From the NCBI RefSeq assembly GCF_035594765.1, contig NC_085845.1:171694897-171758896 (forward strand): a DNA stretch of 64,000 bases. Reading direction: 5' to 3'. Below are positions 1 to 64,000 of the stretch, in pieces; position 1 is the stretch's first letter, and every line of letters begins with the position of its first letter. The notes beneath the pieces were generated by a model. That model saw only the letters and a program-made list of their open reading frames with translations. It was not told the DNA's origin and searched no databases. The stretch comes from Anolis carolinensis. Lineage: Eukaryota. A program made the position numbers and the translations under genes.

Positions 1-480
1 TCTTTCGTTATACACTTCCTGCATTTGTAATCAGTGCTCTTATTAAGTTTTGCTAATTTATGAGGAATAATGTTCCATCTATGAAATGTCTTGTAATATT
101 TTTTTTCTTTCAATTCATTTTCTTTACTGAATTTTAATCCCTTATTCCACATCTTTTCCCATGTAGATAGGTTTATGGCATGTCTTACATCTCTTGCCCA
201 ATTCAACATACAAACGTTTACTTGCTCTTCTCCCACTTCATACTTCAATAAGTGTTTGTAAATTTTTCCAATGTATTTTATGTCTTTCGGCACATAAAAT
301 CAATTCCAAAACTGTTTGATCCTTTTCAAATCTATATTCTTAAAAGTCCTTTTTGTATTTCTGTTTGAATTGTTCATAGCTGAACCAATCACTGTTTATT
401 CCAACTTTGGTCAATTCTTCTCTTGTTTTCAGTGCTAGTTAATTAGTTTAAAATAATTTAAAAGATTAAAGGTTCATTTA
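1..480 (-). mobile_element. Degraded L1/Tx1-like LINE ORF2 C-terminal fragment
   Basis: Minus-strand translation near 1-115 gives LKEKKYYKTFHRWNIIPHKLAKLNKSTDYKCRKC, resembling the reptile L1 ORF2 'YKxFxRW..P.KL.K....C.KC' region. AT-rich and frameshifted; boundaries approximate. Confidence 0.5.
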
Positions 481-1017
481 ATCATTTACTTAAAACAAGA
501 TGGTTTAAAACTAATTAAGATAGCTGAAGACACTTTAACATCACTCATCTTTTTTTAAAAAATGAGCAAAAATCAAACCAAGTCTTAAAAACTTCAATGA
601 AGAAACATGTCTTTACTTGATTCCTGAATTATAGTAATGGTGGTGCCAGGTGGACTTTTAAGGAGTGGGAATTTCACAACTAGAGTACTGCAGCAAATAA
701 AGTTCTCTCCTTCATCCTCCCATAATAATATATTAATGCTACTGATGGGATAGAGAGGAGGGCCCCTCTGGCAGATTTCAGTCCCTGAAAAGGCATAGTG
801 CTGTAAATATTAAAGCCCAAAGCCATTCACAACTTGAAAATATCAGCAGCAGCAATGATATGATATAATTTCTACATGGTGCTCTCATTAGCGATCTAGC
901 TTCTATATTTTGCTGTCGATCAAGCTGTAGGTTCTGAATCCTTTTCTTTAAATTAGTATTTATTTGAGTTTCAAGAACTACAAAAAAGACAGAACAATAA
1001 ATAAATTATAAACAAAC

Positions 1018-1812
1018 ACTGGGTTGCTGTGAGTTTTCCGGGCTGTATGGCCATGTTTCAGAAGCAGTCTCACCTGACGTTTTACCCACATCTATGGCCG
1101 GCATCCTCAGTAGTTAGGTCTGTTGGAAACTATGCAAGTGGGGTTTGTATATCTGTGGAATGTTCAGGGTGGGAGAAAGAACTCTTGTCTGTCTGAGGCA
1201 AGTGTGAATGTTTCAATTGGCCACCTTGATTAGCATTGAATGGCCTTGCAGCTTCAAAGCCTGGCTGCTTCCTGCCTGGGGGTCCTTTGTTGGGAGGTGT
1301 TAGCTGGCCCTGATTGTTTCTTGTCTGGAATTCCCCTATTTTCAGAATGTTGTTCTTTATTTCCTGTCCTGATTTTAAGAAGTTTTTTTTTAATGATGGT
1401 AGCCAGATTTTGTTCATGATCATGGTCTCCTCCTTTCTGTTGAAATTGTCCACATGCTTGTGGATTTCAATGGCTTCTCTGTGTAACCTGACAGGGTGGT
1501 TGTTACAGTGGTCCAGCATTTCTATGTTCTCAGATAATATGCTGTGTCCAGATTGGTCCATCAGGTGCTTTGCTACGGCTGACTTCTCTGGTTGAGTCAG
1601 TCTGCAGTTCCTTTCATGTTCAGTGATTCGTGTTTGGGCAATGCTGTGTTTGGTGGTCCCTATGTAGACTTGTCCACAGCTGCATGGTATACGGTAGACC
1701 CAGTAGACTTCATGTCCCAGAAGCCAAGGAGATAATGCTTCTGGGACATGACCATACAGCCTTGAAAACTCACAGCAGTTCCAGTGATTCCGGCCATGAA
1801 AGCCTTCAGCAA
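1018..1812 (-). mobile_element. Penelope-like element 3' fragment (GIY-YIG endonuclease + pseudo-LTR, with an inverted pLTR piece at the right end)
   Basis: ORF 1130..1876 contains VYRIPCSCGQVYIGTT...EHERNCRL...EKSAVAKH...REAIEIHKH (GIY-YIG of PLEs). pLTR text gggttgctgtgagttttccgggctgtatggccatg at 1021 recurs inverted at about 1735-1810. Confidence 0.9.
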
Positions 1813-2039
1813 AACAATAAACAAACAAGCTCAGGATGGTGATAGGGCACGTGTAACATTTAACAGAACATTCCATCAGAACATTGATCTAGACCAAAGT
1901 GGGCAGCAATGCTCCCTGGGGGTGCTGAAATTATTGGAGGGGGGCAGTATGGGGTTCAATTGGGAGGCCTTAAATAAAAATAGGGGGTGGTGGAAACAGA
2001 AAGATTAAATTTTGAAAAAAAACATTCGGACATTTCCTC

Positions 2040-2225
2040 TGTTGTCGAAGGCTTTCATGGCAGGAATCACTGGGTTGTTGTGCATTTTCCGGGCTGTATG
2101 GCCATGTTCCAGAAGCATTCTCTCCTGATGTTTTGCCCACATAGGGAGGCATCCTCAGAGGTTGTGAGGATAAGAGAATGCTTCTGGAACATGGCCATAC
2201 AGCCCGGAAAATGCACAACAACCCA
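2040..2225. mobile_element. Penelope pLTR-derived inverted-repeat fragment
   Basis: gggttgttgtgcattttccgggctgtatggccatgttccagaagcattctc ... gagaatgcttctggaacatggccatacagcccggaaaatgcacaacaaccc form inverted arms. Confidence 0.85.
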
Positions 2226-3403
2226 TTTCCTCTGTTGTTTAACATAAAGTTAAAGTTGTACTTTATTTTCCTAATGAACATTACCAGGTACAGTTTTATA
2301 TCCCCCACAAGGGAGAAAGGTGAAAGTTATGGGATAGGAGGAAAGGGCTGACTGTAACCAGTCTTCCCAGCATCTGTGGGGAAATCGCACCTCTGAAGGC
2401 GTCAGCCCCTCTGAAAGGCCAGTAGAAGCCAGATGAAAGAAGCCTTTTCACTCCTGCTGGCACAGCTGCAGACACCCACTGCTGGTAAGTTGCTCTTTCA
2501 GTGCCAAGTCTAGTAACAATCTTGGAAATGAAAGATAGATTTCACACTGTAACAAGCCTTCTCTCAAGGTGTGCCCTGTCATGCTTTTTTTTTTTTTCTT
2601 CTGCTGAGGGTCATGTTCCTCCACCTGAGACTCCATGCAGTGGGTGGGGACAGTATCTTCAATATCCTGTTTCCTAGGATTGTCTAATGTCTAACCCAGA
2701 GCAATAGGCGGATCTTTCTCTTCCAACTGTTTACATGAAAGAAAAATATTGTTGAACAATCACCCTGTACTTTGAGCACACAATCAGATATTTAGAAAGG
2801 GAAAAAGAGATGACATTTGTCACCCACACATTCACAGTTCTCAGAGGCCTCTGATTAATACAGCATCTATTTCTCTTTCCACCTGCACCCACCCAACCCT
2901 CACTCTGCATAAAATATTAAAAAGAGGGAAATTATGTTTTTCCCCTGCCCTCAGTACCAACTAAATTCAAAGCAAGCAGCTGGCAGGAATGAATAGAAAG
3001 AGAGCGGGTGCAGAGAAAGGGGGGATAGAAATATATTAAACATTTTTTTAAAAAACGGGAGAAGGGGAATGCAAGAGAGAAAAGCAAACAAGTGAATCAT
3101 AAAACCTACAAAGTGCTTGGAAATTTCATTTGGCTTTTCAATTTGAAAGCAACATGATGCCTAAGCCGGATGGCTCGTAAAGAAGGGAAGGGGGAAGGAA
3201 AGAGGAGGGGGGGGATGTTGCCAAATTTAAAAGAGGAAAAGAAAAGCCAAATAATCATACTGGAAACCATTCTTTGGTCAGGCTGGATTAAAATAGATTT
3301 CAGCATGATACCCCACTCCAACTAAAGAAGTGAATGATCAAATATTTCCTTCCTACATATGAAATTTCTTCCTGCTGTGTGAGAAACAAATATTCCACTA
3401 CAG

Positions 3404-3955
3404 CAGTGGTTCTCAACCTTCCTAATGCCGTGACCCCTTAGTACAGTTCCTCGTGTTGTGGTGACCCCCAACCACAAAATGATTTGTATTGCTACTTCAT
3501 AACTGTAATTTTGCTACTGTTATGAGTCATAATGTAAATATCTGATATGCTGGATGTATTTTCATTCATTGGACCAAATATGGCACAAATACCCGATATG
3601 TCCAAATTTGAATACTGGTGGGGTTGGGGGGGGGGGGGATTGATTTTGTCATTTGGGAGTTGTAGTTTCTGGGATTTACATACCTATAATCAAAGAGCAT
3701 TCTGAACTCCACCAATGATGGAATTGAACCAAACTTGGCACATAGAACTCCCATGATCAACAGAAAATACTGGAAGGGCTTGGTGGGCATTGACCTTGAG
3801 TTTTGGAGTTGTAGGTCACCTACACCCAGACAGCACTATGGACTCAAACAGTGATGGACCTGGACCAAACTTGGCACGAATATTCAATATGCCCAAATGT
3901 GAGCACTGGTGGAGTTTGTGGAAAATAGACCTTGACATTTGGGAGTTGTAGTTGC
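3404..3955 (+). mobile_element. SPIN/URR1-like hAT non-autonomous element (5' end plus lizard-specific internal repeats)
   Basis: Starts CAGTGGTTCTCAACCTTCCTAATGCCGTGACCCCTTAGTACAGTTCCTCGTGTTGTGGTGACCCCCAACC...GCTACTTCATAACTGTAATTTTGCTACTGTTATGA, matching the SPIN/URR1 MITE terminus as I recall it. Confidence 0.75.
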
Positions 3956-4086
3956 AGTAGAGCCAGCCCTAGGTATTTTTCAAGTATAGGCGAACAGAAT
4001 TTTGGCACACGCCCCCCCCCCCCCAAACTTAATTAATCACTAAGATGCAACAAAAACCCTTTGCACACTAATATTCCAGATTAAAT

Positions 4087-4412
4087 GGGGTGGCAGTGGC
4101 GCAGCGAGTTGAACTGCTAAGCTGCAGTTTAACCCACTGCCAACCTTCCGATCCGAACTTGCTGAATCCGTGGGACAGGGTGAGCTCCCATTTTCAGCCC
4201 CAGCTTCTGCCAACCTAGCAGTTTGAAAACATACAAATGTGAGTAGATCAAGAGGAACTGCTTTAGTGGGAAGGTAAGGGACTCCATGTAGTCATGCTGG
4301 CCACATGACTGAGGAGATGTCTATAAACAATGCTGGCTTTTAGTCTTAGAAATGGAGATGAGCACAACCCCCCAGAGTCGGACTCAACTAGACTTAAAGA
4401 GAAACCTTTACC
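4087..4412 (+). mobile_element. Sauria SINE
   Basis: tRNA-like head, core cagcttctgccaacctagcagtttgaaaacat..aaatgtgagtagat, tail aaatggagatgagcac..cccccagagtcgg..aacctttacc. Confidence 0.85.
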
Positions 4413-6174
4413 AGATTAACATGATTAGTTCTTTGGATTCAATTCCAGATATTGACAGTCTACAAGTTCCATCATCCAAAGCCTCACCAGTTCACAATTT
4501 TAACACTTTCCAACAGTCCCATCACACTACAGCTTTACGTTCTACTACTGTGAAAAGGAGTTAAAAACTCCTTGTTTCAAATGGTAATTTGGGAGGATGG
4601 CTAAGATACATAACCATAGCTATTTTCCAAATTTGGAATAATAGAACTGGAAAACCCCCTGCCATACAGGAAAAGCACAATCAAAGCACCTGTCAGTGAA
4701 TTGTGGGGGTTGTAGTAAAAACGTAGCTGTGATTTTTCGTTTTGAATATTTTTATGGATTTTAACTGATTTTTAAATACCAATGATATTTAATTCTATTT
4801 TAATGTTTGTATATTTGTAGATTTTTAATTGTATTGAAATGCTTTTAATGTAAGCCACTTTGAGTCTCCTTATGGAGAGAAAAGGGGGGTATAAATAAAC
4901 ATAACAACAGCTTCCCAAAGCTCTATGTGCTCTGAACACAGTTCTGTACCCACCTCTCCCCCTAGTGGCATTCATTCCTTCTGCCACTGCCTAAACATTG
5001 CCCAATGTCCATTTGTTAATTCCCCCACTACCTGAAGAATTTGTCAAACACTTTCAGAGAACAGCCAGAAGAGCAAAATCTAAATGGAATAAAATGCAGG
5101 AACTTTGGGGGAGGGATGAAGGAATCATCAGAAATTAGCAGAGTTTGCTACAGGGCCATAGTCTAGGTTTGCTTCTAATTCCCAAGTGAAGAGTTCTTAA
5201 AGTATTAAAGCCTGAAAGCCATCTGGAAATACCACAAGAAGGCATGATATAGCTTAACTCCACAGCTGCCTGGGTCTGCACTATGCTTCTACCAGCCGAA
5301 GTGCTGTATAGAGCACTTAGGGAGCATTTCCATAGCAGCACTGATTACTTGTGGGAAGGGAGAAGAGCCTCTGATAACTGAGAAGTCCCTCTTTGGCAAG
5401 AGCCTGTGCTACCGTTTAGGGAACAGGAGTTCCCCCATCTTCCAGTCAACACATCTGACCCCATTTATCCCTTCTGCCCTTCTTCATTCACAGGAATCAA
5501 ATATTAATTGCATAGCACCCTGATGAAGCGGGTATTAATGCACCCTGGCATTTTATCAAGCGGAGTTGTATTTAGAAAGAGCAGAAATGACAGCCAAAAG
5601 GCTCTGGAATCTGGAGAGAAGCAGATGTCTTCAAGGAAACCTCCTCCATTTATGATGGATGATAGTAGCAAATGCCTGCAAAGTCATAAGCAAAACTCCT
5701 TGCTCTTCCACAAATCTAGGATATGACCTGTTTTTTGCTCTTCAACGTGTACATTTGAAAGACAGCTCAGGCACTGAATTGAGTAGAGACAGCAATGTAT
5801 TGTTGACCAGGAAGTCTGTGTTAAAGAAGAACTTAGAGTTGGGTTACAGCACCAAGAATTCCCTAATCACTGGCCATGCTATCTTGGGGGTCCTGAAAGC
5901 ATGAATCCTACCAAAACCCATTCTGATTCAGCTCATAATGCTTTCCACCCTGCATACAGAAACCTTTGATATAGGATTGAATCTGTTTTTCCAAAATGAG
6001 ACTTGAAGAAATGGCAAAAGTTAAGCATTTTAAACAGCACAAAAAGGGATGGCACTGAGAATGTTCTTTTCCTGAATAACTGGGGATTCTGATATAAAAG
6101 TTAAAAGAGGTGATTGGGCCACTTGAATTATAGACAAGGTGAACTTTGCAGGCGTCAGCATACTTCCAAGGGAT

Positions 6175-6492
6175 TTGCAGGTTAAACTGCTGATCTGCTG
6201 AACTTGCTGACTGAAAGGTTGGCGGTTCGAATTTGGGGAGTGGAGTGAGCTCCTGCTGTTTGCCCCAGGTTCTGCCAATCTAGCAGTTCGAAAACATGCA
6301 AATGTTGAGTAGATCAAAGGTACCTCTCCAGCAGGAAGGTAACAGCATTCCATGCTGTCATGTTGGCCACATGTCCTTGGAAGTGTTTAAGGACAACACT
6401 CTTCAGTTTAGAAATGAAGATGAGCACCAACCCCGCAGAGTCAGACTTAATGACTAGACTTAATGTCAGGGGGAAACCTTTGCCTTTACCTT
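6175..6492 (+). mobile_element. Sauria SINE
   Basis: Same core, with tail ending gggggaaacctttgcctttacct. Confidence 0.85.
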
Positions 6493-7420
6493 AAAACTAA
6501 TTCTGTGAATGATTAAAAGTTTAACTCTTATTAATTTCCCTCTTTATGCAGAATATCTGTGCATGTTTTTTAAAATCTGGAAGAGTTTACAAGTAGCCAA
6601 GGAGTTGTTCAATGGCAAAATTAAATCTGCACAATCATTTGCAGAATTGAAATTAAACTAAAAGGGAAGAGTGTAATTACTTTAGATGAGGATGGTGCTA
6701 CAGTAGTATTAAAAACCTATGCATGCAGGATAATGTGGTTTTGTCTTGGCCACAAAAACTTTGCAAGTTGTTGAGCACTATTGGCGTCCTCGTATCAAAG
6801 TGCTCCTAGACAGACAACTCCAAATGCTAACAAGCAAATGGCACAGGACAAGTACACAACTTTCCTCTTTTTTTGGGGGGGGGGGGGGGTTGGCAGGACA
6901 AATGAGGAAAGAAACCATGGGCAAACAAAGTAAGAAATAGCATCTGCACCAAACCCAGAAAGAAACAAATCTCATCTGGAAAAACCATGTGTGCTATGCA
7001 ATCATTCCAGCAAGAGAGAGACATTTTACTCACAAATGCATTCTTTTTGCTAATGCTAATGCTAAGCCAAAATTATGGTGTGTGTGTGTGTATAATTTTC
7101 TGATAATGTTAAAGTTCTGCAGCCAAAAAAATAGAAGTTGCATCCCCATAGCATATCTTCCACTTCTCCCAATTAATCTGATTTACTTTGTTTTCAGAAG
7201 CTTTTAAATGTCCAATTATTTTCTCCTCCTCCCACTTTCCCCCTTTCTCCTATGTTCACTTCAATTGCTGCTGAATGAATTCAAAATGCACAAGTGGTTT
7301 GCACTCAAATGAACAGAGAGAGGAGAGAAAGAGTTGGAATCCTGCCCTTCCCAGTAGGCTTGGGCGAAAGCAACTGTTGCAGCCTATGCTAGCTTATATT
7401 TGTCCTCATTAATAACTTTT

Positions 7421-7551
7421 TGCTGTCTTGGCCACACTGTGATATTGTTCGCCACATGTGTCCCTGTAAAATGTTGGAGAGTATGCCTTACTTTCCAACA
7501 TTTTACAGGGACACATGTGGCAAACAATATCACAGTGTGGCCAAGACAGCA
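7421..7551. repeat. Near-perfect 131-bp inverted repeat (hairpin)
   Basis: About 63-bp arms (tgctgtcttggccacactgtgatattgtt...ggagagta / tactttcc...aacaatatcacagtgtggccaagacagca), 5-nt loop tgcct, two mismatches. Confidence 0.95.
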
Positions 7552-7833
7552 CAGTGTGTTAAAGCACTGGGCTGCTGAACTTGCGGAATGAGCTCCAGCT
7601 GTTAGTCCCAGCTTCTGCCAACCTAGCAGTTTGAAAACATGCAAATGTGAGTAGATCGATAGGTACCGCTCCGGCAGGAAGGTAATGGCGCTCCATGCAG
7701 TCATGCCGGCCACATGACCTTGGAGGTGTCTACGGACAATGCCGGCTCTTCGGTTTAGAAATGGAGATGAGCACCAACCCCCAGAGTCGGACACAACTAG
7801 ACTTAACGTCAGGGGAAACCTTTACCTTTACCT
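7549..7833 (+). mobile_element. Sauria SINE
   Basis: Core and tail ...aggggaaacctttacctttacct; it abuts the hairpin. Confidence 0.9.
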
Positions 7834-9294
7834 TTTATGCCTTATTTGGGTTGCTGTGAGTTTTTCAGGCTGTATGGCCATGTTGCCTTACTTGTTTCTG
7901 TGGCCCAAGTGTTGTTCCATGTGCTGGTCACAAACATCCTTAAAAAAGAAAAGGGCTCTAAATCCTACTTCCACTCTAGCTATTCAAAGAGACTTTGCCT
8001 TCAACTCCCCACCTTTCTACACTCACCACAGACCATTTTCCAATCCATTGGCTGGGAAAAAAATCTCACTTTTTCCCACTAGTATCACCTGTGTATGGGC
8101 ATAAATGTATGTAACAACACTTTAAATGCACACCTGTTCTCCAGTATCACTACAACTAGATTCCAAATGCAAGACACAGAACTAACAAACTTAAAAAGAA
8201 ATTTGTGTTGCCTTTTAAAAATTGAAATTTCTCCATCACAAGCCTTGTCCCAAGAAATTGGAAGATCAAATTAGATGGCTCCTTCAATAACTCCAGCTTC
8301 AGGACCCTTCCTTGTTTTTTACTCATGGCCAAATCTTCAGGGAAAATCCAGGAGTAGAAGGGAGCCAGAAGGGCAGAGAAAGAAGACAATAAAATACAAA
8401 GAGACTGACATAAAGAGTGGGGATGAAAGGAAACACAGGCAGAGAGAAGTAAAAGGAACAATAAACGTTGAGGCAGGGAGAGATGCTGCTGAACGGCTGG
8501 CTGCATTACAAAAAAGCAGTTATGGATGAAGGAGACATATATAATTTGCCCCCATGCAGCTGGACACATAACAAGCATTTTCACCCATCTAATTGGACAG
8601 CCACCCTTCTGCACTTCTGCGTGAGATAGAATACAAATGCACCTTTGGATCTCTGTATTTGATCCCTTTAATCGCACACAGTTTGTGTTTACTAGCAGAG
8701 ACAGAGAGTCATGTTCACCACCTGAATTTCATTACAGCAATGTAGCAGGATGGGGCGATCATGGGCACAGAGCTCGCTGCCAACAGACACTTCTTAGCTT
8801 GGTGAATATTTTGGTCCCTTTTACCAGTCCCTGTGAGTTCAGCCAGAAGCCTGCACACAGAAAGAGAAGAGCTACATCAGAACACTTCCAAATTTTTAGG
8901 GGGGGGGGGGGGAGGAGGGGGTCTCTGGACTGCTAGGATCCTCTTGTTCTGGCTGATACCACTTCACATGTAATTTCACTCTCTGCTACAGCACTATTTA
9001 TTTCTCTAGACATCTGATTAAATCAGACATATCCAATTTTCCAGAGTATCACAGCATTACAAGGTGTGCCACTCGTACACCTGCTAAAGAAAGCTTTCAC
9101 GGTGTTCTACATTGTGGGATAAATGCTGACAGGATTATTGGCACCACACATTCAGTGTGTATAGTTATAAAATCAGCACCCAATACCACTTTAAACACTG
9201 CTAAAAAATAAAAACAAGGAAAAGTGGACTGTACCTGTAGCTAGTCAAACCAGTCCTTGGTATTATGGGGTGTTAACACAGATATTAAGGTGTT

Positions 9295-9492
9295 TCTGAC
9301 TTATAATGATCCTATCGCAAGGTTTTCTTGGCGAGATTTCTTCAGAGGTGGCTTGTATTGCTTTCCTTTGAGACAGAGAGAGTGTGACTTCTCAAGGTCA
9401 CCCAGTGGGTTTCATGGACTGAATGGGGATTTGGAAGCTGATTTCTAGTGTTGTAGTCCAACACTTGAACTACTACACCATGGTGGCTCTCA
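9295..9492 (-). mobile_element. MIR-like squamate SINE (related copies at about 12365-12480, 15930-16150 and 19140-19275)
   Basis: Shared text gagagagtgtgactt..caaggtcacccagtgggtttc..atgg..gga(t)ttgaacc in several diverged copies. Confidence 0.6.
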
Positions 9493-10108
9493 TAGTAGGG
9501 GTGATAAATAAAAAGCAGGGGCTGAGTTCATGTTCATTTAATAATTTTGGAGAAGAGTGAATTTTAGGAGGTGCTGGTTATCATGCAACCTTAATCTGCT
9601 GAAAAATTCTCCTACTACACAACCCATAAATATACCAGAACCCTGTCATGTTATTTACCTGGAAACTTTATCATAAAGCTTTATCATAAAGCAATTTGTT
9701 CACGTCACTCCACAAAAGAGGGTTGTGGCTTCACAAAAGACAGAGCCATCCAGTACTGCAAGTAGACTTAGGGTAATACTTCTGATGATATTTAAATTTT
9801 ACTTTTCTTTGTCCCAGTCCCCACCTGGTCAAAAAGGAGTTGTTTTTGTCTTCATTGAAATCCCTAGACCAACTGAACAACAGAAACAAAACTGATGCAG
9901 AATGTAGGCTTGAGACTCCAACATTGTCACTTTTCTCCTCATGTATTATTTATTTCTTTTGCCGGATGAAGAAGCCAGTGGAGCTCCAAAAGCTTGCATT
10001 ATGTATTATGCATTTTTGATGGCTAATAAAGGTATCACTCTCTTGCAGATTTTGTTTTATTTTGTTGTATGGGCAACACAACTACCGATGGATAGGTTCC
10101 CTGGATTA

Positions 10109-10457
10109 TGACCTCATCAGACGAAGGCGAATTTGGCGGCATGCACCACTTCACTTATCCTTTTACAACGGAGTCTGCCGGCTCCTATTCCATGATGCAC
10201 TGCAAAATCCGGTGGGGCTCAATCATAAAAAGGAAGGTAAATTGACACATGCTGCCACAGCGGCAACATGGGAGGCTTCCTGTGTTGCCTTGGATCAATG
10301 GGGGGAAGCCAGATGGTAGACATTTCCCCATGGGATGGGGACTTGGGTGAGACGGCTGATGCGGAGCATGGGGCAACAGATTTCCCACACACCCTGATGG
10401 GCATTGACAGAATCACTATGATGCATGGTGATTCCGGTGGCTTTTCTGATGAGGTCC
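10109..10457. mobile_element. PIF/Harbinger-type MITE
   Basis: Terminal inverted repeats (t)GACCTCATCAGA ... TCTGATGAGGTCC, flanked by TTA at 10106-10108 and 10458-10460. Confidence 0.7.
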
Positions 10458-11534
10458 TTAATAAGTATTTTGTAAGTAGCTGAACACTACTGTTCAAAAA
10501 CATATAGGCTGATAAAAGCTCATTCCAGACAAAAGGCTCTTAGTGCTTCAATTCAAAAAGCATTATGCACCTATCCTGTATTTTCCTAAAGAGATGTTTC
10601 TTTATTTCTGGTATGGACAAAGAAGTGATGGGAAAACCCAAAAGGAATGTCTAAGATTGTAAAGTTGAAAACATGGAAACTGTAAGGCAAAAGTTGCAAA
10701 ACTGTGTAGGGGGACAGAGATACTGTACCTTTAATGTTTTAGGGAACTTTCACATGTGCATTTTTCTCCCCCACACATGAAAAACTGCATTGTGCAAATT
10801 CTCTCTAACTCAGAGGGAAGTACTAATGAACAAGGAGCCCTGTTCACACCATCCAATCATTCTAAAATATTGGTAGAAAGAAGCAGTGTAAATATAGTGC
10901 TGAATTTGGATCAGCCTGATCTAAATTAAAATCTTTCTTCAAACATTTTTTTCATTTGGCCATAGGCAAACTGCATTCCTTCAACTGCAGGGTCCTACTT
11001 GATATTTCAGGAATATTAGCAACCAAATTTGTTGTGCCATTGCAGGACAAATGAGATCATTCCTATAAAGTATTTTATATATTCCAGAAATAGTACGGTA
11101 AGTAATCATAATCAATAATCCAAAGAGAAAGTCATAATCTCACTTCACACATCAGCATATGCATGTAATGCACAAAACCCACCTTATACCAGTGTTAGGT
11201 ATCCTTCATCCATCTCTTCCAAAAGACTAGCTGCAAAATATTTTGGTCTGGCATGAGATGGTGACATCTTGTGATGAAAGAAAGCAATGGCAACATGGAC
11301 CCATTTCAAAATGAGGTTTTCTTCCTCTCCAGCTGCTAAGGAGTCCAACATTCCTCTTTAAATGAAGCACAAGGAAGACACAGTGAGTTTCAAAAAAGAA
11401 AGGAAAAAGAGCAGCAGCCAGAAAGAGCAAAACCTGGCATGACGACCACATTCTTCTAATTTTTGAACATGAATGACCAAGTTAAAGGCTTACTCCTTCA
11501 GCAATCTCCACAAACACGTATTGATTTAAGTCCC

Positions 11535-11802
11535 AGGTTCAAATCCCGGGAGCGGAATGAGCGCCCGCTGTTAGCCCCAGCTCCTGCCAACCTAGCAGTT
11601 CGAAAACATGCAAATGTGAGTAGATAAATAGGTACCGCTCCGGCGGGAAGGTAACGGTGCGCCATGCAGTCATGCCGGCCACATGACCTTGGAGGTGTCT
11701 ACGGACAACGCTGGCTCTTTGGCCTAGCAATGGAGATGAGCACCAACCCCCAGAGTCGGTCACGACTGGACTTAACGTCAGGGGAAAACCTTTACCTACC
11801 TT
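11535..11802 (+). mobile_element. Sauria SINE (5'-truncated, young)
   Basis: CpG-retaining core and tail ggggaaaacctttacctacct. Confidence 0.9.
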
Positions 11803-12707
11803 AAGTATAGTTATGTTTCACAATAAAGCCCAGCATAAAAAGGGAAGTGCTATTAGGAAGAAAAGATGCATGCCATAAATATGCCATTGGAGAACTATAG
11901 CATTCTTCAATAGGCTTCCAAAATTCCCATGCACTTCTTGAGTGAGTAACCCTATTTTACCAGGCAGTTTTTCTAACTATTTCTATAGTACCTCATTTTG
12001 CTAGAAAGTTTTCTAAGAGGATGACAAATTATCACTGAATCTAGTGTTTCCATTCTGCTGGGGGTAGCCTTACACAAAAGAAAAGAGGTATTTTATAGCA
12101 ATGACACTTGTATAGAATAGAAATGTCCAGCATGTGTGGCTTATCATAAATGCTACTTTTACAGATATAACCCTTCTTCAATTCAACAATTATACATACA
12201 AGAGCCCTGTTTTATTTCCCATGAAACCATCCTAATTTCTGCAATACTTCAACTTGAGGAGAATTTGTGCTTCTGGTTGATCTACAGCACAATCAAAAGC
12301 ATTTCTGCCAAGAAGTCTGATGGAGCTAAATGAGATTTACACTACTCTGAGTGTAATAGTTTATACAATGGCTCTGAGATCAGGGTTTGGATCTCCATTC
12401 AGCCATGGAAACCCACTGGGTGACCTAGGACATGTCATGCTCTCAGCTTCAGAGGAAAGCAAAGGCAACTCCTGCAAACACATCTAATGGTATTAGAAAG
12501 TTCTTCTCAAAATAATAATAAAAAAACATGGATTGAAAAGGTTAAATCAAGTAATCGTGTTGGAAGAGATGACACTCCTGACAGATGGCCATGAAGTGGA
12601 ATGTAGTGATTCCACTACATTCCAAAGCAACATAGCTCTGGGTCCCCCTGGGGGAGAAGAGTGGTATATAAATAAAATAAATGAATGAATAAATATAAAT
12701 AAATAAA

Positions 12708-12992
12708 CATATTCCACTGTCGAACAGTTCTTACCACCAGGAAGCTTTTCCTAATAATCAAGTAGAATCTCTTTTCTGTGGTTGAAATCCTTTGCTCCAT
12801 GCCCAGTCTCCACAGCAGAAAAAAACAAATCCACTCCATCTTTAGTATGGCATCCTTTCACATTTCACTATGTCATCCTTCCATGTTCCCCTCTTAACCT
12901 TCTGTTCTCCATGCTAAATATGCTCAGCTCTCTAAGCTGCTCTTCCATACACTTGATCATTTCAGTCACCCTCCTCTGGACATATTCCAACT
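12708..12992 (-). mobile_element. CR1 LINE 3' fragment
   Basis: Minus-strand translation includes EKRFYLIIRKSFLVVRTVRQWN, the CR1 ORF2 C-terminal 'R..F..R....WN' signature. Confidence 0.65.
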
Positions 12993-14965
12993 AGCATTAG
13001 ATTCCTAGAGCAATCCTGTGCTCACATATCATATGAGGGGTTGATTCTGCCCTCATCTTATCCCAATTTCTATTTGCACCATGGACAGTGAAGTAATTCC
13101 AAACTTCTACTAGGGCCACCCAGTGGTCAAAACTGGACTGTAAGATTTCATGCTGAAGAAACTAAAATGTAAGGATTTGAACAAAGAAGAAAATATTTGA
13201 GAAAATGGACCATAATACACAAACAAAGGTCTCCTGCACACCATCTTATTCATTTTGGCAAACTTGTGCAGGACAGCTTCCCAACAGAGTATATCCTGGA
13301 AAGTTTGGAAAAGAACAGGGACAAGACTTCAAGGCAAATTCAGTTAGAAAATACATTCTTCCCAAGGATACAGAAGACTATATAAAAACTCTCCTAAGAA
13401 TGTAGATGAAATTAGATGATATCTCGATGGGCTTTCCATTATATATAAACAGGGAGAAGAAATAATATTAAAAACAAGATAAGAACCAAACAACTGATGA
13501 TGGAATAAAAAGGAGACAGAAATTTCCCCCCCTATGACAGCTAGAAATAACTACATGCTCAATACATTCAAGAGCAAAAGCCAAGGAATTGCCTCCCATT
13601 TGCTTGCATGCAGTCAGCCATAAACACAAGGGAGGAAAACATCATTTTTCAAAGCAATGTCACTAGTTAAAAGCCAAAAGTGTCTACACCACACGCCTGC
13701 AGAACAGCAAGGCAGTGATCCATATCTCTTTGTAGGGAGAACGACCGCAAAGCAAATTGCCTCAGGTTGGCAAATAGAGATAAATATGAATAATAACAGA
13801 GCTGAATGTTGACACATAATGCAATGTTATTTCAGTACAAATGTATAATAGTGTATCTAATGGAACCGTACAGGTTCCAAAGTTTATCATGTTTTGCATT
13901 CAAACAACATAGCACCCACGCAAGAGAAATGAAGGAACCAACTATTTTATTTGAAAGAGGTAAGTGCAATTGATTTTTAAATCTTGGTCATCAGAAGCAT
14001 TTCCTTTCAATGGATACAAAAATATTATGAAAAAAGGACTGATATGATGGAGATTTTATTTTTAAAAACAGCTTCCCAAGCTTACAGTACCAATGAAAAA
14101 TTAGACCTAATGGAAATCATGACAACTTTGTCAGGCTTAATACAGCTCCCATTTATTTCAGTGGAACCCTAGCAGAAGCACATCCAGGGGACTGTGTTCT
14201 CCTTTGAGGTGTCATGGGGGCCCTCATGGAAGCCCAATTGCCAAATTGGCAAGGGATGATGGGAGTTGTAGCAAAACAAAGACTATACAGTTCCGTTACT
14301 TTCAGAAGCACCTGTGAAGACTTTCTGCTTTTTCATTGGGTGTGTTGAGATATCTTAGTAGTCCACGGGGTATAATGGTAGATGATGATGGAAGTTGTAT
14401 TTCAATACATCTGGAGGCCATAGAGTCACGCCAAAGGACTTAGAGATCTCTAGAGAGAATGTTTTAATCAAATACATGAATAATAAACTCCGCAAAAGTC
14501 AAACCTGCAAATGTGGAGAGGCACCTGTACTCTCCTTGCTAGCTCTGCAACTTCAGTAGAGGAGCATTAGCAATTAAGATCCACTTGCAAGACTATAATT
14601 TCATATTACTTGTGCTGTTTCATTACTTTTTTCCTTTTACATACTCCACTTCATTCTTACTTTTATGATTTCCATTAAATTTTTATATGGGATAATTTAT
14701 GTTTCGAATCAATAAGATATATTCACTCTCAGAGAGAAGAAATTGAGGTAGACAGGCTGTCTTAATTACATCATCCTGCATGCAAGGTTAACTGATCACT
14801 GTTTCTTGAACTGTGGGACCCAACCTCAAATGGGGTCCCCTGAGCTAAAATTCTCTGAATGTCATCTAGTTGCTATTTTAGACATTTACACCAATATGTT
14901 GTGCAATATATACAGTAAACACTGCAGAAGATTATTCTGCTGTACTTCATAGAAGGGAAACTCAG

Positions 14966-15108
14966 GGGCCCTACACACAGCCTTATATCCCAGAATATCA
15001 AGGCAGAAAATCCCACATTATCTGAGTGTGGACTCACAACCCAGTTCAAGGCAGATATTGGATTTTCTGCCTTGATGTTCTGGGATATAGGGTTGTGTGG
15101 AAGGGCCC
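14966..15108. mobile_element. Harbinger-type palindromic MITE (related copies at about 29528-29664, 32560-32637 and 60420-60530)
   Basis: TIRs gggccctacacacagcc...ggttgtgtggaagggccc with internal inverted arms. Confidence 0.65.
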
Positions 15109-15134
15109 ATAGCCTCTTTAGCAAGCCTTGCAAA

Positions 15135-15825
15135 TGTTGGGTTTTTGTGAGTTTTCTAGGCTGTATGGCCATGTTCCAGAAGCATTCTCTCCTGACATTT
15201 CACCCACATCTATGGCAGGCATCCTCAGAGGTTGTGAGGTACAGTAGAGTCTCACTAATCCAAGCCTCGCTCATCCAAGCCTCTGGATAATCCAAGCCAT
15301 TTTTGTAGTCAATGTTTTCAATATATCATGATGTTTTGGTGCTAAATTCGTAAATACAGTAATTACAGCATAACATTACTGCGTATTGAACTACTTTTTC
15401 TGTCAAATTTGTTGTATAACATGAAGTTTTAGTGTTTAATTTGTAAAATCATAACCTAATTTGATGTTTAATAGGCTTTTCCTTAATGCCTCCTTATTAT
15501 CCAAGATATTCGCTTATCCAAGCTTCTGCCGGCCCGTTTAGCTTGGATAAGTGAGACTCTACTGTATATTGGAAACTAAGCAAGGGAGGTTTATATATCT
15601 GTGGAAGGTCTAGGGTCAGAGAAAGAACTCTTGTCTGTTGGAGGCCAGTGTGAATGTTGTAATTAATCACCTTGATTAGCATTAATGGTCTTGCCAGCTT
15701 CAAGGCCTGGTTTCTTCCTGCCTGGGGGAATCCTTTCTTCGGAGGTGTTAGCTGGCCCTGATTGTTTCATGTCTGGAATTCCTCTGTTTTCAGAGTATTA
15801 TTTATTTACTGTTCTGATTTGAGAG
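15135..15825 (-). mobile_element. Penelope pLTR/3' fragment interrupted by a Tc1/mariner MITE
   Basis: pLTR text stops at gttgtgagg (15239) and resumes ttggaaactaagcaag after about 15568. Confidence 0.85.
15242..15564. mobile_element. Tc1/mariner (Tigger-like) MITE; further copies at 18310-18653, 57121-57428 and 60612-60934
   Basis: TIR CAGTAGAGTCTCACT(T/A)ATCCAA...TTGGATAAGTGAGACTCTACTG flanked by TA. Confidence 0.9.
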
Positions 15826-16348
15826 TTGATTTGTTATCATTAATGTTATGTTTTTATACCTATTTTATATACCTACATACCCGTGGTCACATAAAAATTT
15901 CTCAGGCCAAAATCCTTACTGTCTCAGTGTCAGCTCCAAGAAGGCATGTGATTGCTGTGTGCCTTCAAGCTGTTTCTGATCTATTGCAGAATTTTCTTGG
16001 CAAAATTTGTTCTAAGTGGGTTTTGCCTTGGCCTTCCTCTGTGGCTGACAGAGGGTTTCCATAATAGTTTCCATGACGAAGCAGGCATTTGAACCCTGTT
16101 CTTCAGAGTCCTAGTCCAACAGTCAAACCACTGTATCAAACTGGCTGTCTTCCCAGCTATTTTTTCACCTCTGTACTGTCCCTTCCTTCAGTTACAACCA
16201 TGCCCATCTAAATGCATTTTAGCACTAAATGCACTTAAATTTTAAATATAAACATTTAAATCACATTCGCAGTCAGACAGGACCTTCTGGATTGTGTTCT
16301 TCAACTGGCTGCCATAGGCAACAAGCAATCTCACTTCAGTGGGCATGG

Positions 16349-16544
16349 AGTGCATCTACATTGTAGAATTAATGCAGTTTGATACCACTCTAACTGTCAC
16401 GGCTCAATGCTATGGAATCCTAGGAGCTGTAATTTGGAAGACACAGAATGCTAAAGACCTTGTGAAACTATGACTTTCATAGCATTGAGCCATCACAGCT
16501 AAAGTAGTGTCAAACTGCATTAACTCTACAGTGTAGGTACACCC
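16349..16544. mobile_element. Harbinger-type MITE family 'ggtgcatctacactgtagaattaatgcagtttg' (copies at about 19280-19400 + 20010-20118, 21633-21855, 35620-35830, 55032-55243, 58078-58288 and 62020-62158)
   Basis: Long terminal inverted arms tgcatctacac..aattaatgcagtttgacaccactttaactgccatggctcaatgctatgg repeated across the window. Confidence 0.8.
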
Positions 16545-17457
16545 ATGATTTCTTACAAATGCAAGTGAATACACAGAGGAGGGGAAAAACAAATCCATTT
16601 GTTTTGGCCTGAATTTGAATGGATAAATGAGGCTGTGGTCCCATATCCTTCTATCTGAAAGTAAGCTTCAACTCTTCATCAACATGTATTGGATTGTGCT
16701 GTAAAAGATGATCATGATTTCTCAAATGATTTTTGCCGAACAGTTCCAGGAAAACTGGTGAAGGATAAACATAGAGACCTGTCTTACTAGAAGCTGAAAG
16801 TACTGAATCTAATTTGATGAGGTTTAAAAAAAAACCCTGCTGACTCAGATAAAACAATACAGCATCCAAAAAAATCTATTATATAAAAGAATAGCTACTT
16901 GCTTGCACTTAAGGGAATAATAAACTCTCTAGCAAAATTAATTCAATGCTTTTGGTCAATAAACTCTTAAAGGAACTGGCACCGAAAGAGGCTGTCTGGC
17001 ACAGGAAAGGCTGAGATAAATGTGATTCCTTGAGGAGCAGAAAATGTAATGAGAAAATCTCTTAGTGCCAGCGTTAGCTTGCCAAGGACAAGGGCTACCA
17101 AAGTCACCAGTTTATTGTAAAGGCAACATTTCACATGTGTGCCAAGTAGGCTGAAATCAGAATAGAAGGAAGAATAAAGCTTAAATGAGGGGGTGTTCTT
17201 GGCTATCAAAAAAGCTGCTTGGTTATAATTTGAATGAAATAAACAATCATTAATCACTCTAAATTGAAAAAAAAACAGTTGTATGGTCTATTCTATTGAA
17301 TGCTTTTTCTGGCAAATAATTTCTGTTAAAATGTTAAAATGCTTTTGTATGACAGGAGGGACTTGTTCATAGTCCCTGTAACAATGAAGAACACAAGCTG
17401 AAACTAATTTAAAAGCTTGTCTGTGCTGAAGTTGTTAGATAAACTTGTTCCTTAGCC

Positions 17458-18160
17458 AGTATTGCACCACCTGACATCCGCCTGTAATGAAAAGACCAAG
17501 GCATTGACATCTCCGGCCCATCCTCTGTTCGGATGTCAGCCAGCAAGCCAACACCTTTAATCAAGAAATAGCTTCCTAAGATCTACAGCAGGCATGGGCA
17601 AACTTTGACCCTCCAGGTGTTTTGGACTTCAACTCCCAATATCCCTAACAGCCTACCGGCTGTTAGGGATTGTGGGAGTTGAAGTCCAAAATACTGGAAG
17701 GCCGAAGTTTGCCCATAGCTGATCTACAGAGACACTCGCAGGCACACCTCAGCAAGCGAGAGTCCAAAAGTGGCAGGCTAAAACTCGGAACCTCAATCCA
17801 TGGCTGATACCAGATGAGAAACTCTCTCCTGGGCACACAGAATACCGGGCAACTTGGAAGGCGCTGAACAGACTACGCTCTAACACTATGAGATGCAGAG
17901 CCAACCTTAAAAAATGGGTCTACAAAGTGAAGTCCATGACATGCAAGTGTGGAGAAGAGCAAACCACAGACCATTTAATACAATGCAGACTGAGCCCTGC
18001 CACATGCACAATGGAGGACCTTCTTACAGCAACACCAGAGGCACTGCAAGTGGCCAGTCAAAGGAAATCTAGTATATGGTCAAGTTTTTAACTTAGTTTG
18101 TGTATTTTAAAAAATATAACTGTATTTATATCAATTCGCTTCTGACACGATGAATAAAAC
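17458..18160 (+). mobile_element. Vingi (Ingi-related) LINE 3' fragment
   Basis: Translation WKALNRLRS..RCRANLKKW..CKCGEEQTTDHLIQC (zinc-knuckle C-terminus), ending cgcttctgacacgatgaataaa. Confidence 0.75.
17589..17721. mobile_element. hAT MITE inserted into the Vingi fragment (related copies at 29791-30020, 31338-32261 and 55249-55450)
   Basis: TIR CAGGCATGGGCAAACTT...AAGTTTGCCCATAGCTG with a perfect 8-bp TSD ATCTACAG at 17581-17588 and 17722-17729. Confidence 0.9.
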
Positions 18161-19401
18161 TTGTTCCTTGTGTCAGAGAAGTATTGAATACGTATTTATT
18201 AAATAAAACCTATGAGTGACTTTCTAGCTGGATTTAGCACCATATTACCATTGAAATCATGAAGACTCTAGTTTGGTGAAATCAAACTACAGTATTCACT
18301 ATACTATTACAGTAGAGTCTTGCTTATCCAACCTTCACTTATCCAGTGTTCCATGTTATCCAAAGCAGTTTGCCTTTTAGCAGTCCATGTTTTTGTAGTC
18401 AATATTTTCAATACATTGCGATATTTTGGTGCTAAATTTGTAAATACAGTAATTACCACATAATGTTACCGTGTATTGAACTGCTTTTTCTGTTGATTTG
18501 TTGTAAACCATGATGTCTTGGTGCTTAATTTGTAAAATCATAATGTAATTTGATATTTAATAGGCTTTTCCTTAATCCCTCCTTATTATCCAACATTTTG
18601 GCTTATCCAACATTCTGCCTGACCGTTTGTGTTGGATAAGTGAGACTCTACTGTATATAGAGCAAATATTAGAAATTTAGTTTTTAAAAAATAAAGCTTC
18701 AAGAATCCTGCACGAAACATGCCTGTTGCTAGCTATCTTTGGAGTTATTATAAAAAAGGAACTTTTTCCTGAAAAACTACATTTATAAAGTATTTGTTAA
18801 TCCATAATAGTGATAAAAAAACAGAATGCAGCTTTTTCGGTTTTAGATCACGCACACACCCCTTTTATCTTCCAGTTCTGTCCCCAGCTCCAAGCCAACA
18901 AAAAGCAAAGGGAAAAAGAATTCAAAGACTTCTGCCTGTTGAATTAATTCTCTTCTTGGCAAGGTCACTTCATTAAAACTGCTACCCCGACTTTACTTAT
19001 TTAAAATAATGTTCATTAAAGTCAATGGTACATTATTTCCAAGTAAGCATCATTAGCATGTAGCTAAGGCACATTCTGAAAGCCTGGTTTGATTGATAAT
19101 CACGTAGTGAAAAAGAAATGATTTGCTTTGTTTCCAATTAGGGTTTTGTAGGTAGGATTTGTTGGGCGGAGGGAGGACATGCCGTTGCCTTCCCCTAAGG
19201 CAGAGAGAGTGTGACTTGCTCAAGGTCACCAGTGGGTTTCCGTGACCGAGTGAGGATTTGAACCCTGCTCTCCAGTCATGGGGTGCATCTACACTGTAGA
19301 AATAATGCAGTTTGGCACCACTTTAGCTGATATGGCTCAATGCTATGAAATCAAGGGAATTTTAGTCTGACGAGGAATCAACACTTTAGAAGGCAAAAAT
19401 T

Positions 19402-20011
19402 GTGTTGTCAAAGGCTTTCATGGCCAGAATAACTGGGTAGCTGTGAATTTTCCAGGCTATATGGCCATGTTCAAGGAATATTCTCTCCTGACGTTTCGCC
19501 CACATCTATGGCAGCCATCCTCAGAGGTTGCGAGGCCTATTGGAAACTAGGCAAGTGGGGTTTATATATCTGTGGAATGTTCAGGGTGGGAGAAAAAACT
19601 CTTTTGTTTGCTTAAGGTAAGTGTGAATGTTTCCATTGGTCAGCTTGATTAGCATTTAGCCTGGCAGCTTCAAAGACTGGTTGTTTCCTGCCTGGCGGAA
19701 TCCTTTGTTGGGAGGTGTTAGCTAGCCCCGACTGTTTGTCTGGAATTCCCGTTTTCTGAGTGTTGTTCCTTATTTACTGCCCTGATTTTATTCAATGCTA
19801 ATCAAGCTGGCCAATTGCAACATTCACACTTTCCTCAAACAGACAAGAGTTCTTTTTCCCACCCTGGACCTTCCACAGATATAGAAACACCACCTGACTC
19901 GTTTCCAACAGACCTCACAACCTCTGAGGATGCCTGCCATGGATGTGGGCGAAACGTCAGGAGAGAATGCTTCTGGAACATGGCCACACAGCCCGGAAAA
20001 CTCACAGCAAC
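19402..20011. mobile_element. Penelope element: two pLTR copies in inverted orientation, inserted into a Harbinger MITE
   Basis: pLTR on minus at 19402-19790 and on plus at 19791-20011. MITE halves lie on either side. Confidence 0.9.
19921..19961 (+). ncRNA. Minimal type-I hammerhead ribozyme motif in a Penelope pLTR
   Basis: CCU-CUGAGGA-U-GCCUGC(CAUGGAU)GUGGGC-GAAA-CG-UC^AGG: both catalytic boxes, 6-bp stem II, palindromic ACGU mini stem III, stem I CCU/AGG. Predicted cleavage after C19958. Confidence 0.75.
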
Positions 20012-20269
20012 GAAGGCAAAAAATCTTGCAAGACTACATATCCCAGGATTTAACAGCATTCAGCCATGGCAGTAAAAGTGGTGTCAATCTGGATTAATTC
20101 CGCAGAGTAGATGTATCCTTAAACTGCTGCTAAGCACTCTCTTATTTTAGGCTGGCCATATAGTGTTAAATAAGAAAAAATAAGCAGCCTATTTCAGCCC
20201 GCAAAGAGATGTCCTCAATTAGCCATTCTCACTAAACCACCCTATAAGCCCCTCCTCTCCCTTCCGCTC

Positions 20270-20441
20270 GCTTTCTAGTCTGCGCAAGCGCAATGAGACC
20301 TAAGCGGGCCGAATGACAAACTATAGGACAGAGAGTCCACAAGCACAACCGGAAGTGTGGCAAGACGAGCTCGGAAGTGAGCTCAAGAGTCCACCATATT
20401 GTTGAGGGGCAAAATACTGTTCACGCTGGGAAGGAGGAAAT
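20270..20441 (+). promoter_or_regulatory. RPS19BP1: RPS19BP1 promoter/5' UTR (CpG-enriched, housekeeping type)
   Basis: NRF1-like TGCGCAAGCGCA at 20281-20292. ETS/GABPA CGGAAGTG at 20350-20357 and 20372-20379. Lies directly upstream of the ATG. Confidence 0.7.
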
Positions 20442-20493
20442 ATGTCGGCTTCCTTGCTGAGAAAGGGTCTGGAGCTGCTTGAGGCGACAGGAG
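20442..20493 (+). CDS. RPS19BP1: RPS19BP1 (AROS) coding exon 1
   Basis: MSASLLRKGLELLEATG, matching the AROS N-terminus MSAALLRRGLELL. Donor G|gtaata, phase 1. Confidence 0.93.
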
Positions 20494-20534
20494 GTAATAG
20501 GAAAAAAATGGGAGGAGATAAAAAAAAAGGGACC

Positions 20535-21342
20535 GGGTTGCTATGAGTTTTCCGGGATGTATGGCCATGTTCCAGAAGCATTCTCTCCTGACGTTTCGTC
20601 CACATCTATAGCAGGCATCCTCAGAGATTGGGAGGTTTGTTAGAAACTAGGGAAGTGGGGTTTATATATCTGTGCAATGTCTAGGGTGGAAGAAAGAACT
20701 CTTGTTTGCTTGGGCAAGTGTAAATGTGAATGTTGCAAACGCAGCGCCCAAACACGAAGCAAGGAACATGAAAGGCATTGCAGACTAGCTCAATCAGAGA
20801 AGTCAGCCATAGCAGAAATGCTGGACCACTTCAACAATTATTATGTCAGACTAAACAGAGAAGCCACTGAAATCCACAAGCATGTAGACAATTTTAATAG
20901 AAAGGAGGAAACCATGAAAATGAACAAAATCTGGTTACCAGTATTTTAAAAACTCTAAAATCAGGACAGTAAATAAATAACATTACTCTGAAAACAGGGG
21001 AATTCCTGACATGAAACAATCAGGGCCAGCTAACACCTCCCAACAAAAGATTCCCGCAGACAGGAATCAGCCAAGCTTTGAAGCTGCAAGGCTATTCAAT
21101 GCTAATCGGGGTGATCCAACATTCACACTTGCCTCAAATAGGCAAGAGTTCTTTCTCCCACCCTGAACCTTCCACAGATATATAAACTCAACTCGCCTAG
21201 TTTCCAACAAACCTCACAACCTCTGAGGATGCCTGCCATACATGTGGGTGCAACGTCAGGCGAGAATGCATCTGGAACATGGCCATGTAGCCTAGAAAAC
21301 TCACAGCAACCTAGTGATTTTGGCCATGAAAGTTTTTGACAA
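20535..21342. mobile_element. Penelope element (inverted pLTR + GIY-YIG remnant + pLTR) filling RPS19BP1 intron 1
   Basis: Minus pLTR at 20535-20735. Plus strand gives EHERHCRL..EKSAIAE..REATEIHKH at 20740-20949, followed by a pLTR to 21342. Confidence 0.9.
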
Positions 21343-21406
21343 CACAGAAGGGATCGGGTTTTTTCCTTCGCTGGGTTGAATCTTTCTTTCCTTCTGCTAT
21401 GAATAG

Positions 21407-21550
21407 CATCCTCTTCCCAGCCCAAGAAAGTGGCATCCTCTGCCAGACCGACCAAGCAGTTGCTGAAAAGGTTGAGAAAGAAGAAGAAGCGGCTGGGGCC
21501 TGGAAGAAACAAGGCCACCGTCAAAGGCAAAGTGGTCAAATCTGCTTTAG
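21407..21550 (+). CDS. RPS19BP1: RPS19BP1 coding exon 2
   Basis: Acceptor tgaatag|; reads ASSSQPKKVASSARPTKQLLKRLRKKKKRLGPGRNKATVKGKVVKSAL (cf. human KGKVPKSAL); donor G|gtgaga. 144 nt keeps phase 1. Confidence 0.85.
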
Positions 21551-22392
21551 GTGAGAGAGAAACAACAAGGGGGAGGTGGTTCCCTTCTGGGATCTGTCAA
21601 TCCCATTTCTGTCCCCATAATTCTGCACATATAGGGTGCATCTACACACTGTTGAATTGATGCAGTTTGACACCACTTTAACTGCCATGGCTCAATGCTC
21701 TGGAATCATAGAAGTGGAAGTTTTACAAGCCCTTTAGCCTTTCTCTGTCAAAGAGCTCTGGTGCCTTTCCAAACTACAAATCCTAGGATTTCATAGCGTT
21801 GAGCCATAACAGATAGAGATGTGAAACTGCACTCATTCTACAGAGTAGATGAAACACTGGTGTTCTGATTTCCTGTTTGTGACTTTAACATACGTAATAT
21901 GTAAATAGTGAAGAAATTCAGCTTTTAAACTAACTGTTTAAAATTACTCTGTCAGACAAATAAGCAACTGGAAGTCCTCTGCTATGTCAGACCTTTTTCA
22001 GTTTCTGGCTGGGTAGTTGTGTCCACAACAGTCTTTTTTTCTTCTTAAAGATTAATGAATTTATAGTTGTGTAATATGTTATAACATATGCTTCTGAGAT
22101 CTCAAATGCCTGAAATGTTATCCAGAATTTCAAGTGTATATACAGCAGACACTGGAAGTGGGTAGTGGTATTGAAAGCCATAAAGTCAAAAGGGATTAGA
22201 TGTATAATGTGACACTGAGAATTAATTGCATTCAAGATAACAGAAATGGCACTGTGTGATAAAGACTTTTGTGTTTGTCCTCCATAAACATTTATCCTTT
22301 GTTCAACTAAAGACCAGTTTAACAGTTCTAGATTTATAACCCATGCCTCTATTTGGACTAAAGTTACACTTTTTGGAAAAAAAAATCCCCAG

Positions 22393-22490
22393 AGGAATAT
22401 AGGAAACATCAAGCTGTTGACCATTTTGAGGAGAATATGCGGTACATGATGAGCAATCACTTCGTTACAGACAACACTGTCACTAAAAAG
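22393..22490 (+). CDS. RPS19BP1: RPS19BP1 coding exon 3
   Basis: EEYRKHQAVDHFEENMRYMMSNHFVTDNTVTKK (cf. human DEYRKRECRDHLRVNLKFL); cccag| ... |gtaacc; 98 nt. Confidence 0.9.
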
Positions 22491-23118
22491 GTAACCTACT
22501 ATTTTCATTCATATCCAGAGGAAAACACACAGCTTTATAGAGATACTGTTTATGTGGTTTAAAAAACAAGCATTATTTTGCATCTTTATATGCGACTTGT
22601 TTGTTGAAATAAAAGCTCAGTTGACAGGTCCCAGCTTTGAAAGGAGACTTAGTATATTACTTCACTTCTAAGATGTACTTTCCCTCCATCTAAATGTGTC
22701 TAAAAACTGGGTCCATCTTAGAATTGCAAGTGCTTTTATAAACTTTTTTTCTGTTGATGATACTGCTGTTATTGTGCATCATACAACTGATGAATTGAAG
22801 AAATACAATATTAGTGTAGTTCTATGCATTTCCATTTGAATGAATTAGTGCTGCCTTTCATCTAGCATTCTAGCCAGAATACTTCAAAATCCTAGTAATC
22901 ATTAGGGTTTTTTCATGAAGTATTCTGAAATATGCAAGTGTTGCCTTCCTGCACTGAATTTAAATGACTTATTCTGCTTCCTATATAAATCCTCATATAC
23001 TGGTTTTTCTTTGTCTCTCTGCAGTGTTCAAATATTTAGGCTAGATTATGGTTGATGGATGTAAGTTTGTGCTGTTAGTAATGGTGTAATGTTTGTTTGT
23101 TTGCAAATGGATTTGAAG

Positions 23119-23259
23119 ATTTTGGACCAAAACAGAGGGAGGAAAGCTAAAGACCGTTCCCAAGAGGAAGCAAAGAAAAAGCCTTCAGACACGGTATTCA
23201 CTGAGGAAGACTTCCAACGATTTGAGAGGGAGTATTTTGAGGGAGCTGGAAGAGTCTGA
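23119..23259 (+). CDS. RPS19BP1: RPS19BP1 coding exon 4 (total CDS 435 nt, 144 aa)
   Basis: [13 protein letters not shown]...[18 protein letters not shown] matches the AROS C-terminus ILRQNRGRKACDR...[16 protein letters not shown]. Confidence 0.95.
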
Positions 23260-23822
23260 CCAAAGAGACTGTTTCTCATTGTTTACAGATCCTTTTTGTG
23301 TGTTTTTGGGATACATATTTTCAGAGGGTGCAGAACCTTTACATCTGATTTTTCAGTTATCTAATGTGTGATTTTGCAGTTTGTCCTGTGTGCATAGAAT
23401 CTTTATTTCCCTATCACCAGGATGCAAACTGCTCATTTACATTTACTTGCTGCTGTAATCTAGAGTAACTAGATAGAATGAAATCTCCCATCATCGTATA
23501 TCAGAGAGAAGCTGATTGCCCAATTTGGGAGCGAGGAAAGTCTTCTAGAGCATAAGCACAGGACTCCCAATTTGATTCAAGAAACACAACACTGGAATAT
23601 TATGCCTAAAACATAACCAAGTTGCTACTATTTGGAAGTCTTTTATATGTACTGTAACAAGTACTGTGGCACTAGCCAAAAGAAATGGGAATCTGAAGTA
23701 GTTTCATAAGAGTAGTAGCATAAATCCAGGTTTGTTGTTATGCTTGTACTCTGCAGACTGATGCAGATTATAGTTCCCTATTATCCGGTCATGTGAAAAT
23801 ACATCAATCTCAATATTGTATT

Positions 23823-23828
23823 AATAAA
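23823..23828 (+). terminator. Candidate RPS19BP1 polyadenylation signal
   Basis: First AATAAA I found downstream of the stop. Confidence 0.5.
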
Positions 23829-25401
23829 TGAGCAGTGTAGTACTTCTGCAGTCACTCATCAAATTAAAATTGTCTTTTTAAAAAAGGTTCATTTTTTAAG
23901 TATTGGAAAACAATGATTGGTTATCACACCTTACGTTGCAGACCTTTGGAAAGTGAGCAAGGTGTAGGCATCGTGATATTGGGAGTATACAGCCCTGGGA
24001 AGGATGACTTTAAAAACAAACTCCAACCTCCTACATAGTTTTGATACCTTAATAATTGCTCTTTTCATATTAAGGACTCACTCATGTTGGGAAGTAATGA
24101 GTGCTCGGGCGTGGTTTTCAAATGTATGGTTCTTTAATATACCTTTAATCAACCAGCATATTTAATTATATGCTAGAATTGCTGCACTGCAGTGTCTACA
24201 TTTTGTATTTCAATTTATTCTAAGTGACTTGGGTCCCTCCAGGATTACTCCACTTCCAGCTCAGTAAAACTGAGTATGAAAACCTTTTAAGCTCAACTCT
24301 TTGCCACCAGTTGTAACGTTTTACAAAAGGAGCCAAGATAATTTTCAGGACACAAGGCAAGACAGTGCACAAATTAAACTGTATTGGAGACACAGCTAAA
24401 GATGTTTGGTTCTGTTTGTATTTCCTTCATGTGGATCAAAGCAAAGTTCATTTATGGTTGCAATAAATAATTTGCCCAAAAGGTGGCAGAAACTTCAACC
24501 ATCATGTTAGCTGTGTGAATCTACATTTAGCAATCTCGGCTTCTTTGTAAACAGACCTGTACAAATTTCCAAATGGAAACAATGAGCAGTGTTTATAAAG
24601 CTATTCTACAGGGTGGTGACAGCCGAGAGGAAGCTCTGGCGCGGGCTGGTCCATGTCATGAAGAGTCAGAAGCAACTGAACGAATAAACAACAAAACAGG
24701 AAAATATGACAAGTGGCCAGATTAGCCATAGGAACACCTTGCTGGCCAAGATAATGGCACTTAAAAGGCTATTCTGTTTTATCCATGCTGGCTTTACTAT
24801 AGCATACAAATCTGTTAATGTTTTTAGTAGTAATAGTTGCAAGACTAAATGCAAAAGGCTGTCTGCAACAAGAAACCTGGATATGCTTATGGCCACTATA
24901 CATAGGTACAACACACATAATAAAACCCCAAGTCTTGCATCTTACATAGGACAAAGGATACCCAATTCTGAAGGTTATTTTTCTGTTGCTAATGAGTTCA
25001 AATGTTACTTTTTGCTTTGTCCCTCGTCCTTACAAGGCAGTAAGGGAAGTAACTTCTGCCCGCACTAAAAATCACTGAATACCAGATCTCAAACTGACTT
25101 GGCATCACAATTTTCTCCTGCATTAAATCTTTAGCCTTATGAAGCCAGTGAAGCTTTAAAAGTGTACAACTTTTTCAGTTGGCCCAAAACATATCCTTGC
25201 TTGTTCATTTTGCTGCATAGCTGCCTCTAAATATTTACATGTACAATTATCTTCCTACCTAGCCAGTGTATAATGAATTGCCCAACCTTTGAACAGTTTA
25301 GTCCTTCTCATTATTTATTCCAGCATTTTATTAAATTCATGAGGCTAGTCAGTATATTATGAACTCTTGAAAGACTCATAGAATCATATACTAGAAAATA
25401 A

Positions 25402-25407
25402 TTTATT
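25402..25407 (-). terminator. Candidate ATF4 polyadenylation signal
   Basis: AATAAA on minus about 60 nt after the stop, consistent with the short ATF4 3' UTR. Confidence 0.65.
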
Positions 25408-25469
25408 AAGCAACAACACCGTTTACACAAAGCTTTTATATACATGCATGTAACATTTATTTGACTACC

Positions 25470-26329
25470 CTATTCTGGAACTTTAACCTTTTTATTCTTG
25501 GCTTTGCGGACCTCTTCAATCAGATCTTTCAAATACTGAATTTCTTTGCTCAAGGAATCTGCCTTCTCCCTCAGGACTTCATTTTTCTGCTCTAATTCTC
25601 TACACTCTCCTGATAATGCCTTTTGCTCTAGCCTTTTCTTCTGCCGATACCGTGTAGCTGCAGTCTTATTTTGCTCCATCTTCTTCAGCTTTTTGTCTAC
25701 CCTTTTTTCTCCCTTCATTTTCAATGCTACCTTTTCTTCAGGGTGATCATAAGGTGTGGGGCGCACGGAAACAATATGCACAGCCGCAACAGACTTTTCA
25801 TCACTGAGGGAACTAACTGAAGTGGTGGGACTTTGCTGGGGTGAACAAAAGTAAGAATCTGGGCTCATGCATATTCCACTATCATTATCAGAATGTGCTT
25901 CTTCCTCCTTCTCACACTTTGGAATGACATTTAGTGGAATTACCACTATGATATGGGCTTCTGTTTTCCCATCTCCTTCAAGAACATCTATCTCACTGCC
26001 TAGTTCTAAGCTGAAAGGGTTGTCTGCAGTGGCGACATGTGGCTCTGGGGAGAGGGCTAATGTCAGCAAGGGGCTCAGGGAGGCCGTCTGATCTGAGCTG
26101 GTGGGGGGTTTTGGGGACTCAATAATTTGCTCTGGTGTCAGTGTAGTTTCTTCACTGGGAATTTCTTGAATGGAAGGCTCAAGTAGATCACACGTGTTTT
26201 CCAACGTGGCCATGAGCTCATCTGGTGAGACGGTGGATTCCAGATCATCAATACCTAACAGCACATCGAAGTCAAACTCCTTCAGATCCATGTTTTCCAC
26301 CATCCAATCCATGCCAGAGAAGGCATCCT
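25470..26329 (-). CDS. ATF4: ATF4 last coding exon (bZIP, DSGICMS betaTrCP degron)
   Basis: EDAFSGMDWM...SDNDSGICMSP...KKLKKMEQNKTAATRYRQKKR...KEIQYLKDLIEEVRKA. Acceptor ccttgacag|AG. Confidence 0.98.
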
Positions 26330-26555
26330 CTGTCAAGGGAAAGAAAAAATCCTTTGAGAAAACTAAACGTTTCATAAAAATAAATTCTTTTCCTTAATAC
26401 ACAATCAGAACATATCCAGTTGCCATTATATTAGCAAAGTTTTTAAAGTAAGAACTGCTTATTTTCAAGACTGCTCACTTTCACAGAATGAGTAGACCAA
26501 CACTCCCTCCCTCGCCCCTTGCATTTCCAGAATCCTTTTATCCCTCTGGTCTTAC

Positions 26556-26772
26556 CCTGGCTGTTGTCTGTGGCATTATTCAAACTGTCCACAGCCAGCC
26601 AATTGGAGGCGCCCACTTTAGCCTTGTCGCTGGAGAACCCATGCGAACTGAGCTTCTTGGCCACCTCCAGATAGTCATCTAAGAGTCCTAGACTTTCTTC
26701 AGCCCCCAAACACGGCTGGTTGAAGGGGGAGAGAAAATCCCCCCACAACATCTCTGTGTTTGAGAAGCTCAT
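26556..26772 (-). CDS. ATF4: ATF4 first coding exon portion (total CDS 1077 nt, 358 aa)
   Basis: MSFSNTEMLWGDFLSPFNQPCLGAEESLGLLDDYLEVAK...; donor CAG G|gtaag; phase 1 joins the last exon in frame. Confidence 0.95.
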
Positions 26773-28755
26773 CTTGGCCAAGTTTTAGTACTTTGTCGTC
26801 GAAAAGGGTGGACAAATCGGTGGTATTTTTGTCGAAAACAGCAAAGCTGCTGTGCAATGCTTTGAAAAACCTGGAAAGCAAAGAAAATGGCATTACCAAG
26901 GTGACACAATTTTGTAAGGACCTTGAATTTACCCCTACAGTAGGATAAGACATTCTATACATGATGCTTGCCGGAGTTTTTTCTGAGGCGCCATCTGGAA
27001 TCCAGACTTGAAATTCTTCTGAATACCAACCCACAACCACAAAATGGCGCCAACTAGAGGCTATCAAATGTTCCCACTTCTGCCTACCCGCCTTTCTTTC
27101 CTCATGACCATATATGGTCCGAGGCACAGCAGACGCTCCACCCGCCACTCCCTTCGCTTGATTCATGCCTTCATTTGCTACAACAGCTGCAGCCATTTCG
27201 TGCTCTACGTGTCTGTGTCCCCACCCAACACCTAGGCCGCCATTTTGTATCCTGCCACGTTTTTTATTTCAGCTGGTCCAACTAGTTTTCATCTTTTACT
27301 ATCTGTTTAATCCACACTAAGCAGAAGCACCTTAAAAATTCCAGGAACTTTACATGGACTTTCAGAGATTAAAAGTGGAGAAATGCTCATATACAAGGAT
27401 GTCCACCAAGGTGAAAAATCCATCTATAAATTTAGTGTTTTTCTAGACAACTCAAAAACACTCTAAAATGAACCAGGATAGACCTGAAAGGAATCTCTTT
27501 GTTCACATCAAGAGTTCTTGGCTTTCTAAGGGATTAATTTTCTGTGTACTTTGAACATTTACATAAGCCTCATGAATACCACATAAAATATAATTCGTTT
27601 TTGGCAAATAATAACACATCTGTTACTATGTGTTGTTGAAGGCTTTCATGGCTGGAATCACTGGGTTGCTGTAAGTTTTCCAGGCTGTATGGCCATGTTC
27701 CAGAAGCATTCTCTTCTGACGTTTCACCTGCATCTATGGCAGGCACCCTCAGAAGTTGTGAGGTCTGATAACTAGACAAGAGGTTTATATATCTGTGGAA
27801 AGTCATAGGTGGAAGAAAGAACTCTATTTGTTTGAGTCAAGTGTTAATCAAGGTGGCCAATTGCTACATTCACACTTGCCTAAAACAGACCTACCACCCT
27901 CGACTTTCCACAGATAAACTCCTCTTGCCTAGTTTTCAACAGACTCACAACATCTGAGGATGCTTCTGGAACATGGCCACACAGCCTGGAAGACTCACAG
28001 CAACCCACGTCTTTTGCAATTTATGTCTGACAGCAATTTTTTTTAAAAAAAAGAACCTTACATTTTTCGATCACTGACGGATCAATACTTATGCTCTCCA
28101 GGAATTTTCTTCAGTGTGAAAGGAAATAACTTTGTCCACTAATTAGCCTAATTGAGCAACCACGGGGAATTTACATTCCCTGTGAGCCTATTATAAAGGC
28201 AAACACTAATTCCCAGAAGATTATCTCATTGTCGAAGGCTTTCATGGCTGGAATCACTAGGTTGCTGTGAGTTTTCCGGGCTGTATGGCCATGTTCCAGA
28301 AGCATTCTCTCCAGACGTTTCGCCCACATCTATGGCAGGCATCCTCAGAGGTTGCCCGACATAGATGTGGGCGAAACGTCAGGAGAATGCTTCAAAAAAT
28401 GGCCATAGAGCCCGGAAAACTAACAGCAACCCGATTATCTCATTGGGGTTTTTCCCCTTGTAGATCTGGGTAAAAGGCACCCAGTTCTTCCCGCAAGAAA
28501 TGGGTCCCTCGAGCCAAACGCCTCTCAAGAAGTGAACCAGAGCCCACAAAAGGCTCGCCGTGAATAGACTAATAAACAAGTCCCTGTCAAGGTCTATGAC
28601 ACCATCTACCCGCTTGCCTCTCCCGCTGGGGCCATCTACGCTGTCCCATTAATGCCATGGCAGTTAAAGCGGGATTAAACTGCATTAATGTGACCGTGTA
28701 GATGACTCCTCTAATCTTTTTTCTCTCTGTTGCTCCTTGGCCATACTCACGCCAT
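26699..28755 (-). CDS. ATF4 uORF2 (spliced: 28755-28751 + 26870-26699; 58 aa; overlaps the main ORF out of frame by 74 nt)
   Basis: cagccATGGC|gtgagt ... tttccag|G TTT TTC gives MAFFKALHSSFAVFDKNTTDLSTLFDDKVLKLGQDELLKHRDVVGGFSLPLQPAVFGG*, homologous to mammalian uORF2 (ends ..GFGG*). Confidence 0.9.
27628..28005. mobile_element. Penelope inverted pLTR pair in ATF4 intron 1
   Basis: pLTR on minus at 27628-27845 and on plus at 27846-28005. Confidence 0.85.
28229..28432. mobile_element. Penelope pLTR fold-back fragment in ATF4 intron 1
   Basis: Arms gttgctgtgagttttccgggc...acgtttcgcccacatctatg / catagatgtgggcgaaacgtc...gcccggaaaactaacagcaac. Confidence 0.85.
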
Positions 28756-28840
28756 GGCTGGAGGTGCCTGGAGGTGCCGAGGCCGCGGCCGGTTCTGCTG
28801 CGCCTCTGCAATGGCCGTTCTGCCGCTCGCGCTGCCGCCC

Positions 28841-28852
28841 CTACGGTGCCAT
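28841..28852 (-). CDS. ATF4 uORF1 (M-A-P-stop)
   Basis: gccgccATGGCACCGTAG in perfect Kozak context, 85 nt upstream of the uORF2 ATG. Same 3-codon design as mammalian uORF1. Confidence 0.9.
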   Translation of the reverse strand: MAP

Positions 28853-28949
28853 GGCGGCGCCTGAGGAAGCTCAAACAGCTCTGCGCCTCGTCGGTCTGAG
28901 CCGAGCCCGCGCCAATCACACAGAACCCCCTCCTCCTTAGATTTCAGCC

Positions 28950-29450
28950 GACAATGAGGACAATGGCGTCTTCGGCTTCTCCTTATATAGCGTAACGAGA
29001 TCCGGCCGGCTCGGCTCTTCTTCTGAAACAAGACGCGCCTTGTACAGAATCCTTCCGCCAACCGTCCCTCGATTTAAGACAGCTTCATTCGAGGTGAAAC
29101 GAGCTTTGGCGCCCCCATCAGTACAGCACTCTCGAGTTAAAAGAATCCTTCGTTGGAAGCCACGCGTCCCTAGGCGAAAACTACACTCCGCGCAAGGATC
29201 ACGAGAACTATACTGCGCTCTGTGACTTAATACCGGTAATTCGTGTCAGACCACGTGACGCCTCAAGGGATGGGCCGCTTTCTATTGGCTTCCCAAAATC
29301 TGGCTGAGGAGCTGGGTTCCCGCACTCGAGATGAGCACGTGAACAGGCGGGATCCGATTGGGTAAGCGTGCCCTGTCCGCGTGGACTGCCCCCTGCCATT
29401 GGCTGAGCGGGTAAGCGCGTCAATCGTTAGCCGTTGACGAAGAACGGTGG
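28950..29450 (-). promoter_or_regulatory. ATF4: ATF4 promoter, CpG island
   Basis: TATA-like CTATATAAGG (minus, 28981-28990). E-boxes CACGTG at 29252 (GTCACGTG CLEAR/USF type) and 29336. CCAAT boxes (minus) at 29284, 29357 and 29398. High CpG density. Confidence 0.8.
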
Positions 29451-30190
29451 TGGGGGGGGGGGGGGCAGGGTGTTCTTTTGTGTGAGGCGCTCATTCTCAT
29501 TAAGAAGCCAGTGGAAATTGGGACTAAGGCTATATCTACACAGTTGAATAAAATTCCACATTATCTGCTTTGAACTGGAATATTTGGCAGTGTGGACTCA
29601 CATAGCCCAACTCAAAGCAGATATTGTGGGACTTTCTGCCTTTCTGGGTTGTGTGGAAGGGCCCTAAAAGGGCTTCTGAAGGGTTTTTTCCCACCCTTTA
29701 AAAAAGGCCTAGCTGCCTTGCTTTGGTTATGTCTTTATCAAGCGCTTTCTTGTTCAGAGGAAATTCCAAAGGAATGAGTACCAACTAGATCAGGCAGGTG
29801 CACACTTGGGCCCTCCCTCCAGGTGTTTTGGACTCCCAACTCCCACAATTCCTTACAACCTCAGGCCCCTTCCTTTCCCCCCTCAGCCCTTTAAGATTAA
29901 AGGTTTTTTATCTCCAGAGGAGGAGACTCCACGGGAGGGGGAGGAATGGGCCTGAGGCTGTTAGGAATTGTGGTAGTTGGAGTCCAAAACACCTGAAGGG
30001 AAGGAAACGTTTCTTGCCTTGAAAGAGTTGGGGTTCAAAGTAAAACTTCAATCTCTGAGGCCTGCTTCTGTTGACATCTGCCAAAGCCATTGGCTGCCCT
30101 CAGCTGCTTCCACAGAGCCAATGCATTCAGCTGGAAATAATTATTGCATAACATACAGCGGAAGATGCTACTTCAGAGTCCGGAGCCCCC

Positions 30191-30512
30191 TGGAGCCCCC
30201 AGTGGCGCAATGGGTTAAACCACTGAGCTGCTGAAGTTGCTGGCCGAAAGGTCGACAGTTCGAATCCGGGGAGCGGGGTGAGCTCCCGCTGTTAGCACTA
30301 GCTTCTGCCAACCTAGCAGTTTGAAAACATGCAATTGTGAGTAGATAAATAGGAACTGCTCTGGCGGGAAGGTAACGGCGCTCCATGCAGTCTAACTGGC
30401 CATATTACCAAAGATAACTTCCGCTCTTCTGCTTAGAAATGGAGAAGAGCACCAACCCCCAGCGTCAGACACAACTAGACTTAACATCAGGGTGAACCTT
30501 TACCTTTTACCT
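30191..30512 (+). mobile_element. Sauria SINE
   Basis: ggagcccccagtggcgcaatgggttaaacc head, core and acctttaccttttacct tail. Confidence 0.9.
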
Positions 30513-30529
30513 ATATACCTCATATACAT

Positions 30530-31112
30530 GGGGCTGTGCTGGCACAACGGATTAAACTGCTGAACTTGCTGACCAGAAGGTTGGAGGTTTGAATCCGCAA
30601 GGTGGGAGTGAGCTCCTGCTGTTAGCCCCAACTTCTGACAACCTAGCATGCAAATGTGAGTAGATCAGTAGGTACCTCCTTGGCGGGAAGGTAAACTGCA
30701 TTCTATGCAGTCATGCCAGCCACATTACCCAGGAGGTGTCTACAGACAACACAAGCTGTTTGGCTTAGAAATTGAGCTATTTTTTTTGTGTCAGGAGTGA
30801 CGTGAGAAACTGCATATCTTTTCTGGTGTGAAAGAATTGGCCCTTACCAAGGGAATGCCTGGATGTTTGGATGTTTTTACCATCCTTGTTGGAGGCTACT
30901 CTCATGTCCATGCATGGAGCTGGAGCTGATAGAGGGAGCTCATCTGCGCTCTCCCAGAGTTAGATTCGAACCAGCAACTTTCAGATCAGCAACCCAACCT
31001 TAAAGTCGGCAGTCCTGCTGGCACAAGGGTTTAATCCACTGCGCCACTGAGGGCTCCTAAAAATGGAGATGAGCACCACCCCTCAGAGCTGGAAGGAGAA
31101 GCCTTTACCTTT
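30530..31112 (+). mobile_element. Sauria SINE interrupted by an antisense Anolis SINE2-like element (about 30780-31057)
   Basis: The SINE core breaks at ggcttagaaa and resumes aaatggagatgagcacc. The insert has a T-tract then gtgtcaggag..gagaaactgca and a tRNA-like head on minus. Confidence 0.7.
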
Positions 31113-31407
31113 ATCTGTGTTTCATTGTTTCTAGGCATTGATGTTTACCTTTGTGTATGTGTATGCTGGAATTAGCCCTGAGTTCCCTTGGGGAGATAGG
31201 GCGGAATACAAATAAAGTATTATTATATTATAGCCTGAAGGTAATGTTATCGTACAATTTTAATGATTTTGTGATTGAAATTATCAGAAAGCAAAGATGT
31301 TACTTATCTCAGCTAAACATGTGGATACTTGTAAGTCAGGCATGGGCAACCTTTGGCCCTCCAGATGTTTTGGACTTCAACTCCCACAATTCCTAACAGC
31401 CTATCAG

Positions 31408-32190
31408 TAGGGGCGGTTCACCCTCAAGGCAATCTAGGCACTTGCCTGGAGGGCCATCTTTGGGGGGGGGGGTGCACATGAGGCGCCTCTTGAGGTGTCT
31501 CCAAGTGCCCCAAAGTCAATTTTTGTTGGCGCGTGCCACCGCTTCTGGTGGGAGGCTATAGAGGCCACCCCCGCCTCCTTCTCCTTTGGGCCGACATGGG
31601 CCTTCCACCCAGCGCTCCGCCCCGTGCTGGGCCTTCCAGCCAGTGCTAGGTGGAGCACTGGGCGGAAGGTCCAGCGCCGGCTGGAAGGCCCAGCACTGGG
31701 CGGAGCGCTGGGCAGAAGGCTCACACCCGCCGAAAGGAGGAGGGCCTTTCGCCCCGCGCTCCACCATCCGCCCCGCACTCTGCCTCCCGGTGCCCGCGCT
31801 GGGGCTCCCTGTTTTCAGAGTGTTGTTCTTTATTTATTGTCCTGATTTTAGAGGGTTTTTTTAATACCAGGGGCTGTCTGGGTTATCTAAGTCCACACTG
31901 CCCTATATCCCTGTTCAATGTTTGGTGCTAAATTCTCAAATATAGTAATTCCTACATTATATTACCATGTATTGAACTGCTTTTTCTGTTGATTTGTTGT
32001 AAAACATGGTGTTTTGGCGCTTAATTTGTAAAATCTTAATGTAATTTGATGTTTAATAGGCTTTTCCTTAATCTCCCTCCTTATTATCCAACATTTTTGC
32101 TTATCCAACGCTTTTATTTTTCAGTTATTGGTTGGAGGGGGGGGGGAATTCTCTTCGCCTGTACTTGAAAAATACCGAGGGCCAGCCCTG
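31408..32190. mobile_element. Composite hAT non-autonomous element nested in a hAT MITE
   Basis: Perfect 8-bp TSD CCTATCAG at 31400-31407 and 32191-32198. GC-rich internal repeats plus captured Penelope, Harbinger and Tc1-MITE pieces. Confidence 0.8.
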
Positions 32191-33000
32191 CCTATCAGTT
32201 GTTAGGAATTGTGGGAACTGAAGTCCAAAACACCTGGAGGGCCAAAGGTTGCCTATGCCTGCTTTAAGTAGAAGCAAATGACTGGCAGCTCCTATATAGT
32301 TTGCAGAGGAAAAAGACTAGAATTGAAGTTGGCTCTCAGAGGAGAGAGCCATAACATTTGTACACTGGTAGCTGCCAAGTGCTGAGGGCAGGCTTTTGTA
32401 TGGGAGCAAGACAAAACAGGATTCCTCTGGAAATCTGCTGCTAATGATGGAGTTTGGGATAGAGAGCATTCCTCTGTGTGGTAATTGAAGCATGAGATAG
32501 GGCTGTTTCACAATCTCAGTTCTCCATTGTGCTTCGTGCAGAATACAAGGCATCTTCTTTGAACTGGGTTATCTGAGTCCACATTGCCATAAAATCCAGT
32601 TCACTGTGTATTTTATACAACTGTGTGGAAGGGGCCTGAATCTAGTTCTTCTCATGGCACTGTCCAAAGAGAGAGAAAGAGTTTGGAAATGTGTTTTTGG
32701 GCCCCATCCAAATTACATTTTTACAGAAAATATTTATTTGTACCCTCTGGGACAGTGTTTCACATCCTATCCAATGTGGAAGATTTGCAATTTTTCTCTT
32801 CCAATGTATCAAGACCTTCACTCATGAACGAAAAGCCTCCAAGTCACCTTGTCATGAAAAGCTTAACTTTGGTCTTGCAAACTCAGTGCTGTGGCTTCCT
32901 TAATTGAATTTATCAGCCTGTATGTTGCTTTTTCCTACTGTTGAAAAGATTTATGTAATTGTCTGAATACCACATGTGTACCCTTAACCCAGAAAGGGCA

Positions 33001-33005
<5 letters not shown>

Positions 33006-33043
<38 letters not shown>
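33006..33043. repeat. (GA)n microsatellite
   Basis: Direct inspection. Confidence 0.95.
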
Positions 33044-33046
<3 letters not shown>

Positions 33047-33338
33047 AGGTAAGTGCTATAGAAATTACTTGGGATTTTTATTTAGGTGCATAAGTGATAA
33101 TAATGTCCCAGTCCCACCCAATGCAGTGACCAACAAAGAACAAGAGAGGTGAGAGGGAAACAATTCCTACCTTACCTTATTTGCATGCTTTGCCACTACA
33201 TCAAAGTCGAAAAACTCAGACAAAGGAAGGAACGTTGCAAGTTCGGAATGCCCTTCCCATATTCTCCTTCCAAACACTGATAGAAGGTGGAAGCAGACCG
33301 CTCTCACTGTTTTATCAAATCTCCTTATAGCAGCAAAA

Positions 33339-33678
33339 AGGTAAAGGTAAAGGTTTCCCCTGACGTTAAGTCCAGTTGTGACCGACTCTGGGGGTTGGTG
33401 CTCATCTCCATTTCTAAGCCGAAGAGCCGGTGTTGTCCATAGACATCTCCAGGTCATGTGGCTGGCATGACTGCATGGAGCACCGTTACTTTCCAGCTGG
33501 AGTATTGATCTATTAGACCTATTGATCTACTCACATTTGCATGTTTTCAAACTGCTAGGTTGGCAGGAGCTGGGGCTAACAGCAGGCGCTCATTCCACTC
33601 CCGGGATTTGAACCTGGGACCTTTCAGTCCGCAAGTTCAGCAGCTCAGCGCTTTAACACACTTCGCCACCGGGGCTCT
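33339..33678 (-). mobile_element. Sauria SINE (full length)
   Basis: Reverse complement of the tail (aggtaaaggtaaaggtttcccc) through to the head (cttcgccaccggggctc). Confidence 0.9.
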
Positions 33679-35050
33679 TCCTTATAGCAGCAGCTGCTGC
33701 TATTTTAGCTCAGATGAAAGTGGATCTGTTATTATTACTACTACTGTACTAAGAAGTATTTATTTGTTAAGCACAATTAAGAACATGATTAACATTGCTC
33801 CCTTTAATCCATCCCCCTCATGACAATGCCTCTGGGAAGGTTTGAGGATGTATTTTCCACCATGATGAAATGTCATTTAGTATTTATCTGTTCTGCTGGG
33901 AAATCAACATGAAACCTTTTGTTGTTTTGGCTGCAAATACACATGAATTGGCAGTCATCTGTAAGAACAATAGAGAAAAAGGGGGGGGGGGACAATCGTT
34001 TGTTTTTTGTTTTTAAGATTCCACTACGTAATGACCTTTGACTGATTTGTGTGTTCAAGAAAGATGCAAGAATTGATGTTGCTCTTTATTACAAAATAAA
34101 GCAAATTTGTTTTTATAATTTAGTTTTACATGTATTTTTTTACTTTTACCATTTCACTTTTTCTTTTGTTGCTGGCAAACTAGAGATCTTGCTTTCCATT
34201 CAGGTTTCCCCTTCTTCCAGCCACATGTACATTGCCCAATCAGTTTTTACAGTCTTTCTGGTACCTTGTTCCTTATTTAGTATGTTCTGCCATATCTTGC
34301 CACCACAATAAGCTCACAATGTGACTAGAGTTGACCTGTTTCATTGAGAAATAGGCTAGCTCATAAACCCCAAAGTTACACAGAATAAAAGTGGGCACAT
34401 TTTAGGTTTGCAGACTCTACTTTGCTTTTATACTATCACTAAGCCTAGATGCAAAACATCTATGCTAAAAATTTAGGAACAAGACCCTCTAGCAACATTA
34501 TTTACAACAATCTGTAATCAGAACTAGAAAGAAAGGTACAAATTCTGTCACAGTGAACCAGCAACCTAATGCAGTGAAGAAAAGCTTTTAGTTATGACTT
34601 TTCAAAAATCACTCTGTGTGCTTTCAAGTTGCCTGTTGACATATAGTAACCCAAAGGGTTTTACTGGGTTTTATCAGGCAAAAAATACTGAGGTTATTTT
34701 GCCAGCTCCTTCCTCTGAAATAAAGCCTACAGAACATTGTATTCATTGGTGGTGGTGGTGGTGGTGCTGCTGTTTAAACAAATTTGCTTGGCAGTGATGG
34801 TACAGGGGCCTCCTATCCAGGACCAAACAGGATCTGTTACCTTTGAGATATTAAGGCCCCTCTTATACTGAGTTGATTTTTATTCAATTATTTTTCCAAA
34901 TCAATTAGAATATCCACAATAAATGCTTTGCCACAATCAAAATATACAAATATTTTAAATAAAAGTTTAAAAGAATAGCAACATATCCCAATAAAAAACT
35001 TTCCTGCTTACATGCTAAAAAGCCTGTTTTAATAGCAACACATTCACCTC

Positions 35051-35338
35051 CAGGGCCGTAGCCAGAAAAAAATTTCGGGGGGGGGGGGTGGGTTTGAAAA
35101 TTTCAGGGTGGGGGTTGAACCCCTAGCACCCCCCACCACCGCTACAAACCTGTCAATATCTGCTTGAGATAGTGCCTGGAGGGACTCTTAATGTTTTGCG
35201 TCTCATAGATTTAGCATGGGGATTTGGTTAACCAGTTAAAATTCATGAGTAAACCAGGGTTTTTTTTATAACCTGAAACATTTCGGGGGGGGGGGGGGTT
35301 GAACCCCTAACCCCCCCCCCCCTCTCGCTACAGGCCTG
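35051..35338. mobile_element. hAT MITE with G/C homopolymer tracts
   Basis: Ends CAGGGCCGTAGC...GCTACAGGCCTG; perfect 8-bp TSD TTCACCTC at 35043-35050 and 35339-35346. Confidence 0.85.
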
Positions 35339-36955
35339 TTCACCTCCCATAGAAAAGAAGGCAGGGAGGGGACTACCCTAGCTGCCTCCTCTAGGCATTT
35401 CAGAGGAAGGGAGCAGCCACTGAGAAACCCTTGCTGACCTACTGCAAGCTACTCAGAAACCTTCTAGATGACAAGTTACCATCTATCCACCCTTTATCAG
35501 GAAGGGTAACTTGATTCCTCCATCCTACAAAAAAATCACTTCATTGCTATCTTTTACAACATCCCATCTTCTTTTTAACAAGAATATTGCTTCCAGAAAA
35601 CCTTATCCTGATTGCTTTGAGGTGCAACTACCCTGTAGAATTAATGCAGTTGGACACCACTTTTAACAGCCATGGTGCAATGCTATGGAACCGTAGGATT
35701 TGCTGCTCCACCATTCTTTGATAGAGAATGCAAAGACTTTTTAAAACTGCAACTCCCATTATTCTATACTATTGAACCTTGGCAGTTAAAGTGGTGTCAA
35801 ACAGCATTAATTCTAAGGGTAGATGCAGCCTTGGGATTGTAGCGAGGCAACAATTCACATTAATTCACTATCAAGTCACTTAACTCAGAGAAAGCCAAGG
35901 CCTGTAATACAATAGATGCAGCAATTGCAGCCAGTTATGATTACTTATTTTTATTTCATTAGCTTCTCAGTCAAAATCTCTTTAGGGATATTTAAATGAA
36001 GCCCCCTTCAAATAACTATGGTAGTTATCATTATTCAACTGCAATTTCATCACCTATTATATGCTGCAAGCTCATAATATTGTTTGTGCAATTATTTGAA
36101 GGCAGAGCCATGTTTTCTCCAAGGTGTACACTACACCTGCTTGCAGCTTTCTCATTTTGTGATACTAACTAATAGCTTAAATTATGGACACACAAATCCT
36201 AAAGACTTTCATGTTTCAAAACTCACAAGCTCATAAATCTTCAAATTCATTCTCTGGATTGTTTTAGCATGTCCTATGCTAACAAAAATAGATTGCTAGT
36301 TAGAAATATTAAACCAATATATAACACTTCTCAGTGGACAGGTGACCTGAAGGCACATACACATACTTTTCCTTTCCAGTAATTCCTGCTCAGATTCTGT
36401 TTCACTTGAACAAGATAAAATCTTAAATAGGGCAAAGGCAACTTCAGGAGAATATAGAAAAAGCAACTTCAGTGAAGGAGGAAAAGAACCACTTGATAGA
36501 CACATCAGAAGCATCTGTGCTTTTTTGTTGACAGACAAGCAGTTTTGTTCCCTTAAAAGGTCAAACCAGATTGTATTGAGTGATACCAGTTAACCAGTTA
36601 TTGTTATAATCTTGAAACGCTGCAGAACCCATTTGATTATATATCAAAGCATATACATAAAATGTATGCATTTGGACAATATTTTTTTCTGTTGTCATTT
36701 CTACAAATTCGGCCTGAATATGTGAAGACAGGTTTCATTAAGGTTCCACCATATGTGTTCAAAATTGATTTTGTTGGAGCCAGCCATTTAATCCAGCAGC
36801 AACAGGCTCAACTTTGAATACATATATATTTTATTTATTTATTTATTTTTCAAACTTATATGCCGCCACTCCCCTAGGGCTCGGAGCGGCTTACAAGAAC
36901 CGGCTAAAATCAACAATTTAAAAAACATTTTAAAAACATCATTTAAAAAAAATCT

Positions 36956-39946
36956 TTAAAACATCCTAAAAGCACCTTTTAAACACCAGCAACAGAACTC
37001 AAAAGCCTGCCGAAACAGGTGTGTCTTACATGCCCTGCGGAAGGCCAACAAGTCCCGCAAGGCACGAACTTCAGGTGGCAAGGTGTTCCACAGAGATGGC
37101 GCCACTACTGAAAAGGCTCTGCGTCTAGTTGCAGTTAGACGCAAGGTCTTAAAACTGGGGACTTCCAGCAGGTCTTGGTCCTCAGAACGGAGGGATCTCT
37201 GGGGTTTGTAAGGGGTGAGGCGGTCCCTCAGGTACATCGGCCCTGGACTATGTAAGGCCTTGAAGGTAAGCACCATCACTTTGAAAGTGATCCGGTGCTC
37301 AATTGGTAACCAGTGCAGCTGCCGTAAGATTGGTGTTATGTGGCATCTTATGGGGACTCCCGCAAGGAGCCGGGCAGCTGCATTTTGCACCAATTTGAGC
37401 TTCCGGATCACCGACACAGGAAGGCCAATGTAAAGGGCATTACAGTAATCCAGTCTCGAGATGACTGTAGCCTGGATCACTGTAGCCAGGTTGTCCCTAG
37501 ATAGATAGGGGGCTAGCCGTCTAGCCTGCCGAAGATGAAAAAAGGCAGTTTTGGTAACGGCGGAGACCTGGGCCTGCATCGTCAGTGAAGGGTCCAAGAG
37601 GACTCCCAGACTCTTTACTAGTGAAGACGGGCGTAGCACTTCACCATCCAGGGTTGGCAACTGGATATCCCCACTGCCCGGTCGGCCCAGCCATAGGAAC
37701 TCCGTCTTTGCTGGATTCACCCTCAAACTACTGGAACGCAACCATCCAATAATGGCCTCGAGGCACTGGTGAAAACTGTCGGGTACAGACTCCGGTTGGC
37801 CTTCCATCTTTAACACAAGCTGAGTGTCGTCAGCATATTGATAACACTCGAGCCCGAAATCTCGGACCAGCTGAGCAAGTGGTTGCATATAGATGTTAAA
37901 CAACAGAGGGGAGAGAATGGCCCCCTGAGGAACCCCACAATGTAGAGGGGACCTCTCAGAGACCAGGCCCCCCCTCTCCACTCGCTGTCCACGGTTGTGA
38001 AGAAAGGAGGCCAGCCAATTTAAAGCTGTCCCCCTAACTCCAGCAACGGCAAGGCGGTGGGTCAGAAGATTGTGATCGACTGTGTCAAATGCTGCTGTGA
38101 GATCCAATAACACAAGCAACACCGACCCGCCCCGGTCAAGCTGGCATCGGAGATGATCTGTGATGGAAACCAATACAGTCTCTGTCCCATGCCCCGCACG
38201 GAAGCCAGACTGGAAAGGATCCAGTCCGGCTGTGTCGTCTAGGAACTGCTGCAGCTGCACCGCTACTGCCCTCTCAATCACCTTGCCCATAAATGAAAGA
38301 TTCGAAACTGGGCGGTAGCTGGAGGGAACCAAACGATCTAAATCTGGTTTTTTCAGCAGAGGAGAGACCACTGCCTCTTTTAATCCCTCTGGAAAGACTC
38401 CTTGCTCAAGGGAGCTGTTTATTATCTTCAGCAGCGGGTCACGTAATCCCTCCAAGCAGGATTTTACTAACCAAGAGGGACACGGGTCAAGGGAGCAAGT
38501 GGTCGGTCTAGCTGCAGCTATGAGCCTATCGAGACCCTCTGCGTCCAGTGGGATGAACTGGTCGAGGGTGGGCCCAGCAAGTGGCCACGGAGTCTCAAGT
38601 TCTCTCATTGTATCAGTTGTGGCGGGGAGGTCCCGGCGTAGTAGTGAGATCTTGTCAGCAAAATAGCTTTGAAAAGCCTCGGCTGAAGGGGTCTGATCAT
38701 CACTTTTTGGGTTGGTAGGAACCGTCGTTAGAGATCTAATTATTTTGAACAATTTTGCCGGGCGTGAGCTGGCGGACTCTATCAAAGAGGCATAGTATAC
38801 TCTCTTTGCTTCGATGGTAGCATGCTCATAGGACTCCATAAATGCCCTGTAAGCTGATCTCGAAGCTCTGTCATGAAGTTCTCGCCACACGCCCTCTAGC
38901 CGTCTCTTTTCCCGCTTCATCGATCGAAGTTCCTCGGTGAACCAAGGAGACCGATTTCGGCGGGGTTGGAGAGGGCGTCTAGGGGCGATCTCGTCGAGTG
39001 CATTGGACAGCCTGATGTTCCACATGTCCACCTGCACATCGATTGAGTCGCTGACAGGCTCCAGATCCTTCAGAGCATTCTGGAACCTACTAGGTTCCAT
39101 AAGTCTTCTTGGGCGAGCCCAAATCGGCTCGGCGCCCTTGCCAGGTGGGTAGGCATGCTCCAGCCTGACTCTCAGGGCACAGTGATCCGACCATGGAACC
39201 TCTAAAATAGAGGCTTGGGTCACTTGAATTCCTGCGCTGAAGATCAAGTCTAGCGTATGTCCTGCTTGATGCGTGGGCCCAGTACTGCAGAGCAAGAGTC
39301 CTAGTGTCTCCATGGTAGACACTAGGTCCATAGCCGCTGCTGAGCAAGAGTCCGTATCAGCGTGGACATTGAAGTCCCCCAGGACAACAAGTCTGGGGAA
39401 CCTCAAGGACCACTCCGACACAGTCTCGAGCAGCTGGGATAGGCTGTCTGCTGGTGCACTAGGCGCACGGTACACCAGCAGAAAGGCCATGCTCTCAGGG
39501 GAATCCCACTCCAGACCAACACATTCAGTGCCAGAGATGTCCACAACAGGAACTGCCCTAAGAGAAAAGCTTTCTCGGGAGAGCATAGCCACCCCACCCC
39601 CCCGCCTCCCACTCCGCATCTGGTGGGTGATTACATAACCTGGAGATGTTATTTCCTGGAGTAGGATCTCGTCCCCCTCTTGGATCCAGGTTTCAGTGAT
39701 ACACACTAGGTCAGCTCCCTGGTCAGTAAGAAAATCTCTGATAGTAGCAGTTTTATTCCTTATGGACCTAGCATTCACCAACACCAGGGTAGGAGGGGAG
39801 GAAACTGGTCGCCTGTCATAGGTGCACTTGGGGATAGGCCGCAGGTCAGAGGGGGGCCGAGTCTTCCGTCGACTCAGCCTCCCTCTAATATTCGGCCTGA
39901 GCCTACCGTCATATCTCCCCCTCCCAGAGATCGTAGGAATTCCCAT
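36956..39946 (-). CDS. L2 ORF2: APE endonuclease + reverse transcriptase (996 aa, uninterrupted)
   Basis: EN motifs LVNARS, ITETW, GDFN, HTLDLIF, SDH. RT motifs QSGFR, LLDLTAAFDTVDH, GVPQGAILSPLLF, YADD. L2 C-terminus SRLDYCN, LHWLPI, RAFSVVAPSLWN. Confidence 0.95.
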   Translation of the reverse strand: MGIPTISGRGRYDGRLRPNIRGRLSRRKTRPPSDLRPIPKCTYDRRPVSSPPTLVLVNARSIRNKTATIRDFLTDQGADLVCITETWIQEGDEILLQEITSPGYVITHQMRSGRRGGGVAMLSRESFSLRAVPVVDISGTECVGLEWDSPESMAFLLVYRAPSAPADSLSQLLETVSEWSLRFPRLVVLGDFNVHADTDSCSAAAMDLVSTMETLGLLLCSTGPTHQAGHTLDLIFSAGIQVTQASILEVPWSDHCALRVRLEHAYPPGKGAEPIWARPRRLMEPSRFQNALKDLEPVSDSIDVQVDMWNIRLSNALDEIAPRRPLQPRRNRSPWFTEELRSMKREKRRLEGVWRELHDRASRSAYRAFMESYEHATIEAKRVYYASLIESASSRPAKLFKIIRSLTTVPTNPKSDDQTPSAEAFQSYFADKISLLRRDLPATTDTMRELETPWPLAGPTLDQFIPLDAEGLDRLIAAARPTTCSLDPCPSWLVKSCLEGLRDPLLKIINSSLEQGVFPEGLKEAVVSPLLKKPDLDRLVPSSYRPVSNLSFMGKVIERAVAVQLQQFLDDTAGLDPFQSGFRAGHGTETVLVSITDHLRCQLDRGGSVLLVLLDLTAAFDTVDHNLLTHRLAVAGVRGTALNWLASFLHNRGQRVERGGLVSERSPLHCGVPQGAILSPLLFNIYMQPLAQLVRDFGLECYQYADDTQLVLKMEGQPESVPDSFHQCLEAIIGWLRSSSLRVNPAKTEFLWLGRPGSGDIQLPTLDGEVLRPSSLVKSLGVLLDPSLTMQAQVSAVTKTAFFHLRQARRLAPYLSRDNLATVIQATVISRLDYCNALYIGLPVSVIRKLKLVQNAAARLLAGVPIRCHITPILRQLHWLPIEHRITFKVMVLTFKALHSPGPMYLRDRLTPYKPQRSLRSEDQDLLEVPSFKTLRLTATRRRAFSVVAPSLWNTLPPEVRALRDLLAFRRACKTHLFRQAFEFCCWCLKGAFRMF

Positions 39947-39984
39947 ACACAGACCTACTTCTCTTGGGGGCTCTACAGCAGAAA

Positions 39985-41823
39985 CTAGGTGCCCAATGTT
40001 CGACTGGCCCCCTGAAAAGGAGGTGGGGCATGGCCAATTACCAAGTGGTCATAAATAGAGCCCTCAAAGTAATGAGGGGCAGGTGTAAAGGCCAGAACAC
40101 CCGGCCAGCATTGTGGGTGGGGGGGTGATCTAGGGGACGTCAAGTCTAGGTTCCCTCGAGAGTGTTGGAATAAGTTCTTAACTCCACCACACCGGGAGGT
40201 CACTCTCTCTTTTATGTCCACAGTTCTGATACTCGAATCCCAGGTACTAGTGTTTTGGGGGCGTGCTCCCTTCTCCATATTAACAGATCTAGAACCACTT
40301 GGTGGAACATTGGCCAATTTGTGGGAGAAGGGAGTAGTTGCAGGTCTTGTCCGGTTACCGAATCCTACTCCCCAGAAGATTCTAGTCTTAAATTTCTTTT
40401 GATGACAGCCACGTCTCTGAGACCTACGATTTGGAGGCTTACCGGTTCCCATCATTGTATATTTGTCCATGTCTGGGGCTTCAGGTTCTCCAGAGTCTGT
40501 GGTCAGACCATCTTGGCCCGCTGCCAATCCAGCACTCTGCAAAGTGCCAGGAACTCCCTCTGCTAGAAAAATAATTTGTTCTGGCTTCTCACCAGAAGTC
40601 CGGCGCATATCATGGCAGCGTTTCTGTCTCCAGTCGGTGTGACCCGCACGCCTGTGCCGAAGCTTTTTGGGGTTTGGAGAAGAAGGCATGAGCTCACCGA
40701 TGGCGTCCCCAAGGTCAGCCGCCATCTTTGGTGCTTGCCTCTTTGACAGGGAGAGGCAGCGACGTCGTTGGGGGCTTCCACAAAAGGGGGGCACTGAAGG
40801 AGAGACAGGCACCCGTCCAAGGATCTCTGTCACATCCAATGCGTCCATTTCAGGCAGAGAGGGCCAGTCCTTTTCCTGTCTGGTGGTCCCAGGGGGTCCC
40901 TGCCCAGACCAGGGACATGGGTTGGTCGGCCCAAGATCAAGAGGGCATAGACCACCAAACAAGCAGCCATGGGAAGCTGACTCTAAAATCTCCCCCTTCG
41001 GCATCGAGAGCGCATCCTGGCTCATCATGGGACTCTCAAATGGCTCTCCAGTTTCCAGCGAAGCTCTTCGCAGAATTGAAGAAGGCTCCATGGGGTGGTC
41101 CCGGTTTTGAGCCCAAGCTAGGTCTCTGGCATTCTGAGGGTCAGGATCCAATGAATTCCATATGGTTCTCCCTTGTGTGTAATCTAGGGATTGAGCTGAT
41201 GGGTGGTTCAGTAGGCAAAGCAATCTCCCAAACCGATTAAGCTGATCGGCCAGTTGGTTGAATTCTGCAAACAGCAGACTCACCAATCTTGAATCTGATC
41301 TTCCACCATCTTGACCAGGTCTCTGATCATCCGAACAGTTTGAGCGGTCTGGCCCCTTCAGATTTTCTTCCAGGGGTTTCGGTAGATCCAAGATCGCATT
41401 CAGATCCAGGAATCGCACGGGGCTGTTTGTGGTCCCCTCATGGAGATCCACTGAGGCCCGAGAAACCTGGAAAACTTGAGGAGACTGGGGAACCTGAGGA
41501 ATCTGAAGATCTTCCCTCTCAGGACTCAGGTATATATCACGAGCCTTGTGGAATTGATCAGGGAGTGGTGTCAGCTCCCCAACCCTCAAGGGCTCAAATC
41601 TGTTGGTTAAAGTGATAGCTGTCTCTTCAGGCGTCCTTGAGGCTTGAGCTTGGCGTGCAGCTGCAGAGTCCTCTAAGTAACTTTGTTTTAGTAAGATAGA
41701 TTCACCTACTGGCTTTGGAGATGTTTTCTTTCTTTTACAATCCTTCTTATCATCTTGAGAGCCCTGAACAATTGGTAAGGCAACTTTTTTCTTCCTATTA
41801 GGCATTTTCTTCCTATTAGGCAT
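39985..41823 (-). CDS. L2 ORF1 candidate (612 aa, basic N-terminus, Pro/Ser-rich)
   Basis: Open frame ending 38 nt before the ORF2 ATG. LTNRFEPL motif typical of CR1/L2 ORF1s; no other domain recognised. Confidence 0.7.
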   Translation of the reverse strand: MPNRKKMPNRKKKVALPIVQGSQDDKKDCKRKKTSPKPVGESILLKQSYLEDSAAARQAQASRTPEETAITLTNRFEPLRVGELTPLPDQFHKARDIYLSPEREDLQIPQVPQSPQVFQVSRASVDLHEGTTNSPVRFLDLNAILDLPKPLEENLKGPDRSNCSDDQRPGQDGGRSDSRLVSLLFAEFNQLADQLNRFGRLLCLLNHPSAQSLDYTQGRTIWNSLDPDPQNARDLAWAQNRDHPMEPSSILRRASLETGEPFESPMMSQDALSMPKGEILESASHGCLFGGLCPLDLGPTNPCPWSGQGPPGTTRQEKDWPSLPEMDALDVTEILGRVPVSPSVPPFCGSPQRRRCLSLSKRQAPKMAADLGDAIGELMPSSPNPKKLRHRRAGHTDWRQKRCHDMRRTSGEKPEQIIFLAEGVPGTLQSAGLAAGQDGLTTDSGEPEAPDMDKYTMMGTGKPPNRRSQRRGCHQKKFKTRIFWGVGFGNRTRPATTPFSHKLANVPPSGSRSVNMEKGARPQNTSTWDSSIRTVDIKERVTSRCGGVKNLFQHSRGNLDLTSPRSPPHPQCWPGVLAFTPAPHYFEGSIYDHLVIGHAPPPFQGASRTLGT

Positions 41824-43729
41824 TTTAACTGTGCCTCGCGTCTCTTCTTGTTTGTCTGAAGGATTATCAACAGCCTAATTAGTTTCTCTTCCTCCCCGGT
41901 TTCATAGATGTGGTTTGGAAAGTATAGTTTAAAAATAGCTGATAAAATGTTAATAAAACAATAGAACAGATATTTAAAACATTAAGTAAAACTTAAAAGA
42001 CAGGCTGGGGAGTTTCATATATCAACATTTGCATCAGCTTTGCTAGGTTTGTGATCTGAGAAACAACGATGGAAGACTTTGCTAAAGATTCCAGAGATAC
42101 CAAAGAACAAACCATTGCTCTTTCTCCCATATAGGTTTTGAAAAACAACGATGCAAGTAATGACAAATGTAATACTATTACAAATACCTATAGTATTTTA
42201 TGTTGATAAAAATGTTCCAAATATTTTACTCAATGACCTATTAAATAAACCCCTTTTAATTACACCATTACCTATCCAAAAAACTATCTACAACATCACT
42301 AAAATAATAGACTATTTATTTCCCATTGCAAAAAAGGCAATAAAAAGCACCCTACATGATCGGCTTTAGTAAGAGACTCATATTTCATCTTTCTCTTACA
42401 CTGCTCATTCTTTTAAGTGAAAAGGCAAAAGTGATTGCAAAAGCTTAAATAATGGAAATCAGATGTAGATATTATTCCTTGCCTGCAAAAGATAATACAT
42501 CTTCATAAAAGAGCTCATTGTGAAGTTGAACCAAAGACATAAATGAATTCATATGAACTGGCATTTATATGGTGAAATTTCAAACAGTAAATTCAATCCC
42601 TGTGTTAAAATTACTACTGGTTTTAGATCTCAGTTGTTTTCTGTTCAGCCTAATCATCAGAGGTGACAATAGTTCTTCAACTCATTCAGCATCACAAAAG
42701 TCCTAAGGATTTATCATTACAATAGTTTTAGAAATAGACAGTGTTTTCTCTTTGGCAACTGCAGGATTTTAACACTAGGCTCACAGATCTATGCCCACTG
42801 TTACTTCCCTAAAAGTATATTTGTCAGATATTTAAACATGAAGTTTTACCTTTGGAAAACTCCAGGATTGAACCAATGTTTTATTTGAACTTTCCCGTAA
42901 GAACCAGGGTTCTAGATGTAAGGACCAGACAAGTGAAGAATAACAGCAACAGAATCCCATCAGTGTATGAAGTGGATCTAACATGTGGGTTATCAATTGC
43001 CTCTGTTCAGGATACCCTCTATTTTGATGTGTGGTAGCAGGGAAAGTAGACAGATTGGTTTCCTATAGCTCTCTAGTCTTACAAAAAACAAAGGAAACCG
43101 TGTGCACCATTTTAAAAAATCCCTGAGTCTGCTGAAAAAGCACAAAAAGTGAATCTTCAACTTTGTGATTACAATCTAACCACATCTATCAAACAGGAAT
43201 CTAACTTGGGCTTTCTTCCAAGGAGGAAGTGTTGCTACATCTGGGGAACTACAGCAATATCATGTTCTTTCTTCTTGACCTACAGAAGGGAACTATACAA
43301 AACCAAGATTGTAATCACATGTTCCTATTCCACAGTTGTAGTTCATCTCATTCTGGCATAACAACAACAAAGCAGTATAAAGGATTATCTGAGTGCAAGA
43401 GGCAATGAGGTTGCAGTTATTATCTAAAGGCACATAGAGATCAAGAAAAATGTTTCAGGCAAGGATGGTAGGGCTAGCAGAAACTATGCTGGTTTGTAAA
43501 GGAACCCTTTCTCCTTTTTGTACAAGTAAAGGTTTAGAGAGATTTCAACATGAAACAAGAAATGAGGTTCCTCAAACATTGTACAACATTCCACTTCCCA
43601 CTCATTGGTGCTTCATTTTGTTTACCTGAATCACCATCCAAGTATGGTAATTATAGCTCTAGACAGAGTCTTGTGCTTACTAATGAGAACTCAGTGGACT
43701 TACAGGCATTTGAGTACTGGTATATATTA

Positions 43730-44040
43730 CACTATGTAACACGATTGTTGTTCCTTTGTTATAAATGTATTTTCCTAATTGGTTCTATCATAAAAACATG
43801 GGAAAAGTTTATTAAACTACAAAAACTTTTTTTTTTTTGCGGGACATCTTGCAGCACATTTTGGTATAGTTTTTTAATGAATCTCTCATAGTGTCTCAGC
43901 CAATTCAACATAGTTTGTGGCAGTCACAAAAATGAAGTTTCTGGAGTATAACAACTACTTTCAAAGTAAGTACCGCACAATTATGCAGGAAATACTTTAA
44001 AGCCAGGAACAGAAAAAAAATCACATTTTGTTACATAGTG
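43730..44040. mobile_element. Non-autonomous DNA transposon (Chapaev3-like)
   Basis: TIR CACTATGTAACA...TGTTACATAGTG with flanks TTA/TTG. Superfamily assignment is from recall. Confidence 0.55.
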
Positions 44041-44129
44041 TTGTAAGATTGGAATTACTATAATAATGAAATTTAATAAACTTTATTTTTTATCCCATCT
44101 CCACACTACTATGTAGCCAACTCAGCATC

Positions 44130-45129
44130 TCATAGTGATGAAGTATGAGAGGCCTGGTGAGGCCCAGGGAGACAGAATACTCATAGTTCCAAATCGGTCT
44201 CCTGAGATAGTAAAACTGAGTACCAAGGATGGCAGTCGCTCTAGATTAAGGGTGGTGCTGTTGACCGCCAGATCGGTAAATGGAAAAACAGCTATTATCC
44301 AGGATTGCTGAGTGTGGACCCCTAGGTTTCGGCAGCAGCCAGGGGAGCATTTGCACAATTAAAACTTGTGTGCCAGTTGCGCCCATACCTTGATAAGTTA
44401 GTCCACACTCTGCTTACATCCCGAATAGACTACTGCAATGCACTCTAAGTGGGGTTGCCTTTGAATACTGTTTGGAAGCTTCAAACGGTCAAATGGGTGG
44501 CAGCCAGACTGCTCACGAGTGCAGCATACAGGGAACATACAAACCTCCTGTTATGTCAGCTCCACTGGCTGCCAGTCTGCTACCAAGCACAATTCAAAGT
44601 GCTGGCTTTGGCCTATAAAGTCCTATACAGTTCTGGCCCAGCTTACCTGTCCGAATGCATCTCTCTCTACAAACCATCTCACAGTTTAAGATCTAGGCCC
44701 TGCTATCAGTCCTGCCTTCTTTACATGGGCGATTGGCAAGGACAAGAGACGGGGCCTTCTCAGTGGTGGCCCTTCGGCTGTGGAATTCCCTCCCTAGGGA
44801 TATTAGATCAGCCCCCTCCCTCCTGACCTTCCGTAAGAGATTAAAAATATGGCTTTGTGACCAAGCTTTTGGGGAACCTGTGCAATAAATATGGAATGAT
44901 GTGCAATGACCGTAGGAATGGCTCAGATTATGCTTGTGGATTATGTGATTAATTGTGAAGGTATGTTTTAAACGTTTTTAATTGTCTTAATGTATTTTAT
45001 AATTCTATTTTAAATGTTCAATTTAACTGTACATTTCAAGGCCTCAAATATTGCCTATGTGTAAAGCTGCCTTGAGTTCCCTCTGGGGTTGAGAAAGGCA
45101 GGGTAGAAATGTCGTAAACAAATAAATAA
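44130..45129 (+). mobile_element. Degraded, internally deleted L2
   Basis: EN start (LRVVLLTARSVNGKTAIIQD) joined to the C-terminal SRIDYCN..LHWLPV region and an L2 tail gtaaagctgccttgag..aaataaataag. Confidence 0.75.
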
Positions 45130-48100
45130 GAACTCTTAAAATACAAGCCATTGAAGTGACCAATCTTTTTTCTCAGTGTTCTATATAACTACGAACTTCT
45201 CTAGTGTAAATATCCCCAGTCTTGGGTACATTTTTCCAGAAGCCCTGGCAAGTATGGTCAATGGTGAGGAAATTCTGAAACAATAGGTGACCTACAGGTT
45301 CAAAACCACTGCTCTGAAACATTGTTAAAACTTTTGGCTGTACCAGTAATTTCCTTTGTTTTCAGTGATATTTTCATTTTTGTAAGTATGGCTAATGGTG
45401 TCCCAGACTTGGGGAAAGGGCAGGATGAGAATAAATGTCAAGCTAGAAAATGGTCTTAAAAATAGAGGATCGATCATTTTTTTGTCCCAGAACTCCTAGG
45501 TGCCTTCCTAAACCTGTTTATCACCTAGTAGAACACAGCATGACTATTATCATATGTAGATGTGTTTCTTGTTGCTTTATTTAGAGATACAGGAGACTGC
45601 GTTTGTGGCCTATCCAGCTACAGATTTGGAAAGGTTGGCATGAAATCCACACAAGCTCAGCACATGGCATAGAGCAACTTGAGTGATGCAGTTCTGCCCA
45701 TCTCACAAGGAGGGAGAGATCATAACACATCAACAGAATTTTCTACCCCCAGTCACTCTTGTTCAGGTTTTAGTAACACATGGTGCGCACACACCACCTC
45801 CATCTGTTCTGGTGTTCTTTACCCCATCCCCTAGCTTTGAGCAGAAAAAGCTGTTGTTCCAAGTCAGAATTATACACCTGGATATTTGGATCCCCTCTAA
45901 AGCAAGGTATCTAGCAGTCTCCTAGTGAAAATGTTTTTAAAAATCACCCAGAAGTGAACTTCTGTTCCAAAAGATCTCCCCTCCTCTATTGCCCAGGGAA
46001 ACGTATTTCCAAATTTACTGAAATTGGCCATTAGTTGGTACCATTTGCTCTTGACCAGAGGAAATTAATTAGCTGAACTGGTATGAAATAGTGAGTTACC
46101 ATTGCTTACTTGTGGTCTTTGCTTATCAAGCATGCAGAAAAAAATGAAGAAAATCAGCAGCTGATATAGTGGCAGTGAGGGAACAGGTTAACTGAAGGGG
46201 GCATTGAGGATATCATTTGGGAGTCAGCAGTTATAGCTCTTTTTTGTTAATTAACTCCCACCAAAGGTATTTTCTATGCCAGATTCTGAGGAAATCTTTA
46301 AACTACAGCCTAAAGTAACATTGAAGCTCTACAAAGGGCAAATACCACAAGAAAACATGTTGAAGTAAGGGCACCTGTTACCTCTCACAATGTGAAAACT
46401 TTTATTCACCTAGTAGCCAGTGCTACTGGAGAGTCAAACACAATTGCATGTGGACTACAGCACCATTTAATTACATTCTTCCAAGAACAAGTTGATAAAA
46501 CACAGAAATTACAGGATGTTATCAGTTTAACTGGCACACAAGGCAATTGCCCCACCACACAGAATGTAGAAAAGGACACCGCATATTTTTAGACATTTTA
46601 AAATAGCCACACAGTTGTGGAAATTACTTTATTTCACAATTTCCACAAATTGTTACAAACCATGCATTACACCTTCTTCCAACTCCTTTTACAGCCTAGA
46701 GCTTAAGAAATTATCTGGTATCTCATTCCTTTTTTCCTTCAATGTCATGGACACAAAAACACTGGAAGAGGCCTATTGTCAATTACATAATTCTCATGTG
46801 AAGTCATCTGACTTGGAAGATCAATAGTAAAGTTTGACGGCAACAAAAATATGCTGTTGAGCTAACTGGTCCCCATTCTGTAGTTAGGGGGAAACATCAC
46901 ATTGATTGGTATGACCCAATGCTTTCTCAACACTCAAGTAGACATAAGGAGACAGGTTTTTGATAGTCATTTGATGCCAAAGGCCCCTCTTCCCTACTGA
47001 TTGGGAAAGTAGCTATAAGCTACACTTCAAACTACCGGCATTTTTATGTTCTTCTGATGTTTGTCGGGAAGGTCCACAAATGTTTTAAGACTTAAGCCCT
47101 CCTAATAATTACTATACATATATACATGCATTTTAGTGAATACTGACAGCTTTCAACTTAAAAGAGTTCTTCAGAGTGAATTTTCTAGAAACAAAATAGC
47201 ATTAGTGCTACACTGTGCAAGTTGCATCATCCTAAAAACTGTGCAAGATGCATCAACATTCTCCAAGATACATCACCTCCACGGAAATGAGGAATAACCC
47301 AAGGCACTCTTCTCATTCACTACAACACAGAACTTTGCAAGAAGTACCAAAGGAAAGACCTCTAATTTTCTGGTTTGGAAATTATAATGCACCTGCCTTT
47401 TGACATGTAGGCTCAAATATGCGTTTTTGTAGGTTCTTAAAAAAAAACCCAAATCCTTATTTTTTGGACAGGAACAGCTAAGGCAATGAAAATGAAAAGA
47501 AAACAGTGGGGGAAAATGGCTAACCCTACATTCATTACATATGCAAGTTCATGGCAACAAAAAGTTTGAAATGTTTATTGTTCTAATAAGCGAAAATATA
47601 TTTTTTTAAATGAGCATATAATGATATGTATTGGAGAAGTTAGAAAGCAGGAAACATTATATTCCTCCTCACCCCAACACAATTTTAGGATCTTCTGACT
47701 ATGGTGAGATTTTGAAACAAGCAGCATAACAGGAAAAAGGAAGCACATGAAATGAATGTGGGATTTCATGTGACTCTTAATTATATATTCTTGGCAACAT
47801 CTCTATCTTTTCCAAATCCGCATACATTCTCATCATTACAGATGAAAGGAAAATTCATATTTGAAGGAGGCCTAAGAAGGGAGAAATGTGGATTCAAAAG
47901 CACTGGGGGAGGGGGGGAACAGCTCTACTGTTGATTAAAAAAAAGAAAAAGAAAATCTGGTGTTTTTCCAGGATACAAATTGCCAGACACCCACACACAA
48001 CCTTCCAAGTCTTTGGTGAGAAGTCTGGTGAGGCTTAAATAACTGCAACATTGTTCCATTGCTTTGTAACAAATACCATATCCTAGTAGATAAACCAATT

Positions 48101-49297
48101 TTAACACAAATGGTGAGGATATTCTACACGACTAGGGTAAAACAAAGCTCCTCTCTAGAACTATACCAAAGATTTACCTTAGGGACATAAGCAAAACCTT
48201 CAAAAGAAAAGAAACAGGAAAGGGTGCCTGTGATTTGACTCCCCACACCTGCAAATTATCTCATTATGCATGTTAGTTTTAAATGGCAAGGGAGGATATG
48301 AAAACATCTGCAGAATTAAATATATGTTGCCAAAGTGGTTCTTGTCCTGCTGGCTAGACAGTCTCATCACTTATAGCACACTGTGGAAACAGAAACGAAT
48401 GTATTCCTGAGAAATTGAACATTCAGTCAATGCTTTTCTTGCTTTTAAACAGGAAATTAAGCAAAGTGGCCACTTCTCAAGAACCGCATCACCAATTTTA
48501 ATGGGTGGAAAAACTATACAGATGAGGATTACATAATTTTCATGACAGAAGGAGTAGGAAGCAATTGCACCATGAAAATAGTAGGGCCAAACAGATTTTA
48601 GTATAACAAGTTGTTTTTTTTAAATGTCTCCCCCCTCTAATTTTATTTATCTACCTACAGCTAGGAATTTTACAGACCTAACCTTCAGAAGGCACACAAT
48701 AGCACCAATCAATCTTATTTACCAATATACTGAAGATCAAAGCTTGATGTTCTATCACCATTTCTCAGATTCATTAACCAATGTATTTTCATCAAGAATT
48801 GGAGTGCTCATACATAACCTATTCAAGAAAACAGCACATAGCTGTTTTGTTTGCTCTGTGTCACAATACAGTTTAGTGGAACCACTGGTAGGTTCTACTT
48901 TCTTAGGCAGTTACTCACGGAGAACAGACCCCAACTGCAACAAAAAGGAAATTATTCTCCCATTACTTTATCCATAACAGGGACCTATCACCACTTTTAA
49001 AAATATGGGTTGCAATGAGAATCATGTGTATGTTTAATAAAGGACATCAGGATGGCAAAAGAATGTACTTTGGATAATATACTCTTTAAGTTTCCCAAAT
49101 ATGGGATTAAGTCAAATTCATAGTGGTGAAAACCAATGCAATGTGCAAACTCTTTCTAGAAATCTCGGTCTCAAAAATGTTATAAATACAATCAAAGCAC
49201 AGAGTTCAAACAAATACATTCCCTCCTATAAATATTTCTATTTAAACATTTGTTTTAGGCTGCCATGCACATCTGTGTGTGAAGGGGACAAAAAGTA

Positions 49298-49314
49298 ACA
49301 CACACACACACACA
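49298..49314. repeat. (CA)n microsatellite in the MIEF1 3' UTR
   Basis: Direct inspection. Confidence 0.85.
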
Positions 49315-49760
49315 AACAGAATACAGAAATGAGATAAATCCCTGGAAAATCATCTCACTCAGATCTTTGTGAAAACTGTCAGTGATTTACTTGCCCAATT
49401 CCACACTTTCCAAGGTGAGAATTACAGCATTTTTTTCTGCAGTAACTTATAGAATGTAAGAGAAAGGAGGTGCACCATATTATCACAGGCAGCTGGGACA
49501 CCAGAAATTAGCAAAGGCCATGACAGACCATGCAGCTGTTCCATGTCACAGATTTTTCCATCAGAGAGTAGCTATGAGGGTAGTGGAGCTAGACCAATAG
49601 CACCAAGAAATGTAATCCCATTCCCCAGTATAATAAAAAAGAAAAATAAGTGAACTTGTCAAAAAATAACGGAGCAAGGTGTGCATATTTCATTTAGGAG
49701 GTATCAGAGAACTTGTCATGGGTGGCAGTTCTAATAATTTTCTCACACATAAGGCAGCTA

Positions 49761-50600
<840 letters not shown>

Positions 50601-51277
50601 TCAAGACCTTTAAAGGTCGCACAAATCATCTGACTAGAGGGGAGACTAGATACAGAGAATCAGCTGGGAATTTCATGCATGATCAGTGCTCCACTATGTA
50701 GTACATGCTCACAACGATAACATGTTGACAGGTATGCAGAAAAGACAAACTTTTTTGTCTAGATGTTTTATTGAGCTACACAGTCTTTCCTCCAATTTTG
50801 CCTAAAGTGAATCTAAATTAATTTGAGAGAGAATTTGGTGAAAGTTAATGCTCATTTTTTTCTGAGGAAACCATAATCACCACTAAAAACCATGCTAGTA
50901 TTTAAAAATAGTCTCAAATATAAATGTCAACCAAGCCAAAATACAATTTATATGAGCTGTGATGTGCTAGGTAACTCAATAATTTTGAATTGCTCTATTA
51001 AGAGCAGTCAATTTTTCCAATTAACATGCTGGGAGGTACCCATTTCCAGCCTATAACAAAAAGAAAATAATAGACTAACTAATAGATTAGACTTTGGAAC
51101 AACATTGAGAAAAGACAGACAAGTAAATTATGGAATTTGATCAGAAAGAGAAAGCATAATACAAAAAAGGCAGGCAGACAAAAAGGTAGGTTTTACCCAG
51201 AGAAAAGTACTTTGTTTCCCATGCAAGATTAAATTGTAACAGAGAGACAGAGTTCAAAATCAGAACCAACCATTTTA

Positions 51278-51721
<444 letters not shown>

Positions 51722-51933
51722 TCAGAAAAAGATGCTCTTTCTTTACTAGAATATTTTCTGAAAGGGCAACAGAAATGCACTTGACAGGAATGATTGGATA
51801 AATACTGTACTATGTGATCAATACCATTTCCTCCCTAGTTAAAATCCTATCATCAACAAACTGCTTTTAGTCATCAACACCAATAAGTTGCTGGATTATA
51901 CAGATGAATTGCATACACAAACACACAAACTAC

Positions 51934-52114
51934 CTGTTTCAAAAGCTGAAGGATCAGTGGGAAGAGTCTGAAGAGAACGACTAATATTAGTCTTCATATC
52001 TTGGTTTAGTAACCGCGATGATGATCCAAGCCAACTTGGTTCCTCCCAGCTTCTCTTTCCTGATTGGCTCAAACGGGTGGGACTGGCAGGAGCACTGATT
52101 GCCCGGTCATACAT
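51934..52114 (-). CDS. MIEF1: MIEF1 coding exon 2
   Basis: MYDRAISAPASPTRLSQSGKRSWEEPSWLGSS..SRSLQTLPTDPSAFET; 181 nt. Confidence 0.95.
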
Positions 52115-52235
52115 CTAAAGTGGAAGAAGCAGGAAGCTGAATGTTAAATCCATTCAAAAGCATCCATCCTGTCATTGCATCTTTTCCGGCAGCCATGCAT
52201 TCTGGAATCGTTTCATTCACTGTGTTCACTCTTAC

Positions 52236-52379
52236 CCGTTTGACAGCCAAGGTGGCGATCCCCAGCATGGCAGCGCCACCAACACCCAGCACGAGTCGGG
52301 CATTGGACAACACAAAATCAATGGCAGTACCAATGCCATTATCATCCTTCTTTCCTTTGCGCTCTCCAGCGCCTGCCAT
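52236..52379 (-). CDS. MIEF1: MIEF1 coding exon 1 (outer-membrane anchor)
   Basis: MAGAGERKGKKDDNGIGTAIDFVLSNARLVLGVGGAAMLGIATLAVKR; exon starts at 52384; donor CGG|gtaag. Confidence 0.97.
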
Positions 52380-53060
52380 TGCTCCTTCATGGAGAGAGAA
52401 GACCACCAATTGTTAATATTTTTCATTTTATCAATACTTCATTCAATACTTCCTGATTTTAGCCTGAACCTTACTCTTATTACAGAAATAAACAACTAAG
52501 ATGTTGATTCATATTACTAATAAGCTGTACTGCTACATATCATAGCATGGCATGTTTTGTAGCCCTAATGTAATTTGTCTGGAGAAAACTGACATACTTT
52601 TTCCCCAGACAATTCACTGAATGCCAGGGCTGAATGATGGCCTGAATATAACTTTTAACATCCATATCTTTTATGTTGTACTACTCCCTTTCTCCTAAAT
52701 TTAACTAAATTCCCAAGACAGATAAGGCTAACATCTATTTTACTCTCTAAAAAGTCAAAGGCAAAAATAACTGGCATATTTAGTGGCACAAATTCATGTA
52801 GGTGGACTGATTTTCCAGGGAGTCATAAGAACAGTTGAATAGAAAAAAAAGAATATCACAACATTCTAAATAACCTACCTGACACTTAATGCATCTGTGA
52901 AGACGGAAGGAGAATACTCCCAGAGATCTACGTATGATGCTTTCAGGCCTGTTTTCAGGTTTGTTCCAATCGGACAAAATTAACCATCTATCACAGGTGG
53001 ACAGAAGGATTGAGGAAAAGAAGGAGCCAGAAAAGTAAAAGGGGAAGACAAAAAATGTCT

Positions 53061-53273
53061 CTAAACCAATCCTCCAAGTTTACTTTGCAAGAAAGCCTGG
53101 CCCTTCTCCAGTTGTCTTTCCTTCTCTTCAAGATTCTCGAGGTTCTGGTTCTTGCGGAATTCTTGTCGGATGGAGTTAAAGTAGAACTGACGGTCGGTGT
53201 AGCGCAGGCCCCGCCCCTGACGCAGCAGAGCGCGATAAAGGGCCAGCACTGCCTCACGGGTCCACAATGCCAT
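53061..53273 (-). CDS. MIEF1: AltMIEF1 / MIEF1 microprotein (LYR-motif, 70 aa) in leader exon 53298-52879
   Basis: [73 protein letters not shown] tripeptide plus downstream F(R)xN; same length as and close to the human uORF protein as I recall it. Confidence 0.95.
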
Positions 53274-53802
53274 GGAGGAACGATACCAGGATGACGATCT
53301 GAAGACACACAGAAAAATCAAATAATGACTATATTTGCATACAGTAGACACTCAATCAACTGGCACCTATGAGGATTGGTAGATGCTAGATAAATGTAGT
53401 TTCTGGTTGCTTCAGAGTGACTATTAAAATCAGTCCCAATATTATATCTCATCCTATACCTTAACATAAACTCTGTATTGATTTCATGTTAATATTAAAA
53501 TACAGTAATTAAAAGCAAATAAAGACAAACCTAACTTAATGTTTTACTGTATTATAAAAACAGCTTTGTGGACACAGTATTATTTATTCAATTTTTTGCC
53601 AGTTGCTTGAGAGTTCTGTTTGCCTGAGTGCCAGTTAATGGAGTCTATTTATATATTCTTAACTAGATTATACCTTACCACTAACAAAAATAGGAGGGGT
53701 TGAAGAATGAGGTAAAGTCAGCAAATTATTGGAAGTCACCGCATGGTCATGCAGACATGCTAGTAGTTGAGAATATGAAGACCTTGGAAAAAGAGAGGTC
53801 TA

Positions 53803-53966
53803 TGTGTTCTTGAAGGCTTTCATGGCTGGAATCACAGGGTTGTTGTGTGTTTTCCGGGCTGTATGGCCATGTTCCAGAAGTATTCTCTCTTGACGTTTTG
53901 CCCACATCTATGGCAGGCATCCTCAGAGGTTGTGAGATATATACCCGGAAAACACACAACAACCCC
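53803..53966 (-). mobile_element. Penelope pLTR fragment in MIEF1 intron 1
   Basis: pLTR text with a short inverted end. Confidence 0.85.
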
Positions 53967-54177
53967 AAAGAGAGGTCTTCCCAACTAGAGGAGAGCCATT
54001 TTGAAATATAGATTTCATGCATTTTAATGCATTTTAAATTAATTTGGAAAGCTATCCAGTTGCCTCTGGGTGTGATGGAATGCTCATTCCTTGGAGGTTT
54101 TTTTAACAGAGCCTGGATGGTCATCTTTTGGGGATGCTTTGATTGTGCCTTTCCTGCATGGCAGGAGATTGGACTAG

Positions 54178-54822
54178 TTTATTTATTATTTATTTACCAT
54201 ATTTATATCCCACCTTTCTCAACCCCGATGGGGACTCAAGGCAGCCTTACAACAAGCTGCAATTTGATGTCATACACACATATATCAAATAAACAATTCC
54301 AGTTAAAACCAATTATTAAAACATTAATTAAATCACACCATCCAAAACATAATCTATGGCCATTCCATTTCTCAATCACATATTGCACTGTTCCAATTAC
54401 TTGTCAAAAGCTTGATCCCAAAGCCATGTCTTTTTCCTGAAGGTCAAGAGAGAAGAGGCTGATCTGATCTCACTGGGGAGGGAGTTCCATAGTCAAGGGG
54501 CCACCACTGAGGAGGCCTGTCTCTCTACCCCACTAATTGCACCTGCGAAGGAGGGGGCACCGAGAGCAGGGCCTCCCCAGACAATTTTCATCTCCGAGAT
54601 GGTTCACAGAGGAAGATATGTTTGGACAGGTATGCTGGGCCAATTTAGGGCTTTATAAGCTAAAGCCAGCACTTTGAATTGTGCTTGGTAGCAGACTGGT
54701 AGCCAGTGGAGATAGCATAACAGGGGGATTGTGTACTCCCTGTATGCCACTCCGGTGAGAAATCTGGCTGCCTCTCGTTGGACCACTTGAAGCTTCTGAA
54801 CAGTCTTCAAAGGCAACCCAAC
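54178..54822 (-). mobile_element. L2 3' fragment
   Basis: KLQVVQREAARFLTG..LHWLPV..FKVLALAYKAL plus an L2 tail. Confidence 0.8.
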
Positions 54823-55479
54823 ATAGTTGGGCTATCTGGTCTTTTCCAACTCTTATTACTCTATAATTCTAAAATGTTTTGCCTTTCTATAAAACAAATA
54901 TTTGGAGCACAAGACTGGGAAGTTAACGCTGTGTGTTTCTTCTTTGCCATCACTAAATGCCTTTTTTCTTTTTTGTCAAATGGGTATTCTCATACAGTGG
55001 TTCAGGCTGAAATTGTCCCCCATGCCATCCAAGGTGCATTTACACTGGAGAATGGATGCAGCTTGGGATCATTTTAACTGCCATGGCCCACAGCGATGGA
55101 TTCCTGGGATGTGTAGTTTAGTGGGGGCACCAGCACACTTTGATAGAGAAGGCCTAAAGACCTTCTGAAACCACAACAGCACGATTCCATAGCACTGGGC
55201 CATGGTAGTTAAAGTGGTACTGAAGTGCATCGATTCTACAGTGCTGATCAGGAATGGGCAAACTTGGGCCTTCCCTCCAGGTGTTTTGGACTTCAACTCC
55301 CACCATTCCTCACAGCCTCAGGCCCCTTCCTTTTCCCCCTCAGCCGCTTAAGCCGCTGAGGGGGGAAAGGAAGGGGCCTGAGGCTGTGAGGAATGGTGGG
55401 AGTTGAAGTCCAAAACTCCTGAAGGGAAGGCCCAAGTTTCCTCATGCCTGGTGTAGATGTATCCGTTAACCCAAGGAAG

Positions 55480-55800
55480 CCATTTGGTGTGTGGGGCTGT
55501 ACGAGAAAGCAAAGAAGAAAACGGGGGGCGAAGAAGGCGAGGGCCCCTCGCTTTCGGTACCTTCAGGAAGGAGAAGGACGGGGCCCCGCCGCCGATCGAG
55601 GGCTCCAAGCCCGCCTCTTCCCGCTCGCCGCAACGCGCCCGAGGGTCAATCAGGAACATGGCCGCTCCCCTTCCGGAGCACGACCTTCTTCGTTATGGAA
55701 ACGCAGAGAGGGTTCCAAACGCGTCACTTCCTGTTCACTCCGACTTTGCCGGGTGGGGTGGGGAAGAGGAGCCAAGCCAGTGTCGAGTGCACTCACGATG
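55480..55800 (-). promoter_or_regulatory. MIEF1: MIEF1 CpG-island promoter and exon 1 (donor at 55561|55560)
   Basis: CpG-rich; minus-strand ACAGGAAGTGACGCG (ETS + half-CRE) at about 55720-55734; donor GAAG|gtaccg. Confidence 0.7.
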
Positions 55801-55877
55801 TAGAATGAACTCATTTTGCCACCGCTGTCACAACTACGGCTCAACGCTATGCATTTTGACAAGGCCTTATAGTATGC

Positions 55878-57490
55878 GTTGCTGAGTTTTCCGGGTTGTA
55901 TGGCCGTGTTCCAGAAGCACTCTCTCCTGACATTTCGCCTGCATCTATGGCAGGCATCCTCAGAGGTTGTGAGATCTGTTGGAAACTAGTTAAATGGGGT
56001 TTATATCTCTGTGGAAGCTCCAGGGTGGGAGAAATAACTCTTGTTTGAATTTGAATGTTGCAGTAGCCCACAATGATTAGTATTGAATAGCCTTGCAGCT
56101 TCAAAACCTGGCTGTTTCCTGGGGGAATCCTTTGTTGAGAAGTGTTAGCTGGCCCTGATAGTTTCTTGTCTGGAATTCCCCTGTTTTCTAAGTGTTCTTC
56201 TTTGTTTACTGTCCTGATTTTAGAGGGTTTTTTTTAATACCAGTAGCCAGATTTTGTTCATTTTCATGGTTTCCTCCTTTCTGTTGAAATTGTCCACATG
56301 CTTGTGGGTTTCAATGGCTTCTCTGTGTAGTCTGACATGGTGGTTGTTAGAATGGTCAAGCATTTCTGTGTTCTCAAATAATATGCTGTGTCCAGGATGG
56401 TTCATCAAGTGCTCTGCTATGGCTCTCTGGTTGAAGCAGTTTGCAATGCCTTTCATGTTCCTTGATTCGTGTCTGGCCTCTGTGCTTCGTGGTCCCTATG
56501 TAGACTTGTCCACAGCTGCATGGTATATAGTAGACTCCTGCTTTACTGTCCTGAGTTTAGAGTGTTTTAAAGACCAGTAGCCAGATTTTGTTTATTTTCA
56601 TTGTTTCCTCCTTTCTGTTGAATTGTCCACATGTTCTTGGATTTCAGTGGCTTCTCTGTGTAGTCTAACATGGTGGTTGTTAGACTGGCCCAGCATTTCT
56701 GTATTTTCAAATAATATACTGTGCCCAGGTTGGTTCATCAAGTGCTCTGCTATGGCTGACTTCTCTGGTTGAGTTAGTCTGCAGTGTCTTTCATGTTCCT
56801 TGATTCATGTTTTGGTGTTGTGTACCATTTCAGAGATGCTGTTGAAATCTACATGCATGTGGACAATTTCAACAGAAAGGAGGAAACCATGAAAATGAAC
56901 AAAATATGGCTACAAGTATTAAAAAAAACCCCTCTAAAATAAGGACAGTAAAGCAGGAGTCTACCGTATACTGTGCAGTTGTGGACAAGTCTACATAGGG
57001 ACCACCAAATGCAGCATTGTCCAAGCTCGAATCAAGGAACATGAAAGGCAATACAGACTAACTCAACCAGAGAAGCCAGCCATAGCAGAACACTTGATGA
57101 ACCAACCTGAACACCACATACAGTAGAGTCTCACTTATCCAACGTTCTGGATTATCCAACGCATTTTTGTAGTCAATGTTTTCAATACATCATGGTATTT
57201 TGGTGCTAAATTCGTAAATACAGTAATTACTACATAGCATTACTGCGTATTGAACTACTTTTTCTGTCAAATTTGTTGTTAAACATGATGTTTTGGTGCT
57301 TAATTTGTAAAATCATAACCTAATTTGATGTGTAATAGGCTTTTCCTTAATCCCTCCATATTATCCAACATATTCACTTATCCAACAGTCTGCCACCCTG
57401 TTTATGTTGGATAAGTGAGACTCTACTGTATTATTTGAGAACACAGAAATGCTGGACCACTCTAACAACCACCATGTCAGACTACATGGG
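55878..57490. mobile_element. Complex Penelope cluster (tandem and inverted GIY-YIG fragments, with a Tc1 MITE inserted)
   Basis: Minus copies at 55878-56820 and plus copies at 56835-57490. The MITE at 57121-57428 splits acata|ttatttgagaacac. Confidence 0.85.
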
Positions 57491-59694
57491 GAAATAGAAT
57501 ACAGGTTTGAAAATAGTCAACAGATAGAGAATTCAGTGGGAAAATGTTCTCACTGCTATAATTATTAACTGCTAACTTTTGTTAAAAAACAAAAATAACA
57601 ACCAAACACCAAAGTTGATCATTAGTATAGCCTTTCCGAAGTTATGTAAGAAATAGTTGGTCTCAAGTGTGCTACTGGGCTACTTTAGGCTTTTTCTGTG
57701 AAAAAAACCCCATTCCTCTCTAGTTTATTTTGTAGGAGCTTTTGAAACCAATCTTGCCTACTTTATTTTCAGTTGCATATTATGTGTTTTCATTTGTTTT
57801 GCCTCTAGATTTGGAGGGCTGTCTAGGTGCAAATGCTGCAAACCATTGCGCATCTTCAGGTAAGAGATCTGCGACCATGGAGACAGGACAGCAGAGGCTA
57901 AAATACTGCTGGGAGAACTTCTGGTATACAAGGCAGCTTTTCGCTTCCTTTTTAGCAATGCAATACAGTAGCTGTTTCCTTGAATTAAATAAACAGCGCC
58001 TCTTAGTGTTAAATTATGGAAACCCACAGCTGCCACTTTTTTTGAACTGAATTACAGTTTGTAGAGAAGACAGACACAGTGCATCTTCTACACTGTAGAA
58101 TGATATAGTTTAACTGATAGGTCTCAATGCTATGAAATTATGGAAGTTATAGCTTGGTGAGGTACCAGCACTCTTTGGCAGAAAAGTCTAAGGACCTTAT
58201 AAAATTATAACTCCCATGATTCCATAGCATCGAGCCATAACAGTTAAGGTGGTCTCAAACAGTATTCTTTCTAAAGTGTAGACGCAGCCACAGTTGTGTG
58301 CCTTTTTGTCCTTGTTCCAAACTACCCAACTGGAATATTTGTGTTTCCTGTAATTTCATGTCTTCCCTTGAAACAAAAATTTAGTGAAAGGTACTTTCAT
58401 ATTAGCTTGTTGTTTTGTACCAAGTTATGGCAGGTCTAAGCTTGAACCTATCACAAGGTGTTCTTGGCAAGGTTTCCAGGGTCATCATCCAACACTCAAA
58501 ACATTACACCATGCTGACTCCCAACAGTGGCACAACAGAGACCAATAAATAATCCAATTGTGTGTGTCTCCACCCGTCTGTCTGTCTATTTAATCTATCT
58601 ATCTAATATATCTCAGGATAACATTGTATGCATCTGATTAATCTGATGTTAGTTCCCAAAGGTATCTCAAAACTTCTTGTGCTTGCTTCACCAAACTAGC
58701 ACAAATACTCACACATCCCAAAATCTATCTTTTGCAAACTTACCTGAAAAAAACTGCCATCTTTCTTAGTACAATAGACCCACTGTTCACCAGAATTAAA
58801 GCAGCCAGGACACTCAAGCCAAAAAAATGGAAGAAATTATACTTTGAATAAAAATTAAAATAAAATCCACTTTTAGTGGAAATGTTACATGAAATTGAGT
58901 TTGTCTTTGTCTTAATGGGCTTTTAATTACAGTACTTTTTTCAATATTAATATCAAGCCAATACAAAATTTCTGGTATGGTATAGTATGGGGTATAGTAA
59001 CAGGCTTATTTTTAATAGTAACTTTAAGCAACCAGAAACCATATTTATCTGGCATTTAGCAATCCCCATGGGTGTTGGTTAACTGGGAGGTCTACTATAC
59101 CTTCTTTGAGAATTTAGATTTAACAGGATCTTTTCTGTTCCTGGAAGATAGATGAAGCTGAGGAGAAATTCACAGCAAAAGTGATGAAAATTAGTTAAAA
59201 GCTTCATCTTTTGTAATGACAGTTTCACAGTGGGACAGAAATTACAGATTGCGTTGGCTGCTGCATTGCTACAAACTAAAATATGGTGGTTATTAGGCAC
59301 AATTTAGAATTCAATACAAAGTGAAATCAATATTTTTGTCACCTGCCTTTCACTTTTCCTCCGTTTACAGGAAAAATGGTGGTCCAGTAAAGCAGGAGAA
59401 GAATTCTATGGCCCTTCAGATATTGTTGGACTGCAGTTCCCATCAGCCCCAGTGAATATGGTGAAATTTGAAGTTGCTATCCAACAACACGTGAAGGGCC
59501 ATGTAATTCCCCTTCTGTAAGCCAATGCTGCAGAATTTTGATTCTAACTTGTAAGAATGTGTTTATTTTGGTTCTTTTAATGTGGGAGCCAAGGGAGCTT
59601 GCAGCATCAGATAAACGTTCTGAAAACAAATAAGCTATCCTGTTAAAACGCCACACATTTAGAATAAAAAAAAGCAGATGCTTTTATACAACTA

Positions 59695-60297
59695 CTGTAT
59701 ATACTCGAATATAAGCCTAGTTTTTCAGCCCTTATTTTAAGACTGAAAAAGCCTCCCTCAGCTTATACTTGGGTGAAGATCCTGGTTGGCTTATATTTGG
59801 GTCAGCTTATACTCGAGAATATGTGGTACATTTATTATTTTTCTCTATTATTGTTGCTACTATTACATTTATTTTACTCTATTTTTATTATTATCATTAA
59901 TACATTTATTATTTTACTCTGATCTTATTATATTTATCATTTTACTATATTTATTACTACATTTATTATTTTCCTGTATTTATTATTAGTATTATTACAT
60001 GTATTATTTTACTCTATTATTATTAAAAGGATACATAAGCACATTTACATTGAAGAAGATGAGAATAATGATTTAATCAGAGTTGGACAATCTCATCTTA
60101 AATTAGAGCTTTATGTAAATATTCAAAAACATTTAACCTACTAATGCCTCAATTAATGTAATTTTATTGTTATTTGTTTTTATTTCTGAAATATACCACT
60201 CTCAGCTTATACTGGAATCAATGTTTTCCCAGTTTTTTGTGGTAAAATTCGGTGCCTCAGCTTATATTCAGGTCAGCTTATACTCGAGTATATACGG
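59695..60297. mobile_element. Tc1/mariner (Tigger-like) non-autonomous element with an AT-rich core
   Basis: TIR CTGTATATACTCGAATATAAGC...GCTTATACTCGAGTATATACGG with TA flanks. Confidence 0.8.
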
Positions 60298-63200
60298 TAG
60301 TTAATTATCAAATATATGTTTTTTTACCTGCTGGTGGAAGGAAAGAGGTCCAGCCAAACTGGATGAAAATTGTTTTTAGGTGGGGAAGGGCAAGGGAAGT
60401 TAGTTTTAATGTTGTATTAGGTCCCCATCTATACTGCGATACAGTGCAGTCTGAAACTGCATTATATCGTCAGTGTGGACTCAAATAATCTAGTTTAACT
60501 GCATTGAACTACATTATATAAGTATAGTTTTAAACTGCATTATATCATAATATATATGGGGTCTTTGTGGTCAAGTGGAATATTACTGATTTTACAACTT
60601 GTATAATGATACAGTAGAGTCTCACTTATCCAAGCTAAATGGGCTGGCAGACCGTTGGATAACTGAATATGTTGGATAATAAGGAGAGATTAAGGAAAAG
60701 CCTATTACACATCAAATTAGGTTATGATTTTACAAATTAAGCACCAAAACATCATGTTATACAACAAATTTGACAGAAAAAGCAGTTAAATACGCAGTAA
60801 CGTTAAGTTGTAATTACTGTATTTATGAATTTAGCACCAAAATATCATGATATATTGAAAACATTGACTACAAAAATGGCTTGGATAATCCAGAAGCTTG
60901 GATAAGCGAGGCTTGGATAAGTGAGACTCTACTGTACTTATATTGCTGAATAAACTAATAAATATATAGGTTAAAAAGAAAAAAAGAAAGATCTGAAAGA
61001 GAATCCAACAGCATTGCAGGAGTGAGTTTAGTTCTCTTCTAAACCCTTTCCCAAAAGCTAAACACCACTGCACTGCTTCAATAGTGATGCCAAAAAAGAA
61101 GCTCTTCCCCCAAGCAGGAAAAAACGTGTCAGATGGAGACACCTTTAATGATTTATTGCAGACTATCATAAGAAGTGTTGACTAGCCTTTATATAGCAAC
61201 TTGAGAATGTTCAAAGTAATGCACGTACATTGTGTAAGTAAATTATCATCAAGAAGTTTAAACCTGGACCCAGCTCTTTGCAAAATCTATATTGTAGGTA
61301 CAGCCAAGTTTCAGGCATCTGTTAGCTCAGGTTTTGTATGGCTTGTGGGGATCAGGATCTCATTACTATACATCCATATGGATTACCTTCAGGTCTATGT
61401 AAGAGAGGTAGCCTTTTTGTGTCTCTGTGGACCTGTCTACACTAACCATTTGATGTAGTTTCAAACCGGTATTGGAAAAGGTAGTTTGTGCAGATTATTA
61501 CATAGGAAATCCTGGAACCAGTTTGAGGTCCGGATGATGATTACACAAACCATAGAGCATTGGTGCAGGTTAAAGGATTTCCTTCACACCCTTTTGTGGG
61601 AGTTTGTTTTCTGGCCAATGGCAGTTTGAAACTAGCTTCAAACTGCATTAAAAAGTCAAGTGTAAATGGTGCTAGTGTCACATTGGTTGCCATCCAACAT
61701 ACCCACAATGTAGTGTAAATATCCAAATGCAGACATATCAGCATCACAGGGCCTCCATGCAGAATAACATCCTACATCAGCCACTACACACTGTGGCTGT
61801 GCATTTCCCAACTGCACCCACAGAAGCAAATATGCCCTTATTATAGCTCAGTAATTTTTTCCACCTAGGATTGCACCCTTGCATATGACAGCAACTCAGT
61901 CTGTAGGCTTTAAAATAGCAAAGGGATATTTTAACTTTTTTTCATTTACGGTACTGAGGGAGATTTCCATTCAGTGGTGTTTCTTGTCAAATCTTTCTGA
62001 AATTTGCCTTGTGACATATTATTGTGGGAGTTCTTTGCTGTTCTCTGCCAAAGAGTACTGGTGCCTCACCAAACCACAAATTCCAGGATTTCACAGCTTT
62101 GAGTGATGATAGTTAAAGTGGTGTCAAACTACATTAATTTTATAGTGTAGATGCAACCCTAGAGAGTTTCTATGACAGAATGGAGATTCAAACCCTGGTT
62201 CTGCAGATACCTAGAAGAATACAATCTCTGTATCTGCAGGGGATAAGAGCCCCGGCTTTCATGTGGATAAGTGAAACTGTAGATAATAGTGAACTGTACT
62301 GAAACTTGGAGCTTCTGACCCAAGAGGACTATAGAGTCACACTGGAGCACCAAGAAAATTCATGGGGAGCATGCATTTGTTGGACATGGATAAATGAAAC
62401 CACAGATCCCGGTCCCATGGATACAGGGATCATATTATAGTTTATCACACAAAGCAGGAAAATCTTAGTTACAGCACGGCAACAGTGTCTTCCTCTTGGA
62501 CTTATTGCATGCTGGTCCTTTCATGCCACTCTCCTACTGGGAAACAGCTTAGAAAGCATTTCATCTACAAACAAAAACAATCCGTTAATGACTTCCTTTT
62601 GTAAATGAAACGCCTTCCAATGGTCTCCCACCAAGAAAGGAGCAACTTCATGTGATAAGTTGAAGGCAAAGATGCTGTTGCCCTGCTGTGATTGCAATTT
62701 GCCTGCCTCATGGGATAAATTCCTAGTTCAATATTCGAACAACTATGCCATGCCAGCTCTTAACTTATCTATCAATTTTCTTAAGTTCATGTTTAGGAAA
62801 TCTATGGTTATATGTTAATATTTTATATTAGAACCACTGAAATGTTACAAAAGTGGCACATAGATGATTTAACATTTTGAGCTGCCTAACTCTTCATCAG
62901 AAATTATGGTGCAAAATTTATGAAATTGTACTTGGTGAAGATTTCTGGAAAACATATACACTCATGCTGCCTTGATGCCACTTCGTAATATTTTTAGAGT
63001 TCTCAATAAAGATGTTACCTAATAATGATTGTTTTTACTCATAAACTGCAGGAAGGATTTATGTTTTGTTGCTACAGTTGTATGACACTCAACATTTTCC
63101 CTCTTCTCTTTCATAGACAGGCTTACATCCACACATCCCTTGAAAACGGGCCATCTTCAAAAGAATTCCAATGACTGGAAACTTAAACGTTAAATATTTT

Positions 63201-64000
63201 TACATGATTTCCTATTGCTGTCATAGCTTTGGGAAGTAAATGTCTCTTAATTACACAAAGCAGCAATATTTTGCTCCTGGCATTTTTTCCCTAGACATTT
63301 ACACAAACAAGACTGAGTTACCTCAATACCAAAGAGCTATGCTCAGCAACAAGATGGATTTTCCTCATTGCAGGTTCCTGTGAGTCATAGATCATTTTTA
63401 GAATGCTGTGGTGTTTTTGTATCATTCCTTTTATTGGGGCTGGGCTGTGTGTCTGCTCCTTTGGCTGGCAGTAATGCTATTAAAGCTTTGGGTGTGATGA
63501 CATGCTGGGATGGGTTATGTTTGCATTTGGATTTACAGGCTGGTTTTATGGATAAGTGCCAACCAAGGGTTTTAATTGAAGCCGATCTTCTAACAGCTTT
63601 TTGCAGTTAAAGGAGTACTTGCTACTTTGGTATGTTTGTGTGGCTGCATTCTCTTTTGGTATGCTGATTAGGAGACAAAAATGTACCAACTCTGTTCTTT
63701 AACTTCTGTTGAGTGAGATTTTAATACACTCATAGCATTTGCCTGCTCCACTGGGAGCTTAAGGTTTCGATTGAAGATTGGTTTTGCTTTGTTTGCCTCC
63801 ACTGCTAAATGGTTGTTTGAAAGATGACCTGACAAAAGGCAAGGTGTCATGTTTACTACCTTCTGCTGATCTGTGTATAGGGTTTGTAAATAAATAAATA
63901 ACATTTCTTTCAACTGATTGCTTTGCAACTACTTATTGTAGCCACTCAGACTTGTCTGAAGAGGATAGATGGGAATACATTAATTATTAAGGGAGAGCGA

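What the first reader, a model, noticed from the sequence alone, without database searches (positions are those of the whole stretch)
53061..53273. Bicistronic MIEF1: conserved 70-aa LYR microprotein in the 5' leader
The leader encodes a clear orthologue of AltMIEF1/MIEF1-MP. In mammals this protein binds mitochondrial ACP and MALSU1 on assembling large mitoribosomal subunits, while the main ORF encodes the DRP1 receptor MiD51. Same length, intact LYR motif and a dedicated exon show the two-protein mRNA is kept in a squamate. Automated annotation usually misses it.
Basis: partly seen in the sequence, partly recalled or inferred. Interest (0 to 1): 0.7.

Follow-up and report, generated by a model that had tools for sequence, protein, structure and literature searches.

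The report
Lizard copy of two-protein MIEF1 gene
This lizard's MIEF1 gene carries an intact 70-residue microprotein frame in a leader exon that is spliced onto the exons of the fission receptor MiD51, so one mRNA likely makes both proteins as in humans; the arrangement is known across vertebrates and already annotated in many reptiles, so it is ordinary.

Summary
Window 53273-53061 (minus strand) encodes a 70-aa LYR protein: Pfam PF05347 E 1.3e-11; 51 of 69 residues identical to human AltMIEF1 (PDB 5ool_v); one copy in the genome. It lies wholly in exon 2 of MIEF1, and exons 3-6 encode an intact 464-aa MiD51. One assembled contig joins exons 1-5 through four GT-AG introns, while a DNA-like run goes straight through, so both frames probably share one mRNA. 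Translation and partner binding were not shown in the lizard; they are inferred from mammals. The claim that annotation usually misses it is not borne out: the exact protein is in NCBI/UniRef, and 9 of 11 squamate relatives carry the AltMIEF1 name. Human-to-zebrafish conservation is in print, and this scan reached the same verdict on a ray and a gecko. One side lead: an exon-1 ATG (55659), also present in mammals, birds and a skate, opens a 47-codon frame that here overruns the microprotein start, whereas in human and mouse it stops before it. This may alter the ratio of the two proteins, but the ATG may be kept only as part of a YY1 site. Interest 0.12.

The parts
55561..55673 (-). MIEF1 exon 1 (5' end is a minimum; true start unknown), in a CpG-rich stretch
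   Evidence: Contigs X6 rec 17 (from 55673) and X10 rec 3 (from 55655) join 55561 to 53298; CpG obs/exp 0.94-1.08
55653..55676 (-). CCGGAAG at 55676 (ETS-type motif, label recalled) followed by GCCATGTT, which is both the first upstream ATG (55659) and a match to the YY1 core GCCATnTT
   Evidence: Motif scan; YY1 core as written in PMC2743690; same core by eye in published mRNA rows
53254..55659 (-). uORF1: 47 codons, spliced from exon 1 into exon 2, overruns the AltMIEF1 ATG out of frame, stop ends at 53254
   Evidence: Spliced-leader translation; both variants seen in it change the residue
52879..53298 (-). Exon 2, 420 nt, holds the whole microprotein frame
   Evidence: AG/GT sites; joints in contigs
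53061..53273 (-). AltMIEF1 (MIURF / altMiD51 / L0R8F8) ORF, 70 aa, LYR at 12-14, F39-R40
52380..53060 (-). Spacer between the two frames: 187 nt after splicing (182 in exon 2, 5 in exon 3), with two short ATG frames at 52987 (10 codons) and 52894 (2 codons); intron 2 is 52878-52385
   Evidence: the ATG at 52987 is lost by a variant in runs X5 and X10
52236..52384 (-). Exon 3 with the MiD51 ATG at 52379
51934..52114 (-). Exon 4 of MiD51
51368..51630 (-). Exon 5 of MiD51 (PF21297)
49761..50567 (-). Exon 6 coding part of MiD51 to the TAA stop; the exon 5-6 junction is predicted, not seen among the listed joints
   Evidence: PF21297 and PF20266; PDB MiD51 E 1e-139 against MiD49 E 1e-56; coding exon sizes 144/181/263/807 against human 144/178/263/807 (coordinates)

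Best explanation
This is the lizard orthologue of the vertebrate MIURF-MIEF1 gene: an intact 70-aa LYR frame in exon 2 is spliced to the MiD51 exons, so one mRNA likely yields both a matrix microprotein and the outer-membrane DRP1 receptor. Shown here: the ORF, its orthology, the exon layout, an intact MiD51 frame and the spliced joins. Inferred from mammals: scanning ribosomes would start mostly at the microprotein ATG (context -3 T, +4 G) and reach MiD51 by leaky scanning or re-initiation, so the microprotein frame would also damp MiD51 output; the microprotein would bind acyl-ACP through LYR...F and bridge it to MALSU1 on the late large mitoribosomal subunit, blocking premature subunit joining.
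For: Full-length match to solved human and mouse-named AltMIEF1 chains, E 9e-29 and 1e-31. LYR in 31 of 31 aligned homologues, 28 of 31 exactly 70 aa, 30 invariant columns (31 of the 60 sequences in hand were aligned). One strong copy in the genome; the only other match (E 0.13) is LYRM4-like. Downstream frame is MiD51, not MiD49, 464 aa without a break. Contig X10 rec 3 (1110 nt) holds exon 1, all of exon 2, and exons 3, 4, 5 with four CT..AC joints, 148 letters on the short side of the exon 2/3 joint; DNA-like run X15 crosses the same places without a joint. The exon 2/3 joint is also listed in X4, X5 and X6, so in 4 of 7 RNA-like runs laid, from 3 studies. No AATAAA/ATTAAA on this strand from 53298 down to 50773. 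Synteny with a bZIP gene read as ATF4 and an AROS-like exon (the human gene order is recalled). One RsfS-family match, the family of MALSU1 (family link recalled), is in the genome. Human evidence in print: co-expression from one transcript (PMC5703645), microprotein 2.6-5.7 times more abundant than MiD51 and MiD51 rising when the uORF is broken (PMC6283296), 171/210 long reads positive (PMC13303939 supplement).
Against: No ribosome or peptide data for the lizard. All runs laid were short-read contigs whose RNA status is the tool's guess; a contig is not one molecule. Only X10 has 31 or more letters on both sides of the exon 2/3 joint (X4 18, X5 24, X6 27), and the exon 1/2 joint was seen in one study only (X6, X10). 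No listed contig reaches exon 6. Low-depth contigs run from exon 3 into intron 2 in X4 and X6, so unspliced or intron-retaining RNA, DNA, or another start cannot be excluded. The leader has three more ATGs and a spacer of 187 nt against 98 in human, so the mammalian ratio need not hold.
Confidence: 0.92

Rival explanations
1. Two neighbouring genes sharing a promoter region: the microprotein is made from a short mRNA of its own (exons 1-2) and MiD51 from a separate or exon-2-skipping mRNA; joined transcripts are a minor read-through.
For: RefSeq models of hawk, green turtle and swan list the microprotein under a separate gene id, and the hawk MIEF1 model starts just after it. Low-depth contigs extend from exon 3 into intron 2. 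27 and 2 joints were not shown in the two layings, so an exon 1-3 joint could be hidden.
Against: One unbranched contig spans exons 1-5; exon 2/3 joint in three studies; no canonical poly(A) signal after the stop and CpG obs/exp 0.0 in intron 2; single models hold both frames in human, mouse, chicken, toad and zebrafish.
Confidence: 0.05
2. The frame is kept mainly as a cis-acting brake on MiD51 translation, and the lizard peptide has little role of its own.
For: In human cells breaking the uORF raises MiD51 (PMC6283296) and its repression is partly sequence-dependent (PMC7530721).
Against: LYR, F39 and R40 invariant in 31 of 31 sequences; homologues sit in mitoribosome structures, including kinetoplastid chains named L0R8F8; the subfamily is traced to early eukaryotes (PMC11293456). 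A brake and a protein role are compatible; brake-only is what is unlikely.
Confidence: 0.02
3. In this lizard the overlapping uORF1 captures most ribosomes and carries them past the microprotein start, so little microprotein is made and the mRNA is in effect MiD51-first.
For: ATG 55659 has G at -3 while the microprotein ATG has T at -3; uORF1 ends 20 nt into the microprotein frame; one contig includes the ATG.
Against: The microprotein is as conserved as in other reptiles and is the only copy; one contig starts 4 nt after this ATG and the true start is unknown; the ATG sits in a YY1 core.
Confidence: 0.06

Closest known systems
Human MIURF-MIEF1 (AltMIEF1 = altMiD51 = MIEF1-MP = L0R8F8; NM_019008; PDB 5ool_v) and the chain named 'Predicted gene, 55359' (PDB 9e9c_v)
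   Same: 70 aa, LYR motif, whole ORF in exon 2 ahead of a MiD51 frame with nearly the same coding exon sizes; 51/69 and 55/70 identical residues (counted by eye); further ATGs upstream of the microprotein start (PMC9825577).
   Different: Spacer 187 nt against 98 nt in human (PMC6283296), with two short extra ATG frames, one polymorphic; uORF1 is 47 codons and overlaps the microprotein start, whereas by eye it is 19 codons and ends before it in human, mouse and dog rows; MiD51 464 aa against 463.
Annotated squamate AltMIEF1 proteins (Anolis sagrei XP_060633069.1, Sceloporus undulatus XP_042324911.1, Varanus komodoensis XP_044311377.1, Podarcis spp.)
   Same: Same length and name; 66/70, 64/70 and 59/70 identical; the first two share a 90% cluster with the window's protein.
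   Different: Only scattered substitutions; their leaders were not available to compare.
Other LYRM proteins (LYRM4/ISD11)
   Same: PF05347, LYR...F signature.
   Different: Only E ~3e-5 to this protein; other partners.
Other vertebrate bicistronic mRNAs (STREMI-SLC35A4, PYURF-PIGY, ASDURF-ASNSD1; PMC13303939)
   Same: Conserved microprotein frame upstream of an unrelated main frame.
   Different: Unrelated proteins.

Membership tests
LYRM family (PF05347) | Profile match over the curated cut-off | tested here: met
   44.7 bits against 24.8, E 1.3e-11
LYRM family (PF05347) | N-terminal LYR plus downstream Phe and Arg (as defined in PMC11293456, PMC7312649) | tested here: met
   L12-Y13-R14, F39-R40, invariant in 31 of 31
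LYRM family (PF05347) | Three-helix bundle | tested here: inconclusive
   Model has helices 6-18, 28-42, 48-65 but pLDDT 61, pTM 0.35; fold searches gave nothing above background
LYRM family (PF05347) | Binds acylated mitochondrial ACP | not testable with these tools
   Inferred from human data in review passages
AltMIEF1 / MIURF subfamily | Far closer to AltMIEF1 than to other LYRMs, full length, about 70 aa | tested here: met
   E 1e-31 to 3e-28 against 3e-5 for LYRM4; single copy
AltMIEF1 / MIURF subfamily | Bridges MALSU1 and mt-ACP on the assembling large subunit | not testable with these tools
   An RsfS-family match exists in the genome; binding not examined
Vertebrate MIURF-MIEF1 bicistronic gene | Microprotein ORF in exon 2, upstream of and apart from an intact MiD51 frame | tested here: met
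Vertebrate MIURF-MIEF1 bicistronic gene | Exon 2 spliced to the MiD51 exons | tested here: met
   Contig X10 rec 3 joins exons 1-5; exon 2/3 joint in 4 of 7 RNA-like runs, none in the DNA-like run
Vertebrate MIURF-MIEF1 bicistronic gene | Both complete frames on single molecules as the main form | tested here: inconclusive
   Only short-read contigs were offered; none listed reaches exon 6
Vertebrate MIURF-MIEF1 bicistronic gene | Both frames translated | not testable with these tools
   No ribosome or peptide data for this species in reach

The most novel reading that the evidence does not exclude
MIEF1 carries a third, anciently placed start: an exon-1 uORF1 whose stop has moved between lineages. 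In mammals it is short and ends before the microprotein (an ATF4-like permissive uORF that feeds the microprotein and, under eIF2 stress, MiD51), while in this lizard and a hawk it runs over the microprotein start and shunts ribosomes to MiD51. The position of one stop codon would thus reset the ratio of mitoribosome-assembly factor to fission receptor, and its stress response, across vertebrates.
Probability: 0.15. Interest if true: 0.4.

Novelty: already known. Interest (0 to 1): 0.12.

Why it matters
It confirms, with spliced contigs, that a squamate keeps a textbook vertebrate two-protein gene, which was expected from published human-to-zebrafish conservation and from current reptile annotation. 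It opens no new question by itself. The only part a specialist might follow is the leader: uORF1 overlap and the longer spacer give a natural variant for testing how MiD51 is reached (leaky scanning or re-initiation), a point still discussed for human MIEF1 (PMC7619398).

Tried and rejected
ORF length as evidence: rejected, 162 of 2000 shuffles reach it. The 79-aa plus-strand ORF 53055-53294 over the same bases: treated as the antisense shadow, not searched. Structure prediction was low-confidence; Foldseek found nothing at E <= 0.001 and the wide VIA search only background helical matches, best Z 6.0: uninformative, no evidence either way. A second AltMIEF1 copy: the weak genome hit L002 is LYRM4-like. 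The look-up of sequencing runs listed no holder on record as RNA. Runs X9, X12 and X14 showed no listed cover of exon 2; the tool drops human-like contigs, so this is no evidence. A 4-nt insertion at 50055 in X15 looked like a MiD51 frameshift but makes a doubled GATC and is absent from the X12 contig there: read as a ligation artefact (pattern recalled). No differences were listed inside the 213-nt ORF against 2 in uORF1's exon-1 part and 2 in the spacer: too few to count. My first exon model had two one-base errors, corrected; the leader results were not affected. Papers: 'MIEF1'+'Anolis' gave 0 papers; 'MIEF1'+'uORF1' gave 10, listing only; six squamate genus names and 'Anolis' were absent from the homologue table of PMC13303939. 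Rathore 2018 (PMC6443411) was not held; the supplement of PMC7530721, which may list reptile uORF records, could not be read; the conservation figure of PMC4383229 (46 vertebrates) was seen only as a legend and may already show uORF1. No complex prediction was run: a textbook pair would pass by likeness.

Full report
Observation. Window 53061-53273 read on the minus strand gives a 70-aa ATG-to-TAG frame. A frame of this length is no surprise by itself: 162 of 2000 shuffles of the 420-nt exon give one. The protein matches PF05347 (LYR) at E 1.3e-11, above the cut-off, and the solved AltMIEF1 chains over its whole length: 9e9c_v E 1.1e-31 (55/70 identical) and human 5ool_v E 9.2e-29 (51/69; both counted by eye), while LYRM4 scores only about 3e-5. 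In an alignment of 31 sequences (the query and 30 of 59 hits, chosen as full-length and named; partial bird and unnamed entries left out) LYR is present in 31 of 31, 28 of 31 are 70 aa, and 30 columns are invariant, including F39 and R40. The genome holds one copy; the second, weak match is LYRM4-like.

Gene anatomy. On the minus strand the sequence gives exon 1 (at least 55673-55561, CpG-rich), exon 2 (53298-52879), exon 3 (52384-52236, ATG 52379), exon 4 (52114-51934), exon 5 (51630-51368) and exon 6 (from 50567, stop ending 49761), all with GT-AG introns, encoding a 464-aa protein without a break. Its C-terminal part matches MiD51 at E 1e-139 and MiD49 at 1e-56. Coding exon sizes are 144/181/263/807 against 144/178/263/807 in human. 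A bZIP gene read as ATF4 lies downstream and an AROS-like exon (E 0.0003, below cut-off) beyond it on the other strand, the human gene order as I recall it.

One transcript. Of 24 runs listed, none on record as RNA, I laid 8, all assembled contigs. In X10 one 1110-nt contig covers 55655-55561, all of exon 2, exon 3, exon 4 and exon 5 with four intron-sized joints; X15, which looks like DNA, crosses the same stretch without joints. X6 gives a 561-nt contig with exon 1, exon 2 and 27 letters of exon 3; X4 and X5 show the exon 2/3 joint with 18 and 24 letters on the short side. So the joint appears in 4 of 7 RNA-like runs from 3 studies, but only X10 meets the tool's 31-letter rule; X9, X12 and X14 show no listed cover. 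No canonical poly(A) signal lies between the microprotein and intron 5. Limits: contigs are not molecules, none listed reaches exon 6, some joints were not displayed, and low-depth contigs cover parts of introns 2 and 5.

How it likely works. By the scanning model and human data, the microprotein is translated first and MiD51 is reached by leaky scanning or re-initiation. In human cells the microprotein is 2.6-5.7 times more abundant than MiD51 and breaking its frame raises MiD51 (PMC6283296, parts 1 and 4 of 6 read); MIEF1 is moderately resistant to eIF2 repression (PMC4383229, passages); repression is partly sequence-dependent (PMC7530721, passages); scanning complexes pile up within the 'long uORF2' (PMC7619398, passages and first part of Results). 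The protein bridges MALSU1 and mt-ACP on late large-subunit intermediates and may prevent early subunit joining (reviews PMC7312649 and PMC11293456, passages), and its uORF scored as essential in a cell screen (10.1101/2025.07.07.663426, passages). None of this was tested in the lizard. An RsfS-family match is present in the genome. A structure model gave three helices at low confidence and fold searches were uninformative.

What is known. PMC13303939 (passages, section 13, supplement rows) lists MIURF-MIEF1 among 14 human bicistronic transcripts and tabulates homologues; seven squamate genus names searched were absent from that table, and a search for MIEF1 with Anolis found 0 papers, so a squamate case may not be described in the open library. 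Annotation, however, has it: 44 of 59 homologues carry the name (27 AltMIEF1 or MIEF1 upstream ORF, 17 MIDUO; that MIDUO is the same protein's entry name is recalled), 9 have no name and 6 a generic one; 9 of 11 squamate clusters are named; the window's exact protein is in NCBI and UniRef. Two earlier reports of this scan, on a ray and a gecko, reached the same verdict; they are not independent support.

The leader, a side lead. The spliced leader has three more ATGs. Two lie in the 187-nt spacer (human 98 nt): 52987 (10 codons, destroyed by a variant in X5 and X10) and 52894 (2 codons). The third, 55659 in exon 1, opens 47 codons and ends at 53254, past the microprotein ATG and out of frame with it. 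Human NM_019008.6 has two ATG uORFs before the microprotein with footprints on them (PMC9825577, section 15 and passages). Reading published mRNA rows by eye (part of the table only), 13 species had a comparable leader: the same CC-ATG-TT core in 8 (human, mouse, dog, cow, chicken, duck, hawk, skate), ATA at that place in 2 (capuchin, which has an ATG two codons on; toad), and no ATG before the microprotein in 3 fishes. Turtle and swan rows had no leader; sea urchin and lancelet rows were not comparable. The frame ends before the microprotein in the mammals (17-19 codons), chicken (16), skate (14) and probably duck, and overruns it in the hawk model and here. Two variants in the lizard frame both change the residue, so the peptide is probably unconstrained. 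The core also matches the YY1 consensus GCCATnTT (PMC2743690, passages) just after a CCGGAAG, and the ATG/ATA variation fits YY1 binding, so promoter function may explain the conservation. Whether the ATG is on most mRNAs is unknown: one contig starts 14 nt before it, one 4 nt after, and contigs do not show starts.

Verdict. A correct, well-supported sighting of a known vertebrate two-protein gene; already known, interest 0.12. The uORF1 overlap is the most novel reading left open (probability 0.15, interest 0.4 if true).

Noticed in passing
window 55659-53254 (-): Exon-1 ATG in a core shared with mammals, birds and a skate; its frame overlaps the microprotein start here and in a hawk model but not in human or mouse; also a YY1 core.
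   Followed up: partly
window 52987 (-): Spacer ATG is polymorphic: lost in contigs of X5 and X10, kept in X4, X6 and X15.
   Followed up: yes
window 25470-26784 (-), leader up to about 28943: bZIP gene read as ATF4 (PF00170 E 2e-14); frames at 28587-28943 and 26699-27268 may hold its upstream ORFs (no Pfam match; reading recalled). Two uORF-controlled genes thus lie in tandem.
   Followed up: partly
window 36956-41874 (-): Apparently intact LINE between MIEF1 and ATF4: 1030-codon frame with endonuclease (PF03372) and reverse transcriptase (PF00078 E 4.5e-38), preceded by a 612-aa ORF without a Pfam match that overlaps it by about 60 nt.
   Followed up: partly
window 21403-21660 (+) and about 23117-23371 (+): AROS / RPS19BP1-like exon (PF15684 E 0.0003, below cut-off) facing the ATF4-like gene; the second frame had no match.
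   Followed up: partly
window 50055, run X15: Four inserted letters that double a GATC site in MiD51 exon 6; absent in X12; probably a ligation artefact, not a frameshift.
   Followed up: partly
L002:1501-1662 (-) (G000:C2): LYRM4-like frame (E 4e-18 to solved LYRM4) matching 52 residues without an intron; could be an exon or a retrocopy.
   Followed up: partly
window 52235-52859 and 50673-51395: Low-depth contigs of RNA-like runs cover parts of MIEF1 introns 2 and 5: pre-mRNA, DNA or intron retention.
   Followed up: no
window 55270-55420 (intron 1): Short inverted-repeat element, very abundant in the laid runs, just inside intron 1; further high-copy repeats at about 53800-53950 and 55900-56200.
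   Followed up: no
PMC13303939 supplement, dog rows XM_005625861.3 and XM_038679808.1: Predicted dog isoforms splice from inside the microprotein frame to the MiD51 start, cutting the microprotein short; no such joint was among those listed for the lizard.
   Followed up: no
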